Of a stretch of DNA of 64,000 bases, positions 1-64,000 are shown one piece after another (positions within the stretch are counted from its first letter, which is position 1; every line of letters begins with the position of its first letter). Location of the stretch: the IMG/VR virus record IMGVR_UViG_3300028581_000026, positions 22,554 to 86,553 of that record; one strand, written 5' to 3'. A program made the translations under genes and the position numbers. The notes beneath the pieces are model-generated. The model had not been told where the DNA came from. It made no database searches and saw only the letters and a list, made by a program, of their open reading frames with translations. Origin of the DNA: a virus.

Positions 1-858
1 TGGTGATGTGACTTGTGGTGGTGTTATTGGTTCTGTATCACTACTTTGAGCCAATATATTTTTTGACTCTGGAGTTGATGCGTATTGGGCTACTTTGGTA
101 TCTAAATCAGGTACAATTTTTCTTAATTCATCTTCAGTTCCTTTAAAGTCAGTTAATCCGTACCAATCTAACCAACCCATATACCATTTAGTATTCCCCA
201 TCAATTTTCTAACTGCTGGTCTACCTAAAGACTCAAATGTCTTTAATTCCTTTCCTGCTAATCCAAAAATTTCTAACCAAGATTTTGCAGTATTAACGAA
301 CCCTCCACCTAAAAATGGAATATATTTAGCGGTTTGTTCTAACATTTTTATTACTTTTTCACCCCAAAATGGTGCTTTCTCAAGAATTTTTACAACAGGA
401 CCACCAACATTTTTTGCAGTTTCAGCTATTTTTGCGGCGTCTTTTGCTAATATTGCGGCTTTTAAAAGATTAACCCCTTTACCACCAACCTTTATTAAAT
501 TAAATGTCGGTTTTAATACACCCCCAAGAATGTCGCCAATTAATGGTACTGCACTAATCCAAGACAAAATAGCAAATAGGATGTCGCCTTGTCTCCAATA
601 ACTATATCCATTATATAAGTCAATTGGTGTTCCAACAACAGGAAGCATACCTAAAACATCCATAACTGTATTATACCAACGAGCTTCATTAATATTTATT
701 TTTTTATTTGGGTACAATACATTATATATTTCCAAAACAATTTTTTTCTCGTTTTTAGATAATTTATTCCATTTTTGTTTTGTTATTATTTTTTCTTTTT
801 CTTCATGGTACAATTGATTGACTTTTTGTTTGAATTGCACATCAGTTAAAATTTCCAT
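1..858 (-). CDS. Partial ORF (runs off window start) with pre-toxin-TG-like hydrophobic hairpin; putative virion/ejected protein
   Basis: Not in ORF track. ATG at 858, open to position 1: MEILTDVQFKQK...DVLGMLPVVGTPIDLYNGYSYWRQGDILFAILSWISAVPLIGD...; TATTTAT motif just upstream (872-878). Confidence 0.75.
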   Translation of the reverse strand, partial: MEILTDVQFKQKVNQLYHEEKEKIITKQKWNKLSKNEKKIVLEIYNVLYPNKKININEARWYNTVMDVLGMLPVVGTPIDLYNGYSYWRQGDILFAILSWISAVPLIGDILGGVLKPTFNLIKVGGKGVNLLKAAILAKDAAKIAETAKNVGGPVVKILEKAPFWGEKVIKMLEQTAKYIPFLGGGFVNTAKSWLEIFGLAGKELKTFESLGRPAVRKLMGNTKWYMGWLDWYGLTDFKGTEDELRKIVPDLDTKVAQYASTPESKNILAQSSDTEPITPPQVTSP

Positions 859-900
859 AAATATGTTTTCTATAAATACTCAACAAACTAAAAAAGGAAC

Positions 901-1734
901 TCAATGAGTCCCTTCCATATTCTTAAATATATGTGCTATCACATCCACCGTCCATCCATTCCCCAACATTTTATACCTCTGAGTATTTGATAACCCACTC
1001 GTATAATTTAGTGGTAATGTTTGCATTAACTCACAATCTTGTGGTGAGTATTTATAAATCTGTCCCAATTCATTTTTACAAAATGAATTAACTTGTCCCT
1101 TATACATTGTCGCGGTTAAACAAGATGCTTTCTCTTTGTAGTGTTGGACAACATCCTTTCTAATCTTTGGTCCCCCATAAAATAATAAGTCCAAGTAGTT
1201 CGGATATTTGTCTTTAAATTCTGGACTGATAACATCACATATTCTTAAACCCAAATCTTTTGGTTGTGTTATGTTTGGAATATTTGTCCAATATAATCTT
1301 GGTCTATTCTGACAAGAGACCAATTTACTATTTATCTGAATTGGTTTAACACCCATTTGTTCAGATATAATATCTTGCCACTCCTGTTTCATTACAACAT
1401 TTTCAAGTAGAAAATATTTTGGATTACATTCATTTTTTATTCTAACAAACTCAAAGAATAATTTACTCCTTGGGTCATCAAAGTTCAATCCCTTTCCAAC
1501 ATTTGAAAATCCTTGGCAAGGTGACCCACCAATTATAAGGTGGATTGGTGGTAAGTCAGAACCTTTAATTTGTGTAACATCCCCAAGTTGAATTGTGTTG
1601 GGGAAATTCTTTTGTGTTATTTTGATTGCATAGGGATCAACTTCACTTGAGAAATAATTTTCATATTTTATTCCTATTTTATTAAGTGCGACTTGTCCAC
1701 AGCTAACCCCATCGAAAAGACTTAGTACATTCAT
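901..1734 (-). CDS. DNA (cytosine-5) methyltransferase
   Basis: Motif I SLFDGVSCG, motif IV GGSPCQGFS, motif VI LLENV, QNRPRLYW, motif X GNGWTVDVI. Confidence 0.95.
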   Translation of the reverse strand: MNVLSLFDGVSCGQVALNKIGIKYENYFSSEVDPYAIKITQKNFPNTIQLGDVTQIKGSDLPPIHLIIGGSPCQGFSNVGKGLNFDDPRSKLFFEFVRIKNECNPKYFLLENVVMKQEWQDIISEQMGVKPIQINSKLVSCQNRPRLYWTNIPNITQPKDLGLRICDVISPEFKDKYPNYLDLLFYGGPKIRKDVVQHYKEKASCLTATMYKGQVNSFCKNELGQIYKYSPQDCELMQTLPLNYTSGLSNTQRYKMLGNGWTVDVIAHIFKNMEGTH

Positions 1735-1754
1735 TATTTAATATTTTTATAAAA

Positions 1755-2375
1755 TTAGTTGATTTTATTTGAAATGTCAATTTGTCTGATAACACAATCC
1801 AAGATATATTTCCCAACATTGGGATCAACACAATTTCTTATTATTTGGTCTTTTCTATGTTTTAGTTTAAACACCCTTAAATCAAAATATCCTTTGTCAG
1901 ACATACCTCTTTCGTTATGGGTTAAACCATCTTTAATTTCAATTTTGGGAATATCAATGTTTGTCCAAAACAAATGTCTTCCCAATTTTATAGTTGGCTG
2001 AACAAGTGTCTCATAGTATGGTTTAACATTTTCAACAACGAATTTTATATTGGTGTTTTTTGTATAATTTTGTAAGAAAATAATCTCAGCCCATAATTTC
2101 ATATCTGGCATAACTGAATCGTAACTTCCACTTTTACTTGCCATCATTCTAACTTTGCTATGACTTTGACAAGGTGGACTAGACCAAATAAAATCAAAGT
2201 TTCTCCAATTCTTGGCAAGGTATTCGTGAGCATCACCAACAATTACATTATCATTCGGAAAAAAATGTTTATATACATTTGCAATTTCTTCATTATACTC
2301 AATGGCTGTTACTTCAACATTTTCCCAATATTTTCTATTTCCCCCAATTCCAGCATATAGATTTAATACATTCAT
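1755..2375 (-). CDS. DNA (cytosine-5) methyltransferase, short phage type
   Basis: NLYAGIGG, WSSPPCQSHS, VVENV, C-terminal RNCV. Confidence 0.9.
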   Translation of the reverse strand: MNVLNLYAGIGGNRKYWENVEVTAIEYNEEIANVYKHFFPNDNVIVGDAHEYLAKNWRNFDFIWSSPPCQSHSKVRMMASKSGSYDSVMPDMKLWAEIIFLQNYTKNTNIKFVVENVKPYYETLVQPTIKLGRHLFWTNIDIPKIEIKDGLTHNERGMSDKGYFDLRVFKLKHRKDQIIRNCVDPNVGKYILDCVIRQIDISNKIN

Positions 2376-3433
2376 TGTTCAATATTTTTTAATATGTGTG
2401 CAATAACGTCCACCGTCCATCCATTTCCCAACATTTTTCTCGCTTGAGTTGATGTGACAACATTAGTATAGTTATCAGGAATTGTTTGTAGTCGTTCCAT
2501 TTCAATTAAATGTAGTTTTCTATATCTCCAAGTATTATCAACAATATAATCCAATGGTGACTCTACTGTAACCAAACAATTACCTTTACCATTTTTCTGC
2601 TGTGCATACATCTTATGTTCTTTACTCCTAGGTGTTGAGTCCTTACCAGTTTCCTGTCTTATCTTTCTCCTCATATCTTTACCCTCTTGAGTTCTTGTTT
2701 CATAAAATGAAATTGGTGTGTTATCTGACAAATTAACAACAATTTTTTTACTATTAATTGCCTTGAAAGTTATTGCTAATTCATTCTGTTCAAAATCTAT
2801 ACTAGACCTTAAATTTGAAATTTTTTCATCAATTGATAACCCCATCGGTTGTTCTTCAACTATATCTTTCAACATAATTTTCTTATCAATAGGTTGGGTT
2901 ACATTGGGAATGTTTGTCCAATACAATCTTCTTCTGTTTTGTGCTGAAACAAGTGCTGAATTGATTTCAATAGGTTTGACTCCCAAGACATCAGAAATCA
3001 TATTTTCCCACTTCTTTAACATCTTAACGTTTTCTAGTAGAAAATATTTTGGTTTAACTTCTTTCAGTATTCTAACATATTCCCAAAATAGATAAGATTG
3101 TCCTTGGAACTCAAATCCATCATTTTTCAATCTTAGATATTCATCCAAAGTAGTAATCTCATAATTGTCTTTTGTTGCCATACCTTTCATATTACCAGCA
3201 AAAGACAAGTTTTGACAAGGTGAACCACCAAATAAAATGTCTATTGCAGGTAGATTACTACTAGTTATTTCTTTTATGTCCCCCAATTGAATTGTATTGG
3301 GGTAATTGTGTTGTGTTACTTTAATAGCATACTTATCCACTTCTGAGGCAAAGTAATTATCATACTTTATCCCAGCACGATTCAATGCAACTTGGCCACA
3401 ACTAATTCCATCAAACAGACTTAATACATTCAT
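2372..3433 (-). CDS. DNA (cytosine-5) methyltransferase
   Basis: SLFDGISCG, GGSPCQNLS, LLENV, QNRRRLYW, GNGWTVDVI; paralog of 901-1734 with a different variable region. Confidence 0.95.
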   Translation of the reverse strand: MNVLSLFDGISCGQVALNRAGIKYDNYFASEVDKYAIKVTQHNYPNTIQLGDIKEITSSNLPAIDILFGGSPCQNLSFAGNMKGMATKDNYEITTLDEYLRLKNDGFEFQGQSYLFWEYVRILKEVKPKYFLLENVKMLKKWENMISDVLGVKPIEINSALVSAQNRRRLYWTNIPNVTQPIDKKIMLKDIVEEQPMGLSIDEKISNLRSSIDFEQNELAITFKAINSKKIVVNLSDNTPISFYETRTQEGKDMRRKIRQETGKDSTPRSKEHKMYAQQKNGKGNCLVTVESPLDYIVDNTWRYRKLHLIEMERLQTIPDNYTNVVTSTQARKMLGNGWTVDVIAHILKNIEQ

Positions 3434-3675
3434 TTATTTTCCAATTGATTAATATGATGTTGAAGATACCACAAGGCTTTTTTAAGGTCTTCAATTTCTT
3501 TTGATTTATCTTTCTTTCCAGCTCTACTAATATACTTTACGGTGTTACCCAAAGCAAATCCTAATTCCCAAGCATCAATAACTTTGATGGCTTCATATAC
3601 ATTTGATTCTCCCCCATAATGACTGGGGTGATTGATATTTTCTTTCTTCTCCCAAGTTTTAGTTACGGTCTCCAT
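3430..3675 (-). CDS. DUF3310 family protein (T7 gp1.7-like)
   Basis: INHPSHY...GFALGNTVKYISRAGKK...EDLKKALWYL signature. Confidence 0.85.
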   Translation of the reverse strand: METVTKTWEKKENINHPSHYGGESNVYEAIKVIDAWELGFALGNTVKYISRAGKKDKSKEIEDLKKALWYLQHHINQLENK

Positions 3676-3869
3676 TTGATTTCTTCATTTTTAGTTTTAT
3701 TCATATTTTTTCCTGTTTTTTCATAATCTTGGAGAAGTTGTTCAACTATATTATCCAAAGGATTATTTCCGTTTTCTTTTTGGGATTGATAAACGGATAA
3801 GGATACATCTTTTGTTTCCTTCCAACCTTTTGTGTTGGTCAATGTGATTCTGATTTTTAATGATTCCAT
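3663..3869 (-). CDS. Hypothetical protein
   Basis: 68-aa ORF tightly packed in the operon. Confidence 0.6.
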   Translation of the reverse strand: MESLKIRITLTNTKGWKETKDVSLSVYQSQKENGNNPLDNIVEQLLQDYEKTGKNMNKTKNEEIKWRP

Positions 3870-3908
3870 ATGTTTTTTAAAAATGATAAAATATTTCAGT
3901 TAAATTGT

Positions 3909-4604
3909 CTATCTAATTGTTAAGTTTTTTGATTGGAATATATAAGACAATACCTTTCTCTTTATTAATGGAAATAACGTTTCTTCGAATGGAACGTCTT
4001 TGGAACAAAAGATATTGAACACTGGTAACTCATTCTCTTTTGATATGATAATTTTTAATATGTTGGGATCAGTAACTTCAGTAAATGTTGTCTTGTTTGA
4101 ATTCTTATACTTTCTAATATTATACTCCCAAATCTTGGTAAAATTATTAGATTTGGTATTACAATAACCCTTCTTTGAAGTTAAGTTATCTTCGTTTAAA
4201 ATGGAGGTTACTTCAATGGAATCGTAAACTACTGTCCATATTGATTTAATGATATTGAAATAATCCTGAAGTTTTGTATCACTATATTTCAATATTTCTT
4301 TTAATTCGGTTCTTTTTGGTTCTGTAAGATTGGGGATTTCTTTTGTCTTTAAATCGGTAAAACTTAATTCTTCATCAATTGATTTAAGTTTTTTATCAAC
4401 ATATATAATTTTTCCGTGTTTGGATATGTTTTTGATATTTGCTAAATGGAGGGTTATTTCCGTAAACATTGGATAAACTTTCATTTCTTCCAATTGGGTA
4501 TTTAATTTTTGGAAATAACCCAACAAAACATATTGTTTTTGTTCTGCATCAATTACACCATGGAACAACCAATCTGTATCCATCAAAAACTTTAATTTCT
4601 TCAT
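3909..4604 (-). CDS. Hypothetical protein
   Basis: 231-aa ORF; TATATTTG (Bacteroidota -7 consensus TAnnTTTG) on the minus strand at about 4610-4617. Confidence 0.75.
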   Translation of the reverse strand: MKKLKFLMDTDWLFHGVIDAEQKQYVLLGYFQKLNTQLEEMKVYPMFTEITLHLANIKNISKHGKIIYVDKKLKSIDEELSFTDLKTKEIPNLTEPKRTELKEILKYSDTKLQDYFNIIKSIWTVVYDSIEVTSILNEDNLTSKKGYCNTKSNNFTKIWEYNIRKYKNSNKTTFTEVTDPNILKIIISKENELPVFNIFCSKDVPFEETLFPLIKRKVLSYIFQSKNLTIR

Positions 4605-4640
4605 AATACCAAATATAATTAAAGTTTTGATTAAAATAAA

Positions 4641-5987
4641 TTAATTAATTCTCATTACAACAAATCTATGTCTTTGACCATCCGAGGTTGTAACCATTTG
4701 TTCATCATAACTCGACAAAATTCTAATTCCATCAATATCTACCATCTCTTTAGCTATTTCATCAATATCCACATAATATTTCAAATCAGCACCCATATTT
4801 GTTAGATAATCAATTGGGCTTTCACTATCAACCAATGAATCAACTTTATCTTCAATCATTTCATCTGTTGGTTCGGTGTCAGGTTCAATACCATCAAGTT
4901 CCTCTTGAGCATTATCAATCAGTTCTTGAATTTCATCATATTTTTCAGAATATTCATCTGGGTCTTCAATTTCATCTTCCAAATTACTTTGTTGTTCTTC
5001 CAATTGACTAATATAATTTTCCAATTGTTCTTTTCTTTCTTCTTGTTCTTCTGTTAACTCAAAGTCATCAGAGTCAAACCAAGATTCTGGACTATCACGG
5101 ATACTATCTTCATAATGTTCTCTCATTTCATCTCTTACTTGGTCTTCATCAATGTATTGTGCTAAATCAACACCTTCAAGTCCAAGTTCTATCGTATATT
5201 GTAAAGCAGATTTTTCAGCGTCAGCCATAGTTCCAACAGCATATTCTTTCCCTCTATGTCCAACAACTTCAAACATACTCATCTCATAGTGTCTATATTT
5301 CATTGGTATGATAGAATATACATCGGCAACATCGTTAGTCAAATCATCAATTTCTTCTTGTAGATTATCAATTTCATTATATAATTCTTCCCTTTCTTCG
5401 GAGTCTGGGTCTAATTCAGCACCTTGTTGTACTAATTCTTCAATTCTTTCCTTTAAAGATTCAATTTCTTCTTTCGTATCTTCATCCATTTCATCTAGTT
5501 CTCCTTCACTAACCAAATATTGGTATAAGGCATTGACTATTAGTCCTTCGTCATCTATATCAGGATTATCCAAATCCCATTCACCACTTTCTTTTCTTTC
5601 TAGGGCTAATTCCTTTTTTTCTTGTTCCTCTCGTGCAATCCTTCGTTTTTCTATGGGTGTACCCCAATCAGTAACATAACCTTTTACAATGGTTTTACCA
5701 ATGTCAGATATCTTGGTATGTGATACATCTAAATTACCATAAATGTAAGCAACATTACCCAACTCAGTCATTTCTGGCATATCACTCAATTTTAAATTAC
5801 CTGTTATGTAAAGTGGTTTTCCTTTGAATTTTTTAATATAAGTTGCATCGGCTTGATAATACGCCATCTTCATTAATGTTCTATATTCATCTGGTGCCAT
5901 TATATAATACTCATAATCCTCATTTTGTTCTTTCAACAATTTGATTAACCTTTTGAATTGTTCTTCGTTTAATATTATTTTTCTCAT
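4641..5987 (-). CDS. Highly acidic coiled-coil protein with MRKIILNEEQFKRLI leader
   Basis: 448 aa, very D/E-rich, two internally similar coiled-coil blocks. Confidence 0.8.
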   Translation of the reverse strand: MRKIILNEEQFKRLIKLLKEQNEDYEYYIMAPDEYRTLMKMAYYQADATYIKKFKGKPLYITGNLKLSDMPEMTELGNVAYIYGNLDVSHTKISDIGKTIVKGYVTDWGTPIEKRRIAREEQEKKELALERKESGEWDLDNPDIDDEGLIVNALYQYLVSEGELDEMDEDTKEEIESLKERIEELVQQGAELDPDSEEREELYNEIDNLQEEIDDLTNDVADVYSIIPMKYRHYEMSMFEVVGHRGKEYAVGTMADAEKSALQYTIELGLEGVDLAQYIDEDQVRDEMREHYEDSIRDSPESWFDSDDFELTEEQEERKEQLENYISQLEEQQSNLEDEIEDPDEYSEKYDEIQELIDNAQEELDGIEPDTEPTDEMIEDKVDSLVDSESPIDYLTNMGADLKYYVDIDEIAKEMVDIDGIRILSSYDEQMVTTSDGQRHRFVVMRIN

Positions 5988-6325
5988 AATAGTTTTCTTA
6001 ATGTTCTTCTTATTTGTTCTGACATCTCTCTACCAGGATTTATATTATCTGATTTATCATCCTTAGTTGGTTGTCCACCACCAGTTCCAATTGGTTCATA
6101 TGTTACATTAGGTTCTTTATATTTGAATGGACCATCATTGAATTTGAATGGGGGGTCATCATCGTCACAATCATAATATCCTTTTTTGCAACAATCCAAC
6201 CATGTTCCCGCCATACTAAACATTTCTTGTGCTTGTTTATGATGAGGGTCTTTTCTCATTCTACCTTCATCGTGTTTAGGTTTTAATAATTTACTATATT
6301 TCTTTTTAATAAAATTAAGTCTCAT
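5984..6325 (-). CDS. Hypothetical protein; possibly the C-terminal half of 6356-6760
   Basis: In frame with the upstream ORF across a single TAA. Confidence 0.55.
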   Translation of the reverse strand: MRLNFIKKKYSKLLKPKHDEGRMRKDPHHKQAQEMFSMAGTWLDCCKKGYYDCDDDDPPFKFNDGPFKYKEPNVTYEPIGTGGGQPTKDDKSDNINPGREMSEQIRRTLRKLL

Positions 6326-6355
6326 TTTTCTTATTTCTTCTACTGATACCCCAAT

Positions 6356-6760
6356 TTATTTTGATAGTAATTCAGCAAACTCATAAAACTTGGGATCAGG
6401 TAAATGGTCATATTTTTTAATGAAATCATTTATCTTTTCTTCATTACTATTTGATGAAAAATTTCTTTGAGCAGGTAAATCTACCCCACTTTTATATTTC
6501 TTTTTCAATTCATCTACCTTATAGTGTGCGGTATTGTATATCCTGTGTAACATATTCAAATGTTTTTTATCACAAACATTATCACTTGGTGCTAACTCAT
6601 TCAAATGTTCATCTAGTTCCATCATAAAAGAATATGCTTCGTCAAAAGATGTGTAAGTATTATTTTCACCAATCGTAGGTTCGTTTAGTTTGGATTCATT
6701 TAACACCCTTTTAACCAACTTGGTTAAATCTCGTTCTGTACGTCTGATTATTTTTCTCAT
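6356..6760 (-). CDS. Hypothetical protein with MRKIIRRTERDLTKLVKRVLNE leader
   Basis: Start re-called to ATG 6760 (track starts at 6943, overlapping the GIY-YIG gene); TATTTAT upstream. Confidence 0.7.
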   Translation of the reverse strand: MRKIIRRTERDLTKLVKRVLNESKLNEPTIGENNTYTSFDEAYSFMMELDEHLNELAPSDNVCDKKHLNMLHRIYNTAHYKVDELKKKYKSGVDLPAQRNFSSNSNEEKINDFIKKYDHLPDPKFYEFAELLSK

Positions 6761-6817
6761 TAAAAAAGTATTTTTGTTTAATTTACATATAATAAATATA
6801 TCAGTAATTAGATATTT

Positions 6818-7420
6818 ATGGTTATGAATATTGGGATATATAAAATACAAAATAAAATAAACAATAAAGTTTATATTGGTAGTTCTATTGTTTTGAATAA
6901 AAGAAAGTATAAACATTTTTGGATGCTGAACAAAGGTGTTCACCCAAACATTTATTTACAGAAATCTTATAATAAAAATGGTACTGAGGTTTTTGAATTT
7001 GAAATATTGGAATTATGTGAAGAAAATGATTTAATTTCAAGAGAAAATTATTATATTAATTATTATAAGTCTAATGAGATGGAGTTTGGTTACAATTTAG
7101 CATTGGTTGGGGATTCAAGAAGAAATATTGTAAGCGATGAAGTTAAAATGAAATTATCAAAACATAATCAAATTAAAAATGGTAATTTTTCAAAATATAG
7201 TTTAATCAATTTGAAAAATAATATATTTAACATTTTTGATAACTTAAAGGATGGTGCTAGATATTTATTAGATAATGGGTTCGCTAATGGTAATGAAAAA
7301 AATGTTAGACAAACATTATCAGTTTGTTTGAGGGGTAAACCAATAGACAATGGTAATAAAAAATGTAATACAATCAGACAAACTTGTTATAGTCATAGAT
7401 TTGAAATCATAAACAACTAA
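6818..7420 (+). CDS. GIY-YIG homing endonuclease (free-standing)
   Basis: GIYKIQNKINNKVYIGSS...R...H...E...RENYYI...GYN. Confidence 0.9.
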   Translation: MVMNIGIYKIQNKINNKVYIGSSIVLNKRKYKHFWMLNKGVHPNIYLQKSYNKNGTEVFEFEILELCEENDLISRENYYINYYKSNEMEFGYNLALVGDSRRNIVSDEVKMKLSKHNQIKNGNFSKYSLINLKNNIFNIFDNLKDGARYLLDNGFANGNEKNVRQTLSVCLRGKPIDNGNKKCNTIRQTCYSHRFEIINN

Positions 7421-7434
7421 AAAACAAAACAATT

Positions 7435-7584
7435 ATGGCCGGATGTGGATGTAAAAACAAACCAGTTCAACCTACCCATTCAACTCCAGCGAATCAATCT
7501 CAGCCAAACACTCAGAATTCGCAAAGTAACACAATTCAGGAGTCAATCAAGAAAGTCGTTGAGAAATATTATAAGAAAAAATAA
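7435..7584 (+). CDS. Small 49-aa protein MAGCGCKNK...
   Basis: Below track cutoff; A-rich leader, followed by a terminator. Confidence 0.65.
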   Translation: MAGCGCKNKPVQPTHSTPANQSQPNTQNSQSNTIQESIKKVVEKYYKKK

Positions 7585-7609
7585 TATTTTTTGATGGGGA
7601 GGTAAAATG

Positions 7610-7636
7610 AAGGGGACATTATTTGTCCCTTTTTTT
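7610..7636 (+). terminator. Rho-independent terminator
   Basis: aaggggaca-ttatt-tgtccctt followed by a T-run. Confidence 0.7.
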
Positions 7637-7680
7637 ATTTATATTGTCATAATTTTTTTGTATACATTAATTAAAAAATT

Positions 7681-8502
7681 ATGAAATACATAAACACATT
7701 TTCAAAGGAGGGGTTTGTTAATCTATTTGCGGATTATATAATAAAAAATATTGACCCCATCCACAAATCACGTTTTCAAGTTATTGATTTTAAATCATTT
7801 TTGGTTGTATATGGTTCAACATCCTCTGATACTGTTTTGGACTTAAATAAACTTAGAGACACCTTTGTTGAACAACATAAATCTTTAATTGATTTTCTAA
7901 ATCTAAAACATATTAACATCATTGACTTAATTGATTATAGAGAACCACTAAATTCAAATGAATTTCATTTCACATATTACAATAGTGATAGACCAATATT
8001 CAATCAAAAGGTAATTGATGAAGTTAATAGAGAAACAGAATATAACAAAGAGTTTTTGAATAACATAAATTATACAGACAAGTTGGAGTTAGAATTCTAT
8101 TCCCCATTTATGTCTCACAACTTAACTATTGTCAATTCTACGAACTTTATGTCCGTGTCCTCATCTTTCCCTTATGGTTATAGTCTAAATCTTGGTAGGA
8201 GAGAGTTTTATTATGGGGAGTATGTCTGTAATCATCTGTTTGATATTTTGGTCACAGATAAGATTCTATTCAAATATACCTCTGATATAATTGATGATGA
8301 TTTGAATGTAGATATTGTTTGTGATTCAATATATGATTTTAAAGATATCAAATCATTGGTGCTAGATGTATTTGATTTTAACTTTAATAAGTTCGTCAAT
8401 GACTATCTAAATGACTTTGATATTGAAACCGATATTACTAATCAGTTGGGCGATAAACCTTGGTTGGTTAAAGATAGAATGAAAGATTTGATTATATTTT
8501 AA
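7681..8502 (+). CDS. Degenerate S-adenosylmethionine synthetase (MetK)-like protein
   Basis: FADYIIKNIDPIHKSRFQV...FLVVYGSTSSDTVLDLNKL echoes the MetK N-domain; FPYGYS resembles MFGYA; catalytic motifs absent. Confidence 0.45.
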   Translation: MKYINTFSKEGFVNLFADYIIKNIDPIHKSRFQVIDFKSFLVVYGSTSSDTVLDLNKLRDTFVEQHKSLIDFLNLKHINIIDLIDYREPLNSNEFHFTYYNSDRPIFNQKVIDEVNRETEYNKEFLNNINYTDKLELEFYSPFMSHNLTIVNSTNFMSVSSSFPYGYSLNLGRREFYYGEYVCNHLFDILVTDKILFKYTSDIIDDDLNVDIVCDSIYDFKDIKSLVLDVFDFNFNKFVNDYLNDFDIETDITNQLGDKPWLVKDRMKDLIIF

Positions 8503-8505
8503 ATT

Positions 8506-8537
8506 AAAAATCCCCACCTTAGAGATGGGGATTTTTT
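8506..8537. terminator. Bidirectional terminator between convergent genes
   Basis: aaaaatcccca-ccttagaga-tggggattttt. Confidence 0.8.
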
Positions 8538-8540
8538 GTT

Positions 8541-8993
8541 TTAGTTAATTGTGTATAACTCAAAATATACATACAATTCACCCTGAAAGTTATCAGCTCC
8601 TTCGGTTGCGGGATTTGCGTTATATAACTTAAATTCCAATCCTATAGGACCTCCAGTTGAAATCAAATAAGGTATTGCGTTATCATCACCTGTCTGACTA
8701 TAATACACCGAGAACTGTACATACACATTATCTATATTACCTACAGTTAAATCCAATGCTGGATTATTGATGTAAAATGTTACATTACTAGTAAACGCGG
8801 ATGTTGGTGCTGTTGCCGCTGTAATATTAGTAATGTCAATAATCCCAAATGTTGTATCTACTGTAACGGTATTAGTTACATCCAAATCCAATTCATAATG
8901 TTTAGTGTCTTTTCCAGTTACATTGATTCCGTTTACTGATAACGAAGTTGTGTCAACTGTGTCTGTGATTAATCTGTCTACTTTTAATGGCAT
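8541..8993 (-). CDS. Hypothetical beta-rich protein, possibly virion
   Basis: 150 aa, T/N/V-rich; TATTTAT upstream (about 9028-9034). Confidence 0.65.
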   Translation of the reverse strand: MPLKVDRLITDTVDTTSLSVNGINVTGKDTKHYELDLDVTNTVTVDTTFGIIDITNITAATAPTSAFTSNVTFYINNPALDLTVGNIDNVYVQFSVYYSQTGDDNAIPYLISTGGPIGLEFKLYNANPATEGADNFQGELYVYFELYTIN

Positions 8994-9070
8994 AATTTGT
9001 TTTTTTTTAGTTTATGTTTATTTCAATATAAATATTTACAATATCAATAAAGTCATTATAATGTGAAATC

Positions 9071-9099
9071 AAAAATCCCCACCGATTATGATGGGGATT
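9071..9099 (-). terminator. Rho-independent terminator
   Basis: aaaaatcccca-ccgattatga-tggggatt; same stem as 8506. Confidence 0.7.
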
Positions 9100-9102
9100 G
9101 TT

Positions 9103-9390
9103 TTACATTAAGAACTTTTTAATTATTTCAAGACCTTCCTCCAATTCATTGAAATCAACCTCTGGAGCAAATAACATTGGTATTGGTTCATCTGATTCAC
9201 TTTCATCAACCAACATAAATGATGGAACGTAATCCTTACCAGTTAATTCAACAAAGATGTCAAACTCATCACTATACTCATCAATGTCCCTATCGTAAAA
9301 ATGAATTCCATTATCTTTTAACATTTGTTTGAAGACTACACAATGGGGGCATCCCTTCATTGTATATAGGATTACCAACTTATTATCCAT
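9103..9390 (-). CDS. Glutaredoxin-like protein
   Basis: LYTMKGCPHC, YVPSF cis-Pro loop. Confidence 0.85.
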   Translation of the reverse strand: MDNKLVILYTMKGCPHCVVFKQMLKDNGIHFYDRDIDEYSDEFDIFVELTGKDYVPSFMLVDESESDEPIPMLFAPEVDFNELEEGLEIIKKFLM

Positions 9391-9691
9391 TGATTAAGTT
9401 TTTAACGATTGTATTTAATTCTCCTTCAGTCATTATTCCCGACTTAGTAAATACTTCCCCACCATTATTAAATGCCTTTGTTGTTGGTACAGCTCTGACA
9501 CCTAATTCTATGGCATAGTCCCCATTGTGTTCAACGTTCATTGTGTACATAGGTATTTGAGAGTTTTCGGAAACTTTCTCAAATGTTGGTTTATACATTT
9601 TACATGGGCCGCAAAAGGACACCCAAAAGTCAACTATGACTTGTTCCCCATTATTAATCTTTGACTTTAATTCTTCACTTGTAATTTCCAT
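9383..9691 (-). CDS. trxA: Thioredoxin
   Basis: VDFWVSFCGPCK, GVRAVPT. Confidence 0.9.
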   Translation of the reverse strand: MEITSEELKSKINNGEQVIVDFWVSFCGPCKMYKPTFEKVSENSQIPMYTMNVEHNGDYAIELGVRAVPTTKAFNNGGEVFTKSGIMTEGELNTIVKNLING

Positions 9692-10008
9692 TATTTGTTT
9701 AATTTTATAAGATTATGTAATGTAAATTCGGCAACATTCAATCTGTCTACCGTAGTAAAAATAAATATATTAATACCCCCTTTTATGTAAATAAGAATTC
9801 CACTTGAGTCATATTCGACTAGTCTGTCCACCTCAACAATCTTATAGTCAATGACTTCCTTATTCACATATATAAGATATGATTTGTTAAGGAATTTCTC
9901 AATTTTTTCCTTATCAATTTTTTCATTTTCAAGATATAAAATTGATGGTTCAACCTTATATCTTTCCTTGAAAATTCTGGTTATTCGTTCATCAAAAGAG
10001 TAGTTCAT
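9691..10008 (-). CDS. Hypothetical protein
   Basis: 105-aa ORF overlapping both neighbours. Confidence 0.65.
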   Translation of the reverse strand: MNYSFDERITRIFKERYKVEPSILYLENEKIDKEKIEKFLNKSYLIYVNKEVIDYKIVEVDRLVEYDSSGILIYIKGGINIFIFTTVDRLNVAEFTLHNLIKLNK

Positions 10009-11707
10009 CTATAAAGTTTGTATCTGGTGTTCTAATTAAGTTAAAGGATGGTTTATATATTTCAATTGAGCTATTATCAAATCTCAATGTTCTATTTATT
10101 TTTTTCCCTCTTTGTCCTGGTGTCATATATATTTCCTTAAGGTCATTAAAGATAATTTTCCCTTCAAGTTTCACCCCTTTATATTCAACAGAATAATTTG
10201 GTAGTTCAAATATATTATTATCCATTATATATTTAATCCGTTTATCCATTTCTTCCAAATATGAATCCCAAGTTATGTCCAATTGTTTATTAAACCTACC
10301 CAAACTTTGAACTCTAACCAATTCAATATTATCTTCATCTCCATATATTTTGTACTCCACAGAAGCTCTTTCCTCCCCTTCTATGTCACCAACCCTAATG
10401 GATATAATTATTGATTCTGGACGATTGTTGTAAGTTCTAACACAATTTGATTGGACAATACTTTCCATTGAATATTCTTGAAATGTTGTTAATAAGACTG
10501 GATAATAGTTATCCATTGGTTCTTCAACAATTTCCTTAAATCTTGGGTTATACATTCTTTGATATCTTGGATCTTTGAATTTGGCAACCTTCTCACTCCA
10601 AATGAAATGTTCTGAATTAAATTCGGCATATGTTTTTGATTTCCAAGTTACAGGTTCAAATTGACTAAGTTTATCTCTGAATTCCAAATGGTCAATGAAT
10701 GTATTATGATTGATTGAACCATTTATCATAAGTTTGAATATATCAAAACAATTTAATAACTCATTTTTGGAAAATGAATACATATAATACGGATAATAGA
10801 GATGTTCTATACCAGGCATTGGGGGTGATTCAACAATATATTTAATCACACTATCCTCCTTGGATAATATAAAATTATTACCAAATAATTCTAAAGCAAA
10901 TCTCAAATTATATATTCCCCTAACTGTTGTAACTGTATGTAGAACCCTTTTAATCTTATCACCATTCAATCTATTAACACTCATATAAGCATCAATGAAT
11001 TTGAACTTATGTTTCTTATATATTTTCTTGGTTATTTGGGGGTATGATGGTTTAAATATATGCCAATTGTTTGGTAATTTAACCCCAATTCCATCCAAAT
11101 AATGTTTATATATTCTGATGTCAGGACTAACAATTGAATTGTCTAGATTGGGGATATGTTCCAAAAATAAGTCAAAGCACTTATTGATTTCTTTTGTATT
11201 TAAATCAACTTCTTCAAAAGTTTGTGGTTTAATATTATTTGGTTTAAAATATTGGAATATAACCTTGGAGAGAGTTGAAAGTGGGGTTAAATACCAAGTA
11301 TTTTTATGGATAGTATTAAATTTCTTTTTTCTTCGTATTGTATTATTACCTGTGTATATTTCATTTTTCTTGTAATTGTAAGTTACAAATTTAATGAACA
11401 TATGTTTATTAAAATACTTTTGTCCCACCATTCTATGATTACTATAAAAATAGAACTTGAGTGAGACCTTATCTTCTGAGGTTTCTACTTTAATCCTATA
11501 TCTATCGTGTCTACATTCAGCAAATTGATTTCCGTAATTACTAACAAAAGATTTGTCATCAAATAATGTTTCCAATAAACTGTCAAAAATATATTCCGGC
11601 TGAAAAAAGAATGGGTTGTCTTGTTTCGGTTTGTCTATTATGTCACAATAATTCTTATATGTTTTTGTTAGATATTTTTCAATCTTATATTCGTATATTA
11701 CCCCCAT
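9992..11707 (-). CDS. PcfJ-like domain protein
   Basis: C-terminal ESIVQSNCVRTY...IISIR...RASVEY...VQSLGRFN motif. Confidence 0.65.
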   Translation of the reverse strand: MGVIYEYKIEKYLTKTYKNYCDIIDKPKQDNPFFFQPEYIFDSLLETLFDDKSFVSNYGNQFAECRHDRYRIKVETSEDKVSLKFYFYSNHRMVGQKYFNKHMFIKFVTYNYKKNEIYTGNNTIRRKKKFNTIHKNTWYLTPLSTLSKVIFQYFKPNNIKPQTFEEVDLNTKEINKCFDLFLEHIPNLDNSIVSPDIRIYKHYLDGIGVKLPNNWHIFKPSYPQITKKIYKKHKFKFIDAYMSVNRLNGDKIKRVLHTVTTVRGIYNLRFALELFGNNFILSKEDSVIKYIVESPPMPGIEHLYYPYYMYSFSKNELLNCFDIFKLMINGSINHNTFIDHLEFRDKLSQFEPVTWKSKTYAEFNSEHFIWSEKVAKFKDPRYQRMYNPRFKEIVEEPMDNYYPVLLTTFQEYSMESIVQSNCVRTYNNRPESIIISIRVGDIEGEERASVEYKIYGDEDNIELVRVQSLGRFNKQLDITWDSYLEEMDKRIKYIMDNNIFELPNYSVEYKGVKLEGKIIFNDLKEIYMTPGQRGKKINRTLRFDNSSIEIYKPSFNLIRTPDTNFIDELLF

Positions 11708-11734
11708 ATAATTTCTTTTAGAAATTAATAATAA

Positions 11735-11768
11735 AAAATGGGGAGAATATCAAGTATCTCCCCATTTT
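11735..11768 (-). terminator. Rho-independent terminator after the DUF932 gene
   Basis: aaaatggggaga...tctccccatttt inverted repeat with a T-run on the minus strand. Confidence 0.7.
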
Positions 11769-11772
11769 ATTT

Positions 11773-12522
11773 TTAATAGACAAGAGTGTCGGCAAGTTCC
11801 CAGAGTTTGGTGTTCATGGTGTTGGTCGCCATAATGTTCTTGAGACCTTTGAGAGAGGTTTTCTTGCCAGCCTGACTTCTGTACTCAAGTCCGCCTTTTA
11901 CGAACTTCTCTTGTACAATGTTGAAGGTAGTCCAAAGGTTGTCATCATTGTCGCCAGTTCTTTGTGGAGTAATCAACTCCTCATAATCCACGAATGGAAC
12001 TGAACCCATTCCCCACTTGATGATTGATGCGTCCTTTGCAAACTGAATCTTCTCACCTTCCGTCATCATTCTGTCCATCATCTTATCAACTGAGCTTTGG
12101 ATGAGTGGAAGTTTCTTGGAGAAACTCTCAGTAAGTTTCTTAACTTCCTCACTATCAAATCCCATGTGACGGATATTGAATTGTTCGGCTGTTGCAGTTG
12201 GGACTGTAAGACCGTTGGAACAAACCAATCTGAAGAGCCCAGCACCTACATTCAGAGTTGTCATACCATTGTGGCTGTTACGGATTATTGCCTCAACTAA
12301 TGTGTCACCAACTTTTGGTAGTTCTCCGTTTCTGAACCTCAACTCGTGAGTACCATACAAATCCTTACCATTTTGTTTGACTGAGGAGAGTTCCCATCCT
12401 TGGTTGGTAAAGTTTTCCACTATATCCATAGTTGGTACAAACATGTATTTGTTGGACATTTTAGGATCTGCTGAAGTTGCGAATACTGCTGGAGCGATAG
12501 ATTTGATTTCTTGGATTGTCAT
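11773..12522 (-). CDS. DUF932/DUF945 family protein
   Basis: APAVFA...Y.FVPT, NSHNG, GLFRLVCSNGL, LWTTFNIVQE, N.KLW. Confidence 0.85.
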   Translation of the reverse strand: MTIQEIKSIAPAVFATSADPKMSNKYMFVPTMDIVENFTNQGWELSSVKQNGKDLYGTHELRFRNGELPKVGDTLVEAIIRNSHNGMTTLNVGAGLFRLVCSNGLTVPTATAEQFNIRHMGFDSEEVKKLTESFSKKLPLIQSSVDKMMDRMMTEGEKIQFAKDASIIKWGMGSVPFVDYEELITPQRTGDNDDNLWTTFNIVQEKFVKGGLEYRSQAGKKTSLKGLKNIMATNTMNTKLWELADTLVY

Positions 12523-12540
12523 ATGATTTATGTTTTTAAT

Positions 12541-12594
12541 TGGTTGATAATTAACTTACAATACTATAAACCTAAGATTGGGGTGGAAAGTTCC
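12541..12594 (-). promoter_or_regulatory. Promoter-like repeat copy 1 (GGAACT-N16-GGTTTATagTATTGTAAGTT)
   Basis: 54-bp block nearly identical to 12851-12904; directly upstream of the DUF932 gene. Confidence 0.7.
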
Positions 12595-12607
12595 TATAGT
12601 TTAAAAT

Positions 12608-12832
12608 TTATTTTACTAATTCAATATAAGTACTCCCCATAAATGAACCTTTAAGGTTGAAAGTTAAGGTAGAAAATAAACCTGAATGATTACTTACTTT
12701 GAAGTATCTACCTGATGGAGTAATTTCTGTTACAACACCTTCTTCACCATCAACATTTAAAAATTTTTTATGGAGAACTGAATCTTGTCCTACTGAAATA
12801 GTAATTCCCATTTTGTTAGTGAATGTCTTCAT
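12608..12832 (-). CDS. Small hypothetical (putative early) protein
   Basis: 74 aa, downstream of repeat copy 2. Confidence 0.65.
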   Translation of the reverse strand: MKTFTNKMGITISVGQDSVLHKKFLNVDGEEGVVTEITPSGRYFKVSNHSGLFSTLTFNLKGSFMGSTYIELVK

Positions 12833-12850
12833 ATCAGATATATTTTTTAT

Positions 12851-12904
12851 TGGTGGATAATAAACTTACAATATTATAAACCTAAGATTGGGGTGGAAAG
12901 TTCC
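12851..12904 (-). promoter_or_regulatory. Promoter-like repeat copy 2
   Basis: tggtggataataaacttacaatattataaacctaagattggggtggaaagttcc on the + strand. Confidence 0.7.
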
Positions 12905-12922
12905 CTAAAGATTTATATTTTT

Positions 12923-13114
12923 TTAAAATTTGGTTTTGAACCGTAAATTCAATTCATCGAATAAAGAATTAATCTTATCAATTTCCTTTTGGTAAAATTC
13001 CTTTACCTCTGTATATTCAGTTTTATCCATTTCTCTAACGAAATGATTTCTGAGAGTAAGTGTGTGTGCTGTCAAGAGAACAAATTGTTCCCCAGATAAT
13101 TTGAAGTTTTTCAT
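12923..13114 (-). CDS. Small hypothetical (putative early) protein
   Basis: 63 aa, downstream of repeat copy 3. Confidence 0.6.
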   Translation of the reverse strand: MKNFKLSGEQFVLLTAHTLTLRNHFVREMDKTEYTEVKEFYQKEIDKINSLFDELNLRFKTKF

Positions 13115-13140
13115 AATGATGGATTTTAATATTAAATAAT

Positions 13141-13183
13141 CAACTTACAATACAATAAACCAAGGTCACCCCCAGTTAGTTCC
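13141..13183 (-). promoter_or_regulatory. Promoter-like repeat copy 3 (same boxes, different spacer)
   Basis: Minus strand GGAACT-aactgggggtgacctt-GGTTTATtgTATTGTAAGTT. Confidence 0.65.
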
Positions 13184-13201
13184 AAGAAGTTCAAAATATT
13201 T

Positions 13202-13480
13202 TTAATTTAATGAAAATAAACCATATTTGGTTTCAATGAATACACCATCCAAAGTTAATATTCCTTTTGGATTTTTCTTAATACTCACAACAACATCAAT
13301 CAGTTGTGTTCTGGTTGGGATGAGATCCAATCCAGCGTCAAGGTTTTTATAACAAAGTTCTTTTACCTTCTCATAAAAAACTTCTTTGAGGTCTCCCCCA
13401 ATTAATTCCATTAACTCGTTGGGGTTTTTCTCAAAGAAGTTTATAAAATTCTTAATGTATATTTCAACATCTATGTTCAT
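13202..13480 (-). CDS. Hypothetical protein
   Basis: 92-aa ORF. Confidence 0.65.
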   Translation of the reverse strand: MNIDVEIYIKNFINFFEKNPNELMELIGGDLKEVFYEKVKELCYKNLDAGLDLIPTRTQLIDVVVSIKKNPKGILTLDGVFIETKYGLFSLN

Positions 13481-13493
13481 AATAATTTATTTT

Positions 13494-15056
13494 TTATTGT
13501 ACATAAAACATTCCATCTTTTCTTTCAATCAATTTCTCTTTCAAAACTGGTGGTATCATAGGATTACTACCTCTAAGTACTATAAAATTCAATTCTTCCA
13601 ATTCACTGATACTTTCTGGTAGTTGTTTCACTAGGGGACAATTAAGAATAGAAAGAAATGTCAAGTTTTTCAAGTTTGAAACTGTATTTGGGATATTTTT
13701 AGCTGAAGCGTCAAATACCAATGAAGTTAGTTCGGTAAATCTACCAATAGAATCTGGTATTTCAAAAGCTCTGTTTTGGTCTTTTGTACTGTTAATAAGT
13801 TGTAAAATTTTAATATTAGCAGGTAATTTATCTAACAAAGCTTCAAAACCAAATATTTCAAAAATTCCTTTACTAGTTGGGTAGGTAATGATTGCTTCCT
13901 CATTACTACTCATAACATATTTTTTAAATAACATCTCAAATCCCTCTCTGAATATTGGTAATCCATCAAATATTTCTCTCATTATACCATTCTGACCAAA
14001 ATATTTACCCAAATCAATTTGGCGGTCTAATAAATCCATAAATTGTTCTTTAATGAAATTAAATTGGAATCTATTTTTTGGTAATCCCGACTTTGGTGAT
14101 ACATTACCACCGTCATTTGTTGGTAAAATAACATACAATGGGGAATCTATAGCACATTTTGTTTTAACATTTTCATAAGGTGTTGTGTAATAATCAAAGT
14201 TACTTACATATCCTTTTTCACCTTTTAATAGAGCGTTACCTGGTGCCGAAGTACACCAATTAGACTCACCATCATTTTTCAATTGACTTCCACCATAAAA
14301 TACTGCCGCGTGTCTAGCCAATGGATTTTTAGGATTAATTTCAACAACAACCCAATCTTTACCTTGATAAACTATCGGACAATCAAATTTACTATAAGGA
14401 TTATCACCTTGAACTTTTTCAGCTTCTTTCCTAACCTGTTTATTTATATTTTTTTCCGGTATTTGATAATTCATACAGACATCACCCAAATCTTTTGGTG
14501 TTAATTTATTGATGTCTTTTTTATCTAAAGGTAATAAATCTTTAAATTTCTTTAATTGATGGAATTTAATTAAATCAGTTTTAAGACTAGGTAAATCCTC
14601 AATAAAAAGTCTACGATATTCTGTAACTGCTCTTTTGTATTCTGGTGATTTGGGGTCTAGTTCTTTTATATTACTTGGTAATTTTGCGGCATAATAAGAT
14701 AATATCCAATTTGCATATTCACCAACTTTCACTTTTTCCATATCATCTATACTAGCACCATCAATATCAAAATTAGATGGCTCAGTTCCAGCTATACAAG
14801 GTGATGTTGCACAAGGTATTGTTGTTGGGTCGGAAAATATGATTTGTTTTAATACTTGAAATGGTGTTATTTGTACTTGTTCCAATTCATTTGTTTGGTC
14901 ATTAAGTTTAGTCATTGTACTACCAGCCAATTTACCTTTTGCATTTGGATTTTTTCTGAGGTCTTCTTCTGATGGTATTACCAATTTATCATACAACATC
15001 TTGAATCTAGATGTATTTTCAAGTATTAATCGTTTTAGTATTGATTTGAATCTCAT
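13494..15056 (-). CDS. Leucine-rich-repeat-containing protein
   Basis: C-terminal IPDSIGRFTELTSL / IPNTVSNLKNLTFL / LPESISELEELNFI repeats; central SNWCTS motif. Confidence 0.75.
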   Translation of the reverse strand: MRFKSILKRLILENTSRFKMLYDKLVIPSEEDLRKNPNAKGKLAGSTMTKLNDQTNELEQVQITPFQVLKQIIFSDPTTIPCATSPCIAGTEPSNFDIDGASIDDMEKVKVGEYANWILSYYAAKLPSNIKELDPKSPEYKRAVTEYRRLFIEDLPSLKTDLIKFHQLKKFKDLLPLDKKDINKLTPKDLGDVCMNYQIPEKNINKQVRKEAEKVQGDNPYSKFDCPIVYQGKDWVVVEINPKNPLARHAAVFYGGSQLKNDGESNWCTSAPGNALLKGEKGYVSNFDYYTTPYENVKTKCAIDSPLYVILPTNDGGNVSPKSGLPKNRFQFNFIKEQFMDLLDRQIDLGKYFGQNGIMREIFDGLPIFREGFEMLFKKYVMSSNEEAIITYPTSKGIFEIFGFEALLDKLPANIKILQLINSTKDQNRAFEIPDSIGRFTELTSLVFDASAKNIPNTVSNLKNLTFLSILNCPLVKQLPESISELEELNFIVLRGSNPMIPPVLKEKLIERKDGMFYVQ

Positions 15057-15144
15057 TGTAAAATTTTTATTTATAAATATCTTAAAAAATCAAAATCTTT
15101 ATTAGTTATAAAAGTATGGTATTTTTATAATAAAAAATATAGAT

Positions 15145-15291
15145 ATGAAACAAGAAAAAAGTTGCAAAAGTTGCAAAAAAGGTTTAAGTGGGCAACAAAT
15201 TGGGTTATTCGGATTATCATTATTTATCCTTGGAACTTCCATTTATGGGACAATATTATTATTCAAAAATATTATTTCCCTTTTCTATTAA
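15145..15291 (+). CDS. Small membrane protein (CxxC plus one TM helix)
   Basis: [48 protein letters not shown]; below track cutoff. Confidence 0.55.
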
Positions 15292-16189
15292 ATTTAACAT
15301 TTAGATAGATAATCAAATCCCCAATATACTCACCCCTATATCCTTTTCCTTTTACCCTCAATGGTTTGGTTGAATCAAAATCATCTGGTAATTTGACGAG
15401 GATATTTCCATTGGGGTGGGGTATTTCAAGATTTTCTTTGGATAAATCATTTAAGCTTAGATATGATTGATATATTAAATGATTTTCTCTCTTCTCAAAA
15501 TTATCTTTTGGTTTAATGAACACACGAATAATTAAATTACCATATCCCCCACTAAAATAATCACCCTTACCTTGTAATCTTAGAAACTGTCCTTCATCAA
15601 TACCTTGGGGTATTTTGACCTTAATTGAATCTTTTTTGGGGTTTGTACCAGAACCACCACATCCATTACAAACTTTTTTAAATAACTCACCAACGCCTCT
15701 ACAAGTGTTACAAGGTTGTCTTATTACTTGTTGAAAAAACCCTGACCCCATTGTTATTGTTGTATGTCCAACACCATTACATTGATGACATCTTATTCTT
15801 TCACCTCCAGCACCATTACAAGGTTCACATTTAATCTTTCGTTCATATTCAAATGTCTTTTCAACACCAATATATGATTCAAGACAACCAATTTCAACAT
15901 TAACAACTTTCTCAGGAGCACTGGTTTTACGTTGTGTAAATCCCCCGCCATTGAAGAAGTCATTAAACATACTGCCTAAGTCACCATATGGATTTTTTCT
16001 TTGGTTATCGTATTGTTGTCGTTTGGTATCATCCCCCAATATATCATAGGCTTGAGATATTTTTTTAAACTTCTCTTCATCCCCACTTTTGTCTGGATGA
16101 TGTTCCATTGCCAACTTTCTATATGTCTTTTTGATTTCATCTGGGGTGGCGGTTTCAGTTACACCCAATATGTCATAGTAATTTTCCAT
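15272..16189 (-). CDS. dnaJ: DnaJ chaperone (class A)
   Basis: J-domain HPD, four CxxCxGxG zinc motifs, C-terminal GDL motifs. Confidence 0.95.
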
Positions 16190-16225
16190 TATTTATATTA
16201 TTTAAAGTCTAATTATTTTTATATT

Positions 16226-16864
16226 ATGAACTACCAAATAGTCCTATTCAAAAATAAAGAAAAGAAAAAAATAATCAATAAGTTTATCACCTTTGATAAG
16301 GCAAAGAAAGGTTATGAAAATCTGTTAAAGAAAAGTGAAAATGTTATTTTCAATGTTCAGACTCAGAATGGAAAACCTTGTAATTATGAAATCGCCTTAA
16401 TCGGAAAAGATAAACGAAAGGATCCAATATACCTTAAAGATAGTTTGGGTAGGAATATTAAGGTTGAATTGGACACTGATGAGTTCAGTATTATAAAGAT
16501 TCATCAATACAACAAGGAAGAATCATTTTTGGATTACAAGACAAAAAATAAAATAACCACCAACCAATTTATAAACAAATATTTAAAGGGTGGTGGTTTA
16601 AAAATGATATCAAAACTAAACAACAAGATTGTTCTTCAAAATGAAGAAAAGATAAATCTATTTACATTCAAAAGTGAAGAAGATGCTCTTAGGTTCACCG
16701 ATGTTTTATCAAATTTATTTGTTAAAACAAATCGTAAAGATTGTATGATTGTTAATGATTATTCCACAATACAGAGGAAATCATTATATGATATGTTGGT
16801 GGATAATGGGTTTTCTAGAGAGTATCTCCAGACATATTCAACTGCGTTTCTTTTAAAAAAATAA
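16226..16864 (+). CDS. Hypothetical protein
   Basis: Start re-called to MNYQIVLFKNK (ATG 16226) to avoid overlap with dnaJ; two internally similar halves. Confidence 0.7.
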   Translation: MNYQIVLFKNKEKKKIINKFITFDKAKKGYENLLKKSENVIFNVQTQNGKPCNYEIALIGKDKRKDPIYLKDSLGRNIKVELDTDEFSIIKIHQYNKEESFLDYKTKNKITTNQFINKYLKGGGLKMISKLNNKIVLQNEEKINLFTFKSEEDALRFTDVLSNLFVKTNRKDCMIVNDYSTIQRKSLYDMLVDNGFSREYLQTYSTAFLLKK

Positions 16865-17063
16865 ACTCAGTTCCAGAAATATCTATTTTAAATTGGGTGG
16901 TATTTGAAAAGTCATTCACTTGAGTTTTAATCATATTGAAATCATTATCATTAAGGGAATATACAACTACCACTTTTGAGTTTGGTATTATGTCTAATAA
17001 TCCATCTGACACCATTGCCATTTTTTGAATTAACCCATTAACACCTTCTTGATTCTTTGCCAT
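16815..17063 (-). CDS. Hypothetical protein
   Basis: 82-aa ORF in a packed operon. Confidence 0.6.
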   Translation of the reverse strand: MAKNQEGVNGLIQKMAMVSDGLLDIIPNSKVVVVYSLNDNDFNMIKTQVNDFSNTTQFKIDISGTEFIFLKETQLNMSGDTL

Positions 17064-17215
17064 ATTGTTAGTTTCTTTGGTTTTTGTGGTAAAATATCTT
17101 CTTTTTTATATTTTTTGATTTCCTTGATTGTTTCAAGTTTTTGGAGGTTGGTTTGATTTTCACCTTTTTTAATCTCACTAAACAGCCACTCTATCTGTGT
17201 TGATTTGTTCTTCAT
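17030..17215 (-). CDS. Hypothetical basic protein
   Basis: 61 aa, ends KKLTIWQRIKKVLMG. Confidence 0.55.
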   Translation of the reverse strand: MKNKSTQIEWLFSEIKKGENQTNLQKLETIKEIKKYKKEDILPQKPKKLTIWQRIKKVLMG

Positions 17216-17618
17216 CGTCTTCCAATTTTAATTTTTGTTTGGGATCAATTATTTCATTAATTTGAAAATTCAAACCCTTTAATTTATCTAAATTTTGTTT
17301 CTCAAATATCCGTTTAAGTTCATTAACTTTGTCTTCAAACAATTTGTCCTTTTCTTCCCTTTCCTTATTGTACTTGATGATACTACAAATGTTTTGATAT
17401 ACCCGTTCTATTTCAGTTTCATTAAATTCACTTACATATGAAAATAATCTTTCATTTGGTACTGTACTTTGTTGTTCCATGATTTTGGTTTCATCAACAT
17501 ATTTCTTGGGTATTTTCCAAGTATTAGGAAAACTGATATCAAAAGACAAATACGTTTCAATCTTTCTTACAGATTGTATATATGGAAATAGTGTTGAAAA
17601 TTCTTTATATAAACTCAT
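17178..17618 (-). CDS. Hypothetical protein
   Basis: 146-aa ORF. Confidence 0.7.
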   Translation of the reverse strand: MSLYKEFSTLFPYIQSVRKIETYLSFDISFPNTWKIPKKYVDETKIMEQQSTVPNERLFSYVSEFNETEIERVYQNICSIIKYNKEREEKDKLFEDKVNELKRIFEKQNLDKLKGLNFQINEIIDPKQKLKLEDDEEQINTDRVAV

Positions 17619-17803
17619 ATTCTAATTAAGTATGTTATTATGTATGATATTGTCATCCCTAACAATATTAGCTCTCTACTATTAAAAATTAACCTTCGAG
17701 GGGGATTTGAAAAGAGAGAGCTAACAAATGTAATGCAAGTCCTTGTTAGGACAAGAATTGAAAAAATAAACACGAATAAAAATAAACTATCTAAACTAAG
17801 CAT
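17615..17803 (-). CDS. Small two-TM membrane protein
   Basis: 62 aa, two hydrophobic segments, ATGA-type overlap. Confidence 0.6.
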   Translation of the reverse strand: MLSLDSLFLFVFIFSILVLTRTCITFVSSLFSNPPRRLIFNSRELILLGMTISYIITYLIRI

Positions 17804-17975
17804 CGGTTTTTTTTCTTTCTTCTAAAATTTCAGTTCTAAGTGTTTGTAGTTGAATTTTAATATCTTGTGCTAATTTTCTCGCTCTAGTTCCAGCACTGTT
17901 ATTACCCTTAAAGAATTTTGTTGTATCTGTTGTCAATTCTTCAACTAATGTTTTGATTTTTTCTAATGTTTCCAT
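17796..17975 (-). CDS. Histone H1-like (Hc1-type) small DNA-binding protein
   Basis: 59 aa, missed by track: METLEKIKTLVEELTTDTTKFFKGNNSAGTRARKLAQDIK...; KGNxSAGTRARK signature. Confidence 0.8.
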   Translation of the reverse strand: METLEKIKTLVEELTTDTTKFFKGNNSAGTRARKLAQDIKIQLQTLRTEILEERKKTDA

Positions 17976-18029
17976 TGTTTTTTTTTATTTAATTTTAGAT
18001 TTATTTTATTTAATTGTAAATAGAAAAAG

Positions 18030-18497
18030 TTAAATAGACATATTCTTATCAAGGTTTTTATATATAACTGAAATCAAATCTAAATCAGATTTTGAAAATG
18101 ATGTCTTAGTATTAAACAATTGCATTAAGAAAGTTTTAACACTACTTTTAACCTTTTCCTCCTTTTGGTTATAGTACACATCCATAAAAAAACTTTTGAA
18201 ATAATCAAAATGTTCCCCCTTCTTTTTAAAAACAAGTCCTTCTTTCTTAAAGTTTTCAATTGTCTTGTTAAAACACCATTCAAAATGGTTTAAATTATCT
18301 TCATTGGTTAATTTTATCTTAGTTTCATTACTATCTGTTGTATTACCCAAATAGGTCTCACATATAATCATATGTAATGAAAGACTAAAGTCAGAATATA
18401 ATTCCAATTTCTCTGGGATTATATTATTGACTCTAAACCAAACATCAACATCATCGGAGGGTAAGGGTTTTGATAAATAATTAAAAAAATTCTCCAT
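18030..18497 (-). CDS. Hypothetical protein
   Basis: 155 aa; start codon lies inside hairpin 18490-18517. Confidence 0.7.
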   Translation of the reverse strand: MENFFNYLSKPLPSDDVDVWFRVNNIIPEKLELYSDFSLSLHMIICETYLGNTTDSNETKIKLTNEDNLNHFEWCFNKTIENFKKEGLVFKKKGEHFDYFKSFFMDVYYNQKEEKVKSSVKTFLMQLFNTKTSFSKSDLDLISVIYKNLDKNMSI

Positions 18498-18545
18498 AAG
18501 GATTAGCTTATGGAGAAATTATAATGTATATTTAACAAATGTATA

Positions 18546-19919
18546 TTATTGAGTTTTTCTATTATATGAAAATAAATTTTTTATTCGGTCAAATTCTTCA
18601 TTTAAGATATTGATTCTTTTCTCATCAATAGTTTCCATTTTTAAATTCAACTTTCCAACTTCCTCAAATTTTTCATCAAATACTGGTTGTGATACGCGTT
18701 TGTAAGATTGGTCTTTTAGTTTCTTTAGAGTATTCTTTTTTCTCATCTTATTGAATCTTTCATTGGCATCAGATTCTAAGGCGTTTCCACCAGGTGCATT
18801 TCCAGTTGTTGAGTCTCCTTTAAAGTATTTATCCATACGTTTTTCATTAAACTCAATTCCGTCAGAAACTGGGAAATTTTGTCCTCCAATTTCATAATTA
18901 AAGTCTTCCAACTCATCTGTCATCTCATAAGCTTTTTTACTCATTTCTCCCAATTCGCCATTCCCAACTGGAAACTTTTTAGGGTTCATTTCATATTTTC
19001 CTTTTGATCCGTCTTTAAGATAATCTTTCATCTTTTTACCCAAAGATGTCATATAGTCTTTGTTTTCTTTTCCAGATTCTCTATGAGCTTTTTCATATGT
19101 TACCATACCTCTAGGTTTTTCCAATGATTTCATTTTTGTCTTTTGTTCATTAACAATATTTTCAATTAAATCAACCATATCATCCTCACTTAATCTGATG
19201 ATATCTCCACGACTATCTTTAATACGATATTCAATAGATTCTTTTAGTTTAACACCACGTCCTTTTAAAATGTCCTTTCTTGTTACTTTACCATCACCAG
19301 TTAAATCGGGGAATTTCTTACCTTCTTTGGTCTCTTCACGATGTTTGCCTTTACGAAGAAGTTTGAAATCCTCTGAGTCAAGTTTTCCATTTTTGTTCTT
19401 GTCCAAATTTCTTTGATTACCTTTAAGTTGTCTACTTTCAACATAATCAAATTTGTTTTTACGATTTAAGTCATGTGATCTCTCGTTTAATTTACTATAA
19501 CCACACTCATTACATTCACCTTCATTCATTTTACCAACACCACATTGTTCGCATAATCTTCCTTCAGTAACTAAATCATCGTTACCACCTTCAGGGTCTA
19601 AGAAATACTCGCCATTGTCGTCATCATCTTCAATTTTGCCCAATAAATCTTTTAACATATTTTCAAATTCACGTTTTCGTGTTATACCTCCAATGTCGCC
19701 ATCTTTAAGGTCATCAAATTTTTTACCTGATTTAAATTTACGCAATCTAGTTCCTTTTGGTAAAAAAGGAGTGTTGTCCCCCATGCCTTTCTCGTCTCCA
19801 AAAGCTTCTTCAATTTCCATTTCTTTTATTTTACCATACAACATATCAGCCTTGTCTTTCAAGGTTTCATTAAGGTTATGTCTAATAGCTTTTTTTAAGT
19901 ATTTGTCTGAGTATTTCAT
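18546..19919 (-). CDS. Charged putative head-internal protein with zinc ribbon and EF-hand/dockerin-like loops
   Basis: CEQCG...CNECG; DKNKNGKLDSED and DLTGDGKVTRKD loops; internal IIRLSEDDMVDLIENIVNE motif. Confidence 0.6.
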   Translation of the reverse strand: MKYSDKYLKKAIRHNLNETLKDKADMLYGKIKEMEIEEAFGDEKGMGDNTPFLPKGTRLRKFKSGKKFDDLKDGDIGGITRKREFENMLKDLLGKIEDDDDNGEYFLDPEGGNDDLVTEGRLCEQCGVGKMNEGECNECGYSKLNERSHDLNRKNKFDYVESRQLKGNQRNLDKNKNGKLDSEDFKLLRKGKHREETKEGKKFPDLTGDGKVTRKDILKGRGVKLKESIEYRIKDSRGDIIRLSEDDMVDLIENIVNEQKTKMKSLEKPRGMVTYEKAHRESGKENKDYMTSLGKKMKDYLKDGSKGKYEMNPKKFPVGNGELGEMSKKAYEMTDELEDFNYEIGGQNFPVSDGIEFNEKRMDKYFKGDSTTGNAPGGNALESDANERFNKMRKKNTLKKLKDQSYKRVSQPVFDEKFEEVGKLNLKMETIDEKRINILNEEFDRIKNLFSYNRKTQ

Positions 19920-19943
19920 TGTTTGTTTTTATTATAAATATGT

Positions 19944-20660
19944 TCATTTTATGTTTGAGTAATGATTGATTATCATTTTCTTAATCATTTGTTCACTAAG
20001 ATTATATTTTTTACTTAATTCAGAAATCGTTCTTTTTATCATTTCTTCATTAGTAAACTTTAATGCTTTGATATCCCCTTGGTTACAATATGGAAATTTT
20101 TTACATTTCTTTTTTACGGTTACGAATTTACCACCAGGTATTTGAGTTTTACTCTTGCCTCTCCAATCTTTTTTACTTGTTGACTTAGCCCAAGCCGCTG
20201 GAGTCACATAAGAACCTGAAGACGCAACTCCAGTTGCTTCCTTGAATTCACCTTTATCTGATTTTCCTTGACAATGTGCTTTTTGACTGAAACCTTTTGG
20301 ATTGTCACAGTCAATAGAATCTTTATATTTTTGACTCCATTTTTCTGTCATATCTTTTTTATTAGTTGTAAATAGCGGGACGGAATATCCACCGGCACTA
20401 CCTGACCCAGTAACTTCTTTAGTCTCTGATTTTCCCATTGAATATAATTTACCAATAGGTTTGTCCATTTTTGGTGTTTTTTGGGACAGATTATTAACTA
20501 TATCCCCTTTTTTAATCTTTTTCTTGATTATTGTGTTTTCTGTTTGTTCTAGTTTACTCATAATATCACTAGTTGATTTAAATAATTCTCCTTGGTCTTC
20601 CCCTCCACTTGATGTGGCAAGATTTCCAATTTTATTCGCCAAGTTTTTAGTTAAACTCAT
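19944..20660 (-). CDS. Hypothetical basic protein, putative virion-internal
   Basis: Repeated KE(V/A)TG...SxG.Y units; KWSQKYKDSIDCDNPKGFSQKAHC module. Confidence 0.6.
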   Translation of the reverse strand: MSLTKNLANKIGNLATSSGGEDQGELFKSTSDIMSKLEQTENTIIKKKIKKGDIVNNLSQKTPKMDKPIGKLYSMGKSETKEVTGSGSAGGYSVPLFTTNKKDMTEKWSQKYKDSIDCDNPKGFSQKAHCQGKSDKGEFKEATGVASSGSYVTPAAWAKSTSKKDWRGKSKTQIPGGKFVTVKKKCKKFPYCNQGDIKALKFTNEEMIKRTISELSKKYNLSEQMIKKMIINHYSNIK

Positions 20661-20662
20661 AT

Positions 20663-21331
20663 TTATGGCATTTTAGTTAATTTTCTATTACCTAATACTT
20701 TGGACCATTTTGATTTGAACTTTTCATAATAAGTTTTTAGTTTTTGTATCATTTCCATAAAATCATCATCGGTATTAATCATTTCCCCTCTGATATATAT
20801 TCCATTTTCTTCACCTAATGAAAATATAAAATCAATTTCAAACTCAATTAATTTACCAGACCATTCAACTAAATTTGGATAAACATTTAATTGATTAAAC
20901 TCAGCTAAATCAGATACTTCAGTTACAAATTCATTCATTGTTTCTTGAAAAGCCACTTTTTCATCTGTAGTTATTTCAAGTTCTGATTGTTTTTTCCCAT
21001 GAAAGACTAAAATACCCCCAGATATTCTATATGCCTGTCTTTTATCTCTTGGTGATGATTTAGTTTCTTCATCATAAGACATATCCCTATCAGGTTGTCT
21101 CCTATCTCCCCCTCTATCAGATTGTCTTTGTCTACCAAAATCCATATCATCTTCAATTGCTGAAGCTACATTAATTTTTTTGGTTATATCACCAGAAGTT
21201 GGGACAACACCTTGTTCTAATATTAGGCTATATTTTTGTCTGATTTCATTCATTTCATAAATTGTATTACTACTAGACAACATATTTTGTGATGCTTTTA
21301 GTAATCTCTTTATTTCATCATGTTTGTTCAT
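20663..21331 (-). CDS. Hypothetical protein
   Basis: 222-aa ORF. Confidence 0.7.
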   Translation of the reverse strand: MNKHDEIKRLLKASQNMLSSSNTIYEMNEIRQKYSLILEQGVVPTSGDITKKINVASAIEDDMDFGRQRQSDRGGDRRQPDRDMSYDEETKSSPRDKRQAYRISGGILVFHGKKQSELEITTDEKVAFQETMNEFVTEVSDLAEFNQLNVYPNLVEWSGKLIEFEIDFIFSLGEENGIYIRGEMINTDDDFMEMIQKLKTYYEKFKSKWSKVLGNRKLTKMP

Positions 21332-21918
21332 ATATCTATTATGTTTCTTAATTTATCAAAATCAAAAGAAGGGTTTACATCAGTATAATTCACATCAAAA
21401 TTACTCCTAGATACAATTCCCTTAAATATTTCAATTCCGTTTATTTTTGTATTGTGTCCTGTTATTTCTTTGGTTATTTTCATCTCATCCATTATTGTTT
21501 TGAGTAGATAACCCAAACTTTCAATTTGATTTGATGTATATTTATCCCAAAAAAAATAATCCCTCCACTTTCTCTCATAAGGAATACCCTTATAAATATC
21601 ACCAATCCAATTAACATAATAATTTTCCAATGGTTGTTTTTCTAACCACCCCAAATTTTCTAAACTTATTATGATTCCGTTTCTGTTTATATTGGGTTCA
21701 TTGAAATAATTGGTGTGTTCAATATTGTCCAGTAATTGCAATATATCCCCATTTTTCTTTATTACATAATTTGGAATTCTATCAAATTTTCCATTACATC
21801 TATATAACAAAGAAGCCAAATAATTCTCAACATTCCTTCCGGTGTGTGTGAGAATTATTTGGTTTTTCTTCTTTTGTTTACCTAATGGTTTAAAGTTTCC
21901 GTATTTAATTACCTCCAC
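21328..21918 (-). CDS. N-acetylmuramoyl-L-alanine amidase (Amidase_2)-like, putative endolysin
   Basis: IILTHTG, NYVIKKNGDILQL, IIISLEN, YTSNQIESL, ITGHN, DVNPSFDF. Confidence 0.8.
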   Translation of the reverse strand: MEVIKYGNFKPLGKQKKKNQIILTHTGRNVENYLASLLYRCNGKFDRIPNYVIKKNGDILQLLDNIEHTNYFNEPNINRNGIIISLENLGWLEKQPLENYYVNWIGDIYKGIPYERKWRDYFFWDKYTSNQIESLGYLLKTIMDEMKITKEITGHNTKINGIEIFKGIVSRSNFDVNYTDVNPSFDFDKLRNIIDI

Positions 21919-21919
21919 T

Positions 21920-22669
21920 TTATTGTATTTTAGTATATGTTAATTTTCTTGGTTTTGGTTTCTCAATATATTGTGGTTTTGGTATGAATTGTATTGTTGG
22001 TAGTGTTGTTGTCTCAGTTATACTTTCAACTTCTTCAGCAATTATTTCCTCAACTTCTTGAGTCTCTTCAACTTTTGGTTCTTCTTGAATTGGTTCTTTT
22101 TTCTTTCTTCCCCTCTTTGTCTTTGGTTTTTCTTCTTGTTCCAATGTTGATTTCAAATCAAACAAAGATACTATTTCCAAATCCCTATCGTTCTCAATTA
22201 TTGGTTTGGGTTTTTCATATCTCACAAAGAAATGTAATGATGTTAATGATATGATTGGGAGTAATCCCCCACCTAGTATTGCCAACCATCTTTTATGTGA
22301 AATCACATCCGTTGGTTCTGTCCCAAATATCTCAAATATTGGGGACATAAGTTCAACCCAGGCTTTGAATAACTCACCATTTGCATCAATCTCCTTATAT
22401 GAATAGAATATATTTCCAATCATTTGAACGAATGTGACCAATCCGAACATAAACCATACCCCACCTTTAATCTTCTGTGTAGCGGCAATTAGAGCGGTAA
22501 TCGCACCTATTTCTATTGCCACCGATAGATAGATTGCCCAACTGAATGGATTGGTAATATCATACCAAGCAACAACGTGAGATATGGATATACCCGCCAC
22601 CAAAAAGATGGGGACTAAGAACATTGATCGGATGGGATTATCTTTAATCCATTTTAATAAGTTATTCAT
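21920..22669 (-). CDS. Four-TM membrane protein, holin candidate
   Basis: Four hydrophobic helices plus a charged tail; adjacent to the amidase. Confidence 0.55.
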   Translation of the reverse strand: MNNLLKWIKDNPIRSMFLVPIFLVAGISISHVVAWYDITNPFSWAIYLSVAIEIGAITALIAATQKIKGGVWFMFGLVTFVQMIGNIFYSYKEIDANGELFKAWVELMSPIFEIFGTEPTDVISHKRWLAILGGGLLPIISLTSLHFFVRYEKPKPIIENDRDLEIVSLFDLKSTLEQEEKPKTKRGRKKKEPIQEEPKVEETQEVEEIIAEEVESITETTTLPTIQFIPKPQYIEKPKPRKLTYTKIQ

Positions 22670-22959
22670 TTATCTAAGGTCTTGAGTTCTTTATCTATTT
22701 CAGCTTGTCTATTCAAATCCATTATTTTTCTGTCAGTTGATTGTATCATTCTTTTCTCAACTTTCAATCCTTCAACTTTGATTTCTTTTTGTAGAGTTTT
22801 GGTCAAGATATCCAAACTTTTTTGGACTCCCTCAACTTGTTTTAACATTTTCTTTTCACTCATTTTTCTACTCATAGAAGTAGTACAAGTGGACACCATT
22901 AATAGAACGAATACTACGATTAGTCCGTGTTTCCCAATAAATTCAGTTATTGTTTTCAT
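22666..22959 (-). CDS. Membrane-anchored coiled-coil protein, spanin-like candidate
   Basis: N-terminal TM/lipobox-like LLMVSTC followed by a coiled coil. Confidence 0.45.
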   Translation of the reverse strand: MKTITEFIGKHGLIVVFVLLMVSTCTTSMSRKMSEKKMLKQVEGVQKSLDILTKTLQKEIKVEGLKVEKRMIQSTDRKIMDLNRQAEIDKELKTLDK

Positions 22960-22993
22960 ACTTTATTTTTTTATAAATATTAGTTAATTGTTA

Positions 22994-23794
22994 TTACATC
23001 CACTCAAATAAATCATTGGATAAGTTTCTCAACTTTCTCAAACTTTTTTCCTTTATCTGGCGCACCCTCTCTTTCGTCAAATTAAAGTCACCACCGATGT
23101 CTTCCAATGTTCTTGGTGCTCCTGTCAACCCAAAATAATCTTCCACTATAACTCGTTCTCGTTCATCCAAACAGGTCAATAGTCCCAGCAATTTGGTTCT
23201 AAGAATGTCTTTGGTGTTAAATGACTCATCCGGCATATCCGCCTCATCATTTTTGATAACATCAAATAAACTATCACCCTCTTCATTGATATCCATATCA
23301 AGGTTAATCATTGATGGTAATGACGCAAACTTACCTTCCAATTCACCACCCTTGTCTTCAATCTCCTTCTTGGCTCTATGTAAGTCTTGGACAACATTAA
23401 CTGGGAGACGAATGGTTCTTGCATTGTCATTCAAACTTTGAATAATTGATTGTTTAACCCACCACACAGCATAGGATATAAACCTCAAATCTTTATTCCA
23501 GTCAAAGTTCTTGATTGCTTTCATTAAACCATAATTACCTTCAGCAATTAGTTCATCCAAATCAAGTCCTTGATTTTGATATTGTTTGGCAACCGTAATT
23601 ACAAATCGTAAATTACCTTCCAATAGTTCTTTGTTAACATCCTCAATCTGTCTTGGTGTCAATTCACCAGACTTCATTAGGACGGATAGTTCTTTCTCCC
23701 TCTCAGGAGTCATAACTTTCTTCTTACGAATGTCCTTGAGGTAGGATTGGATCTCTTCTTGATTAATTGGAATACCTGAATTTTTCTCTTTCAT
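22994..23794 (-). CDS. RNA polymerase sigma70 factor (RpoD/RpoS-like, no region 1.1)
   Basis: YLKDI, NLRFVITVAKQY, FISYAVWWVKQSI, RTIRLPVN, TLEDIG...LTKERVRQI. Confidence 0.95.
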   Translation of the reverse strand: MKEKNSGIPINQEEIQSYLKDIRKKKVMTPEREKELSVLMKSGELTPRQIEDVNKELLEGNLRFVITVAKQYQNQGLDLDELIAEGNYGLMKAIKNFDWNKDLRFISYAVWWVKQSIIQSLNDNARTIRLPVNVVQDLHRAKKEIEDKGGELEGKFASLPSMINLDMDINEEGDSLFDVIKNDEADMPDESFNTKDILRTKLLGLLTCLDERERVIVEDYFGLTGAPRTLEDIGGDFNLTKERVRQIKEKSLRKLRNLSNDLFEWM

Positions 23795-24357
23795 TTTGAA
23801 TATTTTTTTAACAATTCTTTTTCTTCGTCAGTCAATGACTTCATACCACTAACATTAATCTTGTCCAAAAGTTCATCCAAGGTGGGAATATGTTTAACAA
23901 CTTCCTTTTTGTCATCACCGAATAAACGATTAAATCTATCACTAAAGTGTCTGCTACTAGGAGGTGGTCCCCATTCTCCTTTTGGTTTTTTTGGTACATC
24001 ATTGAATCCAAGGAATAAATCATCCCTAAGTTCATCTTGTTCATCTTCTGAATAATCATCATTTGTTGCACACAAATCCGTACCAAATAGATGTTGTTCA
24101 TTCTCTTTATTAAACCAATATGACATTTTGTCAGTTTGTGCTAATACAAAGGGGATTGATAAGTCACCCAAGATTGCATTAAAGAAATCTGTGGCCTGTT
24201 TGAAAGATGACCTGGTTTCAAATGTCATTAGGATGGTTTGTTCCCCATAAAAATATTTAACTTCTTTTGAGGTGAGGGTTTGGACTTCTTTTGCCAAAGA
24301 GATGACAAAATCTTCCTGTTTTTTGTGTGACACAAAAACTGTTAATAGATACTTCAT
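23791..24357 (-). CDS. Hypothetical protein with C-terminal DUF6576-like motif
   Basis: LDELLDKINVSGMKSLTDEEKELL. Confidence 0.65.
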   Translation of the reverse strand: MKYLLTVFVSHKKQEDFVISLAKEVQTLTSKEVKYFYGEQTILMTFETRSSFKQATDFFNAILGDLSIPFVLAQTDKMSYWFNKENEQHLFGTDLCATNDDYSEDEQDELRDDLFLGFNDVPKKPKGEWGPPPSSRHFSDRFNRLFGDDKKEVVKHIPTLDELLDKINVSGMKSLTDEEKELLKKYSK

Positions 24358-24399
24358 ATTGATGTGTTTTAAATTGTGGAATATAAAGGTAAGAAACTT

Positions 24400-26619
24400 T
24401 TATTGACTTACACTACTGATATTATTTTCCTTTGTAATTTTAACAATGTTATCCGCCCAATTACTAACAAGTGGGTTATGAGTTATAACAAACAACTTCT
24501 CAAAATAGTTCTTTATTTTACCAAAAAATTCACCAACCATATCAAGATTTTCATTTGATATTTTTCCAAACACTTCATCCATTACCACAATATTCGGTTT
24601 TGGTAAAGAACTTATTTTAGTTAGTACCGCTCTCAACGCCAATGATGCCACAGTTCTTTCATAACCTGATCCTGATGACATAAGTTTCTCAATCTGGGTA
24701 TTATTATCAATCATTATAAATTCAACCTCATTCTTGTCATTTATGTTAATCTCCAATCTAAAATGACAGCTATCTTCCAATAACCTTTGTAACTCAGAAT
24801 TCAACATCGGAATCATTGTTTTCATTATGGTTTTGGATATTCCATTCTTCCCAAAGATTTCCAAATATAACTTATAGATTTTCTCCTTGTTAGCTTCTTC
24901 TTTAATCTTAACAATTGTTTGTTCATTCTGCTCAATCTTATCTTTCAATGACTGAACCTGATAATTGTTTGAATCAATAATTCTTTGAACGGAAGTCTTC
25001 TCCCTATCTAATTCCTCAATTCTTAGGTTAGCTTTGATAAGTTGGGTTTCAATCTTGCTGTTGGTGGATATGTTATCCTGTAACAAATTGAATTTTTCCA
25101 ACTTATCTTCCAATCCTTTAATTTTCATCACATACCCTTCAATTGTCAATTCATATTTTTCTTTGATAAGTTTGTTTTTCTCATACTCATCAAATTCTTT
25201 TTTGAGTTGGACATACTTGGCTTCTTTGTCAATTATAATATTCATTTCCCCCTCAAATTGGTTCTTTTGTATGTTATAATTGTCAAGTTCAGATATTTTT
25301 GATTGGGTTATGGATGCCATCATCAATTCAATCCCACAATGTTCGCACTTAATCCCACCATCAACGGAGGATTTAAGTTCATTGATTGATTTGATTTTCT
25401 GTTCAATCTGAACAATTTCTTTGTATAGAACTTTATGGGTTTCCTTTAACTTATCGTGTTCTTGTTCTGAATAAAACTCTGTTGGCTCAATAACCTTGAG
25501 TTCTTTTAATTGTCTATCAACACCTTGTTTTAGGGTTTTAATTCCCATAATTTCGCTTTGAACATTTTCCGGTACAATCTTGGCGATTTCAATATCAATA
25601 TCCATATGTTTGGATTTCAATAGATTATCCCTATATTCTTGTCCCTTGATTATTCTGTTCTGAACATCAATCAAATTGTTTTGTTGGGTGATATTGTCTG
25701 ATGTTAATTCATTTATCCTGGTGGAATATCCATCATTATCTGACTTCAGTTTCTCACTGGAATAAACATTTGATAACATTGATTTTGAAAACTCCGAATA
25801 GATTTCCTTTCCAATTTCTTCTTTCTTTTTAAGGAAGTCCAATCCCATAAACTTGGATAATACTTGTCCTCTTGCTGTGGGTTTGGAATCAATTAACTCT
25901 TCAAGGTTTGTTGCCGTGGTTAGAATTGTCATTAAGAAATCATCCTTTGTTCCAATGGATGTTTTAATAAAGTTTTCCGTTTCTCTTCTTTGTTCCCCAG
26001 TAAAGTTCTGTAATGAACCATCTGATAATTTCTTATAGAAGTCCAATTCAGTTTTTACATTCCAGGTGTCATCCTTTTTCTTTTTTCTTTCAATATTTCT
26101 GATGATGATATATTCATCCCCATCAATTATTATTTCACCTTTGACATGGACTTTATCGTAGTTTGAGAATCTATTGAATATTTCTTCAGCTTTGGTTGTC
26201 TTGGTTGTTTCATTGAAGAATAAGAATAACAATAGATCAACGGTTAGAACGGTGTTATGAGACACAATACCATTTGTATAATATTGATGAACTTCAGCAA
26301 CTTGGATATCATATAGGTCATCTTTAATGTCCAATAATTCAATGTTGGAGACATTACTACTACCACTAATAGTTTGTATGCTTTCACCAATTTTAATCTC
26401 TTTAAGAACAACGAATTGGTTATCGGTATTTTTTAACTTATGATAATCGGCACCTTCAACAGACATCCCATTATCAAGTTCGCATCTATAAACTTCAGCA
26501 TTTTTTTCAGTTATACCACACCATTCAATGTTTTTATACCCATATGGTGTGTTTACTTTAAACCCTAAATCACCATATTTTTGGTATAAATTATATAAAT
26601 CCCCTATTTTAATTTTCAT
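24400..26619 (-). CDS. sbcC: Split-intein C-fragment fused to the C-extein of SbcC/Rad50 (gp46-like) ATPase
   Basis: IntC ends VSHN followed by T; then coiled coil, zinc hook CEHCG, signature SSGSGYER, Walker B VVMDEVFG, H-loop ITHN. Confidence 0.92.
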   Translation of the reverse strand: MKIKIGDLYNLYQKYGDLGFKVNTPYGYKNIEWCGITEKNAEVYRCELDNGMSVEGADYHKLKNTDNQFVVLKEIKIGESIQTISGSSNVSNIELLDIKDDLYDIQVAEVHQYYTNGIVSHNTVLTVDLLLFLFFNETTKTTKAEEIFNRFSNYDKVHVKGEIIIDGDEYIIIRNIERKKKKDDTWNVKTELDFYKKLSDGSLQNFTGEQRRETENFIKTSIGTKDDFLMTILTTATNLEELIDSKPTARGQVLSKFMGLDFLKKKEEIGKEIYSEFSKSMLSNVYSSEKLKSDNDGYSTRINELTSDNITQQNNLIDVQNRIIKGQEYRDNLLKSKHMDIDIEIAKIVPENVQSEIMGIKTLKQGVDRQLKELKVIEPTEFYSEQEHDKLKETHKVLYKEIVQIEQKIKSINELKSSVDGGIKCEHCGIELMMASITQSKISELDNYNIQKNQFEGEMNIIIDKEAKYVQLKKEFDEYEKNKLIKEKYELTIEGYVMKIKGLEDKLEKFNLLQDNISTNSKIETQLIKANLRIEELDREKTSVQRIIDSNNYQVQSLKDKIEQNEQTIVKIKEEANKEKIYKLYLEIFGKNGISKTIMKTMIPMLNSELQRLLEDSCHFRLEININDKNEVEFIMIDNNTQIEKLMSSGSGYERTVASLALRAVLTKISSLPKPNIVVMDEVFGKISNENLDMVGEFFGKIKNYFEKLFVITHNPLVSNWADNIVKITKENNISSVSQ
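26254..26619 (-). mobile_element. Split intein C-fragment (IntC, 122 aa)
   Basis: Block B-like GADYH, block F LYDIQV, block G YYTNGIVSHN, +1 Thr. Confidence 0.9.
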
Positions 26620-27619
26620 TTTTTAAAAATTTTACACACTTTTTAATAACCTCATCTTTTTCTTTTCTATACTCAGAATCCCATATCACTAACACATCAA
26701 AATTATGTCTATTGGCTAATTTAATCTTAACCTCATCTTTTTTCCAAATATCTTCAGATGTTATACTTTTACGGAAAGGATTTGGGGTATCTGTAGTTAT
26801 AAAAATATTAGGATTTGCATGATAACTATCTCCATTGTATTCAATAATTTTTTTATTAAAAGTATCGGTAAAGTCATATCTATAAAACCCTTCATCACCA
26901 GTTAATACAAATTCACCACCTTTTTTAGCAAACATAACATAATTCAATTCTTCAATATTTTCGTAATATTTTAATAATTCAAAAAACAAATCTTGTGACA
27001 CTTTTGAATATCCTGATTTTAAATTACCGTTTTTATATAGTGATTGTTGCCATTTTTTTTGTCTTTCAAAAAATATCTTTTTACCCTCATCTTCCCCATA
27101 TTTCTCAATACATTTAACTAAACTAAATTTATTTTGGAATTCTGAAACTTTATTTTTTGACTCTTCAACTGAAAATCCTTTTTTTATCCAATATTCAACA
27201 CTTCTTGGTGAGTGTAATTTACCTTCTTTAAGTTTTTTTTCTTGAAAAAGTTTAACTCCATCTTTTTCACCATATTTTATTATGAATGACCTTTCAGTGT
27301 TCATCAAGTGTAATTCTGTTTGAAGTTTAGCATCTTCTAATGAAAATCCTCTACTTATCCAATATTCAATTAAATTTGGTTTCATTTCTTTAACTTTCTT
27401 TTTCGATTCTTCTTCAGTTAAACCCCTTTGAATCCAATATTTAACACTAAATGCAGAACCTTTAGCAATAGTAATTCCCGCATCTTTTAATCTTTTAACA
27501 ATTGTTGATGTATCAACATTGTATTTTTTGGATATAAAAGTTGTGGATTTCATTTCATTGATATATAAATTTATTATATCTTGAATTTGATTTTCCGTAA
27601 AATTACACATTTTTCCCAT
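26609..27619 (-). CDS. Free-standing Vsr/DUF559-like homing endonuclease between intein halves
   Basis: N-terminal HTH, three YWIxxGxx.E repeats, KYGE..G repeats, C-terminal YDF...IIEYNGDSYH...KD..K...VLVIWDSEY. Confidence 0.8.
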   Translation of the reverse strand: MGKMCNFTENQIQDIINLYINEMKSTTFISKKYNVDTSTIVKRLKDAGITIAKGSAFSVKYWIQRGLTEEESKKKVKEMKPNLIEYWISRGFSLEDAKLQTELHLMNTERSFIIKYGEKDGVKLFQEKKLKEGKLHSPRSVEYWIKKGFSVEESKNKVSEFQNKFSLVKCIEKYGEDEGKKIFFERQKKWQQSLYKNGNLKSGYSKVSQDLFFELLKYYENIEELNYVMFAKKGGEFVLTGDEGFYRYDFTDTFNKKIIEYNGDSYHANPNIFITTDTPNPFRKSITSEDIWKKDEVKIKLANRHNFDVLVIWDSEYRKEKDEVIKKCVKFLKNEN

Positions 27620-27660
27620 ACCTTTTTAGAAATAAATATACCCATATAACTAAAAAGGTA
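27619..27660 (-). promoter_or_regulatory. Start-occluding hairpin with putative late promoter in its loop
   Basis: Minus strand TACCTTTTTAG-ttatatgggtaTATTTATtt-CTAAAAAGGTA|TG; perfect 11-bp stem ending on the A of ATG. Confidence 0.7.
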
Positions 27661-27674
27661 AGGAGTGAATGTAA

Positions 27675-28280
27675 TTATTTTAATTCATTGGGTAAAAACC
27701 CTAACTTATTAATTATATAGTCAATATCAAATTCTATTTCAATCTCCGTATCACCCCTAACGCATTTCCCGCCAAAATTACTAGGCGTTGATTCCACCAC
27801 CGAGATACCATTACATTTGTCAAAATCTATTTTTTGATTTTGTCCATAAGATAAGAAATTGGAGAATTCAATATTTTTGATATACCATTTTTTGAATGGG
27901 GTTACATCTTCATCTGATAATAGTCTATTATCAACTATTCTGTCAAGATTGAATATTTCATCTGACAATTGATTTTGATTTTTGGTGTCAAGGTATGATT
28001 TAACCAATTCATATTGATAATTTTTATCAAGGATATTGAAGGAGACATCAACCGATTGATTTGTTGTTTCAACTGATTTTGTCTTGGTTATAACATTGAT
28101 ATTGGTTGAGTTATATTTTTTTTGGAAGTAATGTTTTACACTTTTTATTTTTTCTTGTGTGAAGTTTTCGGCATAATCTTCCCAAATAACCTGGATGTAT
28201 GGATTATCAAATTTGTTGAAATCTATATCTTTTATCATAAAATTGTAATTGTATTCTGGTGGTGGATTAAATAAATCCAT
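27675..28280 (-). CDS. sbcC: N-extein of SbcC/Rad50 fused to split-intein N-fragment
   Basis: WYIKNIEFSNFLSYG, Walker A STPSNFGGK, then CVRGDTEI... Confidence 0.9.
   Translation of the reverse strand: MDLFNPPPEYNYNFMIKDIDFNKFDNPYIQVIWEDYAENFTQEKIKSVKHYFQKKYNSTNINVITKTKSVETTNQSVDVSFNILDKNYQYELVKSYLDTKNQNQLSDEIFNLDRIVDNRLLSDEDVTPFKKWYIKNIEFSNFLSYGQNQKIDFDKCNGISVVESTPSNFGGKCVRGDTEIEIEFDIDYIINKLGFLPNELK
27678..27764 (-). mobile_element. Split intein N-fragment (IntN, 29 aa)
   Basis: CVRGDTEIEIEFDIDYIINKLGFLPNELK; block A C-x-x-G-D-T-x-I. Confidence 0.85.
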
Positions 28281-28329
28281 ATTTGTTATTGGATGTTTTG
28301 GATTTTATCAAACTTTCGTAAACATTTGT

Positions 28330-28400
28330 GTTATAAGTAATTGCTACCATTCCGTTTCAAATGGAGTTTCGTGATGAAAAACAAAAAGAATTTCCCAACC
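28330..28400 (+). mobile_element. Orphan copy of the cassette 5'-end sequence seen at 36121
   Basis: GTTAT..GTAA.TG...AAT..A.TT.CGTG.T.GAAAA...CCCA.C colinear with 36121-36190. Confidence 0.45.
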
Positions 28401-28618
28401 TTTTCAGGTCATTCCTACCGCAGGTCACTTACAGGAAACGCCCCACAACAAGAATTTTATAGGTTTTCAATTTCTGTTTTGACTAATAAAATATCACAAG
28501 AGGTTGAACCGTCCCTACCATAGGGATATAATTCATCATATTCATCTCTTAAACTTAACCACTTAATTTTTAATTCTTTTAATTTTTCCATAAGTTTAAT
28601 TGTTTTTAAAGTTCGTTA

Positions 28619-28882
28619 TTACCCAGGAAAATCGGTATCAACATCACTTTCTCTATTTTCCAATTCACTTGGATCAACGATTGAGAAGCCAAGTTCTTGT
28701 CCCCCAATTGAAACCTTCAAATCATTTTCAAGTTGTTCATTTTGGGTTAATTTTTCTTGGTATTCTTTTAATTTTTGTTCCAACAATTGTGTGTATTGTT
28801 TTTGAAACTTTTTCTTCTCAGTAGCAATCTTTTCGTTTCTTTTGGCTACTTTCTTTCTGTGTTCTTTAGCTTTTTTTCCCAT
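28619..28882 (-). CDS. Hypothetical basic coiled-coil protein
   Basis: MGKKAKEHRKKVAKRN... Confidence 0.7.
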   Translation of the reverse strand: MGKKAKEHRKKVAKRNEKIATEKKKFQKQYTQLLEQKLKEYQEKLTQNEQLENDLKVSIGGQELGFSIVDPSELENRESDVDTDFPG

Positions 28883-28891
28883 TTTTTTTAT

Positions 28892-29098
28892 TTATTTAAA
28901 TTTTTGTATTGAAAACATTTTTTCTCCGTAACATCTTAATGTGTGAAGAACATCCTTAATTGAGTGATTAACTTTGTAGAACTCATTTGGATTTACGGTT
29001 GTAATCATTGTAACATTATCCCCATCTTTATAAACGGAAACTATTTTATCCAAATTAATATAAACAGAACTTTCTTCTTGTTTGAATTCGATGAACAT
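28892..29098 (-). CDS. Small protein, weakly FlbD-like
   Basis: VYINLDKIVSV...TMITT...YKVNHSIKDV pattern. Confidence 0.45.
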   Translation of the reverse strand: MFIEFKQEESSVYINLDKIVSVYKDGDNVTMITTVNPNEFYKVNHSIKDVLHTLRCYGEKMFSIQKFK

Positions 29099-29099
29099 A

Positions 29100-29390
29100 T
29101 TATAATTGTTTTAAAAGTTTAACCCATCCCAATCCATTACAATAAGAATATCCAGCTTCTTTAGCCTTCAATCTACATTCATCATTGTCATTTTGGTATT
29201 CTTCAGGAGCAAAATTGGATTCCCATTTGATTATGGTATCTTGTCCATCCATTTCAGCAACATCTTGATCTGGTGTTAGATAATGAATATCTTTACCACC
29301 ATTACCTTTCATTGTAAATTCATATACTATCATCGTCTTAAATTTTAATTGTGATAGATGAATAATAGAAAATTTGGGTGAGATTGTCAA
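29100..29390 (-). CDS. Hypothetical protein (start uncertain)
   Basis: ORF in a packed operon; likely start at MIVYEF. Confidence 0.55.
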   Translation of the reverse strand: MTISPKFSIIHLSQLKFKTMIVYEFTMKGNGGKDIHYLTPDQDVAEMDGQDTIIKWESNFAPEEYQNDNDECRLKAKEAGYSYCNGLGWVKLLKQL

Positions 29391-29405
29391 ACAAAAATTC
29401 CACCT

Positions 29406-29651
29406 TTATTGGGGTGGAATCTCTTTAATTATAACCTCAGATTCGGTGATAATAACAACCCTGGCACCACACGAAAGGAGGGGTTTATCATTTCCACCAT
29501 ATATAACTTTACTCGGACCTAATATCTCAACTTCATTACAATAGGTATTCTTCTTACCTTGTTTTACGGTTATAACAGGTAAGTTTGTTCCTTTTGTTTT
29601 ATTGGAACGGATGTGATGTTGATTGACATGGATATAGGTTTTCATTACCAA
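29406..29651 (-). CDS. Conserved phage hypothetical protein
   Basis: IHVNQHHIRSN...PVITVK...GPSKVIY...PLLSCGARV motif familiar from aquatic phages. Confidence 0.7.
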   Translation of the reverse strand: MVMKTYIHVNQHHIRSNKTKGTNLPVITVKQGKKNTYCNEVEILGPSKVIYGGNDKPLLSCGARVVIITESEVIIKEIPPQ

Positions 29652-30016
29652 TTACGATCTGTTTTGTTGCGAATAAGTTCAATTTCTTTGATGCGTAATC
29701 TTATAGATGTTATTTGTTTGAAGTAGAATTCAATTTCAGAATAAATTGGCTCAAAATTATAGTGAGACATAAGTCCTTCAGAATAAGTATTTACTGTAGC
29801 AACTAAACCTCTTTCATTTTCACCCAAATCAATTACATCTATTTTTACAATAGAATCAATCCAATCAGTAATATCTTCATTATATTCATTTGGATTATCA
29901 TTTTCTTCAATATCCGTTTTAATGGTATTGAGTATTTCATTAATTGTTTTTTCAACCTTTCTTCTTTGTTTCTCGCTGGTTTGTTCTTCTAATATTTTTC
30001 TGATAATATCTCTCAT
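29645..30016 (-). CDS. Hypothetical protein with MRDIIRKILEE leader
   Basis: 123 aa; TATTTAT upstream (about 30028-30034). Confidence 0.7.
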   Translation of the reverse strand: MRDIIRKILEEQTSEKQRRKVEKTINEILNTIKTDIEENDNPNEYNEDITDWIDSIVKIDVIDLGENERGLVATVNTYSEGLMSHYNFEPIYSEIEFYFKQITSIRLRIKEIELIRNKTDRNW

Positions 30017-30160
30017 TGTGTTTTAATAATAAATATTGATTAAATCTTGTTTTTCATCTTTAATACCTTATAGATATGTTCGGTAATATATTGGGTATCA
30101 CCATTTGGTGCCATAATCAAATATCCATCCTTTAATTCTTTTAATACTACAAATTTCATA

Positions 30161-30994
30161 TTATATTTTTATTCGGTTAACAACATCTTTCATTCTCGCA
30201 AAGATTTCCATAGCAATAGGAAATGACATCAGAGAGATTAAAAACTGATTAATGTAAGCATACATCGCAACAGCTTCACCCTGGGTCATATTAAAATTAT
30301 AACTAGTAAATATCACCAAGGCTAACACCAAAAAGATACTTTTAACAATATTCAACGACGCCCAATTCTTACCCTGTATTGTTGACATACCGACAATAAC
30401 TTTAGCTCTCCTCTTATAAAATGTTTCAATGGTTGTATCATCATTTGTTTCCATTGTCTTCGTCTTTTGTTCGTAGTGGGTATGTGAGACTCGTGTGGCT
30501 TGAGCAATCTTGTTATAGAATAAATAAACAATCAATGATATTGGTAGAATACAACTAATGACAACAAATCCTGTTAATGTATGTTGATAAAATATAAAAA
30601 CCAAACTTCCAACAATATTAATTAATGCCATTACAAAATAATGAATGTCACTCTCCAAGAAGTTAATCACATAATTGGTTAAATCAGTTCTTGCTATCTT
30701 AACGGATGTTTCCGCATCTTTATTGTGTTTAAGGAATCTAAATATAATATCATTATACATCTTTGTATAAACCTTGGTATCATATACCATTCTCTTATAC
30801 ATAAAAATATTTTGTAATATATTAATAACCAAAAAAACACCCAACCACATATAATTTTTAACCAATAAACCATCAATCGTCTTTCCCAAGATAAAAGGTT
30901 CAACCAAAAATAATAGTTGGGCTATTATGATGTATAGATATATAAACATCAAAGAAAATTTATATTCTTTGATGATATTATAGATGTATTTCAT
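30161..30994 (-). CDS. ABC-transporter transmembrane-domain-only protein
   Basis: Six TM segments; PFILGKTIDGLL and YDTKVYT motifs; no NBD. Confidence 0.7.
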   Translation of the reverse strand: MKYIYNIIKEYKFSLMFIYLYIIIAQLLFLVEPFILGKTIDGLLVKNYMWLGVFLVINILQNIFMYKRMVYDTKVYTKMYNDIIFRFLKHNKDAETSVKIARTDLTNYVINFLESDIHYFVMALINIVGSLVFIFYQHTLTGFVVISCILPISLIVYLFYNKIAQATRVSHTHYEQKTKTMETNDDTTIETFYKRRAKVIVGMSTIQGKNWASLNIVKSIFLVLALVIFTSYNFNMTQGEAVAMYAYINQFLISLMSFPIAMEIFARMKDVVNRIKI

Positions 30995-31039
30995 TTTTTA
31001 ATTAGATAATGGTATTCTTGGAGTAGTGCTTGATAATCT

Positions 31040-31249
31040 TTATCTAGTTTGTTCATGTATATAACCTCTATTTTCTGTGTATTTGAATAATATTTGATTT
31101 TCTTTTAATTCAGGAAATCCGAATGTATAATTTTGTACCATTATGGTTTTCCAATTTTCACCAGAGTCTTCAGCATTATAAGTGAATTCTCTTGGATTGT
31201 CCAAGTTTATTAGAAAAACTGGACGAGTTATTTCAATTATATTTTCCAT
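31040..31249 (-). CDS. Hypothetical protein
   Basis: 69-aa ORF. Confidence 0.55.
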   Translation of the reverse strand: MENIIEITRPVFLINLDNPREFTYNAEDSGENWKTIMVQNYTFGFPELKENQILFKYTENRGYIHEQTR

Positions 31250-31468
31250 CTATTTTATTAATTCAATTTGTTTTTTTAACTCATCACATATTTCATATTC
31301 TTCGTGTTTAATGAAATATGGTAGTAAATAATTTTCTAATATCTCCAATCTTTTATGAGTTTCAAGTCCATCCATTTTGAAATCTGATTTCTTAACATCG
31401 TTATATGTCTCCCACATTACTTTGTTTAATAAATCGTAATTACTCATACCACCTTTGTTTAAACTCAT
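31250..31468 (-). CDS. Hypothetical protein (UVR-like EEYEIC motif)
   Basis: YFIKHEEYEICDELKK. Confidence 0.55.
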   Translation of the reverse strand: MSLNKGGMSNYDLLNKVMWETYNDVKKSDFKMDGLETHKRLEILENYLLPYFIKHEEYEICDELKKQIELIK

Positions 31469-32303
31469 TTTTTTTGTTATTAAACTCCTCTTCAGTCAAT
31501 ATGATTAATTCATTAGGATCATTGAACATTTCTTCAATGTGGGGTTGAGTACCAAGCAAATCCCCACTTTCATAAGCTTCCTTTATTTCGGTTACTTCCT
31601 CAAGGTATTTTTTATAAGTTTCCATCAATTTATTATTTGGGTTTGGTGGATTAACGATATAATTGTTTAATAAGTTCCAATCATCCAATAATGTATTTAA
31701 CACTTCAAAACATAATTCTTGTGTAATTTTACTTCGTTCATAAGATCCCTTTCTACCTTGAGTTCCAGTTTTGCTTCCCCTTGGTGCTGGTTGGTGGTGA
31801 CATTCCGTATTCCCATTCTTGCAAACAGGTCTTGGTATCCAAGTATTACTATTTGTCCATATATCTGTGGGTTTGGCTCGTTCATCACCATATACGCAAT
31901 ACCAAATGGTATGTCTTGTGAATTCTTGCATCCAGGGCATCTTTCTCAACATCCCCCTTGGATTTTCAATAAAGAATACCATATTGGGATTTATCTTTAA
32001 CCATTCCTTTATTAAAGATATAAAATGTTGATTAACGATATCACATTTCTTGGCATATTCACTTTTGGGTTCAGTTCCGTTTCTATGGTGGGATATTGCC
32101 GCAATTGTGTATGTTGTGCAATCTGGGGATGCCCATATAAAGTCCGGAACGAAGGGAACATCATTTAAGGTTAATTCACCAATATCTTTTGATAAATTAA
32201 TTCCCTCATATTGTTCCCAATCAACCGAGAATACCTCCATTCCCAATGATTCCGCAACCTTTCCTATTGACCTGCTCCCAGCAAATAATTCCAATACTTT
32301 CAT
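31440..32303 (-). CDS. DNA (cytosine-5) methyltransferase-like protein
   Basis: VLELFAGSRS, WASPDCTTY, FIENPRG, KPTDIW. Confidence 0.85.
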   Translation of the reverse strand: MKVLELFAGSRSIGKVAESLGMEVFSVDWEQYEGINLSKDIGELTLNDVPFVPDFIWASPDCTTYTIAAISHHRNGTEPKSEYAKKCDIVNQHFISLIKEWLKINPNMVFFIENPRGMLRKMPWMQEFTRHTIWYCVYGDERAKPTDIWTNSNTWIPRPVCKNGNTECHHQPAPRGSKTGTQGRKGSYERSKITQELCFEVLNTLLDDWNLLNNYIVNPPNPNNKLMETYKKYLEEVTEIKEAYESGDLLGTQPHIEEMFNDPNELIILTEEEFNNKKNEFKQRWYE

Positions 32304-32650
32304 TGTTTTGGTCTGTTTTCTTCAAAATATTCAACAACCGCATTGATTGCCCATACAGCTCCAGATGATAAGATTCCATCAAAGAACCAAGAACCCCATA
32401 TTGGAATTCCATATAATGTATGAATTGGTGAGAATATTACCAATGATAAAAACCATCCTCCGTGAAAACTGAAACACATCGGACAAGATAAAATACCATC
32501 AATAAATCTTGGGAAGAATGATAATTTTGAATTTGAATCTCCAGCTTTCTTAAAGAAATCTCTTAGTCCTTGGAATATACTTCCGTAAACCATAATGTTC
32601 ATTAATCCATAGGATAAGATGAACCAAGTGATAATTTGAATTGTAATCAT
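32300..32650 (-). CDS. DUF1360-like membrane protein
   Basis: IFQGLRD...ILSCPMCFSFH between TM helices. Confidence 0.6.
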   Translation of the reverse strand: MITIQIITWFILSYGLMNIMVYGSIFQGLRDFFKKAGDSNSKLSFFPRFIDGILSCPMCFSFHGGWFLSLVIFSPIHTLYGIPIWGSWFFDGILSSGAVWAINAVVEYFEENRPKQ

Positions 32651-32659
32651 ATTTGTATA

Positions 32660-33067
32660 TTATTTTTGTATGTTTATTGAAATTTTATATTTTAAACCAT
32701 TATCACTCATTATATCCCAAGTAATACTTAAATCGTCAGGATTGAATAATCTTGGGGATATTACATTATCGTTTCCAAGTTTATTAAGAGAACATTGAAT
32801 ACATTCAACTATTGATTTTGGAATTTCATTTGTTTTTACAAAATTGTTTATTTCCGCTTCAGTTAGATAAAGTCCGACATTACCATCTTCATCACCAAAT
32901 GTTTGTCTGAATTTTTCAACTAACCCCATTGGGAGTTCATAATTTTTTAATGTTGGGTTTGGTTCAGATTTGTCAATGTAGTAGTATATTCCTCCTTGAC
33001 TTGAAATTGGGGACTTCGTAATACTATCACCTTTAGATACAATATCCATAAATCTTTTGGAGTCCAT
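32660..33067 (-). CDS. Hypothetical protein
   Basis: 135-aa ORF. Confidence 0.65.
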   Translation of the reverse strand: MDSKRFMDIVSKGDSITKSPISSQGGIYYYIDKSEPNPTLKNYELPMGLVEKFRQTFGDEDGNVGLYLTEAEINNFVKTNEIPKSIVECIQCSLNKLGNDNVISPRLFNPDDLSITWDIMSDNGLKYKISINIQK

Positions 33068-33096
33068 TAATTTTTATGTTAAATCGTTTTCCATCG

Positions 33097-33393
33097 TTAA
33101 ATTATATTTGTTTTGTCATTTATTATACAAATTGACTCATCCAACTTTTCACATATTTGTTTCAATTCTTCGGTCTTGAAGTCATCCAAACAAAACCATT
33201 CTCGTTCAATATTATAATGTTTAAATCTGAAATGGAGAGCTTTTTCAAGTTGGGTGGGGTACTTTGTTTCGTATTCAAGTATAAGGATTAAATTTGGGGA
33301 ATTCAACTCCTTAAGCCTATTTTTAACCTTTCTTTTTGTATAACCAATCTTAACCTGATCTGAGTTATCTTTGATAAAGTAAACAAATCCCAC
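33097..33393 (-). CDS. T5orf172/MUG113 (GIY-YIG-like) nuclease
   Basis: FVYFI...VKIGYT...RLKEL...LEKALH..F...REWF; GTG start lies inside hairpin 33386-33421. Confidence 0.85.
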   Translation of the reverse strand: MGFVYFIKDNSDQVKIGYTKRKVKNRLKELNSPNLILILEYETKYPTQLEKALHFRFKHYNIEREWFCLDDFKTEELKQICEKLDESICIINDKTNII

Positions 33394-33442
33394 TACTTTT
33401 TTATATTAAAATAGTGGGATTATATAAAAGGTAAATATTATG

Positions 33443-33850
33443 TTATTTATTTTCCAATATGGTGTCAGCGACAATTGAATAGTAGAAGTCAGACAATTCA
33501 TCATCTTCCATTTCTTTTATATCATCAAACCCTAAAGCATGTAATAAATTTGATATATCGTAATAATAGTATGGGATATCAATTGAACTGGGAAGTCCTT
33601 GTAACCATTCAATTAATGCTTTCTTTTGCCCATATCTTTTGATTGCCCAACCATACTCATCCAAAAATACCTCAAAAAGTTGGGTGAATTTGTTATCAAC
33701 TTTCCTTTTGAAGTCATATCCTTCAAAACTAATTCTATCTTTCAAGAATTTTTTTAATTGGTCGTAGGGGTCATCTTCTCTAATCTCATTGATTGTTCTT
33801 TTGATTAGTTTGGTTAAATCAGATTCGGTTAATCTTCTAATTCTTTTCAT
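33443..33850 (-). CDS. Hypothetical protein with MKRIRRLTESDLTKLIKRTINE leader
   Basis: Start re-called to ATG 33850; TATTTAT at about 33864-33870. Confidence 0.7.
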   Translation of the reverse strand: MKRIRRLTESDLTKLIKRTINEIREDDPYDQLKKFLKDRISFEGYDFKRKVDNKFTQLFEVFLDEYGWAIKRYGQKKALIEWLQGLPSSIDIPYYYYDISNLLHALGFDDIKEMEDDELSDFYYSIVADTILENK

Positions 33851-33870
33851 AATTGTTTTAATTATAAATA

Positions 33871-34446
33871 TCACAAGTTTTGACTTATGTTTGAACCTTT
33901 CATATAAACAGCACCAGTATTTGATACCAATTGTTCAATCTTATTATTGAGTTCAGTTATTATCTTATCCTTATCACCCATTTCCCTTCTCAATTTCATC
34001 AAGGTTTCTTGTAACATAACCATCTTTTCATTTGGTTTTTCAACCTCCTTGATTACCTCAACCTGGACAATTTTTTCCACTATCTTCTCCACTTCCACCG
34101 GTACTTGGACAATTTTTTCTACTATAACCTCATTTGTGGAAAATATTTTCTGCTCAATTGGGACTTCTTTGATTATTTCAACAATCTTCTCAACCTCTTT
34201 AATGACCTCGATTGGGATCTCTTTAATCGTCTCTTTTTCCACATATTTAATAACCTCAATCGGAATTTCTTTCTCAACATATTCAATAATTTTTTCTGTG
34301 TTATTACCAATTAAACCATATCTCTCAATATCATATCCCTTCTTAAAACATTTCTGAAAGAACTTATCAACATCTTCAATGTTATTTAACTTACAATAAT
34401 CAGTTAAATCCTTTTGGTTTTGTTTATTGAGGGTTAGTTTGTTCAT
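33871..34446 (-). CDS. Protein with EKIVE/VP repeats and coiled coil
   Basis: EVIKEVEKIVEIIKEVP...EKIVQVPVEVEKIVEK. Confidence 0.7.
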   Translation of the reverse strand: MNKLTLNKQNQKDLTDYCKLNNIEDVDKFFQKCFKKGYDIERYGLIGNNTEKIIEYVEKEIPIEVIKYVEKETIKEIPIEVIKEVEKIVEIIKEVPIEQKIFSTNEVIVEKIVQVPVEVEKIVEKIVQVEVIKEVEKPNEKMVMLQETLMKLRREMGDKDKIITELNNKIEQLVSNTGAVYMKGSNISQNL

Positions 34447-35257
34447 TATAGTTATATATTATTATCTCCTGACTATTCTTGGAGTTCTTATTTCTTGCCA
34501 CCTTCTCATAATCACCTTCCAATATCTTATGATTAAATCCATCATCCAATAACTTATAAATAATCTCAGACTTCTCGTTGTTCTTATGTTCCCCCAATAC
34601 ACCACTCAACATAAATGAATGACCCATATTGTTTAATTCAACAATATAATCATACAACTGACTTTCTTTTGTCTTTGACCAATAAGCATTATATCCCGCC
34701 TCAGTATTTGTATATGGGGGATCAATATAAATCATACTGGGATTTTTGGGTTTAATCTCACTAAAATCCTTGGATATAAAATAAATCTTATCTTTGTGGT
34801 TGGAGATATGTCCAACAAATTCATTCACCTTCTTCTCGGTTGAAGCATTCCAGGTTCTCTTTCCAAATGTCTGATTAAATTCAAAACTCTTATTGAACCT
34901 CATCATATTGTTTGTACAAGATAACATTAATGCCCATAACTTCTCTGGGGACTTATTGGTATTGAAACTTTTTCTCAATTCCATAAACCCCTCAGAGTCA
35001 TCCTTATTGACCAATACGGACTTTGTTTTGGTTATGATAGATGTTGAATCATTAACCAAATCTTTGTGGATTCCAACCAATTCTTTTATAATGTCATTGA
35101 CCAATATCTTTTCATATCGGTCAACAACATTGGTATAGACCGAACCTCCACCACAAAATAAATCAACGAAATATTTCTTGGTGTAATCGAAGTTTGGAAT
35201 TAGTTGGTCTAATAACTTAAACTTTGAACCGGTGTAATTGAAGGGGGTATTAACCAT
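34424..35257 (-). CDS. dam: Dam-like (D12 class) N6-adenine DNA methyltransferase
   Basis: PFNYTGSKFKL, VDLFCGGGSV, MRFN...FN..FG, YIDPPY; start re-called to ATG 35257. Confidence 0.9.
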   Translation of the reverse strand: MVNTPFNYTGSKFKLLDQLIPNFDYTKKYFVDLFCGGGSVYTNVVDRYEKILVNDIIKELVGIHKDLVNDSTSIITKTKSVLVNKDDSEGFMELRKSFNTNKSPEKLWALMLSCTNNMMRFNKSFEFNQTFGKRTWNASTEKKVNEFVGHISNHKDKIYFISKDFSEIKPKNPSMIYIDPPYTNTEAGYNAYWSKTKESQLYDYIVELNNMGHSFMLSGVLGEHKNNEKSEIIYKLLDDGFNHKILEGDYEKVARNKNSKNSQEIIIYNYNEQTNPQ

Positions 35258-36029
35258 TTGCGAGTGTTTCATTTTCGTTAAGAATGTCTTCATATGAATT
35301 AATAACAAATTTAAGGAAAGGTCTTGGATTATCCAAATCCACAAAGGAATATTTGTTATTTATTACATCATAAATTCCAAATCCGTGTTTCTTTATATTC
35401 TCCCCATAGTTTTGTTGTACAACTGAACCTATCATATATGCTTTCTTACCATTTGGAATATCAAAAATTTGACGTTTGTGTATGTCTCCACATAGAATTA
35501 GGTCACACCCATCAAACTTATCCACTTCATATCCTGTCTCAAACTTATATCCAATGTCGGTATATAAACCAACAATGGGTCCGTGAAATAATCCAATCTT
35601 TAATCTGTCTGACTTCTCTATAATTGGTGGGATGTTGTGTTCAAATAATGAATAAACAACCCAATCTATATTCTCGTCTTGATATACACCTCTATCCTTG
35701 TAATAAACAATATTGTCATTGTCCATTGATTGAATGATGGGGGTTAATGTGTCTAGTCTTGATAAGTTGTTTTCAAGCATGTCATGGTTGCCTACAATTA
35801 TAATTGTTTTGGCTATCTTTGAACATTCATCCAATACCCACCTTACCATTTCAATAAGTTCAGGACTGACTTGGTTTTTACTATGGACTAAATCACCTGT
35901 GAATACCACTCTATCAGGTTTTATTTCCTTGAATTGATTGAACATATCCGTAAGGATTGTTTTATATAGGTCGTGGTCTTTAATTAATCTCAAATGTAAA
36001 TCTGAGAAATGAACCAATTTTTTAATCAT
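35250..36029 (-). CDS. sbcD: SbcD/Mre11 (gp47-like) metallophosphoesterase nuclease
   Basis: SDLH, TGDL, GNHD, FHG, GDIHK, GSVVQQNYGE. Confidence 0.92.
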   Translation of the reverse strand: MIKKLVHFSDLHLRLIKDHDLYKTILTDMFNQFKEIKPDRVVFTGDLVHSKNQVSPELIEMVRWVLDECSKIAKTIIIVGNHDMLENNLSRLDTLTPIIQSMDNDNIVYYKDRGVYQDENIDWVVYSLFEHNIPPIIEKSDRLKIGLFHGPIVGLYTDIGYKFETGYEVDKFDGCDLILCGDIHKRQIFDIPNGKKAYMIGSVVQQNYGENIKKHGFGIYDVINNKYSFVDLDNPRPFLKFVINSYEDILNENETLANG

Positions 36030-36235
36030 ATTAATTACAATTTTATTTTTGAATCTTGAAGGTTGTGTTGTTTAATACCTTGATTTTGTTGGGGTTGGGG
36101 GGTACTGGATATATTTCTTAGTTATGTGTAAGTGTGGTTCTGTCCTCCGAATTAACTTCCGTGTTAGAAAATTTTAGAAAAAACCCACCGCACATTTTTA
36201 ATAATTTTTTAAGAACACAAAGATAAGGAAATTTT

Positions 36236-36643
36236 TTATTTTAATTCAAAATCCAGGAAAGACATATTATATAAATTTAACTTATATTTTCCTGATGGAT
36301 TAAACAATCTTTCAATTATCTCACAGGATTCCTTCTGTAATTCCACCATAAAGATTTGATTTTCAATTATATGTTTCCATCTTTTTCCTGGATTAGGTTC
36401 CCAGTCTTTAAGACCTTCCATTAATTTTTCAATTAGAATGATTGAATATTGTCCAAAACCCGCACAAGGATCAAGAAATGTAGATGTTGGATCCTTAAAT
36501 AATTCAGGATCAATGTTAGATACATGTTCCTCAACTAAATAAAATTCAGTAAAAACTTCACCAAAAGTATCAGCATGTTCTTTCCTATACTTGGTCAGTT
36601 TATTAATTTCATCTTTTATTTTCTTAATACCTTTTATTGCCAT
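36236..36643 (-). CDS. N6-methyltransferase SAM-binding half (no NPPY)
   Basis: GEVFT, TFLDPCAGFGQY, IFMVELQ; ends before the catalytic motif. Confidence 0.75.
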   Translation of the reverse strand: MAIKGIKKIKDEINKLTKYRKEHADTFGEVFTEFYLVEEHVSNIDPELFKDPTSTFLDPCAGFGQYSIILIEKLMEGLKDWEPNPGKRWKHIIENQIFMVELQKESCEIIERLFNPSGKYKLNLYNMSFLDFELK

Positions 36644-36645
36644 TT

Positions 36646-36921
36646 TTATTTACATTCTTTTAAGTCTAAAAGATCATTCTCTTTTGATTGATCACCATCC
36701 GTTCTTAAATATTTATCTTTTACAATATGAACTTTTGTTCCCTCTGATGTTTTAATTTCTACTTCATTTTCATTCTTTTCTAAATCTCTAACTTCTTTGA
36801 TGAAATCTTCTTTTTTCTTTCTACTATATTTAGTTTTGTCTGTATCACTTACAACACCAACTTTTTCAATAACACCATCTTTGTCTTTATTTACACAATA
36901 AATTTCTTTTACAATTTTCAT
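36646..36921 (-). CDS. DUF3892 family protein
   Basis: C-terminal KYLRTDGDQSKENDLLDLKEC. Confidence 0.75.
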   Translation of the reverse strand: MKIVKEIYCVNKDKDGVIEKVGVVSDTDKTKYSRKKKEDFIKEVRDLEKNENEVEIKTSEGTKVHIVKDKYLRTDGDQSKENDLLDLKECK

Positions 36922-36931
36922 AATTTTATTA

Positions 36932-38296
36932 TTATTTTTTAATTAATTTTAATCTTTCACATCTTTCTTCAATAGTTTGTATGTCTTCCTCTGTTAGATT
37001 TAGATATTTGTAAATGTTTTCATCATCTACTTTCTCTAATTTTGAAAAATCAATATGTGGAACTAGAGATAGTGTAGATATTGTAATTGTCTGTTTATTT
37101 TTTATAAGAGAAACACAAAATCTGAAAACCTTTGTATTAATATAATTAAAGAAATTAATCATATCATTCTTATTATTGAAATTCCAATTAACTAAACTTT
37201 GATTACAAATTTCCCCAACATTTCCAATGAGAACTCTACCCATGGAATATGGATTGGCACCATATTTTGATGTTGTGAATATTTTATAAAGATTGAAATC
37301 ATTCTTGATCCTATCAGTTAAATATTCATTTGGTAAATATTTAACAGAACCTTTTTGTTCAGAAACATGACATTTCACACAATGTCCATTATCAATATCA
37401 ATAAGTCTATTATCATTTGATGATAAATTATAATATGATTGAGGTCTAAAATTCAACATATCTAATTTATCAAATTTTAAAAATTTATCCAAAACCTTTA
37501 ATTCATTTGTATTTAATTCATATGGTAAAAAGTTCAAAGCAACTTTTCTATTATAAGCAACACCATTTAATTCAAATGTATCTTTTGTGTTTTCATTATC
37601 AATAACAAAATATGAAACACCTCCTGATATTTCAGTTCCCTTAAACGGATTTCTGGAATAATGAACAATTTTATCAACATTATAACCATTAATCATCTTT
37701 TCCCTGAATTTTTTATGTGATGGAAGGTTCATCCAATTAGATTTAGTAATCATAATTACATATCTATCCGCTAACTCAAAAGCCTTATCTACGAATTCTG
37801 GATATATACTAGAGGATCTGTTTCCACCTTCGCCACGAACTCCGTTATATGGTGGATTTGTTATAACACAAGTAAATTTCTTTTTCAATTCATCTAAATT
37901 ATTTTTTTCATCAAGGATGTTATAATTATATCTATTAAAATCCAATAAGTTTTTAATTTTTAGTATCTTTTGAACCTTTATCATAGTTGATTTAGCAATA
38001 TCTACCTGTGCTTTTGAAATATCATTTCCAGCAATTTTACTATGTATAAATTTATTTCTTTCTTCATTATCTGGAATTATATTTTCTAAAAAATTCCAAA
38101 ATTCTAAATATAAACACAACAAAAATGTTCCTTTCCCACAACAAATATCTAAATATGAAAAATTAACATTAAATTTTTGAGAAATCAAATCTCTACAAAC
38201 AGAAATAGGAGTCATCGTTGATGAATCCGAACTTTCTAATTTATCTATTTGCTTGAATAGGATATCTATTCGCAATTGTTGTTCTTTTGAAATCAT
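36932..38296 (-). CDS. Eco57I-like N6-adenine methyltransferase with C-terminal TRD
   Basis: MTP, YLDICCGKGTF, VITNPPY, GTEISGGV, IYKYLNLTEEDI. Confidence 0.9.
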   Translation of the reverse strand: MISKEQQLRIDILFKQIDKLESSDSSTMTPISVCRDLISQKFNVNFSYLDICCGKGTFLLCLYLEFWNFLENIIPDNEERNKFIHSKIAGNDISKAQVDIAKSTMIKVQKILKIKNLLDFNRYNYNILDEKNNLDELKKKFTCVITNPPYNGVRGEGGNRSSSIYPEFVDKAFELADRYVIMITKSNWMNLPSHKKFREKMINGYNVDKIVHYSRNPFKGTEISGGVSYFVIDNENTKDTFELNGVAYNRKVALNFLPYELNTNELKVLDKFLKFDKLDMLNFRPQSYYNLSSNDNRLIDIDNGHCVKCHVSEQKGSVKYLPNEYLTDRIKNDFNLYKIFTTSKYGANPYSMGRVLIGNVGEICNQSLVNWNFNNKNDMINFFNYINTKVFRFCVSLIKNKQTITISTLSLVPHIDFSKLEKVDDENIYKYLNLTEEDIQTIEERCERLKLIKK

Positions 38297-38298
38297 TT

Positions 38299-38811
38299 TT
38301 AGAAATTTAGTATTTTACACACATACAACTTATCAATATACTTTTGATCTTTCATTATATTATAAACCATAATGTAATTAAAAGCACTCCACTCGATAGA
38401 TTTACCGATCATTTTTGTATTAACTTCACCTGTGTTAATATCAATTGTTGTGTCAATTTGTATATTAGATGCTTTTGATGTTAGCAATCGTTTAGTATTA
38501 TTAATAAAAGATGAAATTTCTTTTTTCTTAAAAATCAATTTAGAAGTATCAAATCTTTCCAGTTTAGCCAAAAATTCATCCAAATCAACTCTTTTAGTTT
38601 CCACAAAATCGGTAAATTCTTTTGAAATCTTAATATTTGTAAAATCTTCAATTTTTGTTTCAGTTCCATCATTAATTCTATTTTCAGATATTAATGGAAA
38701 AGATTTTAATATTCTATGAAATTCAACATTGCGATTGAAAAATAAATATCTAATACCAAAATATAATGATGGTATTCCAAAAAGTCCTAAAATTGTTAAA
38801 ATTATCTCCAT
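38299..38811 (-). CDS. Hypothetical protein with N-terminal TM helix
   Basis: MEIILTILGLFGIPSLYFGIRYLFF; inside the cassette operon. Confidence 0.7.
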   Translation of the reverse strand: MEIILTILGLFGIPSLYFGIRYLFFNRNVEFHRILKSFPLISENRINDGTETKIEDFTNIKISKEFTDFVETKRVDLDEFLAKLERFDTSKLIFKKKEISSFINNTKRLLTSKASNIQIDTTIDINTGEVNTKMIGKSIEWSAFNYIMVYNIMKDQKYIDKLYVCKILNF

Positions 38812-38813
38812 AA

Positions 38814-40964
38814 TTAGTTATATAAATATTCGTTGTTAATATTGAATAAATCAATGCTATCATTAATCTTTTCTTCTAAAATAAATCCTTTATCTAAAAG
38901 AACTTTGAAAGTTTCAACGCCAATTCCTGTTTGTGTCTTAAATTCTTCTTTATAGTTGAATATATCATTTATGTTTGAAATTTTATCCACCACAAAAAGA
39001 AAGTTCTTAAATCTGTTTGTAATCAATCTTGCTTTGATTATATAATCTTCTATTTTTTCAACTTCACCACTTTTACCTTCACTAACTTTTGTTCTTTTAG
39101 AATTTTTGCCCCTACCTTTTGATGATTTATTTAATTCTGTTTGTTCTTCTTTTGTTAAATTACCATGAATATTTTCTAATATTTCCTTAATATCATCATC
39201 AAATTTTCCTATATTTAACATAGATAAAGAACCAAAATAATCAGTTAAAATTCTATTAAAATGTTCCAATAAATCATCACTTTTCATCTTAACAATAGAA
39301 GCACCATCAACACTAAATATCGGCATACATTTTAACATTTCAGAACTAAATTTAGATGGTTCATATCCAGTATATTTAGATATAATGGTTGAATATTCAA
39401 TATAACATTTCAACATTCTATCTGAGTTAAAATCAACTATATGAACTTTCTCTTTCAAAAATTCACCATAATTGCTAATCCAAGGACTGCCGATTCTCAT
39501 TCCTGTTTGAAACCAATTTTCAGCAGAATATCCATCATCTAACATCCAAACAGATTTCCATTGTTTTACGGTTGAACCAGTATTCCATCTACCACAAGAT
39601 AATGTAATTGTCTTACCAACTTTATTGTAAATTCTATTTTTAGTATCTTCTAAATCCTTTACTTTATCACCAGAAGCATTAACTACTTTATAATCTTTCC
39701 AATAAGGATGTTCAGACAAAACTTTTTCAATAGTATCACAATTTATAATTTGTGGTAAATACCAAAACATATGATTAGTTATTAAACCATTCATACTTGG
39801 ATCTAATTTAATCCATTCCAAAAAATCATATACTAATTTTTCATTAGAAAATAATTTGTAATTTGTAATTTTTTCTTCCTCTGAATAAAATTTCAAGAAT
39901 TTATTTACTAAACTATTATTATACTTACACAAGAAAACTTCAAATTCAGGTAATGAACGATAAATGTCTGTTTCCCAACCACTTTCTTTCTCCAATCTTC
40001 TTTTTAATTGTTCTTGTAGATATGTCCAAGTAAAAACTTCTTCTTTATCATATTTTCCATCTAAAATAGCCTTAAATGGAGTTCCTGATAAGGCAAGTTC
40101 ATAATCATAATTTAATTTTGATAAGAAGTTTTTAGATCTTTCAGTTTCATAACCATAGTGCATTTCATCCGAAATAACTAAATCAATTCTTTGTTCAAAA
40201 ACTGGATTCCATTTGTCTTTATGTTGTTTTATAATATTTCCTTCATCATCTTTAACTTCTCCCAGAGCATCCTGAAATGAAGCAAATATAATTTGAACTT
40301 TATCAGTTTCTTCAAATTTAACTTCATCTAATCCAATTGATTTTTTGAAAACAAAATCTTTGAATTCAATATGATCTATATCATCTTGCCAACTTTCAGC
40401 AACACCATTTGGTTTATATGTTAAAACAAGAACTCTTTTGAATTCCATATTTTTAACAATTCTATAAGAAATATGACATTTACCAGAACGCATTTTAGCA
40501 TTAACCAATGCTCTTACAATCTTTCTTTTTTCGGTTCTACTAATATTCAATTTGAATAATTTACAAACACCATCAACAATATCTTTTTGTTCTTCTCTTG
40601 GTGGATAAGTTTTCAATTTTTTTGTTCCATATAGAATATCATTAACTTCTCTTGTTGCTTGCTCTATTGTATCAAATTCAAAAAATTCTCTATCTCTATC
40701 CTCTCTATATTTAGGAAAACCTCTTTTTTCAAGTTCAGGATGGACTTCTTTATCTGATAAAGGTGAATTTTTCCAAACTTTTAGTATAGTTGGCTTTTCA
40801 AAAACAAAAGTCCCATCAAGTGTTTCAACTCGGACATCAGCATCAATTGCTTCTCCAACTTTAATAATACAACCTCTTCTTAATGGTTCTAATCCGTGTT
40901 CTGTTCTATCCAAATCAGCAGGATATTGTAAAGTTTTAGTTGATATAAGGTATAAATCTTTCAT
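38814..40964 (-). CDS. T5orf172/GIY-YIG-like nuclease fused to SF2 (ResIII-like) helicase; putative restriction subunit
   Basis: IKVGEA...R...DKEVH...REFF; PREEQ, NAKMRSGK, DEMHYG, LSGTP, QTGMRIGSP. Confidence 0.88.
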   Translation of the reverse strand: MKDLYLISTKTLQYPADLDRTEHGLEPLRRGCIIKVGEAIDADVRVETLDGTFVFEKPTILKVWKNSPLSDKEVHPELEKRGFPKYREDRDREFFEFDTIEQATREVNDILYGTKKLKTYPPREEQKDIVDGVCKLFKLNISRTEKRKIVRALVNAKMRSGKCHISYRIVKNMEFKRVLVLTYKPNGVAESWQDDIDHIEFKDFVFKKSIGLDEVKFEETDKVQIIFASFQDALGEVKDDEGNIIKQHKDKWNPVFEQRIDLVISDEMHYGYETERSKNFLSKLNYDYELALSGTPFKAILDGKYDKEEVFTWTYLQEQLKRRLEKESGWETDIYRSLPEFEVFLCKYNNSLVNKFLKFYSEEEKITNYKLFSNEKLVYDFLEWIKLDPSMNGLITNHMFWYLPQIINCDTIEKVLSEHPYWKDYKVVNASGDKVKDLEDTKNRIYNKVGKTITLSCGRWNTGSTVKQWKSVWMLDDGYSAENWFQTGMRIGSPWISNYGEFLKEKVHIVDFNSDRMLKCYIEYSTIISKYTGYEPSKFSSEMLKCMPIFSVDGASIVKMKSDDLLEHFNRILTDYFGSLSMLNIGKFDDDIKEILENIHGNLTKEEQTELNKSSKGRGKNSKRTKVSEGKSGEVEKIEDYIIKARLITNRFKNFLFVVDKISNINDIFNYKEEFKTQTGIGVETFKVLLDKGFILEEKINDSIDLFNINNEYLYN

Positions 40965-41139
40965 TCTTTATTTATAAAATAAGTTAATATCCAAAGTGTA
41001 AAAATACAAAAAATTCCTTAAAATAAAAAATTTAAGGACACAAAGATTAAAAATTATTAAAAATTTCCCTCCCTTCTTTTTTCTAAAATTTTCTTTCAGT
41101 TCTACGATTAAACATTCTGCCTCAATAATTCACACCTAC

Positions 41140-41269
41140 ACATAACAAGGTGTATATGTAATGTGAGGTTCAGTAGTTAATTTAACATTTGTTCTTCTAA
41201 TTAGGTTCATCGGTTAAGTCAAGTTTAGTGTTTCAAATCTCACACTACATATACACCCAACCGTTATAA
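41140..41269 (+). other. attC-like recombination site (130 bp)
   Basis: R'' ACATAAC (41140-46); arms GGTGTATATGTAATGTGAG (41149-67) and CTCACACTACATATACACC (41239-57), 18/19 complementary; R' GTTATAA (41263-69). Confidence 0.75.
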
Positions 41270-41313
41270 AACATTATAAACGACCACCCCATTCAAATTT
41301 TATATCATCAACA

Positions 41314-42087
41314 TTATAGTGATAAGTTGAAAACTTCATTAAATAGTTTATTTAAATTCTCTACTTTCTCATTATCAACAACTCCATTATCAATATATAA
41401 GTTCCTATTTACTTCAATCATTATACTATAAACATTTTTATTGTTGTAATAGTTAATTGGGACAATTGTACCAAAATAAGGGGTATCTATTTCAATGGAA
41501 TAACCTTTTTCTTTAATAAAAGAAAACAAAAAATTACTTAACCAATTAGGGGTATGGATTTTATCCGTACCTAAACAAAAATTAGGTCTTATTGATTCTT
41601 GTACTAAATCAGATTTGAATGGGGTATCAGAATATGAATGACAATCAATTATGATAGCTAAACCATTCTTTTCAATTTTTTCTTTAACCAATGAACTTAA
41701 AGAATTGTGATGTTTTTTATAATATTGTTCAAATATAATTTCTTTACTTGTCGTTTCTCTAAGTAGTTCTCCTGAATCAGTTTTGGTGTAATAAAACCCC
41801 CTTCCATACTGGAACATAATTTCATTTTCATCGTCAAGTCTTTCAACATCACAAAAAACTCGACTATATGGGAATATTATTTTACTTGTCCCTTCAATAT
41901 TAAAAATTTCATCTGTCGCAAAATCCGTTAATAAATCAATCTCTTTATTAGTTAAATCGATATTAACATAGTCAGTTAAATATTCTTTTGGTATTTCAAT
42001 TTTGGAATGTGGAATATGAAAAATAAATGAGTCTTTAATGACATCACTAAATAAATTTATACCCAATAGGGTATTACCCTTTATCAT
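41314..42087 (-). CDS. N-formylglutamate amidohydrolase (HutG-like)
   Basis: HIPH, TD..TD, SRVFCDVER, YYKKHH, IDCHS, FCLGT, PYFG, IMIEVNR. Confidence 0.88.
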   Translation of the reverse strand: MIKGNTLLGINLFSDVIKDSFIFHIPHSKIEIPKEYLTDYVNIDLTNKEIDLLTDFATDEIFNIEGTSKIIFPYSRVFCDVERLDDENEIMFQYGRGFYYTKTDSGELLRETTSKEIIFEQYYKKHHNSLSSLVKEKIEKNGLAIIIDCHSYSDTPFKSDLVQESIRPNFCLGTDKIHTPNWLSNFLFSFIKEKGYSIEIDTPYFGTIVPINYYNNKNVYSIMIEVNRNLYIDNGVVDNEKVENLNKLFNEVFNLSL

Positions 42088-42100
42088 ATTTTATTAAAAT

Positions 42101-42708
42101 TTATATGGTTTTCAAATAAAATCTTATACTCTCTCTTATTTTTAAATCTTCATCAATACAATCTTTATGTTTTCTGAAAATTACATCAGATTTTCCATAT
42201 TTTTTTTCAAATTTACCTCCTTCATCATATTGAGGATCAAATTCATATCTGTCATATTCAACAAACCCCAATTTCTCATACAGTTTACTAAGAAATCCAT
42301 CAAAATGGTCTAAATAACAACCACCATTTTTTATCGACGATTTCATTAAATCGTCCCCAATCCCTTTAACATTCGGTTCATTATTGAAAACTGAAACAAT
42401 CTCAGAAAATTCTCCATCTTTTTTCTTCAATGCGTAACCAATGTCGTAATTTTTAAGTTTGAACAATTTCATTTCTTCTAATTCTGGAATTGAGTACGAA
42501 GTAAGCATTTCCATATGTTTACTTTTGCCAATAGCATCATAAAAACTTTTGGCATCTTGTGGTTTCTCCCAATTATCTGATTCAATGGCTTTGATTACTT
42601 TATTTTTTTTACATCATCGTTCTCATTTATATTATAACTTTTAAATAAACTAGTAAAATTTAAATGTTGTTCGACTAATTTTAAATATTTTTTTCTTTTC
42701 AAGTACAT
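42101..42708 (-). CDS. GNAT-like protein interrupted by a frameshift at an A8 run (42603-42610)
   Basis: Upstream 37-aa ORF from ATG 42708 joins the 42101-42514 frame after a -1 shift; GIGDDLMKSSIKNGGCYLDHFDGFLSKLYEKLGF. Confidence 0.6.
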
Positions 42709-42793
42709 AATTGTTTTTTATATAAATATAATCAGCCAAATTAATTTTATTAACTATCAAATAATTTGAAGACCTCATACCAAGTTGATTTTC

Positions 42794-43072
42794 TTATGTT
42801 GTCGGTTTTTCATCGATTAAATACTTGAATCGGCTATTCCCAAATTCATCTATAATCATTACCCTCCCATCAATGTCTGTTTCTTCAAATATTAATTCGT
42901 TTTTATAATAAGTTGAAGTATATACCTTAGTACCTTCATTATTTCCATGTCGACATTCAACTCTACTTGTACCATCATCCCATAATAATATTGTAATTGT
43001 GTATGAACAATTTGGAAATCGTTGTATAATATCATTTTTTACTAATTCTATTTGTCTTTCAATTTCAATCAT
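42794..43072 (-). CDS. Hypothetical protein
   Basis: 92-aa ORF. Confidence 0.6.
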   Translation of the reverse strand: MIEIERQIELVKNDIIQRFPNCSYTITILLWDDGTSRVECRHGNNEGTKVYTSTYYKNELIFEETDIDGRVMIIDEFGNSRFKYLIDEKPTT

Positions 43073-43271
43073 ATTCTTGATTAATTCGTTTTAATAAATG
43101 TTCATCAGATTGATAATCAACGGATCTGACATCATCACCAACAAAGGCATCAATTCTTCCCAACTTATATGCTCTCATTAACATTGATTCCTCAAATTCC
43201 CTTGTTTCACCTTCCAATTCATCGGAGAAACCCAACATATAAGTCTCCAATAATATCTTGTTATCTATCAT
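43065..43271 (-). CDS. Hypothetical protein
   Basis: 68-aa ORF. Confidence 0.6.
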   Translation of the reverse strand: MIDNKILLETYMLGFSDELEGETREFEESMLMRAYKLGRIDAFVGDDVRSVDYQSDEHLLKRINQEYD

Positions 43272-43498
43272 TTGTCAAACAATTTGAAGTCCTCATTAAC
43301 GTGTCCGCAATCATCACAACGATAAGTTGGAAATGGTACTAAGGTGTCTTCTAATGCTCCAGTGAAGAGTTTTGATACTCTCTTAATCATCACAACTTCT
43401 TTAAAATACATTGACCCACAACTTTCACATACAACGGTTGGTTGTTGTTTTAAATCAATCTTGGGTAGGTTTTGTTCGGTATTAATTAGATTTTCCAT
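43268..43498 (-). CDS. Zinc-ribbon protein
   Basis: CESCG...CDDCGHVN. Confidence 0.75.
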   Translation of the reverse strand: MENLINTEQNLPKIDLKQQPTVVCESCGSMYFKEVVMIKRVSKLFTGALEDTLVPFPTYRCDDCGHVNEDFKLFDK

Positions 43499-43667
43499 AT
43501 TATTTTTTATATATTAATTCAAATGTTTTAGGGTTTACACCAATTATTTCTCTATTTGAGACAAATTTAACACCATTGTATTCAAACATAAACCTTTTCT
43601 TAAGTTTATTCGTTACAAATCTGAAATCATCAAAATAATCCTTTTCCGTCATTTGTTTTTCCATTAT

Positions 43668-44513
43668 TTAAAATATTTTAAGTTTTGCTACTTGTGAAAT
43701 AACATTCATCGGAATTCTAAATTCCTCAAATGTCCCATCGTCCTTCAATAATATTATAATCGCACCAAAAAGTCCAATTTTTTCATATTTACTTCCCTCC
43801 AACATTTTAAATAATAACCTTAAATATAATGGAAGTTGAACATAATAATGCCCCAACGCATTATTGGGTAAATTACCAAATGGATCTTTCATTGGTTTGG
43901 TAAAATGATTGGATTCGAAGTTCTTAGGTTTATTCGTTTTATAATCTGTACAGAATATTCCAATCGTATTTTTCTCCTTGTTCTCAATCAACCACATCTT
44001 ATCTGGTTGTCCAACATATTTCAATTCATTATCCCCCAATACCATCTCCGTATCTAGTAATAGAGCGCCTCTTTTCTTCATTAATTCCAAGAAATCTATA
44101 CCAGCATTAACCATCCTGTCACTCTTCAATATCTGTTCAAAATCACAATCAAAGATGGGTTGTCTGACTTCTTTATTAATACCAAACATTTCCAATGATT
44201 TTCGTTCTAGTAAGTAGTGAGTTCTACTACCCAAATTGGTGGAGTATGTACCAGCATCAGACCATTCTTTTAATAGTTTTTGTTGTTCATCAACATCCCC
44301 CTTTGCTTTCTTTAAAGCAATTTCCTCAGCAGGAAATTCATCATAATATTTTTTAATTACCTTGGAAACTGAAAGCCAATCATCCTTTAATATATTATCA
44401 ACATCCAACATTGTATATTGGTGTTTTTCTTCCTCAAATGTCAATTGTAGTTCTTGTTGTCTTTTTCTAACAATCTCCAATATCTCGTCTCTAACCTTAA
44501 ATAAATCTGTCAT
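43668..44513 (-). CDS. PD-(D/E)XK exonuclease (RecB/Cas4-like)
   Basis: GSRTH, TEMVL, GQPDK, DYKTNK, YYVQLPLY. Confidence 0.85.
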   Translation of the reverse strand: MTDLFKVRDEILEIVRKRQQELQLTFEEEKHQYTMLDVDNILKDDWLSVSKVIKKYYDEFPAEEIALKKAKGDVDEQQKLLKEWSDAGTYSTNLGSRTHYLLERKSLEMFGINKEVRQPIFDCDFEQILKSDRMVNAGIDFLELMKKRGALLLDTEMVLGDNELKYVGQPDKMWLIENKEKNTIGIFCTDYKTNKPKNFESNHFTKPMKDPFGNLPNNALGHYYVQLPLYLRLLFKMLEGSKYEKIGLFGAIIILLKDDGTFEEFRIPMNVISQVAKLKIF

Positions 44514-45418
44514 CGTATTGTTATATAATATTCATTAATGTTTCCCCTCAAATCGGCAATATCTTTATCAAGGGGTAATTTAACAACCCTTATTCTTCCA
44601 TATAAGTTCCCACCATTTAATTCGTGGTATAATTTTATTGTATTTTCATAAGCATCACCATCCAACGCAATCGTTATTTCCCCTTTTGTTTTCTCATATA
44701 AGGTATCAAATAATAATGAACTCATATGTTTTCCTAACATTGGGATGCTATTCGGAATGAAAATGGAATCAAATGCCCCTTCAACCAAAGTTATATCTTT
44801 TTCCCAATCTATCAAACTTTCAAAGAAGATGATTTTATCTTTTTCAGCTTCAGGGTTCTTGTATTTGGCTCTACTATGTAAATCCCAACTTCTGGCAATA
44901 TAATAATTTAATTCATCCTTTTTATCATAGGAGGGGATTATTATTCTTCCTAAATGACTTCCATTATCACAAAAACCAATTCCATATCTTTCAATCATTT
45001 CATCGGTTATCCCCCTATTTGTTAAATAATTATACGCTTGTCTTCTTACTGGGTAGATACTTGAAACTTCGTTAAACTTTTTGAAATGTTCAGGTAGTTT
45101 TAATTTGGGTATTTTTTTATTTATTGGTTTTATTTCATCTGGTGCTAATAAAGAATATGTTTTATAGTGGGACTTCTTACCATATTTTTTAATTAGATGG
45201 GGTAATGACCCGTGCATATTGTTTGTGTCACCACAAGACCAACAATGATAAACGTGTTGGAAGTAATTTATTTCTAGGTTTCCTTTGTGTTTTCCATCAT
45301 CACAAATTGGGCAATTGACCGAAAGTTGTCCCTTGGATTCATAATGTCGTTTTTCTTTCCCAAAAATTTCTTTAAGGATATCAACGATTATTTCATTATC
45401 ATCTAACATATTATTCAC
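44510..45418 (-). CDS. dnaG: DNA primase (zinc finger plus TOPRIM)
   Basis: CPICD...YHCWSC, YLTNRGI, RIIIPSY, KYKNP, LVEGAFD, LDGDA. Confidence 0.92.
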   Translation of the reverse strand: MNNMLDDNEIIVDILKEIFGKEKRHYESKGQLSVNCPICDDGKHKGNLEINYFQHVYHCWSCGDTNNMHGSLPHLIKKYGKKSHYKTYSLLAPDEIKPINKKIPKLKLPEHFKKFNEVSSIYPVRRQAYNYLTNRGITDEMIERYGIGFCDNGSHLGRIIIPSYDKKDELNYYIARSWDLHSRAKYKNPEAEKDKIIFFESLIDWEKDITLVEGAFDSIFIPNSIPMLGKHMSSLLFDTLYEKTKGEITIALDGDAYENTIKLYHELNGGNLYGRIRVVKLPLDKDIADLRGNINEYYITIR

Positions 45419-45462
45419 AAAGTTTTACTACCTAATATATTTATTAAAAACAATTTTGTCAA

Positions 45463-45678
45463 ATGCCAACAACAATAACAATAAATGATGTAACTGGAGC
45501 AACACCTTTTGACATTTATTTATGTGATGATCCTTTAACCACTTGTGTTTATGTTGATACCTATAGTGGTGGAACATACTCATTTGATGTACCATTAATT
45601 ATGGATGGTCAATTATCATATAATATTAAAGTTGTTGATGATAATAATTGTGAAATAATCTCCAATTTAGTAGTTTAA
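45463..45678 (+). CDS. Small putative virion protein
   Basis: 71 aa; paralogous pattern to 47750-48049 (PF/YxIYxCD...C...KV...C). Confidence 0.7.
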   Translation: MPTTITINDVTGATPFDIYLCDDPLTTCVYVDTYSGGTYSFDVPLIMDGQLSYNIKVVDDNNCEIISNLVV

Positions 45679-45681
45679 CAA

Positions 45682-47718
45682 ATGAGTTGTCCTTGTCCAT
45701 CGGGTTATACCCCAACCATAGATTCAGATGCCTGTATGTATACCATAACCGCAGCAACAAGTGGTGGTTCATTTTTTTATACCGCAACAACTGGTAGTGT
45801 TAATACAGTGTATGATGCGTATGGTGTTATTTTTTATGAAGACATTACAAATCTTTCATTCCCAATAACAAATTCAGGTTCAACTACTTCAGCATATACT
45901 GAAAATGGGACATTACTTTTTAATACGCAATTTTTAGTTGATAATAGTGGAAGGATTTTAAATATTCAAGCTGGTGGTCAAGGTTTTACACCTTCACCGT
46001 ATTTTGGACCACCTATTTTAACAAATTCACTTTGGGGTAGTGGAACTACAATAACCGGTAGATTAAATAATGCTGGAATATGGGTTTCAAGTGGTGCAAC
46101 AGCACCTCCATATGATGAATATATTGGGTTTTCATATTGTTTAGATATACCAATTGGTGGTACATATTATATTGCGGTTTCAGGTGACGATTATTTTAGA
46201 TTTAAAATTAATGGTAATCTGGTTTATCAATCAATTTCAACTTTTCCTGGTACATCTATTGCTCAAGGTTATGGCACTGTATTTTTGAGTGTTTTTCCAT
46301 ATACATTTACTTCAGGGTTGAATATAATCGAAATGGAGAATTTAAACCTTACATTATCTCCAGCAAGTTTTGTTGCTGAAATATATAGTGGTTCAGTCTC
46401 AACATTAAGTGGTTATACTAGTTATTCTCAATTAAGTGCTGATACTTTGTTTTCAACATTAAATTTTGTTGGTCAAGATATACTTTTATCCGAAAGTGGC
46501 GCAACATCCAACACTGGTTATACTTGTCCAAGTGGATATTCTTTATATACTTGTAGTGGTACACCATATTGTGTTCTAATTGATAAAACCGATATTGTTA
46601 ATTATTGTGTTAATGACACAGGATTGGGTTATGATGATTATTTCAAGTATGGTGGAATTCATAACTCTGAACCTTATTGGAGTGGTGAAACAAATGGTTA
46701 TGTTATCTATTATACAACTGGTGGAACTTGGTGTTTATCAACAATATTAGATGGAACTTGTTTATTGGAGGGACCTGATCCTTGTAACTCAGTTTGTCCT
46801 GATTTGTGTGACACTTATGTATTCAGTGGTGCTTGTCCCACTCCTACTCCAACCCCAACTGTTAATTGTTCCGTATTGGATTTTAATGCGATATTTGATT
46901 GTGAGGTTACACCCACACCAAGTATTACCCCAACAATCTCCACAACTCCAACAATGACACCAACACCATCACCAAGTGACCCTTGTGGTGGTAGAGCTAT
47001 TGATGTAACTATAAGTGGTTATACGCCAACTCCAACGGCAACATCAACTCCAACACCTACCCCAACACCTCAGATTACAAGACCTTGTAGTGTGTCAGGA
47101 ACGGTTGTTTTTAACACAATTGATGGACAGCTTAAATCACCTAGTAGCAAACAATTCCAAGATTGTTATACTGGAGAAATGTATTATACGACAAATAGTA
47201 TTCCATTGCCATCAGGAGGTACAATTAGTCAATTTATGATATTCAAAGCATCAGTTAATGGAAATTCAAAATGTATTTCATTCTTGGGTTATAATTTGGA
47301 TACCATTGGGGTTGATTCAATTTCATTGGTAACCGGGCCTTTAGGGTTTTCTAATGTTGGTCAATGTTCACTTTGTGTTCCAGATGTTTCACCGACACCA
47401 ACGGCCACCGTAACACCTTCTGTTACTCCAACAATGACACCAACACCAACGCCATCTATGTTACCAGGTTATTATGTGTATAGACAATGTGGTAATCCAA
47501 CCGAATATGTAATTCAGACTTTGGCCATACCAACATTCACGCCAAATCAAGTGTTCAAAACAATTGCAAATGATTTATGTTGGGAATATATGTATTACTC
47601 ATCCACATATCCAACATTACCATTGGGATCAACGTTTACTTATGTGAATGGAAGTTTCTTCCCATCTTTAGGTAATACATTCTTTAATACTTGTATTGAT
47701 TGTTTGGTAAGTTTATAA
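45682..47718 (+). CDS. Cys-rich putative virion/tail protein with PT-rich linkers
   Basis: CPSGY repeats, PA14-like GDDYFRFKING, four (PT)n tracts. Confidence 0.75.
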   Translation: MSCPCPSGYTPTIDSDACMYTITAATSGGSFFYTATTGSVNTVYDAYGVIFYEDITNLSFPITNSGSTTSAYTENGTLLFNTQFLVDNSGRILNIQAGGQGFTPSPYFGPPILTNSLWGSGTTITGRLNNAGIWVSSGATAPPYDEYIGFSYCLDIPIGGTYYIAVSGDDYFRFKINGNLVYQSISTFPGTSIAQGYGTVFLSVFPYTFTSGLNIIEMENLNLTLSPASFVAEIYSGSVSTLSGYTSYSQLSADTLFSTLNFVGQDILLSESGATSNTGYTCPSGYSLYTCSGTPYCVLIDKTDIVNYCVNDTGLGYDDYFKYGGIHNSEPYWSGETNGYVIYYTTGGTWCLSTILDGTCLLEGPDPCNSVCPDLCDTYVFSGACPTPTPTPTVNCSVLDFNAIFDCEVTPTPSITPTISTTPTMTPTPSPSDPCGGRAIDVTISGYTPTPTATSTPTPTPTPQITRPCSVSGTVVFNTIDGQLKSPSSKQFQDCYTGEMYYTTNSIPLPSGGTISQFMIFKASVNGNSKCISFLGYNLDTIGVDSISLVTGPLGFSNVGQCSLCVPDVSPTPTATVTPSVTPTMTPTPTPSMLPGYYVYRQCGNPTEYVIQTLAIPTFTPNQVFKTIANDLCWEYMYYSSTYPTLPLGSTFTYVNGSFFPSLGNTFFNTCIDCLVSL

Positions 47719-47749
47719 TTTGTTATATTTATAGTAATATAACTCAAAA

Positions 47750-48049
47750 ATGAACGCACTTGTTTTTAACAATATCTTTGGTTTAAATCAACCATATACC
47801 GTTTATGTATGTGATGTCTTTGGTAATCAATGTATACTGTTGGCTTATATTGCAACAACCGTACCTGTCGTTAATACAATTATTCTTCCTCCACAATTTA
47901 GTTCAGCACCAGCAATTGGGGTTAAGGTAATTACAAGTGATGGGTGTGAAAGATTTAAAATTTTATATTGTAGTGAGGATATAAAAGAATTTATGGGCTT
48001 GGAGGATTTTTATTTTATGGATGGTGTCGGATATTTCTTTATGTCCTAA
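47750..48049 (+). CDS. Small putative virion protein
   Basis: 99 aa; paralog of 45463-45678. Confidence 0.7.
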   Translation: MNALVFNNIFGLNQPYTVYVCDVFGNQCILLAYIATTVPVVNTIILPPQFSSAPAIGVKVITSDGCERFKILYCSEDIKEFMGLEDFYFMDGVGYFFMS

Positions 48050-48071
48050 CTATTTATAAAGAAAAAAATAA

Positions 48072-48743
48072 ATGGCATTTCTTACCGATAGAACCTTAAC
48101 AACTGGTGTAACCGTTAATGATTTAATTCACATTGTAATTACTGGTGATACTTCTCAAAATCCAGCAGGTTCTTCATATAAGGCAACAATGGGTCAAGTA
48201 CTTGACTTGATAAATCCAACTACTCTAACTGGAGGTACATATGACCCACTAACAGGTACTATAACATTTTATGATGATATTGGTGGTAGTTTTAATGTCA
48301 CTGGTTTAGTTACTGGTTATACAAATACCGCAGTTACAGGACTTACTTATAATAATGCAAATACATTTACAATTTTAGAAAATGATGGTACAACACATAG
48401 TGCTAGTTTTAATATTGTTACTGGTTTAACTATTAACGCATTATTAGATGGTCTATCAATTAAGAATGGAACAGGAAATGCCGATAATGTTAGTAACTTA
48501 ATAGAAGGTATTAACGCTTCTAATGTTAAAACATCAATTATAAGAGCAGATGGTGCAATATCTGGAAGTAGTTTATATGTTAGTGGTACAACAGGTTATA
48601 ACCAATTAATTGTTAAAACAACATATACCCCATCAGGAACAACAGATACAAATGGTGTACTTGGTGATATATCTTGGGATGCTAGTTATGTGTATGTCAA
48701 AACTGCTGCAGGATGGAAACGTTCAGGTTTAACAACTTGGTAA
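48072..48743 (+). CDS. Putative tail fibre-like protein
   Basis: T/G-rich; C-terminal GVLGDISWDASYVYVKTAAGWKR (Mtd-like N-terminal motif). Confidence 0.65.
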   Translation: MAFLTDRTLTTGVTVNDLIHIVITGDTSQNPAGSSYKATMGQVLDLINPTTLTGGTYDPLTGTITFYDDIGGSFNVTGLVTGYTNTAVTGLTYNNANTFTILENDGTTHSASFNIVTGLTINALLDGLSIKNGTGNADNVSNLIEGINASNVKTSIIRADGAISGSSLYVSGTTGYNQLIVKTTYTPSGTTDTNGVLGDISWDASYVYVKTAAGWKRSGLTTW

Positions 48744-48788
48744 TTATATATTATTTATAAAGTCAAATAATCCTCTATATTTTTTTAT

Positions 48789-49766
48789 ATGGAGGATTTA
48801 ATTTTTGTAACAGCACAACCTGATGTTCCCTACTTTCATTGGCAAGTTAGAATTTATGTTCATAACTTTATAAGTTTGGGAATAAACCCCAACCAAATAC
48901 ACGTAATTTTTGCGATGGTTATGGGAAATAAAGAACCAACCAAAGAGTCGTTAGACTTGAAAGAGTTGGGAATTAATGTTCATCATTACTTAGATGAAAG
49001 ACATAAAAAACATTATATACCAAACATAAAACCTTTTCTAATCTATAAATGGTTGGAACAATATCCCCAATATGGGAAACTATTTTTCTTGCACGATGCG
49101 GATATTATATTCAGAAAATTACCTGATTTTAATTCATTAATTAAGGATAATACAATCTATGTTTCCGATACAATTGGGTATATTGGACACGACTACCTAA
49201 AAAGTTGTAGTGAAAGATATGAAATGAAATACCCAACTTTAGAAAAGGATTCACTATTAACAAAAATGGTTGATGTTGTTGGAATTGACATTGATACCCT
49301 TAAAATCAATCAAAATAACTCAGGTGGAGGTCAATATATAATTAAAAATACCCCATCAAGTGAATGGTATAAAATATATATGGATTGTGTCCCACTTTAT
49401 AATACAATGATGGATTATCATAAAGAGTTTCCAATTGATTTTGGTGCTATCCAATTTTGGACTGCTGAAATGTGGTCATTATTATGGAATTTATGGTATT
49501 TCAAATGCGATGTTAAAATATCAGATGAACTTAGTTTCTCTTGGGCTACTGATGATATAAGAAAATATGACCAACATAATATTCTTCATATGGCTGGGGT
49601 AACTGATGAATTAAAACATAATAAATTCTATAAGGGGGAATATATTAATGTGAACCCATTGGATAAATTAAAAGAGAATCCAAACTTTTTTGATTATGTG
49701 GATAAAAATAGTTCAACCATAAAGTATATTGATATTATGAAATCATTGGTAGAAAATAATGATTAA
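48789..49766 (+). CDS. GT-A glycosyltransferase resembling HPAT/SGT1 protein O-glycosyltransferases
   Basis: TAQPDVPYFHWQVRI, YIPNIKPFLIYKWL, LHDADIIF (DxD), GGGQYII, WTAEMW, ILH. Confidence 0.7.
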   Translation: MEDLIFVTAQPDVPYFHWQVRIYVHNFISLGINPNQIHVIFAMVMGNKEPTKESLDLKELGINVHHYLDERHKKHYIPNIKPFLIYKWLEQYPQYGKLFFLHDADIIFRKLPDFNSLIKDNTIYVSDTIGYIGHDYLKSCSERYEMKYPTLEKDSLLTKMVDVVGIDIDTLKINQNNSGGGQYIIKNTPSSEWYKIYMDCVPLYNTMMDYHKEFPIDFGAIQFWTAEMWSLLWNLWYFKCDVKISDELSFSWATDDIRKYDQHNILHMAGVTDELKHNKFYKGEYINVNPLDKLKENPNFFDYVDKNSSTIKYIDIMKSLVENND

Positions 49767-49795
49767 TTGTATTTATCAATAATTAACGATATAAA

Positions 49796-51340
49796 ATGTC
49801 AAAAGGTTTATTAGAACTTTCCCCAACTTGGTGTAATAATAAAATCATAACTTATGATTTTTGTTTGGCCCCTTATGCTTGTCTTAGTGGTACAACATCA
49901 CCAATGCCGACACTATATAATAGTAAGGTTTATTATACAATACCCACAAGTCCAATAACATATCTTTGGTGGAGTCCAAATTTGAATAAATGGGTATTCT
50001 CTGAAGTTTTGGGAACTCCTAGTAATATAACATTAGATTATACTGGAGATTATCCATATACCTCTACTGTAAAATGGGACGGTAATTTTGTTGGTAGTGA
50101 ATTCTTTAAGACTTGTGATTGTACTTGTTTTACAAAACCAAATTATTCTGATAATAATTTTTTACCAATTAATGAATGTGGTGTAATTACAATTTATCCA
50201 ATGGGTATTAGTTGTACCCCAATACCACCATCAAAAGTAGGTGGTACTGGTAGTTTATCTTTATTGATAACTGGGGGAACTCCACCGTATTCTATTCGTC
50301 TTTTAAATTCAACAGGTAATTCAACATATGGTGTTATTGGGTCTTCAAATTTTTACAATATACCCAATTTATTAGTTGGTACTTATTTTGTTGAGGTTAC
50401 TGATAATTTTGGTGATTTTCAACAAGTAATTAATTGTACAATTGTCGCACCACCACCATTACCCACTCCAACACCGCCACCGATACCAACAACACCGCAG
50501 CAATATCAAGAAATTACTTTCTGTTTAAGAATTAAAGCGACAGGTGACCGAAATAGTCCAGGTTTTAGTATTGATTTAAGTTTCATAATATTTTCTTTTA
50601 ATTACACTAACAATATTATAACACCAATTTTTATTTCAAATACAGGTGAAGAATTTGTTATTTGGGATTATACTAGCAATGTTTGGTCGTTATCCGCAAC
50701 GAGTTCTAGTCAACTTACAACTCCAAGTAAATTAGGGCCTCAAACTCCTTCAACTTGGAAGATGATAAATTCTACACCATTACCTCCATTTCCTAATATT
50801 GGGCGACCTGTGAATACTTGGAGTTTATTTAATACATCAAATCCGATTATTCCAGCTATTTCATCAACAAACGGTGTTTGTCTTGCTCCGCCAATATTAG
50901 TCTTTTGGATTAATGAAAGTTGGTGGCAATATTATGGTTCAAACATCCCACCACAATATCGTGGGGTAGCTTGTGGTGGAAATAATAAAACACCTTATTT
51001 TAAATGGTTTATACAAAATCCAGGAGGAGTTATAGTTACAAGTTACGACATATTATGTACACATATTGGTACTGGTGATGTATATTGGGATATAACAAAT
51101 ATTAATCCAAGTCAATTTGAAGTTAGTGACACGATTCCTTGGCAAAGTCCTGCGGTAACTGGGAGTACACAAAATAATTCATTAAGAAATAATAGGGGCT
51201 GGCAGGGTCCTTGTCTTCCACCTTTTTCAAACCCTAATTTTAGTGTAACACTAACAGCAAATTCAGTTAGTGGTTCGTTAACGGCAACAATAAACTTCAT
51301 TTACTGTCAAACTGTAACTACCGGTATATGTAGTATATAA
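49796..51340 (+). CDS. Putative virion protein with SprB-like and Pro/Thr-rich segments
   Basis: ITGGTPPYS...L.VGTYFVEVTD; APPPLPTPTPPPIPTTP. Confidence 0.7.
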   Translation: MSKGLLELSPTWCNNKIITYDFCLAPYACLSGTTSPMPTLYNSKVYYTIPTSPITYLWWSPNLNKWVFSEVLGTPSNITLDYTGDYPYTSTVKWDGNFVGSEFFKTCDCTCFTKPNYSDNNFLPINECGVITIYPMGISCTPIPPSKVGGTGSLSLLITGGTPPYSIRLLNSTGNSTYGVIGSSNFYNIPNLLVGTYFVEVTDNFGDFQQVINCTIVAPPPLPTPTPPPIPTTPQQYQEITFCLRIKATGDRNSPGFSIDLSFIIFSFNYTNNIITPIFISNTGEEFVIWDYTSNVWSLSATSSSQLTTPSKLGPQTPSTWKMINSTPLPPFPNIGRPVNTWSLFNTSNPIIPAISSTNGVCLAPPILVFWINESWWQYYGSNIPPQYRGVACGGNNKTPYFKWFIQNPGGVIVTSYDILCTHIGTGDVYWDITNINPSQFEVSDTIPWQSPAVTGSTQNNSLRNNRGWQGPCLPPFSNPNFSVTLTANSVSGSLTATINFIYCQTVTTGICSI

Positions 51341-51348
51341 ATCAACTT

Positions 51349-52074
51349 ATGGCGATTTTTTCTGAAGTAACAATAAATCAAACAATATGTGGATGTGATG
51401 GAGGTCTAACAATATTCGCATCAGACGGTTATCCCCCATACTCGTTTTCAATTAATAATGGATTAAGTTATAACCCCTTCCCAATTTTCAATAATCTATG
51501 TGAAGGTAATTATGTTGTAATCGCAAATGACATATCTGGAAATTCTTCAACAAATTTTGTTACACTTAATCCCCCATCAAATCCAATTGCATATACAATA
51601 TATCTGAATACAACATCACAGATTATTAGTACATCACCAACACAAGTAATTACAGAATATAAGACATATGTGAATGTATTCCCAACACTACAAAGTGGGG
51701 TTACAATTTCATTTAAAATAAATCATTCAAATTTATACCAATCATCACCAAACGAATTTTCATCGTCAGGTACATCAAATTCTTCATTGGTTATTGATAC
51801 GATAACAATACCAAACACAAGTTCAGGAACAACAACTGGTTCAACCTTTAATCCAATTCCTGGATGTCAAGGAGAACCATTATATCTGACAACTTTTAAT
51901 GAAGAATGGTCATCGTTGAGTTATACATTGGGAACTGAATTTGAATTAGCAACAATAGACATTGTAAATAAAAACGAATTCATTAATTGTTATATCGGAA
52001 CTAGTCAACATAATTTCACAATCTCAAATGTGTCAATTAGTGGTTGTGGTTGTTGTTCAGCAATAACAGCATAA
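51349..52074 (+). CDS. Putative virion protein with SprB-like repeat
   Basis: DGGLTIFASDGYPPYSFSIN...NLCEGNYVV. Confidence 0.7.
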   Translation: MAIFSEVTINQTICGCDGGLTIFASDGYPPYSFSINNGLSYNPFPIFNNLCEGNYVVIANDISGNSSTNFVTLNPPSNPIAYTIYLNTTSQIISTSPTQVITEYKTYVNVFPTLQSGVTISFKINHSNLYQSSPNEFSSSGTSNSSLVIDTITIPNTSSGTTTGSTFNPIPGCQGEPLYLTTFNEEWSSLSYTLGTEFELATIDIVNKNEFINCYIGTSQHNFTISNVSISGCGCCSAITA

Positions 52075-52100
52075 AAGATGAATTAATATATTTATTAGGT

Positions 52101-55100
52101 ATGGGATACATTTTAAAAAATACATCAGGTTTAATTAACACCAGGCTAACTGACGCTGGTAGGCAAAAATTGTCACAAGGTAGATTCAATATATCATATT
52201 TTCAAATTGGAGATAGTGAGGTTAGTTATAGTGTTATACCTAATTTCAATTATACCAAATATAATGTCTTTGAACCTAGTTTTAATGCTCAGAATACAGC
52301 TGGTGCTCCTCAGTCAAATAAAGAAAATATAAAATACCCAATATTCGTTGATGAAATTGGGGGAAATACTTATGGAATTCCTTTTATGGATTCCATTGTT
52401 GAATCTGTGTATAATACAGCTCAACCTAGAGGGTTTTTCTTGGGGACATCAATTCCAAATACAGAAGAATATAATTGGAGTGCTTTAACAATGAATTGTT
52501 ATGCTATTAGTGCTAATTATATCGTTCAAATGAATACCCTAAATGGTACAAATACTATTGATGTTATTTATAGTGGAAATAATTCAAATGTTATTAGAAA
52601 TTATAAAGTTGGTGATATCATCACTATAATTTATGATGGTTATGGTAAAAGTAATTCATCTTGTTATACCGCAACTACCACCACAACAACAATAGCCCCA
52701 ACTACAACTACCACAACAACTGACCCTTGTAGTCCTCCAGTACCTCCAGCTACAACCACAACAACAACTTGTGCTCCAATAGTATGTGGACCTTGTGAAC
52801 CAATTGAAGGAGAAACTTGTGTTGTGGGATTTCAGAGTTGTTATCCAATTCTTACTTATAAAATTGTTGGGGTTTGTTTAAATACTTTAACATTAGATAG
52901 AACAACCCCGGATTATTCTTATTTATCTAACCAATGTTATGGTAGAACTATTATTTATCCATCAGGAATGACGGAAATATATGATAGTGTAACACCCTCG
53001 CTTCATTGGAATAATGATGTTATTAATTTTGAATCCGTTTGTTATAATGACCAATTTAATGTGAAGGTTTGGAATATGAACATTCCTTGGTCTGAAAGTC
53101 CAGCAGGTCTTGACTCATCAACATCCAATGACTATACCAAGTTTGGTTCAGTTAATTATTTGGGTTCAAAAGAATATTTGGGGTACGCCAATAGTAGTGG
53201 TCAAACAGATACAAGTTTTACATTCTATATAAATTCTTTTGATGAAATTGTTCAAGTTTTACCACAAGACCAAAAAGCAATTGCCATCATTCATTATACA
53301 AATCAAACCATTGATTTATTCTATGGTGAGAAGTTTGCTACACAGCCATTTGATGATAGTGTGGAAGACACAACTGGTCAAGGTAGAAACTTTAAATTAC
53401 ATCTTCCTTGGTTGATGTGGCATAAAAATCCAAATTGTTGTTTAGGTCAGACATTTTGGATTGACCCTCCAGGTTTTGAAGATTTGGATTTATTCCAAGT
53501 TAATTATATTAAGTCAACCAAGAATCTTGAGATGAATGACCCAGGTATTAGATATTTCCATTTGTGGGATAATAATCCTAATGTTAATGCTCTAACTCCA
53601 AACATTCCAAATCGTGTTGGTAAGGTATTTCCTGACTTAAAAATTATTGTTATTGATGATGAAGAATTGATTGCCGCGATGTCATATAAGTCAAATAGAA
53701 ATTGGACATTACCAGCCCCAAAAGTTGCCTTAATTACACCAAATATTTGTGGTTTGGATAATAATTCGGTTGAGGGTATTTTGACAGGTAATACTGAATA
53801 TCTTTATGTGACATATAGATTATCTAATTCATATGGTTTTACGAATTCATTACATTGTAATTATTATCAAGCAATTCAAGGACCTAATGTGAGTTGCAAT
53901 CCACTTCCATCACAAAATGTAAGTGTAAGGTTTGGTGGTGAGTTTGGTTGTCTTTCAACTCAATTTAATCCAATCACAACCACAACAACTACGTTTAACC
54001 CTTGCCCTTGTTGGTTTAGTGGATTTACTATGTTTTATCAGATTAATAATGTATTTTTAACTCTTGTCGTTATACCAACACCAAAAACATTAAATAATTA
54101 TCCAATATTTAATGTTTTTGGTAATGAATTTTACGCTAACATTAGTTGGGATTCAACTAATTGGGTTTTTGACACGGCAGCAAATGAGTCTTATAATATA
54201 TTATTTGACACTAATGAACCAATTGGTAATTATGAAATTATAGGGGCTGGAATTTCAGGGGTTTCTCAATGTGGATTATACAATAGAATAGTTACCACTC
54301 AATGTATTTCTGGTGGATCAATTTGCGATAACATTTTCTATGATTTTGCATTATCAGGGGGTACTGGAATATATACCGATCAAGACTTAGGTAAGTACAT
54401 CACATTTAGTGGTAATACTTGGGTTTTAATTGAAAATAACATTGTTGAAGCCACATTAACTGGATTAACTAGTGGTGATACACCATATGGTACTTGGACA
54501 ACAACTACTCCATCGTTAACTGGTTTCACAACAACAAATTATGATGACTTTTTTACATTTGGTTGCGAATGTATTACATTGACAACTAATCTTGTAACAG
54601 CTGGGAGTTCTATGATTATTTATACCGATTGTTATGGTGTTTTAAATACATTAGATGCTGATTTTGGGTTTGGTATTGATTTATGTGTTTATAATATAAA
54701 TGGTGAAACAAGTGAAGTTTCTTGGTTTTATGTATCTGGCGATACACTAGAACAGACCGAATGTGTTAGTGCTTGTACTACAACCACAACAACTGTTAAT
54801 TGTTCCCAATTTATAGTTACAACCACAACAACATTCCCAGTAATATCTACAACCACAACAATATGTCCATCTTATTGTTCAATGCCTCTTGGATTTTATG
54901 CCGATACATTCCAAATCATTTGTCAGAAAGTTGATGGTAATGGAAGACCTGAACCTAGTGAGTGGAAAATAATTGATTATACCGACCAATTAAGTGGTTC
55001 AACAATTAATGGTTACTTAACCGAAGAAGGTCTAACGGGAAATACATTTGTTATTACACAAGACTTATATGATGAAGCGGATACATATGTATTAACCGAC

Positions 55101-55397
55101 TATATTGATTTACCATCAGGAACAACAACAAATCTTAATTTTGGTGATGAATACTATTTCTATGGAAATTTAGATACAGACATTCAAGCCACAATTTATG
55201 AAATGAGATATAAAATAAACTTGGGTCAATCAGAGTTTTTGGTATCATCAAATCCAACTTGGGAAAACACCAAAAAAGTTCATCTGTCTGAAATTGGTCT
55301 TTACGATTCTGACAAAACTCTTATGATTGTATCGAAACTACAATCACCATACCCAAGGAATGGTATTCAACAATTTGTAGTTAAATTTGATTTTTAA
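52101..55397 (+). CDS. Large putative tail/baseplate protein with poly-Thr tracts
   Basis: Start re-called to ATG 52101; N-terminal LTDAGRQKL...FQIGD and C-terminal LSEIGLYD...IVSKL resemble tail-collar/fibre-attachment motifs. Confidence 0.7.
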   Translation: MGYILKNTSGLINTRLTDAGRQKLSQGRFNISYFQIGDSEVSYSVIPNFNYTKYNVFEPSFNAQNTAGAPQSNKENIKYPIFVDEIGGNTYGIPFMDSIVESVYNTAQPRGFFLGTSIPNTEEYNWSALTMNCYAISANYIVQMNTLNGTNTIDVIYSGNNSNVIRNYKVGDIITIIYDGYGKSNSSCYTATTTTTTIAPTTTTTTTDPCSPPVPPATTTTTTCAPIVCGPCEPIEGETCVVGFQSCYPILTYKIVGVCLNTLTLDRTTPDYSYLSNQCYGRTIIYPSGMTEIYDSVTPSLHWNNDVINFESVCYNDQFNVKVWNMNIPWSESPAGLDSSTSNDYTKFGSVNYLGSKEYLGYANSSGQTDTSFTFYINSFDEIVQVLPQDQKAIAIIHYTNQTIDLFYGEKFATQPFDDSVEDTTGQGRNFKLHLPWLMWHKNPNCCLGQTFWIDPPGFEDLDLFQVNYIKSTKNLEMNDPGIRYFHLWDNNPNVNALTPNIPNRVGKVFPDLKIIVIDDEELIAAMSYKSNRNWTLPAPKVALITPNICGLDNNSVEGILTGNTEYLYVTYRLSNSYGFTNSLHCNYYQAIQGPNVSCNPLPSQNVSVRFGGEFGCLSTQFNPITTTTTTFNPCPCWFSGFTMFYQINNVFLTLVVIPTPKTLNNYPIFNVFGNEFYANISWDSTNWVFDTAANESYNILFDTNEPIGNYEIIGAGISGVSQCGLYNRIVTTQCISGGSICDNIFYDFALSGGTGIYTDQDLGKYITFSGNTWVLIENNIVEATLTGLTSGDTPYGTWTTTTPSLTGFTTTNYDDFFTFGCECITLTTNLVTAGSSMIIYTDCYGVLNTLDADFGFGIDLCVYNINGETSEVSWFYVSGDTLEQTECVSACTTTTTTVNCSQFIVTTTTTFPVISTTTTICPSYCSMPLGFYADTFQIICQKVDGNGRPEPSEWKIIDYTDQLSGSTINGYLTEEGLTGNTFVITQDLYDEADTYVLTDYIDLPSGTTTNLNFGDEYYFYGNLDTDIQATIYEMRYKINLGQSEFLVSSNPTWENTKKVHLSEIGLYDSDKTLMIVSKLQSPYPRNGIQQFVVKFDF

Positions 55398-55399
55398 TT

Positions 55400-55999
55400 A
55401 TGTCTAAAACAATTGAAACAACCCCCAAAATACTAGGTTTAGATGTGTCCACCAAGACTATTGGTTGGGCACTTTTTGATATCGCATCAAAAGAACTTTT
55501 GGAATTAACTCATATTTCTCCTGTTGTCAAACCAAAGGAAGATAACAAAATTAAGGAATTATTTCTTAAAACTGAAATCTTTAAAACAAAATTGGAACAA
55601 TATAAAGGACTTGGTATTACAAAGGTAGTAATTGAAGAACCTCTACTTAATAGTAATAATGTTTATACGATACAAACTCTGTTACGTTTTAACACCATTA
55701 TTTCAAAGGAAATTTATGATGCCCTAGGTTTAGTACCAGAATATATCTCAACCTATAATTCAAGGAAGAATGCTTTTCCTTGGTTGGTTAAAGAAAATGA
55801 TAAAAAGAAACTTGTTTTATTTGGTGGTTTCCCAAAAGATTGTGATAAGAAACAAATCATTTGGGAACAAGTTGCAAAGAAAGAACCCCAAATTAATTGG
55901 GTCTATACCAAAAACAATACACTCAAAAAAGAGAATTTCGATATGAGTGACGCTTATTGTTGTGTTCTAGGTTATATGAAACAAGAAAATATATGGTAA
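55400..55999 (+). CDS. RuvC-like Holliday junction resolvase
   Basis: ILGLDVSTKTIGW, VIEEP, DMSDAY. Confidence 0.85.
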   Translation: MSKTIETTPKILGLDVSTKTIGWALFDIASKELLELTHISPVVKPKEDNKIKELFLKTEIFKTKLEQYKGLGITKVVIEEPLLNSNNVYTIQTLLRFNTIISKEIYDALGLVPEYISTYNSRKNAFPWLVKENDKKKLVLFGGFPKDCDKKQIIWEQVAKKEPQINWVYTKNNTLKKENFDMSDAYCCVLGYMKQENIW

Positions 56000-56032
56000 A
56001 ATAAAACCCCACTTTTTAGGTGGGGTTTTATT
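56000..56032. terminator. Bidirectional terminator
   Basis: aataaaaccccac-tttttag-gtggggttttatt between convergent genes. Confidence 0.85.
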
Positions 56033-59000
56033 TTATGGTACAGCAATATCTCCCGATATTGTCCAAGAATATGTTCCTATGATATTAGATCTGGCGGTGT
56101 CAGCGGCACTACCTATTTGATATTGTAACCCAAGAGCCCCCAAAAACACACCATTTTGTAATGAAGGTAAGGAATTCCATCCAACTAAAAGTGATTCATA
56201 ATTTGATTGACTTATTCCACAAGTGTTTAACATAAATGACATACTTGTAACATTTGAAACATCCCATCCACTTATATCTTGATTAAATAATGTCGCATTT
56301 GCGAACATACTTAACATATTTGTTACATTAGATACATCCCATCCACTTATATCTTGATTAAATAATGTCGCATTTGCGAACATATTACTCATGTTAGTTG
56401 CATTAGACACATTCCATCCACTCAGTGGTTGGTTAAATACTATTGCAGTTGAAAACATTCCAGACATATTTGTTATATTGGATACATTCCAATTATTCAA
56501 CGGTTGATTAAATGATGTTGCCGAAGTAAACATATTTGCTGAATTAACTAAGTTAGATACATCCCAATTATTTATATCTTGATTAAAATCAAATGCGGTT
56601 TGGAACATTCTAAGTGTAGTTGTAACATTTGATACGTCCCAAGAACCAATAGGGTGATTAAATGATGTCGCATTTCTAAATGTTTCAGTCATATCAGTAA
56701 TTGTTGAAACGTCCCAAAACTCAGCATTATTGATTGTTGTAATTGAAGTACAATTTCTAAATGTTTGAACTAATGTTGATGTTGTTGATAAGTCAATGAA
56801 ATCTGTAGTCCCACTCAATTCCAAATTAACACAACCATAGAAATGACCTGGTGAATCACCTAATTCTAAAATACCCCATTGTTTAATCTCCATTAATTTT
56901 CCTCTATCTCCACTATTATTAAATGTCCAACCACTTAATTGTCCACTAATTGATACCTCATATGTACCAACTGCGGTATATGTATGTTCAACATTTGGAT
57001 CATTCCAAGTATTAATTGTTTCAACTACACCATCGCCCCAATCCACATCAAAACTATATGAACCACCACTTACTAAAGGTAACTTAAACGTATCAATATT
57101 TGTTGACCCTAAACTAATTTTTGTTGTATCTACCGTAAATATAAATGGAGCTAAAACTGGTAGAGCACATACTTCACAACTTATATCATAATAAACTTTA
57201 ACCCCAACAATTACTTCAGAATCAATATATTCTTGTGGTGGATTACTTATTGTTCCAATCGTTATTTTATTTTCAATTGGTTCAATATCTACATATGTTA
57301 TTCCGGAATAACTCAATAACAAAATCTTAACCGTATCGTAATATAAATTATCCGCAGGAAAATCGTTTAATGTTGTTGCAGTATAAAAGGTTTGACCTGT
57401 ACTTGATGTTGTAACACCAGATAATGTCACTTCAACCTCAAATACCGCTGAATTTAGAATACAATTTGTGTCACCAGATGTCAAGTCCTTAAATCCTTCT
57501 ATTAACATCTGTTGTGGACCTTTTCTTAGATTTTGTGTCTGATTGGTTAATAATCCTTGTGAAATGGTATAAGTTTGATTTGATTGCAATAACGTATAAC
57601 CTATTAATGTTATACTTCTACTCAATGTACATCCATAAGCATCCGTAATTGTAACAGAATAAGTCCCTGCTGAAAGATTATTAATCGTTAGACCTGTTTG
57701 TCCATTTACATTTGGACTCCAATTAACGGCAAATGGTGGAGTTCCATCTGTAATGAAAATACTGATTTCACCATCATTTGAAAATAAAGGATTCAATGAT
57801 GATAAAACATAATTTAGATTACTTAGATTTGGTATTGTTATTGGTAAAATCTGTTGACATAAATTAACATCCGTAACTTTTGCAGTATAATTCCCTGGTA
57901 ATAAATTTTGGAATGTATAAGTTAATCCTGTTTGACCAAAAATGTCATAACCATTAATTTCATACCTATATGGTCCAGTTCCTCCACTAGTAATTGATAA
58001 TACAACTTCTCCATTCGGTAAATTACAAGTAGCGCCAGATGTTATTGCCGATAAATCAAATAACACATTATTACTAATAACCACAGTACCTGAATAAGGA
58101 CATATGTTTAATGAATCCGTAATTGTTATGGTATAAGTGTCAGAACTTAAAGATGTAAATATAAATCCACCATTTTGTAATGGTTGTATCCCAATTTGTG
58201 AATTATTAAGAGAATCTGTTAAAGTATATGTATATGGTGCTGTCCCACCGAATATAGATATTGATATTTGACCATCAAAATTATTGCAATTTGAGTTTGT
58301 AACATCAAATGTAACAACAGATATAGCACTAGGGGTTAATAATGTCGTGTACGCAGTTGATTGACATAATCCAGCATCTGTGACTGTGGTTGAGAAGTAA
58401 CCCGCAGGTAATCCGGTGAATGTATAAGATGGTGAGAATGTTATCACAATTTCACCATTTGAACCTTGTATATGATATGGGGCAGTTCCCCCTGAAATAT
58501 AAACAGTCGCCTCACCTGTGGCTGAAAAACAAGTTGGTTGAGTATCAATTAAAATTAAACTTGTTAATATGGGTACTGATTCTATTATAGCTCCTTGAGA
58601 CGTACTACATCCAAAGCTATCGGTAACTACAACAGAGTATGACCCATCAGATAATCCGGTAATAGATGGTGTTGTTTGTCCATTAGACCAAAGATATGTA
58701 TATGGTGGAGTTCCTGTTAGTCCCGTAACATACAATGAACCTAAATTTACAGCGCAAGCTGAATTATTAACCTGATACAATCCAAAATTTAATGTTGTTG
58801 AACTTTTAATTATACAACTCTGACTTTTACCTGAACAGCCTCCTCCATCATCAGCAATTACATAATATGTCCCTGCCGACAAAGTATTAAAAACGGCAGT
58901 ATTAACTGGTAGTGATATTACTTGGGATATCCCATCATTAACTTCATATAAATAAAATATTGAGTTATTGTATAAATTATTAGTTGTTGCGGTTATAGAC

Positions 59001-59320
59001 CCATTGTCAAAACCACAAGTTGTATTTGTGGAGTCAATAGATACACAAGTTCCTGACGATATATTAATATTAACCAAAAAATACGTATTCCCTGAAGAAC
59101 AGCTATCAACAATATTAAAGGTATACGTTCCAGCAGTTAGTCCGGTTTGCGAATATCCGGTAATACCAAGACCTAATACAGTTGTTCCTGTTGTTGGGCT
59201 AATCCGTTGGATTATGTAATCTGGCGCTGTCCCATCAATACTAATATCAAAAGCACCTAAACTACTATTTGAACAATCCCCTGTTATACCATTAATTCCA
59301 ACTCCTAAATCACAAGCCAT
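56033..59320 (-). CDS. SprB-repeat, PKD and BspA/DUF285-repeat adhesin-like protein
   Basis: Multiple GGT.PY.Y...GL.AG.Y.VTVTD..GC repeats; VDWGDG; WDVSNVTNM..MF repeats. Confidence 0.85.
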   Translation of the reverse strand: MACDLGVGINGITGDCSNSSLGAFDISIDGTAPDYIIQRISPTTGTTVLGLGITGYSQTGLTAGTYTFNIVDSCSSGNTYFLVNINISSGTCVSIDSTNTTCGFDNGSITATTNNLYNNSIFYLYEVNDGISQVISLPVNTAVFNTLSAGTYYVIADDGGGCSGKSQSCIIKSSTTLNFGLYQVNNSACAVNLGSLYVTGLTGTPPYTYLWSNGQTTPSITGLSDGSYSVVVTDSFGCSTSQGAIIESVPILTSLILIDTQPTCFSATGEATVYISGGTAPYHIQGSNGEIVITFSPSYTFTGLPAGYFSTTVTDAGLCQSTAYTTLLTPSAISVVTFDVTNSNCNNFDGQISISIFGGTAPYTYTLTDSLNNSQIGIQPLQNGGFIFTSLSSDTYTITITDSLNICPYSGTVVISNNVLFDLSAITSGATCNLPNGEVVLSITSGGTGPYRYEINGYDIFGQTGLTYTFQNLLPGNYTAKVTDVNLCQQILPITIPNLSNLNYVLSSLNPLFSNDGEISIFITDGTPPFAVNWSPNVNGQTGLTINNLSAGTYSVTITDAYGCTLSRSITLIGYTLLQSNQTYTISQGLLTNQTQNLRKGPQQMLIEGFKDLTSGDTNCILNSAVFEVEVTLSGVTTSSTGQTFYTATTLNDFPADNLYYDTVKILLLSYSGITYVDIEPIENKITIGTISNPPQEYIDSEVIVGVKVYYDISCEVCALPVLAPFIFTVDTTKISLGSTNIDTFKLPLVSGGSYSFDVDWGDGVVETINTWNDPNVEHTYTAVGTYEVSISGQLSGWTFNNSGDRGKLMEIKQWGILELGDSPGHFYGCVNLELSGTTDFIDLSTTSTLVQTFRNCTSITTINNAEFWDVSTITDMTETFRNATSFNHPIGSWDVSNVTTTLRMFQTAFDFNQDINNWDVSNLVNSANMFTSATSFNQPLNNWNVSNITNMSGMFSTAIVFNQPLSGWNVSNATNMSNMFANATLFNQDISGWDVSNVTNMLSMFANATLFNQDISGWDVSNVTSMSFMLNTCGISQSNYESLLVGWNSLPSLQNGVFLGALGLQYQIGSAADTARSNIIGTYSWTISGDIAVP
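56259..56384. repeat. 75-bp-period tandem duplication (51 bp identical) inside the DUF285 repeats
   Basis: acatcccatccacttatatcttgattaaataatgtcgcatttgcgaacata at 56259 and 56334. Confidence 0.9.
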
Positions 59321-62300
59321 TAATTACAATAAATTTTAAAGTTTATACCAATATCTATACTAAATGTAAATCCACTATCGTCAGTTGAACACACTTGATT
59401 GTAAACAACAACCGTATTACTATCAGTTAAGTAATAATCATATCCCAAGGATTTTAAAGAGTTTAAAGCTGAAATCAATGCGTTATAATATTGTGTTTCA
59501 GTTGGTGCATTAAATGGAGCTATTGAATATGTGTTTCCGGTGAAAAATTCATTCTGAACAATGGTGTTACCACTTACTTTTAGTTCAATATACCAATTAC
59601 TTTGTAGTGTGTTTAATAAACAATCGTTTAGTTCATATCCATTTACACTTAAATAATTATTCAAAATACTTCCTAATACTCCAGTTAATGTTAATATTTG
59701 AGGATTTGACTGCCAAGAATAAATTTGACACTCAACAGATTCAGCACTACAATCATACTGAAATACATCTGTAATAAGTGTTGATGGTCTATTGAGTGGT
59801 ACTCCACCTTTAAATCCGCCATTATTATTTTTAACACTTCCACCATCATTAAATTTAATTGATGGAACTTCAACACCACTAGGTGGTGTTGATATTGATG
59901 GACTTGTTTTAGGATCTTTAATTGGAGGGAATTCTTGAGCCCCACCCTTATCATTAGGCACAATTTCGCAACCCTCTTGTCTTCTCCAAACAAATTTTTG
60001 TCTATGGAATATTGAATTTTCCATTCTAATTCCTGTGTTCCAAATTGTTGTTGCGGGAACCATTTGTTCAATCAATCTAATCCAATAATCACCCATCCCA
60101 TTAACGTATTCAATCATATTTTCATATTTGAAATTGTTATTTGGTAGATTGGCAATTTCCTCAGATTGGATATATCTCCAATAGATTGAATCCAAGGTTG
60201 GATACCCCCCAGTTTTTCCATTTGATGAGAATTGTCTATTTCTAACATTGATTGTATTTTGCCAAAATGTTTGAGCAAATTCAAAGAATGTTTTTCTCTT
60301 TGGTTGGGGATTGATAATAGTCCAATCCACCCCACCTTTATTAGGATAATATTTAATTGGGTTTGGGTCACATGCTGTTGGTTGAATATAATTTAAACCT
60401 TGATTTGGGATTGGGTAATTGTCTTGTCTTGACATTGACCATACATCATATAATAACCCTTGAGCTGGGTTCATAAAGATATCAACGTTTTTAACATTTA
60501 ATACCAATCTTTCATCATCAACAAAATACCTTGCATTTAAATTACCATCTAAATTACTCCGTAATCCAGTTTCGGTATCAAACCAACTCTTATTATTATC
60601 AATTTGAGAAGTTAATCTAAAACCAAGATTCATAAATGGAAATCTCCTATATCTATTTAAATATATTTGACCATATGATGGTGGTAGTAGATTTGTCTGT
60701 AATACTGTACTTTGACCTGTAAATATACTAAATGTTAAATTAATAACTTCTGGGCCTCTGTGTTGTGGAGTTTGTTCAAACCATCCTCCTCCAATTTGGA
60801 AGAAATAACTCTCCGTATCTTCAGGTGTCCTTGGGTAACCTTGAGAATCTATCGGATAATCCTCCAAATTTAAATTAACACTAGTAATTGAATTTGTTGA
60901 GGTGAATCCCGTGTATTCAATACCTTGAATTGAAAATATATTTCCTTCTTCTAATATTGGGGTTTCTTGAATATATGTCCCACCAGAAATTAAACCCCAA
61001 TAAGTGTCAAATTCAGATAAATTAATTCTTTGGTCGGCTAAATAAATATATTCATTGAACTCAACCAATGCTTCAGGGGCTCCAACTAACCTTAATAAAC
61101 CTTCAATTGATTTTCTAGTACCTTTTGATTTAAAAAGATAGGCTGAATTTAATATTATATTCCTAAAGTATTGATAATTTAATTCATCCGGAGTTGAGCG
61201 TATTGCTACACCACTGAAATTTGAGGTGTCCGTATTTGTATCACCGAATATTGAGGTTAAAAAATTGTCGTTTGATATTGGTGTTATATTTGTATTCCAT
61301 CCTAATGTTTGTGCTAAATTTTTTAATAACTGGGATGGAATATCATTTCTAACTGTATAATTAACCGAATTTACAAATGATAGAGATGTAATGAATTTTT
61401 GAACATCATCAAAACTTCTACCGAAAATTTGTAATATTTTTTCAATTTTTCTATCATCAGTGTCAAATTCTGTAAATGCTCCAGTTGCTAAAAACCTTGA
61501 TACTAAATTTGTTTGTTGATTATCATAATAAACCGCAATTTCATTTAAAGAAGTTAAATATCTATCAAAATTAGATGTTAAAATATCAATATTCCATCTA
61601 CCATACAACGGAAAAGTTATTTGACGATTTTGGATATAAACTGTTCCATCTTCAGCTTCAATTGGTACTTTGAATGTTGAGGTATATAATGGTGTTATAT
61701 CCCTATTTAATAAGAAATTTTCAACATCATCTAAATCTTCATTGAAGACTTTTGCAACAACAAAGTCATTTGGTCGTATAACTATATCATTATATATTGT
61801 TGTTTGACCTAAAAATGGATTTCCACTTACATATATTGTTAAATAACCACTAGTTAATCCGCTTGTTGATACTATTCTAGTTACATTATATCCATTACCT
61901 AAATAATACAGTGAATAATTGACATACTGAGTTGTCATATCTCTCAATGGAGATACTTTTATTTCTCTTAATTCCAAATTCCTAGTTGAATTAACCGTAT
62001 AATCAATTTCAAAAGGATTACGAATTCTTGATAAATTCAATCGGAATGAGGTTTCATTCGCTACAACGTTATAAACAATATTTTCTGCGGTAACACCGGA
62101 TGTATAATCAATACTAATTGATGTTGATTCAATTGCCGCAGGGAAATAATTAATAATTTTTGTGATGGCAGATGATATCCTTTTGACCATTGAACCATAT
62201 AAAACAAAGTTTGTTACTTGAGATAAATCAAAATTTGGATATATCTTAAAATTATTCTCAATAATTGCCTTGGCTTGATTAATATCGGTAATTCCCATTG

Positions 62301-62490
62301 AGTCCAAGCTCATTGGATTTGAGAATACCCCAGTACTAAAATTACGATTAACTTTTTCAGTAACCGCAGTTGTGAAATTAAAATTACCTTGAGTTAAACC
62401 ACCCCCAGTAACAAGTTGGAATCCTACCAAATTGTCAGAAAAAGTACCTTCACCTGTTGGTGGTTGTGGGGGACAAGTAAATTTAGCCAT
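59320..62490 (-). CDS. Large putative baseplate/tail protein
   Basis: 1056 aa; LLKNLAQTLGW...YLFKSKGTRKSIEGLLRLVG resembles baseplate wedge (P2 gpI-like) motifs. Confidence 0.65.
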   Translation of the reverse strand: MAKFTCPPQPPTGEGTFSDNLVGFQLVTGGGLTQGNFNFTTAVTEKVNRNFSTGVFSNPMSLDSMGITDINQAKAIIENNFKIYPNFDLSQVTNFVLYGSMVKRISSAITKIINYFPAAIESTSISIDYTSGVTAENIVYNVVANETSFRLNLSRIRNPFEIDYTVNSTRNLELREIKVSPLRDMTTQYVNYSLYYLGNGYNVTRIVSTSGLTSGYLTIYVSGNPFLGQTTIYNDIVIRPNDFVVAKVFNEDLDDVENFLLNRDITPLYTSTFKVPIEAEDGTVYIQNRQITFPLYGRWNIDILTSNFDRYLTSLNEIAVYYDNQQTNLVSRFLATGAFTEFDTDDRKIEKILQIFGRSFDDVQKFITSLSFVNSVNYTVRNDIPSQLLKNLAQTLGWNTNITPISNDNFLTSIFGDTNTDTSNFSGVAIRSTPDELNYQYFRNIILNSAYLFKSKGTRKSIEGLLRLVGAPEALVEFNEYIYLADQRINLSEFDTYWGLISGGTYIQETPILEEGNIFSIQGIEYTGFTSTNSITSVNLNLEDYPIDSQGYPRTPEDTESYFFQIGGGWFEQTPQHRGPEVINLTFSIFTGQSTVLQTNLLPPSYGQIYLNRYRRFPFMNLGFRLTSQIDNNKSWFDTETGLRSNLDGNLNARYFVDDERLVLNVKNVDIFMNPAQGLLYDVWSMSRQDNYPIPNQGLNYIQPTACDPNPIKYYPNKGGVDWTIINPQPKRKTFFEFAQTFWQNTINVRNRQFSSNGKTGGYPTLDSIYWRYIQSEEIANLPNNNFKYENMIEYVNGMGDYWIRLIEQMVPATTIWNTGIRMENSIFHRQKFVWRRQEGCEIVPNDKGGAQEFPPIKDPKTSPSISTPPSGVEVPSIKFNDGGSVKNNNGGFKGGVPLNRPSTLITDVFQYDCSAESVECQIYSWQSNPQILTLTGVLGSILNNYLSVNGYELNDCLLNTLQSNWYIELKVSGNTIVQNEFFTGNTYSIAPFNAPTETQYYNALISALNSLKSLGYDYYLTDSNTVVVYNQVCSTDDSGFTFSIDIGINFKIYCN

Positions 62491-63398
62491 TATTGAGTTA
62501 TATTTGTGAAGTTTTTACTGAAATCAACATTATCTCCTCTGTCTTGTCTAACCTCAAATAGAAGGTCATTAAATTGGTCTCGTATTTCGTATAAATTGTA
62601 TTGTTTATATATGTTATTATTACTATCGTATAATGTGTAAATACCATCATCAATTGATTTGGTCTGATTGCCAAATAATCCAATAGCCAATGTTGAAAAG
62701 TCGTGTTCAGCAATTTCAATATCCATAACAATCGGATTAAAGAATGTATTTGTTATAATAATATTCTGATTTGGTTGTCCAATATATGGTACAGCATTAG
62801 GTTTGTTAGATGGTGCGGTTGATGGTGATAATGTACAAAATATTAGATTTGAATTTGAATCTGTATATCGGTATCTAATTGACCTCTGAGAGGTGTTTGT
62901 TAAGTTTTGGACAACTGGTTCGCAAAAGAAAGATGATGTAATGATACGGAAGAAATTGGGTATTTTAGACCCATCTGTATTCAAGTATTCAACTCTGAAT
63001 CCAACCAACCCTTGATTGGTGAATTTATTTCTAAATTCATTTGGAACTGAGTTTAAATCAATAACCAAACCCTTAACATTAGGTAATGCTGATAATATGC
63101 CGCAATCCAAAATTGTAGTTCTAATTTGAGCAGGTCTAATCATTAATGTATAGATTCCAACTCTGTTAAATTGTTCCGCAGGTAATGTTAAATTATATAA
63201 ACCACCCAATATCTCAACATTGGCGTTTCCACCAGTGCTTGAGTTATTGAAATATGGTCTTAAGATTGATTTCGCATTTAATTTTGTTAATAAGAAGTTC
63301 TGTGTTTCATCTCTTGATGGTGTATAATTCAATATAATTTCAACATCTTCTGGGGAAACATCCGCTTGTCTTATGGTTCCATAATTGCCTATTGCCAT
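62490..63398 (-). CDS. Conserved putative structural protein
   Basis: 302 aa in the structural operon; TATTTAT upstream (about 63416-63422). Confidence 0.7.
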   Translation of the reverse strand: MAIGNYGTIRQADVSPEDVEIILNYTPSRDETQNFLLTKLNAKSILRPYFNNSSTGGNANVEILGGLYNLTLPAEQFNRVGIYTLMIRPAQIRTTILDCGILSALPNVKGLVIDLNSVPNEFRNKFTNQGLVGFRVEYLNTDGSKIPNFFRIITSSFFCEPVVQNLTNTSQRSIRYRYTDSNSNLIFCTLSPSTAPSNKPNAVPYIGQPNQNIIITNTFFNPIVMDIEIAEHDFSTLAIGLFGNQTKSIDDGIYTLYDSNNNIYKQYNLYEIRDQFNDLLFEVRQDRGDNVDFSKNFTNITQ

Positions 63399-63428
63399 TT
63401 TTTTATTTGTTTTTTATAAATATCAATT

Positions 63429-64000
63429 TTATGTTTTTATAACATTAAAAAATCCATAACCATACTTGGTTAAATCCCCAACATTATCTACCTCACCCAA
63501 TCTCATAAGTCTCTCTAAAGCCGAATTCTTTCCTCTCTCAACAAATACAGCAGATTGTACTTCAGGTTCATCAACAACATTTAAGAGATATTCTTCCTTG
63601 GTTATTGCTGAACATACAACATCAATTGGACTTACACCTGAAACAACGAATATGGTTAAATCTTCAGGATAATCAAAATAATCTAAATTATTGATTGTAT
63701 ATGCTGTATATGGAAATTGTGGATTTGGTTGGTATACAATACCCTTTACTCCTGTTGATCCAGTTACTGGGGTGCTATGTTTAAATTTAATAGGTCCATA
63801 TTGTACTAAGTCATTGATTGATGAATTGGTATAGCCTGATATAACCAAAGGTCCATCTAAGAAGGGATTATCCCCACTCTGATATATTTCACAAGTTGTA
63901 TCTCCGCTAAACAAGTAATCATAATCTAATGAAGTACCTGACCAACTACCACCCAACGGAGTGAAATACGCCGTACCGCTAACATTATCCACAGTTACTG
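63429..64000 (-). CDS. Partial putative structural protein (starts beyond window end)
   Basis: Open frame to window edge; C-terminal VQSAVFVERGKNSALE...YGYGFF. Confidence 0.7.
   Translation of the reverse strand, partial: VTVDNVSGTAYFTPLGGSWSGTSLDYDYLFSGDTTCEIYQSGDNPFLDGPLVISGYTNSSINDLVQYGPIKFKHSTPVTGSTGVKGIVYQPNPQFPYTAYTINNLDYFDYPEDLTIFVVSGVSPIDVVCSAITKEEYLLNVVDEPEVQSAVFVERGKNSALERLMRLGEVDNVGDLTKYGYGFFNVIKT

Follow-up and report, generated by a model that had tools for sequence, protein, structure and literature searches.

Why should an SbcC/Rad50-like gene of a phage stop inside its own P-loop and resume beyond a gene for a nuclease? The locus that raises this question lies in 64,000 nucleotides (the window) of a metagenome-assembled viral contig, with an estimated completeness of 29%, from a large (jumbo-type) phage. 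It consists of three minus-strand ORFs, placed by their coordinates each in another frame. An earlier note had read them as sbcC split at Walker A by an atypical split intein, with a free-standing Vsr-like endonuclease gene between the halves; every sequence statement in it (ORF coordinates, lengths of the intein parts IntN and IntC, motifs, the 336-aa gene) holds. Very probably this is a fractured gene, in which a mini-intein in the sbcC P-loop was itself cut by the gene of an EDxHD/Vsr-like homing endonuclease. The features are:

27675-28280, minus strand: sbcC N-fragment ORF, 201 aa, ending ...STPSNFGGK + CVRGDTEI...NELK + TAA
27765..28280, minus strand: sbcC N-extein, 172 aa; residues 1-172 align with the 5' part of uninterrupted genes
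27678..27764, minus strand: IntN, 29 aa (Cys1 ... ELK); the TAA stop occupies 27675-27677
27614..27664, minus strand: predicted RNA hairpin in the 55-nt spacer, enclosing the start codon of the endonuclease and the bases immediately before it
26609..27619, minus strand: putative free-standing homing endonuclease gene, 336 aa (phrog_22677, E 3e-24)
24400-26619, minus strand: sbcC C-fragment ORF, 739 aa, starting MKIKIG..., with GADYH and YDIQV inside; NGIVSHN ends at residue 122, followed by TVLTVD
26254..26619, minus strand: IntC, 122 aa, with block B His60, block F Asp104 and terminal His121-Asn122
24400..26253, minus strand: sbcC C-extein, 617 aa plus stop, beginning with Thr+1, the P-loop Thr (phrog_77, E 3.3e-33)
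35250..36029, minus strand: candidate SbcD/Mre11-like metallophosphoesterase (PF00149 above cut-off; SbcD model matches weak)

The C-fragment ATG and the endonuclease stop overlap by 11 nt.

Is the break real? Uninterrupted sbcC alleles, which the earlier note had proposed to look for, were sought among 36 related viral loci beside the window. A single intact ORF is present in 31 of them, and there residue 172 (K) of the N-fragment abuts residue 123 (T) of the C-fragment at a junction that reads ...NFGGK-TVL(T/S)VDLL or ...NTGGK-TTLTIDLL; splicing of the two fragments would thus rebuild the P-loop as FGGK-T, as had been suggested. In the other five the gene is broken at this very point, four having an endonuclease gene and one having none, which gives six fractured alleles including the window. 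Assembly or sequencing error could in principle have created a stop and hidden an unbroken intein whose endonuclease domain is in frame, a condition under which the split-intein reading was said to fail: the contig is assembled from a metagenome, and unsplit versions of the same intein do occur in other sbcC genes (P0137, P0140, P0142, P0150 and P0163), where one ORF encodes both IntC and the intein's N-terminal part, collinear across the split point, with a BLAST match to IntN in all except P0150. These contiguous forms, however, carry only 0-9 linker residues at the split point and no endonuclease domain. Moreover, four contigs of other samples repeat the whole layout of stop, spacer, endonuclease ORF and overlapping ATG, and a fifth has the split without the endonuclease. 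Because N-fragment, endonuclease and C-fragment occupy three different frames, and the same stop and start stand at identical positions in six independent contigs, the fracture is not an artefact, and we give the error explanation next to no credence.

What the gene encodes is indicated by several matches that support a SbcC/Rad50-like host, in line with the Rad50-family assignment made earlier. PHROG 77 matches at E 3e-33, and a Rad50 model matches an uninterrupted allele (L003) at E 9e-13, beginning at residue 134; Pfam SbcC_Walker_B and SMC_N match the C-extein weakly. The N-extein has an N-terminal extension of ~125 aa, after which the ATPase head begins and continues into the P-loop as far as ...PSNFGGK; the C-extein holds a coiled coil, a CxxC zinc hook (window 25336-25347), a signature motif, Walker B and an H-loop. 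Among the six alleles the hook cysteines C425 and C428 are invariant, as are S649-G652, D681-E682 and H714. Walker A has Pro at the position of the canonical first Gly, which marks a divergent ATPase. The candidate partner nuclease (SbcD/Mre11-like) lies ~7 kb upstream of the sbcC locus on the same strand.

The insert has the features of an intein both in sequence and in predicted fold. TIGR01443 (intein_Cterm) matches IntC at 21.7 bits against a cut-off of 15.6; Pfam Intein_splicing (15.1 bits) and PT-HINT (14.8 bits) stay under their cut-offs. Searches against PDB sequences find VidaL (E 4.4e-6) and CatC (E 4.3e-4), and a six-row profile finds them at 1.5e-8 and 3.4e-5. The AF2 model of IntC (pLDDT 93.4) adopts a HINT fold; its best Foldseek match is again VidaL (6vgv; E 4.6e-8, TMq 0.81, rmsd 1.6 A), with 53 matches at E <= 0.001, those listed being inteins or bacterial intein-like (BIL) domains. 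Across the 131 rows of the IntC family, His60 and Asn122 are kept in all, Asp104 and His121 in 130. IntN is 29 aa long in the fractured alleles (30 in L013) and begins with Cys1 in all six. The Thr at +1 to which attention had been drawn is present, though not unusual within the family, where position +1 is Ser in 96 rows, Thr in 26 and Cys in nine.

Could the two halves find each other? In the predicted complex IntN docks on IntC with a score of 0.75 (best control 0.01); 58 of 80 solved complexes and two of 110 mismatched pairs attain that mark. Contacts agree to at least 85% among the three runs, with a partner pLDDT of at least 72, and the interface takes in Cys1, block B, block F and the C-terminal HN-T. 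The pass may reflect likeness to, or memory of, known structures, since similar complexes (Cat, VidaL) have been solved. Charge-assisted association, which had been suggested from the acidity of IntN, is not supported: IntN is indeed acidic (net -4), but so is IntC (net -6; -2 to -8 over the six alleles), and only its first 35 residues, taken alone, range from neutral to weakly basic (0 to +4). The predicted binding would also suit a scheme in which the SbcC fragments reassemble non-covalently and the intein halves serve only for dimerisation. A precedent is the NrdA of an Aeromonas phage, whose fragments are described in the accessible text of PMC3045599 as assembled via interaction domains of mobile-element origin. 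Yet the residues of the chemistry, and not those of binding alone, are all kept, Cys1 in six of six alleles and His60, Asp104, His121, Asn122 and a +1 nucleophile in 130-131 of 131 rows, and an unspliced domain of 151 residues would wedge between the Walker A Lys and Thr. Non-covalent reassembly is accordingly an unlikely account. The HINT fold, the conserved catalytic residues, the predicted pairing and the precise empty alleles instead support a split class-1 intein with a short IntN, the atypical kind proposed in the earlier note.

The gene between the halves encodes an N-terminal HTH, three helical repeats and a C-terminal domain (residues ~202-336, window 26612-27016), and has 590 homologues. 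Searches of its sequence against solved structures and Pfam families gave no match; its class assignment is one of fold and conserved residues. In the AF2 model (pLDDT 88) the C-terminal domain superposes by VIA-align on Vsr (1cw0_A; Z 11.5, rmsd 3.2 A, 116 aligned) and on I-Bth0305I (3r3p_A; Z 10.3, rmsd 3.0 A, 96 aligned), and 38 sequences all keep E236, D249, D252, E260, D264, H267 and D314. The model thus supports a Vsr-like (EDxHD-type) nuclease, as the earlier reading had it. The spacer hairpin is predicted at -17.8 kcal/mol (z -3.98; none of 200 shuffles folds as stably). L002 and L012 have a comparable predicted stem, whereas that of L013 and L033 is weak or missing, so the hairpin is clearly predicted in three of the five endonuclease-bearing alleles.

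These elements can be joined into a pathway. A class-1 mini-intein would have come to lie between the Walker A Lys and Thr codons of an sbcC/Rad50-like gene, and the endonuclease gene would have landed in the loop past the intein's first helix, an S2-type atypical site, rather than at the usual endonuclease site. The three ORFs would be expressed from one strand, the hairpin masking the endonuclease start and the C-fragment start overlapping the endonuclease stop, to yield ExtN(172)-IntN(29) and IntC(122)-ExtC(617). A largely pre-formed IntC would take up IntN and complete the HINT fold; the Cys1 thioester would then be attacked by Thr+1, Asn122 would cyclise, and an O-N shift would leave a 789-aa SbcC with its P-loop (...NFGGKTVL...) intact. 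In mixed infections the endonuclease may cut intein-less sbcC, and repair from the fractured allele would copy the whole cassette (homing).

Selection bears on whether the product is still used. Insertion of the endonuclease gene might have destroyed sbcC, or the intein might be inactive, leaving decaying pseudogenes that are tolerated; the fracture is after all confined to the window and five of 36 related loci. However, dN/dS among five similar alleles is 0.07-0.22 for IntN, 0.07-0.17 for IntC and 0.10-0.18 for the endonuclease, and both exteins fall within 0.07-0.22 with synonymous sites near saturation between alleles. None of the six fractured alleles has a frameshift or internal stop, and all six retain the residues of Walker B, the signature, the H-loop and the zinc hook unchanged. 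Intein and endonuclease alike are thus under purifying selection, a dead gene is very unlikely, and the fractured sbcC is real and, judging from its sequence, probably functional.

The intein and its endonuclease differ from the exteins in divergence. dS of the element is 0.6-1.4, mostly below that of the exteins (1.3 to saturated), and the intein halves and endonuclease are 70-89% identical in protein sequence, the exteins 55-71%. On the C-extein tree the six fractured rows need five changes, at least three of them forced by well-supported branches, and the window sits in a supported four-row clade with three intein-less alleles. Since 202 of 500 label shuffles give a count as low, which is not significant, the tree describes scattering and does not count transfer events, and repeated loss could explain part of the pattern. 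The lower dS and the patchy placement on the extein tree suggest that intein and endonuclease are younger than the divergence of the host genes. Over the last 30 nt of the N-extein, the one stretch that makes up the co-conversion signal, the window shares 63% identity with L003, the nearest relative that lacks the intein, and 87% with the fractured L002.

The arrangement itself is already known from phage metagenomes. In the accessible text of Dassa et al. 2009 (PMC2677866), fractured genes likewise divide a phage DNA-metabolism gene into two ORFs, the upstream one ending with the intein N-half and the downstream one beginning with the C-half. The two flank a free-standing gene for a Vsr-like homing endonuclease, encoded on the same strand, which overlaps the downstream ORF and has a hairpin upstream of it. 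The hosts there are gp41, IMPDH, DnaE, NrdA, NrdJ, DNA ligase and terminase, unlike the sbcC gene here; the terms sbcC, Rad50 and gp46 do not occur in that text, supplements aside, which also describes an SbcD-like gene fractured by a Vsr-like gene with no intein, and reports that nearly all of its split inteins break at the canonical endonuclease site, with one exception. SbcC as a fractured-gene host was not found in the accessible literature searched, and the novelty lies in this host gene.

The closest parallels in architecture are AceL-TerL, GOS-TerL and the consensus intein Cat (S2 site), which also combine a short IntN with a long IntC split past the first helix, come from phages, insert in a P-loop ATPase and use Cys1. 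In the accessible parts of PMC11766414 and PMC13014065 their IntN/IntC lengths are 25/104, 37/115 and 30/104, compared with 29/122 here. The alignment pairs residue 14 of CatC with residue 17 of IntC, which puts the two IntC starts within ~3 residues of each other. The sbcC intein differs from these three in its host, SbcC and not terminase, in its +1 residue, Thr and not Cys, in an IntC ~18 residues longer and in low sequence similarity (as seen with CatC). VidaL, the closest solved structure by sequence and fold (28% identity), is also a naturally atypically split, Cys-dependent intein; its break is at the S1 site, following strand beta2, and its IntN has 16 aa (accessible text of PMC13014065); since its chain residue 25 aligns with IntC residue 2, the sbcC split lies ~8 residues beyond. 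Short-IntN split inteins had been called rare, which is true of characterised ones but not of sequence data: IntC begins at residues -1 to 12 in 84 of the 150 best cluster representatives of the family, with Met first in 83 of these, and more distant family members stand at the N-terminus of TerL fragments in seven of ten scanned. By this sequence survey, metagenomic sbcC and terL genes often show the arrangement, and the sbcC intein is a member of a large natural family, no rarity.

The endonuclease, for its part, resembles I-Bth0305I (3r3p), the EDxHD family prototype, which according to the accessible text of PMC3239194 has an N-terminal DNA-binding region and a C-terminal Vsr-fold nuclease and resides in a group I intron of recA. 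No sequence-level match to 3r3p was found; in structure 96 of 97 residues align, at 21% identity. Unlike I-Bth0305I, the sbcC endonuclease is free-standing inside a split intein, and it is longer (336 aa), with its three helical repeats.

Three minus-strand ORFs, each in a different reading frame, make up the fractured sbcC gene, and the middle one is a free-standing endonuclease gene:

Open reading frames of the fractured sbcC locus
27675-28280, minus strand: N-fragment, 201 aa; ends in ...STPSNFGGK, then 29 residues (Cys...NELK), then TAA
26609-27619, minus strand: endonuclease, 336 aa; own frame, between the intein halves
24400-26619, minus strand: C-fragment, 739 aa; starts MKIKIG...; the C-terminal intein half ends at residue 122 and is followed by TVLTVD

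Re-reading of these ORFs found the description in the earlier note to be exact in extents, termini and motifs. The N-terminal intein half (IntN) has 29 aa and is closed by a stop codon; the C-terminal half (IntC) has 122 aa, opens with its own ATG and carries GADYH at 56-60, YDIQV at 103-107 and ...NGIVSHN up to residue 122; the same two-ORF layout is present in five further loci. A spacer of 55 nt separates the N-fragment from the endonuclease gene, whose stop overlaps the IntC ATG; the overlap is 11 nt long in four alleles and 4 nt in the related viral locus L033. The endonuclease start codon lies within a predicted hairpin (-17.8 kcal/mol, z -3.98) whose stability was equalled by 0 of 200 shuffles; two other fractured loci (L002 and L012) have a predicted hairpin as well, and in L013 and L033 it is weak. 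For the loci of Dassa et al. 2009, too, the text of PMC2677866 describes overlapping frames and hairpins ahead of the endonuclease genes. A consensus scan of 24200-28500 yielded 24 promoter-like sites where 26.3 were expected, and 0 terminators.

The earlier note had proposed a search for uninterrupted sbcC alleles, and these turned out to be the common form. An IMG/VR scan with the C-fragment returned 36 distinct related loci, 31 of which are uninterrupted at the site and encode one ORF of about 790-830 aa (29 complete, and two, L030 and L037, cut by the contig end). In all 31, residue 172 of the N-fragment directly joins residue 123 of the C-fragment, an exact K|T junction. The empty junction, read out for 24 loci, is ...NFGGK|TVL(T/S)VDLL, except in the three most distant loci, which have ...NTGGK|TTLTIDLL; the other five complete loci gave C-exteins of 617 aa by the same pattern. 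Most alleles lack the 151 inserted residues, and their removal restores a colinear P-loop. The remaining five loci (L002, L010, L012, L013 and L033) are fractured at the same point as the window, with an IntN of 29 aa (30 in L013) and an IntC that starts at its own ATG. Could an assembly error be hiding a contiguous intein? Six independent contigs share the same stop and start, with the ORFs in three frames, and this explanation is therefore ruled out.

The 336-aa endonuclease gene is present in four of the five other fractured loci, on the same strand and in its own frame. At L010 (4957-5001) the split is the same, with IntN stop and IntC ATG at the same positions, and only about 40 nt lie between the halves, without an endonuclease gene, which was either lost or never present there. 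L033 (3322-7199) holds a diverged cassette at the same site, its IntC 45-47% and its endonuclease 56-57% identical to the others; it has Ser at the +1 position and CSINH as block B. A contiguous relative of this intein type, with a 59% identical IntC, occurs in a close sbcC allele (cluster representative P0137).

The residues expected to carry splicing are in place. Cys1 of the intein, Cys173 in N-fragment numbering, comes immediately after the Lys of the P-loop and is invariant in all six fractured alleles. For IntC, 1.84 billion cluster representatives were searched exhaustively with HMMER, which gave 630 relatives at E <= 0.001, and the window was aligned with the 130 domain-covering representatives among the best 150 of these, giving 131 rows. 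The block B His (His60) and the terminal Asn (Asn122) are conserved in 131 of 131 rows, the block F Asp (Asp104) and the penultimate His (His121) in 130 each. The Thr of the TxxH motif is replaced by Ala in the window, and across the family alignment this position is Ser in 82 rows, Ala in 42 and Thr in six. Thr at +1, which the earlier note had counted among the features of a new atypical intein, is indeed present (Thr123), but it is not unusual in the family: 26 of the 131 rows have Thr there, 96 have Ser and nine have Cys.

Comparison with intein HMMs, also proposed earlier, gave a divided answer. IntC scores 21.7 bits against the NCBIfam model TIGR01443 (intein_Cterm), above its cut-off of 15.6 bits, but stays below the Pfam cut-offs for Intein_splicing (15.1 versus 35.8 bits) and PT-HINT (14.8 versus 27.7 bits). 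The best PDB matches by sequence are VidaL (E 4.4e-6) and CatC (E 4.3e-4), both stronger with a profile. An AF2 model of IntC with eight extein residues reached a pLDDT of 93.4, and Foldseek placed this model closest to VidaL (E 4.6e-8, TMq 0.81, rmsd 1.6 A), one of 53 matches at E <= 0.001; the matches listed are inteins or bacterial intein-like (BIL) domains. Model confidence and the VidaL match thus argue for the HINT fold of an intein.

Structure prediction of the pair points the same way. The complex of N-fragment residues 163-201 with C-fragment residues 1-130 scored 0.75, against 0.01 for the best of three controls, a level reached by 58 of 80 solved complexes and by 2 of 110 mismatched pairs; similar complexes have been solved, so the score shows likeness and is no proof of binding, and the halves may associate. 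The runs share at least 85% of contacts, with a partner pLDDT of at least 72. IntN is placed against IntC strands 2-5 and 20-23, and the predicted interface brings together Cys1, block B, block F and the C-terminal HN-T. The suggestion that opposite charges assist this association finds no support, both halves being net acidic (IntN -4, IntC -6).

Natural inteins with a short IntN are described in PMC13014065 as breaking at one of two sites, S1, after strand beta2, or S2, after the first helix. VidaL and PolB16, with IntN of 16 and 15 aa, are S1 cases, while AceL-TerL and GOS-TerL, with 25 and 37 aa, are S2 cases, so that the known short IntN of that account span 15-37 aa (PMC13014065). These four are the few characterised natural examples in the accounts of PMC13014065 and PMC10189870. 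When IntC is aligned with the Cat intein, CatC residue 14 falls on IntC residue 17, which places the IntC start no more than about three residues from that of CatC; when it is aligned with VidaL, chain residue 25 falls on IntC residue 2, which places the split of the window about eight residues after the S1 split of VidaL. Taken together, the CatC and VidaL offsets would make the break correspond to the S2 site of the TerL inteins. On these alignment offsets the window intein is likely split at S2, after the presumed first helix.

This split point is widely shared. Among the best 150 of the 630 IntC relatives, 84 have IntC at residues -1 to 12 (83 of them with an initial Met), 57 have the domain internally and nine are cut within it. 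SbcC-like C-fragments come nearest, with exteins only 19-66% identical. In a scan of ten more distant cases with an N-terminal IntC, the host was the terminase large subunit in seven and an SMC_N protein in one; ten cases with an internal IntC include SbcC-like proteins, two SbcD-SbcC fusions, terminases and a DnaB-type helicase.

Did the intein or the endonuclease gene arrive first? Five cluster representatives (P0137, P0140, P0142, P0150 and P0163) have a contiguous intein at this P-loop site: a single ORF encodes its N-terminal part and its IntC, which are separated by 0-9 linker residues and by no nuclease domain. IntN has a BLAST match in four of the five and none in P0150. P0163 is collinear residue for residue across the split point, and its first 51 IntC residues are 69-76% identical to those of the five similar alleles, while the N-extein is just 31-34% identical. 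The contiguous forms at the same site, with the collinearity of P0163, give an order of events: a mini-intein would first have entered the sbcC P-loop, and the endonuclease gene cassette would then have entered the loop after the first helix of the intein. Sequence comparison supports the mini-intein having preceded the endonuclease gene.

The endonuclease itself is poorly covered by family models. Pfam gave nothing meaningful and NCBIfam nothing, and a sequence search of the PDB returned no match at E <= 10, either with the single sequence or with a 38-row profile. The protein is a member of phrog_22677 (E 3e-24), and it has 590 homologues at E <= 0.001; among the 120 listed, two bear the JGI name 'very-short-patch-repair endonuclease'. 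A model built from 38 sequences has a pLDDT of 88. Foldseek with the whole model found no match at E <= 0.001, the top one being Vsr (E 0.054). VIA-align of residues 202-336 gave clearer matches:

VIA-align matches of endonuclease residues 202-336
Vsr, 1cw0_A: Z 11.5, rmsd 3.2 A, 116 residues aligned
3hrl: Z 10.4, rmsd 2.1 A, 91 residues aligned
1vsr: Z 10.3, rmsd 3.2 A, 111 residues aligned
I-Bth0305I catalytic domain, 3r3p_A: Z 10.3, rmsd 3.0 A, 96 of 97 residues aligned

Two mitoribosomal-protein chains scored Z 10.0 and 9.2, and other, unrelated PD-(D/E)xK enzymes at most 7.3. The Vsr-like character proposed earlier for the protein between the halves is thus borne out at the level of the model, with the Vsr fold predicted for residues 202-336. 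Residues 1-50 resemble HTH DNA-binding domains (Z 5-7.3 by VIA-align), and three helical repeats recognisable by sequence, YW-x-x-x-G-(L/F)-(S/T)-x-E-E, lie between the HTH and nuclease domains. E236, D249, D252, E260, D264, H267 and D314 are invariant across the 38 sequences, and the spacing from E260 to H267 equals that from Vsr position 62 to His69 in the Vsr-like family as set out in the text of PMC2677866. Modelled fold and invariant residues fit the EDxHD family, whose prototype I-Bth0305I, as described in PMC3239194, cuts the uninterrupted allele next to the insertion site. Target and activity of the 336-aa protein are putative; the junction sequences, inspected by eye, revealed no pseudopalindrome like the I-Bth0305I target.

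Among the window, L002, L010, L012 and L013, dN/dS is 0.07-0.22 for IntN, 0.07-0.17 for IntC and 0.10-0.18 for the endonuclease, and all three are under purifying selection. The element has a dS of 0.6-1.4, mostly below that of the exteins (1.3 to saturated), and its protein identity is 70-89%, compared with 55-71% for the exteins. On a maximum-likelihood tree of 35 C-exteins, from which the truncated L030 and L037 were omitted, the six fractured rows require five changes, and well-supported branches force three or more of these; the window groups with three intein-less alleles, 88% identical, in a supported clade of four rows. Shuffling of the labels on the tree was not significant (202 of 500), and the tree shows a scattering of fractured alleles, not a count of events. 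At window 27700-27764 (minus strand), compared with L002 and L003, the last 20-30 nt or so of the N-extein are nearer to the fractured L002 than to the intein-less L003. In the 30 nt leading up to the junction, the window shares 63% identity with L003, its nearest intein-less relative, and 87% with L002, and elsewhere this relation is reversed; thin as these data are, the sequence hints at a short co-conversion tract near the junction.

The host protein belongs with SbcC/Rad50, at some distance from the standard models. The C-fragment falls within PHROG 77 (E 3.3e-33), a family annotated 'SbcC-like subunit of palindrome specific endonuclease'; the fragment reaches 22.8 bits against Pfam SbcC_Walker_B, whose cut-off is 27, and SMC_N is also weak. 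The uninterrupted allele L003 matches the NCBIfam Rad50 model PRK01156 at E 9.3e-13, far below the equivalog cut-off, in an alignment that runs from model position 3 and L003 residue 134. The N-fragment matched nothing in Pfam or NCBIfam, and a PDB profile search with C-fragments returned inteins only and no Rad50/SbcC chain. The ATPase head residues S649-G652 (signature), D681-E682 (Walker B) and H714 (H-loop) are invariant in the six alleles, as is a CxxC zinc hook, C425-E-H-C428, in the coiled coil. In the window, Walker A is P-x-N-F-G-G-K-T, and its first Gly of the canonical motif is replaced by Pro. Throughout its SbcC clade the motif is P-(P/S/Q)-N-(F/T)-G-G-K-T (window 27765-27790, minus strand; junctions L003-L029), and more distant intein-bearing SbcC homologues retain G-x-N-G-x-G-K. 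The first 125 or so residues of the N-fragment (27905-28280, minus strand) form an extension before the Rad50-like head that is conserved in all relatives, with no family match in Pfam, PHROGs or NCBIfam.

A gene for the nuclease partner may also be present, about 7 kb upstream of sbcC and non-adjacent to it:

35250-36029, minus strand: metallophosphoesterase (Metallophos) ORF; SbcD models match weakly

This ORF is likely the SbcD/Mre11-like partner of SbcC. In two distant relatives, P0140 and P0142, SbcD and SbcC are fused in one protein that has a contiguous intein.

Fractured genes of this arrangement, splits with a short IntN and the family of the endonuclease have all been published before. 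No paper on an intein host of the SbcC/Rad50 family was found in the open-licence PMC and bioRxiv literature. SbcC/Rad50 terms have 0 occurrences in the text of Dassa 2009 (PMC2677866), whose supplements might list further host genes. The relatives comprise 31 empty alleles, four that like the window are split with an endonuclease gene, one split without it, and contiguous forms in more distant sbcC genes. They offer a compact natural experiment in which one can follow an endonuclease gene as it splits an intein, and the cassette as it spreads.

In this intein lineage, might free-standing homing endonuclease genes have a second, recurrent point of entry in the loop that follows the first helix? 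Read jointly, the evidence makes this a possibility that we would put slightly short of even. If true, the P-loop inteins of sbcC and terL would be the largest natural pool of short-IntN split inteins, and four stages would coexist in one sbcC lineage: empty, contiguous mini-intein, split with an endonuclease gene, and split after its loss. The origin and decay of split inteins would then be reconstructable and testable directly, and dozens of diverged pairs of 29-aa IntN and 122-aa IntC, with Ser, Thr or Cys at +1, would be available for semisynthesis.

Short-IntN split inteins are sought-after tools, the short half being obtainable by peptide synthesis. With this locus comes a further pair, Cys1 and Thr+1 with an IntN of 29 aa, in a host protein not met in the open-licence literature, and the split point of the locus, common to 84 of the best 150 cluster representatives, points to a large natural family from which orthogonal pairs could be drawn. 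The pair is a candidate tool for protein engineering, and the lineage allows the empty, contiguous, split-with-endonuclease and split-without-endonuclease states to be set side by side. The sequence also implies that in these jumbo-type phages the recombination nuclease would depend on putative protein trans-splicing within its ATP-binding loop.

The 86.5-kb IMG/VR virus record, whose bases 22554-86553 form the window, is 29% complete by CheckV. The virus record and neighbouring genes with PHROG matches place the locus in a phage; among these neighbours are a phage sigma factor, a primase, an exonuclease and several DNA methyltransferases. With related contigs as long as 258-270 kb, the window is most likely part of a jumbo-type phage genome. 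Its G+C content is about 30%. A tRNA scan of the window found no tRNA genes, the family HMM found no second intein-like ORF in the 64 kb, and no second copy of the endonuclease gene was found in the 86.5-kb record.

Neighbouring genes in the window
23791-24357, minus strand: ORF directly downstream of sbcC, with a DUF6576 motif at its end (E 4e-10)
22994-23794: phage sigma factor gene (PHROG family), next after the DUF6576 ORF
2372-3433, minus strand: DNA methyltransferase-family ORF, phage family match
31440-32303, minus strand: DNA methyltransferase-family ORF, phage family match
34424-35344, minus strand: DNA methyltransferase-family ORF, phage family match
36932-38296, minus strand: DNA methyltransferase-family ORF, phage family match

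Four methyltransferase ORFs are unusually dense for 64 kb, and the stretch from the sbcC fragments to the sbcD-like gene holds two of them.

What the first reader, a model, noticed from the sequence alone, without database searches (positions are those of the whole stretch)
36121..41269. Integron-type gene cassette carrying a defence-like module, sitting in a jumbo phage with no integrase in view
Seen in sequence: the 5-gene block 36236-40964 starts after G|TTATGTGTAAGTGTG (36121) and ends with CACACCTACACATAAC (41131-41146), 15/16 reverse-complementary. That end runs straight into a 130-bp imperfect palindrome (18/19-bp arms; the arm mismatch is G:T on the bottom strand) closing at CCG|TTATAA (41263). 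Established: an integrated integron cassette begins with its own TTRRRY, ends with a complementary RYYYAAC plus attC, and recombination occurs at G|TT. Cassettes can integrate at non-att GTT-type sites, and many encode anti-phage functions. Inference: a 5142-bp host cassette was inserted into the phage between sbcD and the hutG-like gene by a host tyrosine recombinase, giving the phage an RM-like weapon or shield. Cassette traffic from a Bacteroidota host into a lytic phage may be undescribed. Caveats: canonical extrahelical bases are not obvious, and the cargo is antisense to the attC.
Basis: partly seen in the sequence, partly recalled or inferred. Interest (0 to 1): 0.88.

Follow-up and report, generated by a model that had tools for sequence, protein, structure and literature searches.

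The report
Restriction-like operon in phage gene cassette
A five-gene restriction-modification-like operon in a large lake-water phage is packaged as one oversized mobile gene cassette of an integron-like system that phages themselves carry, and it sits at a docking site whose recombinase gene is missing here.

Summary

The hairpin (41142-41267, minus strand) belongs to a large family of phage stem-loops with xTAAC and GTTAx cores and a fixed 3-nt bulge. In other phages these form co-oriented arrays ending beside a 265-268-aa Xer-like tyrosine recombinase that lacks the IntI insertion.

In arrays the arm after each hairpin pairs with the arm before the next hairpin. This held in 21 and in 202 cassettes, with 0 of 20,000 permutations each. 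The window's two "ends" are exactly such a pair. Homology breakpoints pile up at the 5' core.

The cassette abuts a diverged attI-like site fused to sbcD. No recombinase is present in this 29%-complete record or in 3 relatives.

The cargo (T5orf172 nuclease-helicase, Eco57I-type methylase, three small genes) occurs in other phage contexts without the framework.

So the cassette reading is supported. The "bacterial integron, host origin, host enzyme" part is not. This scan noted the same family before on other DNA. I found no paper describing it; Qi et al. 2023 is nearest.

The parts
36061..36120 (-). attI-like docking site fused to the sbcD leader. It starts right after the cassette's last core. 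This version has diverged.
   Evidence: It aligns with 12 recombinase-linked sites over about 48 nt (TAAC-TA..ATAT..AACCC..AAAATCAA; A4). The relative L024 has a near-canonical copy at the same place, scoring 18.4 bits against 14.6-20.5 for family sites. The window itself scores only -2.8 bits ungapped.
36121..36125 (-).
   Evidence: Homology with L017/L020 stops at window 36125. Contigs in runs X18 and X20 break at 36119-36121.
36126..36136 (-). 5' arm (T version), partner of the 3' arm at 41131-41141
   Evidence: 11 of 12 positions pair with the 3' arm (10 Watson-Crick, 1 G.T). The same arm type is found in many other cassettes.
36137..36195 (-). Conserved cassette end module: G-rich motif, block B', motif M
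   Evidence: Near-identical end modules close other cassettes in L140 and L142, each followed there by the next hairpin.
36194..36244 (-). Blocks C' and D' flanking an outward promoter-like core (TATCTTTG) that points to sbcD
   Evidence: The blocks are exact inverted copies of 41049-41064 and 41018-41033, but the core keeps a direct orientation. Promoter function is inferred from a recalled Bacteroidota -7 consensus and was not tested.
36236..36643 (-). c5, 135 aa, small conserved partner (phrog_4376; weak likeness to methylase N-terminal parts)
   Evidence: Present in 13 of 19 loci that carry c1; several of the remaining loci end before the place where c5 would lie.
36646..36921 (-). c4, 91 aa, DUF3892; optional member of the module
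   Evidence: Pfam E 4.8e-9. Found in 2 of 19 c1 loci.
36932..38296 (-). c3, 454 aa, Eco57I-type N6-adenine DNA methyltransferase
   Evidence: PF07669 E 1.8e-15. PglX / type IIG-like hits in PADLOC and NCBIfam.
38299..38811 (-). c2, 170 aa, unknown; optional member
   Evidence: No family found. Found in 2 of 19 c1 loci.
38814..40964 (-). c1, 716 aa, T5orf172 (GIY-YIG-like) nuclease plus SF2 helicase
   Evidence: PF04851 E 2.2e-10. PF10544 scores 23.9 bits against a cut-off of 20 on residues 1-125. Some homologues are fused to an Eco57I methylase domain.
40965..41130 (-). Conserved cassette start module / leader: motif M, block B, G-rich motif, blocks C and D with a promoter-like core
   Evidence: L153 carries the same hairpin type and the same about 170-nt leader in front of a different cargo.
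41131..41141 (-). 3' arm (G version)
41142..41267 (-). attC-like hairpin: ATAAC core, GTT bulge, long stem with G.T wobbles, variable loop, GTTAT core
   Evidence: Fold. Family membership. Covariation. A covariance model built from the 90-nt subfamily finds it at 26.2 bits, E 0.0019, and nothing else in the window below E 0.7.
41314..42087 (-). Upstream neighbour: N-formylglutamate amidohydrolase-like gene, part of the same low-GC insert
   Evidence: PF05013 E 7.5e-33. Absent from 43 relatives. GC.
35250..36029 (-). Downstream neighbour: sbcD-like nuclease, a backbone gene
   Evidence: phrog_100. Conserved in 43 relatives.

Best explanation
The 5142 bases from 36122 to 41263 are one oversized cassette of a phage-borne, integron-like gene-cassette system.

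Cassette layout in this family, read in gene orientation:
- an attC-like hairpin (xTAAC core, 3-nt bulge, long wobble-containing stem, variable loop, GTTAx core)
- a 3' arm
- a leader with its own promoter
- the cargo
- an end module
- a 5' arm complementary to the 3' arm
- the next xTAAC core

If such a cassette were circular, its two ends would meet and rebuild one long folded site. In other phages these cassettes stand in co-oriented rows. Each row ends at an attI-like site 25-45 nt upstream of a small Xer-like tyrosine recombinase gene.

The inferred mechanism is that this enzyme cuts at the 5' core on the folded gene-sense strand and exchanges it with the attI-like site or with another hairpin.

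Here the cargo is a restriction-modification-like operon: a T5orf172 nuclease-helicase, an Eco57I-type methylase and three small genes. It most likely serves against competing phages or other foreign DNA.

The cassette occupies the position next to an attI-like site that is fused to sbcD. The recombinase gene is absent from what is sequenced. The cassette was therefore most likely delivered or exchanged by an enzyme supplied in trans by a co-infecting phage.

Shown: the sequence family, the arrays, the enzyme's position, the arm logic, the breakpoint clustering and the shared framework.
Inferred: the chemistry, the enzyme-site pairing, single-strand involvement, the cargo's function, and the route and timing of arrival.
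For: 1. Family. In 46 aligned elements, 26 pairs are predicted and 12 show compensatory changes. Three G.U pairs and the GTT bulge are invariant. Across the stems of 83 distinct elements there are 1455 Watson-Crick pairs, 270 G.T and 14 A.C, so the gene-sense strand is the folded one.

2. Arrays beside a recombinase. 3 of 5 hairpin-bearing records have one PF00589 gene. In each of the three a co-oriented row ends next to it, with 13, 5 and 6 hairpins. Fourteen distinct family sites of the form [A/C]TAAC|TA..TATAT lie 36-46 nt before the recombinase start.

3. Arm logic. The arm after hairpin k pairs with the arm before hairpin k+1 at a mean of 8.86 of 12 positions. Within one element the mean is 5.46, and after permutation 6.38 (n=21; 0 of 20,000 permutations reach the observed value). 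A separate set of 202 cassettes gave 8.93 against 6.10 (0 of 20,000). The window's arms pair at 11 of 12.

4. Breakpoints. Of 129 homology breakpoints between loci, 47 fall in a 19-nt window at the 5' core. That window holds 0.6% of the bases.

5. Framework. The window's leader recurs with other cargo in L153. Its end module recurs in L140 and L142.

6. Hot spot. All 43 relatives keep g281 and sbcD, and none has the cassette. L017/L020 and L024 carry other cassettes joined at the same core to the same leader.

7. Composition. GC is 24-28% inside 36.0-43.0 kb and 30-33% outside.
Against: - No recombinase was found in the record, which is 86.5 kb and 29% complete. None was found in 3 relatives that are 64-82% complete.
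- No empty-site or circle-junction contig was seen in four runs, all of them Logan contigs.
- The window's attI-like site scores poorly without gaps: -2.8 bits, rank 18 of 948 TAAC sites.
- At 5142 nt the cassette is more than ten times the median length of 419 nt. The longest cassette seen under a 3.5-kb filter was 2789 nt.
- None of the 19 other loci with this cargo shows the framework.
- Only one hairpin exists in the record, so there is no array here.
- The conserved leader and end modules would also allow ordinary homologous recombination.
- 59 of 129 breakpoints lie away from any hairpin.
- No recombination has been demonstrated for this family.
Confidence: 0.7

Rival explanations
1. There is no dedicated enzyme. 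The hairpins, leaders and end modules are conserved regulatory sequences (terminator plus promoter). Cassettes are shuffled between co-infecting phages by ordinary homologous recombination at these sequences, as with the PeSLs of T4-like phages.
For: The leader and end modules are 75-170 nt long and shared between cassettes with different cargo. They hold promoter-like boxes. 59 of 129 breakpoints are not at a hairpin. The window's phage clade shows no recombinase. PeSL shuffling and mini-circles are documented (abstract of PMC2839356).
Against: Breakpoints concentrate about 60-fold at a 19-nt window on one side of the hairpin. Each cassette's two arms match each other and not their neighbours. 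That pattern predicts circular intermediates joined at the core. Rows end at a conserved site directly before a tyrosine recombinase gene in 3 of 3 examined arrays.
Confidence: 0.15
2. This is the first reader's version: a classical bacterial integron cassette with an attC site, moved from a Bacteroidota host into the phage by a host IntI or Xer enzyme at a secondary GTT site.
For: The cores read AAC...GTT and the folded strand is the bottom strand in integron orientation. Qi et al. 2023 report that IntI1 recombined 5 of 6 attC sites taken from virulent phages, including one from a Polaribacter phage (section 3.4). Four of the 8 MAG contigs carrying these hairpins are labelled Flavobacteriales or Bacteroidetes.
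Against: The associated enzymes lack the IntI-specific segment and miss the curated IntI cut-offs (152-159 bits against 265). The cores fit RYYYAAC/GTTRRRY only at 5-6 of 7 positions. Hairpins are common on viral contigs and rare in 185,579 species genomes. The neighbouring site is attI-like, not random. Close relatives of the cargo are on viral or unassigned contigs.
Confidence: 0.04
3. The stem-loop and arms act only at the RNA level, as terminator, processing site or mRNA end-pairing. The permuted arms are a by-product of that role.
For: There is a strong G.U bias on the sense strand (270 G.T against 14 A.C). Hairpins lie between genes and are co-directional with them.
Against: The 3' arm lies upstream of the cassette's own promoter-like boxes, so a transcript from that promoter would not contain it. 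An RNA role does not predict breakpoint clustering at the core, or rows ending at a recombinase gene. No Rfam family matches.
Confidence: 0.06
4. The block is a transposon-like element bounded by about 125-bp terminal inverted repeats.
For: Long modular inverted repeats bracket the five genes.
Against: None of the five ORFs hits a transposase family. No target-site duplication is visible at the ends. The 'repeats' are the family's generic start and end modules, found around unrelated cargo. Two spacers and the promoter core are in direct orientation, not inverted.
Confidence: 0.02

Closest known systems
Integrons (IntI integrase, attI, attC-bounded cassettes)
   Same: One folded, imperfectly palindromic site per cassette, with AAC/GTT cores and extrahelical bases. 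Cassettes stand in co-oriented rows. A fixed docking site lies next to a tyrosine recombinase of the Xer/IntI branch. The bottom strand (in integron orientation) is the folded one. Cargo includes defence-type genes; on that last point I saw only the abstracts of 10.1101/2024.07.02.601686 and 10.1101/2024.07.02.601719 in a listing.
   Different: The enzyme is 265-268 aa and lacks the IntI-specific segment. There is a 3-nt one-sided bulge and fixed G.T wobbles in place of the canonical spacer and extrahelical pattern. ORFs point towards the recombinase, and each cassette carries its own leader with promoter-like boxes. The cassette ends carry long complementary arms. The system is carried by phages.
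attC clusters without an integrase (CALINs) in virulent phages (Qi et al. 2023, PMC9892861; abstract and section 3.4 read)
   Same: Hairpin recombination sites and small cassettes, often methyltransferases, in lytic phage genomes with no integron integrase. One example is a Polaribacter phage. In its genome I found two hairpins of this same architecture flanking a methyltransferase gene.
   Different: The paper treats them as bacterial integron parts carried by phages. It does not mention a phage Xer-type enzyme: 0 occurrences of 'Xer'. The window has a single site, not a cluster. Whether my two hairpins are the sites they assayed could not be checked, because the supplements are closed.
PeSLs, promoter-early stem-loops of T4-like phages (Arbiol et al. 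2010, PMC2839356; abstract read)
   Same: Small promoter-plus-stem-loop modules in hyperplastic regions of large lytic phages. They bracket non-essential genes, drive modular shuffling and yield mini-circles.
   Different: PeSL exchange is homologous recombination between direct repeats. Here there is a linked tyrosine recombinase, an attI-like site, per-cassette complementary arms, and core-precise borders.
CTX-phi integration through a folded single-stranded site by host XerCD (as discussed in Escudero et al. 2016, PMC4792948; passages read)
   Same: A Xer-type enzyme without an I2-like domain acts on a folded single-stranded hairpin of a phage.
   Different: CTX-phi integrates a whole phage genome into a host dif site with host enzymes. 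Here gene cassettes move within and between phage genomes, and the enzyme is phage-encoded.
pdif modules of Acinetobacter plasmids (recalled; only listings seen)
   Same: Gene modules thought to be moved by Xer-type recombination.
   Different: pdif modules are bounded by two inverted double-stranded Xer sites and rely on the host XerCD. Here there is a single folded site per cassette.
Type ISP / type IIG-like restriction-modification enzymes (comparison for the cargo)
   Same: A nuclease, an SF2 helicase-type motor and an Eco57I-type adenine methylase. Some homologues fuse all three in one chain.
   Different: Here the parts are split over separate genes, with a T5orf172 nuclease and three small partners. 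There is no match to a defined multi-gene system in PADLOC. Activity is untested.

Membership tests
Integron (classical) | IntI integrase carrying the integron-specific additional segment | tested here: not met
   There is no PF00589 gene in the record. The recombinases beside arrays of this hairpin family score 152-159 bits on TIGR02249 (cut-off 265). They align to IntI4 (2a3v) in two pieces, with 30 residues opposite 78.
Integron (classical) | attC site: R''/R' boxes RYYYAAC / GTTRRRY, L boxes, extrahelical bases, variable loop | tested here: inconclusive
   AAC/GTT cores, a one-sided 3-nt bulge and a variable loop are present. The cores fit the consensus at 5-6 of 7 positions. L boxes were not identified. 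The consensus itself is recalled from memory. The IntegronFinder and HattCI models are not on hand.
Integron (classical) | attI site next to the integrase gene, receiving cassettes | tested here: inconclusive
   An attI-like site precedes the Xer-like gene in 14 distinct loci. In the window a diverged copy precedes sbcD instead.
CALIN (cluster of attC sites lacking an integrase) | At least two attC sites close together and no integrase | tested here: not met
   There is one hairpin in 86.5 kb.
Phage hairpin-cassette family (this scan's integron-like arrays) | Hairpin with xTAAC ... GTTAx cores, GTT bulge and wobble-rich stem on the gene-sense strand | tested here: met
Phage hairpin-cassette family (this scan's integron-like arrays) | The arm after the hairpin is complementary to the arm at the cassette's own far end | tested here: met
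   The window pairs at 11 of 12 positions. The family mean is 8.9 of 12, against 6.1-6.4 after permutation.
Phage hairpin-cassette family (this scan's integron-like arrays) | Row ends at an attI-like site directly upstream of a small Xer-like recombinase | tested here: not met
   The attI-like site is present but fused to sbcD. There is no recombinase in the record or in 3 relatives. The record is 29% complete.
PeSL regulatory cassettes | Direct repeats of promoter plus terminator stem-loop flanking the shuffled genes | tested here: not met
   The flanking modules are mainly inverted. Only the 15-nt promoter-like core and motif M are direct.
TIR transposon | Transposase gene and target-site duplication | tested here: not met
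   No transposase family was found among the five ORFs. No duplication is visible at the ends.
Restriction-modification system (cargo) | Nuclease and cognate DNA methyltransferase encoded together | tested here: met
   T5orf172 plus helicase. Eco57I-type methylase. The two genes are adjacent in 16 of 19 loci and fused in some homologues. Enzyme activity cannot be tested here.

The most novel reading that the evidence does not exclude
Large lytic phages of freshwater Bacteroidota run their own integron-like gene-capture system. It uses folded hairpin sites with extrahelical bases, handled by a plain Xer-type recombinase that lacks the I2 segment held to be needed for such chemistry. Its cassettes can be as large as a complete, self-promoted restriction-modification operon. 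They are traded in trans between unrelated phages, including phages such as this one that keep only an orphan docking site. If so, this is a living example of the 'Xer-like enzyme plus folded site' stage that Escudero et al. 2016 discuss when they speculate on a viral origin of integrons.
Probability: 0.5. Interest if true: 0.9.

Novelty: new variant of a known kind. Interest (0 to 1): 0.75.

Why it matters
Integrons are the textbook gene-capture device of bacteria. How their integrase and their folded attC sites arose together is an open problem: Escudero et al. 2016 call it a chicken-and-egg paradox and speculate about a viral origin (passages read).

A phage-borne system with folded sites, extrahelical bases and an attI-like site, but a simple Xer-type enzyme, would make that question testable at the bench.

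For phage biology, it would show that whole defence-type operons can move between large lytic phages as single cassettes. It would also show that a phage without the enzyme can still be a recipient.

For genome annotation, the conserved leader and end modules give a simple signature for finding such cassettes in metagenomes.

Tried and rejected
- Near and distant DNA searches of cultured phages found nothing, using the 8.6-kb region and the hairpin.
- The FGase neighbour has no relative on viral contigs by pattern search. An empty site with FGase joined to the sbcD leader could therefore not be looked for.
- There is no tRNA or tmRNA in the window and no Rfam family.
- The short core ACAYATAAC is not enriched in the window: 4 copies, about what composition predicts by my own estimate. 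It is therefore not a general regulatory motif of this phage.
- A covariance model of the 90-nt subfamily found no second hairpin in the window. The next best match is 15.2 bits, E 0.72.
- Read laying on four runs, all Logan contigs, gave no contig joining 36121 to 41264 and no circle junction. Contigs drop rare variants, so this is not evidence of absence. The joints at 41161-41245 are other family members with shorter loops.
- Habitat labels of the low-share runs were not used.
- The Polaribacter Freya phages differ in length upstream of their integrase. My scanner found no ATAAC hairpin there, so I make no claim about them.
- The ungapped PWM does not support the window's attI-like site. 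The claim rests on the gapped alignment and on synteny with L024. The PWM included one Freya outlier, and the scores of the true sites are not leave-one-out.
- L022 and L046 were not held and so were not searched.
- The output was cut, so the number of loci with a recombinase is a lower bound.
- Supplementary tables of Qi et al. 2023, which hold the attC coordinates, are closed. They may settle whether my P12002L hairpins are the sites they assayed.
- That the system is undescribed rests on four full-text searches and on reading parts of three papers. Subscription journals are not covered.

Full report
**1. The observation**

- The left end (GTTAT plus an 11-nt arm) is at 36121-36136 on the plus strand.
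- Its reverse complement, with one difference, is at 41131-41146.
- The palindrome runs from 41142 to 41267, with 22-nt arms that are 91% complementary.
- Five ORFs on the minus strand fill 36236-40964.

By itself the 16-mer pair is not beyond chance under a loose test. It is, however, only the outermost block of a roughly 125-nt modular inverted repeat. The further blocks match 18/18, 16/16 and 16/16, in the same order on both sides.

Contigs from a run of another study bridge both junctions without a difference (X13 records 1 and 6).

**2. The setting**

The window is part of an 86.5-kb viral record estimated to be 29% complete.

The sbcD-like gene next to the block has 61 related loci on viral contigs. 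In the 43 closest of these, the backbone g302-g281-[variable stretch]-sbcD-g191 is kept. None of them has the five genes, the FGase-like gene, the 137-aa gene or the Dam-like methylase.

Three arrangements are seen among the relatives:
- In the L012 type, window position 43063 joins 36030 directly. The whole 7 kb between them is therefore an insert relative to that type. It is also lower in GC: 24-28% against 30-33%.
- In L017/L020, homology with the sbcD leader runs up to window 36125, exactly the cassette's last core. Beyond that lies different cargo.
- L024 has a third content at the same place, including two hairpins of the same kind.

**3. The hairpin is one of a large family**

In gene orientation the element reads: ATAAC, GGTTG, stem, loop, stem, TT, GTTAT.

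Of 128 matches, 85 have the complete structure, in size classes of about 50, 90, 120 and 125 nt.

In an alignment of 46 elements of the 90-nt class:
- 26 pairs are predicted, and 12 carry compensatory changes.
- Three G.U pairs and the 3-nt GTT bulge are invariant. The ends of these elements are invariant by ascertainment; the inner stem is not.

Across the stems of 83 distinct elements there are 270 G.T pairs against 14 A.C. The gene-sense strand is therefore the one under selection to fold. The window's hairpin also folds better on that strand as DNA, with the outer core stem formed.

No Rfam family matches.

**4. Arrays, recombinase and docking site**

Notes from earlier stages of this scan said such hairpins form rows beside a small Xer-type recombinase. 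I tested this on loci of my own.
- Three of five hairpin-bearing records contain one tyrosine recombinase gene.
- In each of the three, a co-oriented row of 13, 5 or 6 hairpins ends directly upstream of it. One of these records is a complete 288-kb phage.

The enzymes have these properties:
- They are 265-268 aa, with PF00589 and PF13495.
- They score below the curated cut-offs of XerA, XerC/D and integron integrase.
- They align end to end with an archaeal XerA-like structure.
- They align with IntI4 only in two pieces, with 30 residues opposite 78.

Fourteen distinct family sites of the form [A/C]TAAC followed by TA..TATAT lie 36-46 nt before the recombinase start codon.

**5. What a cassette is in this family**

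In arrays, the 12 nt after hairpin k pair with the 12 nt before hairpin k+1.

| Set | Own-cassette pairing (of 12) | Within one element | After permutation | Permutations reaching observed |
|---|---|---|---|---|
| 21 cassettes | 8.86 | 5.46 | 6.38 +/- 0.36 | 0 of 20,000 |
| 202 distinct cassettes from other loci | 8.93 | 6.14 | 6.10 +/- 0.11 | 0 of 20,000 |

A cassette therefore begins with its hairpin and ends with an arm that matches its own beginning. This is what is expected if cassettes pass through a circular form joined at the 5' core.

Among 129 homology breakpoints between loci:
- 47 lie in a 19-nt window at that core, which holds 0.6% of the bases
- 11 lie at the 3' core
- 12 lie inside hairpins
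- 59 lie elsewhere

**6. The window's block fits this plan**

Its 3' arm (41131-41141) and the arm at its far end (36126-36136) pair at 11 of 12 positions. By eye, the sequence just upstream of the hairpin's own ATAAC does not pair with the 3' arm; my script's figure for that flank was taken 3 nt off register.

The rest of the 'terminal inverted repeat' is the generic framework of one cassette class:
- The leader after the hairpin (motif M, block B, a G-rich motif, promoter-like boxes) recurs in L153 in front of an unrelated gene.
- The end module recurs in L140 and L142, followed there by the next hairpin.

Two features are direct rather than inverted:
- Motif M occurs on both sides and again inside loops.
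- The 15-nt promoter-like core near the cassette's end faces sbcD.

I cannot explain either of these.

**7. The docking site**

After the last core, the window continues with a sequence that aligns over about 48 nt with the recombinase-linked sites (A4).
- The copy in the relative L024 is near-canonical: 18.4 bits, inside the range of true sites.
- L017 scores 2.4 bits.
- The window's own copy scores -2.8 bits without gaps. It is a decayed version.

Here the site is followed by sbcD, not by a recombinase.

No PF00589 gene is in the record, nor in three relatives of 192-241 kb. Two of those relatives show only chance-level hairpin-pattern matches and the third none. The clade therefore looks like an occasional recipient, not a platform holder.

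**8. The cargo**

- c1 has a T5orf172 nuclease domain (23.9 bits, cut-off 20) and an SF2 helicase.
- c3 is an Eco57I-type adenine methylase.
- Some homologues fuse nuclease, helicase and methylase in one chain.
- c2 and c4 are optional, and c5 is usually present.

The core module occurs at 71-91% identity in one viral locus and 17 metagenome loci, plus one more distant locus at about 36%. In these it sits in unrelated surroundings, with a different leader and no hairpin or arms. In L193 it lies next to the homologue of another window gene.

The operon therefore circulates among phages and has here been taken into a cassette framework. At 5142 nt the cassette is more than ten times the median cassette length of 419 nt.

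**9. Host or phage?**

A strict hairpin pattern found 8 stretches among 185,579 species genomes. All are MAG contigs: four labelled Flavobacteriales or Bacteroidetes, three from one Methanolobus bin and one Saccharibacteria. Several hold dense arrays. They may be phage DNA binned with cells.

This points to Bacteroidota as hosts. It gives no support for a chromosomal integron as the source.

**10. Mechanism and rivals**

The best reading (0.7) is site-specific cassette exchange by the Xer-like enzyme at the 5' core of the folded sense strand. In this case the enzyme would be supplied in trans.

Homologous recombination at the shared modules (0.15) surely also happens, and it could explain part of the pattern. 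The remaining rivals are:
- a classical integron cassette (0.04)
- a purely RNA-level role (0.06)
- a transposon (0.02)

Each fails on specific tests, listed under the rivals.

**11. Known relatives and novelty**

The geometry matches integrons when read on the other strand: recombinase, docking site, G|TT, cassette, folded site, with the bottom strand folded. The differences are:
- the enzyme lacks the IntI segment
- the site has another bulge pattern
- ORFs face the enzyme
- each cassette brings its own leader

Qi et al. 2023 reported attC clusters in virulent phages and showed that IntI1 recombines several of them (section 3.4). I found two hairpins of this architecture around a methylase gene of their Polaribacter phage, but I could not match coordinates with theirs. 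Their text does not mention a Xer-type enzyme.

Four full-text searches found no description of a phage-encoded system of this kind.

This scan has noted the family many times on other DNA. What this window adds is a multi-gene defence-type cassette and an orphan docking site in a recombinase-less jumbo-phage clade.

**12. Limits**

- No recombination event was observed.
- All read evidence is from contigs.
- The record is a fragment.
- Promoter calls rest on a recalled consensus.
- The loci were ascertained through the hairpin pattern itself.

Noticed in passing
window 34424-35344 (-): A D12-class (Dam-like) DNA methyltransferase lies between sbcD and g191 only in this phage. It is present in 0 of 43 relatives. 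This is a second insertion right next to the cassette, with no hairpin seen.
   Followed up: partly
window 41095-41118 and 36137-36165 (minus strand); also hairpin loops: A roughly 22-nt motif M (AATGTT.AAT..G.A.AA.TGAAC-like) stands in direct orientation just outside both arms. It recurs inside hairpin loops and is seen in many cassettes. It may be an accessory-protein site.
   Followed up: partly
window 36194-36244 versus 41018-41064: Blocks C and D are exact inverted copies at the two cassette ends. The 15-nt promoter-like core between them keeps the same orientation at both ends, giving an outward-facing box towards sbcD. This is unexplained.
   Followed up: partly
L117, L119, L169, L219, L220, L225 (cassette starts); window 40950-40964: Many cassettes with the same arm type begin with the same codons (MKDLKQFIKT...). 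c1 begins MKDLY.
   Followed up: no
L226 (Polaribacter phage P12002L, NC_028924) 38034-38937: The methyltransferase gp54 is flanked by two hairpins of the same architecture, with xTAAC and GTTAC cores. These are probably the attC sites assayed with IntI1 by Qi et al. 2023. I could not verify this.
   Followed up: partly
L216/L217 (Polaribacter phages Freya_10 and Freya_1): Ten isolates of one phage differ by 0 to about 4.1 kb of small ORFs directly upstream of a homologous integrase (36% identity). My scanner found no ATAAC hairpins there.
   Followed up: partly
L212 4439-4624 (minus strand; G003, 288-kb phage): Four copies of a 36-nt repeat, spaced 53-66 nt apart, lie beside an ORF that looks TnpB/Cas12-like by eye. 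This may be a mini CRISPR-like array in a jumbo phage.
   Followed up: no
L203 6001-8727: In this metagenome contig the c1 homologue is in two pieces and the c3 homologue is in fragments. The copy of the operon is probably decaying.
   Followed up: no
window 41268-41313 (minus strand, after the FGase stop): A G-rich motif like the one in cassette end modules lies only about 20 nt before the core, and no arm or B block is present. The FGase segment may be a decayed older cassette.
   Followed up: no
L017 9111-9140: A core is followed by the first bases of a hairpin stem, which run straight into a 3'-arm-like sequence. It looks like a hairpin deleted internally across a short repeat.
   Followed up: no
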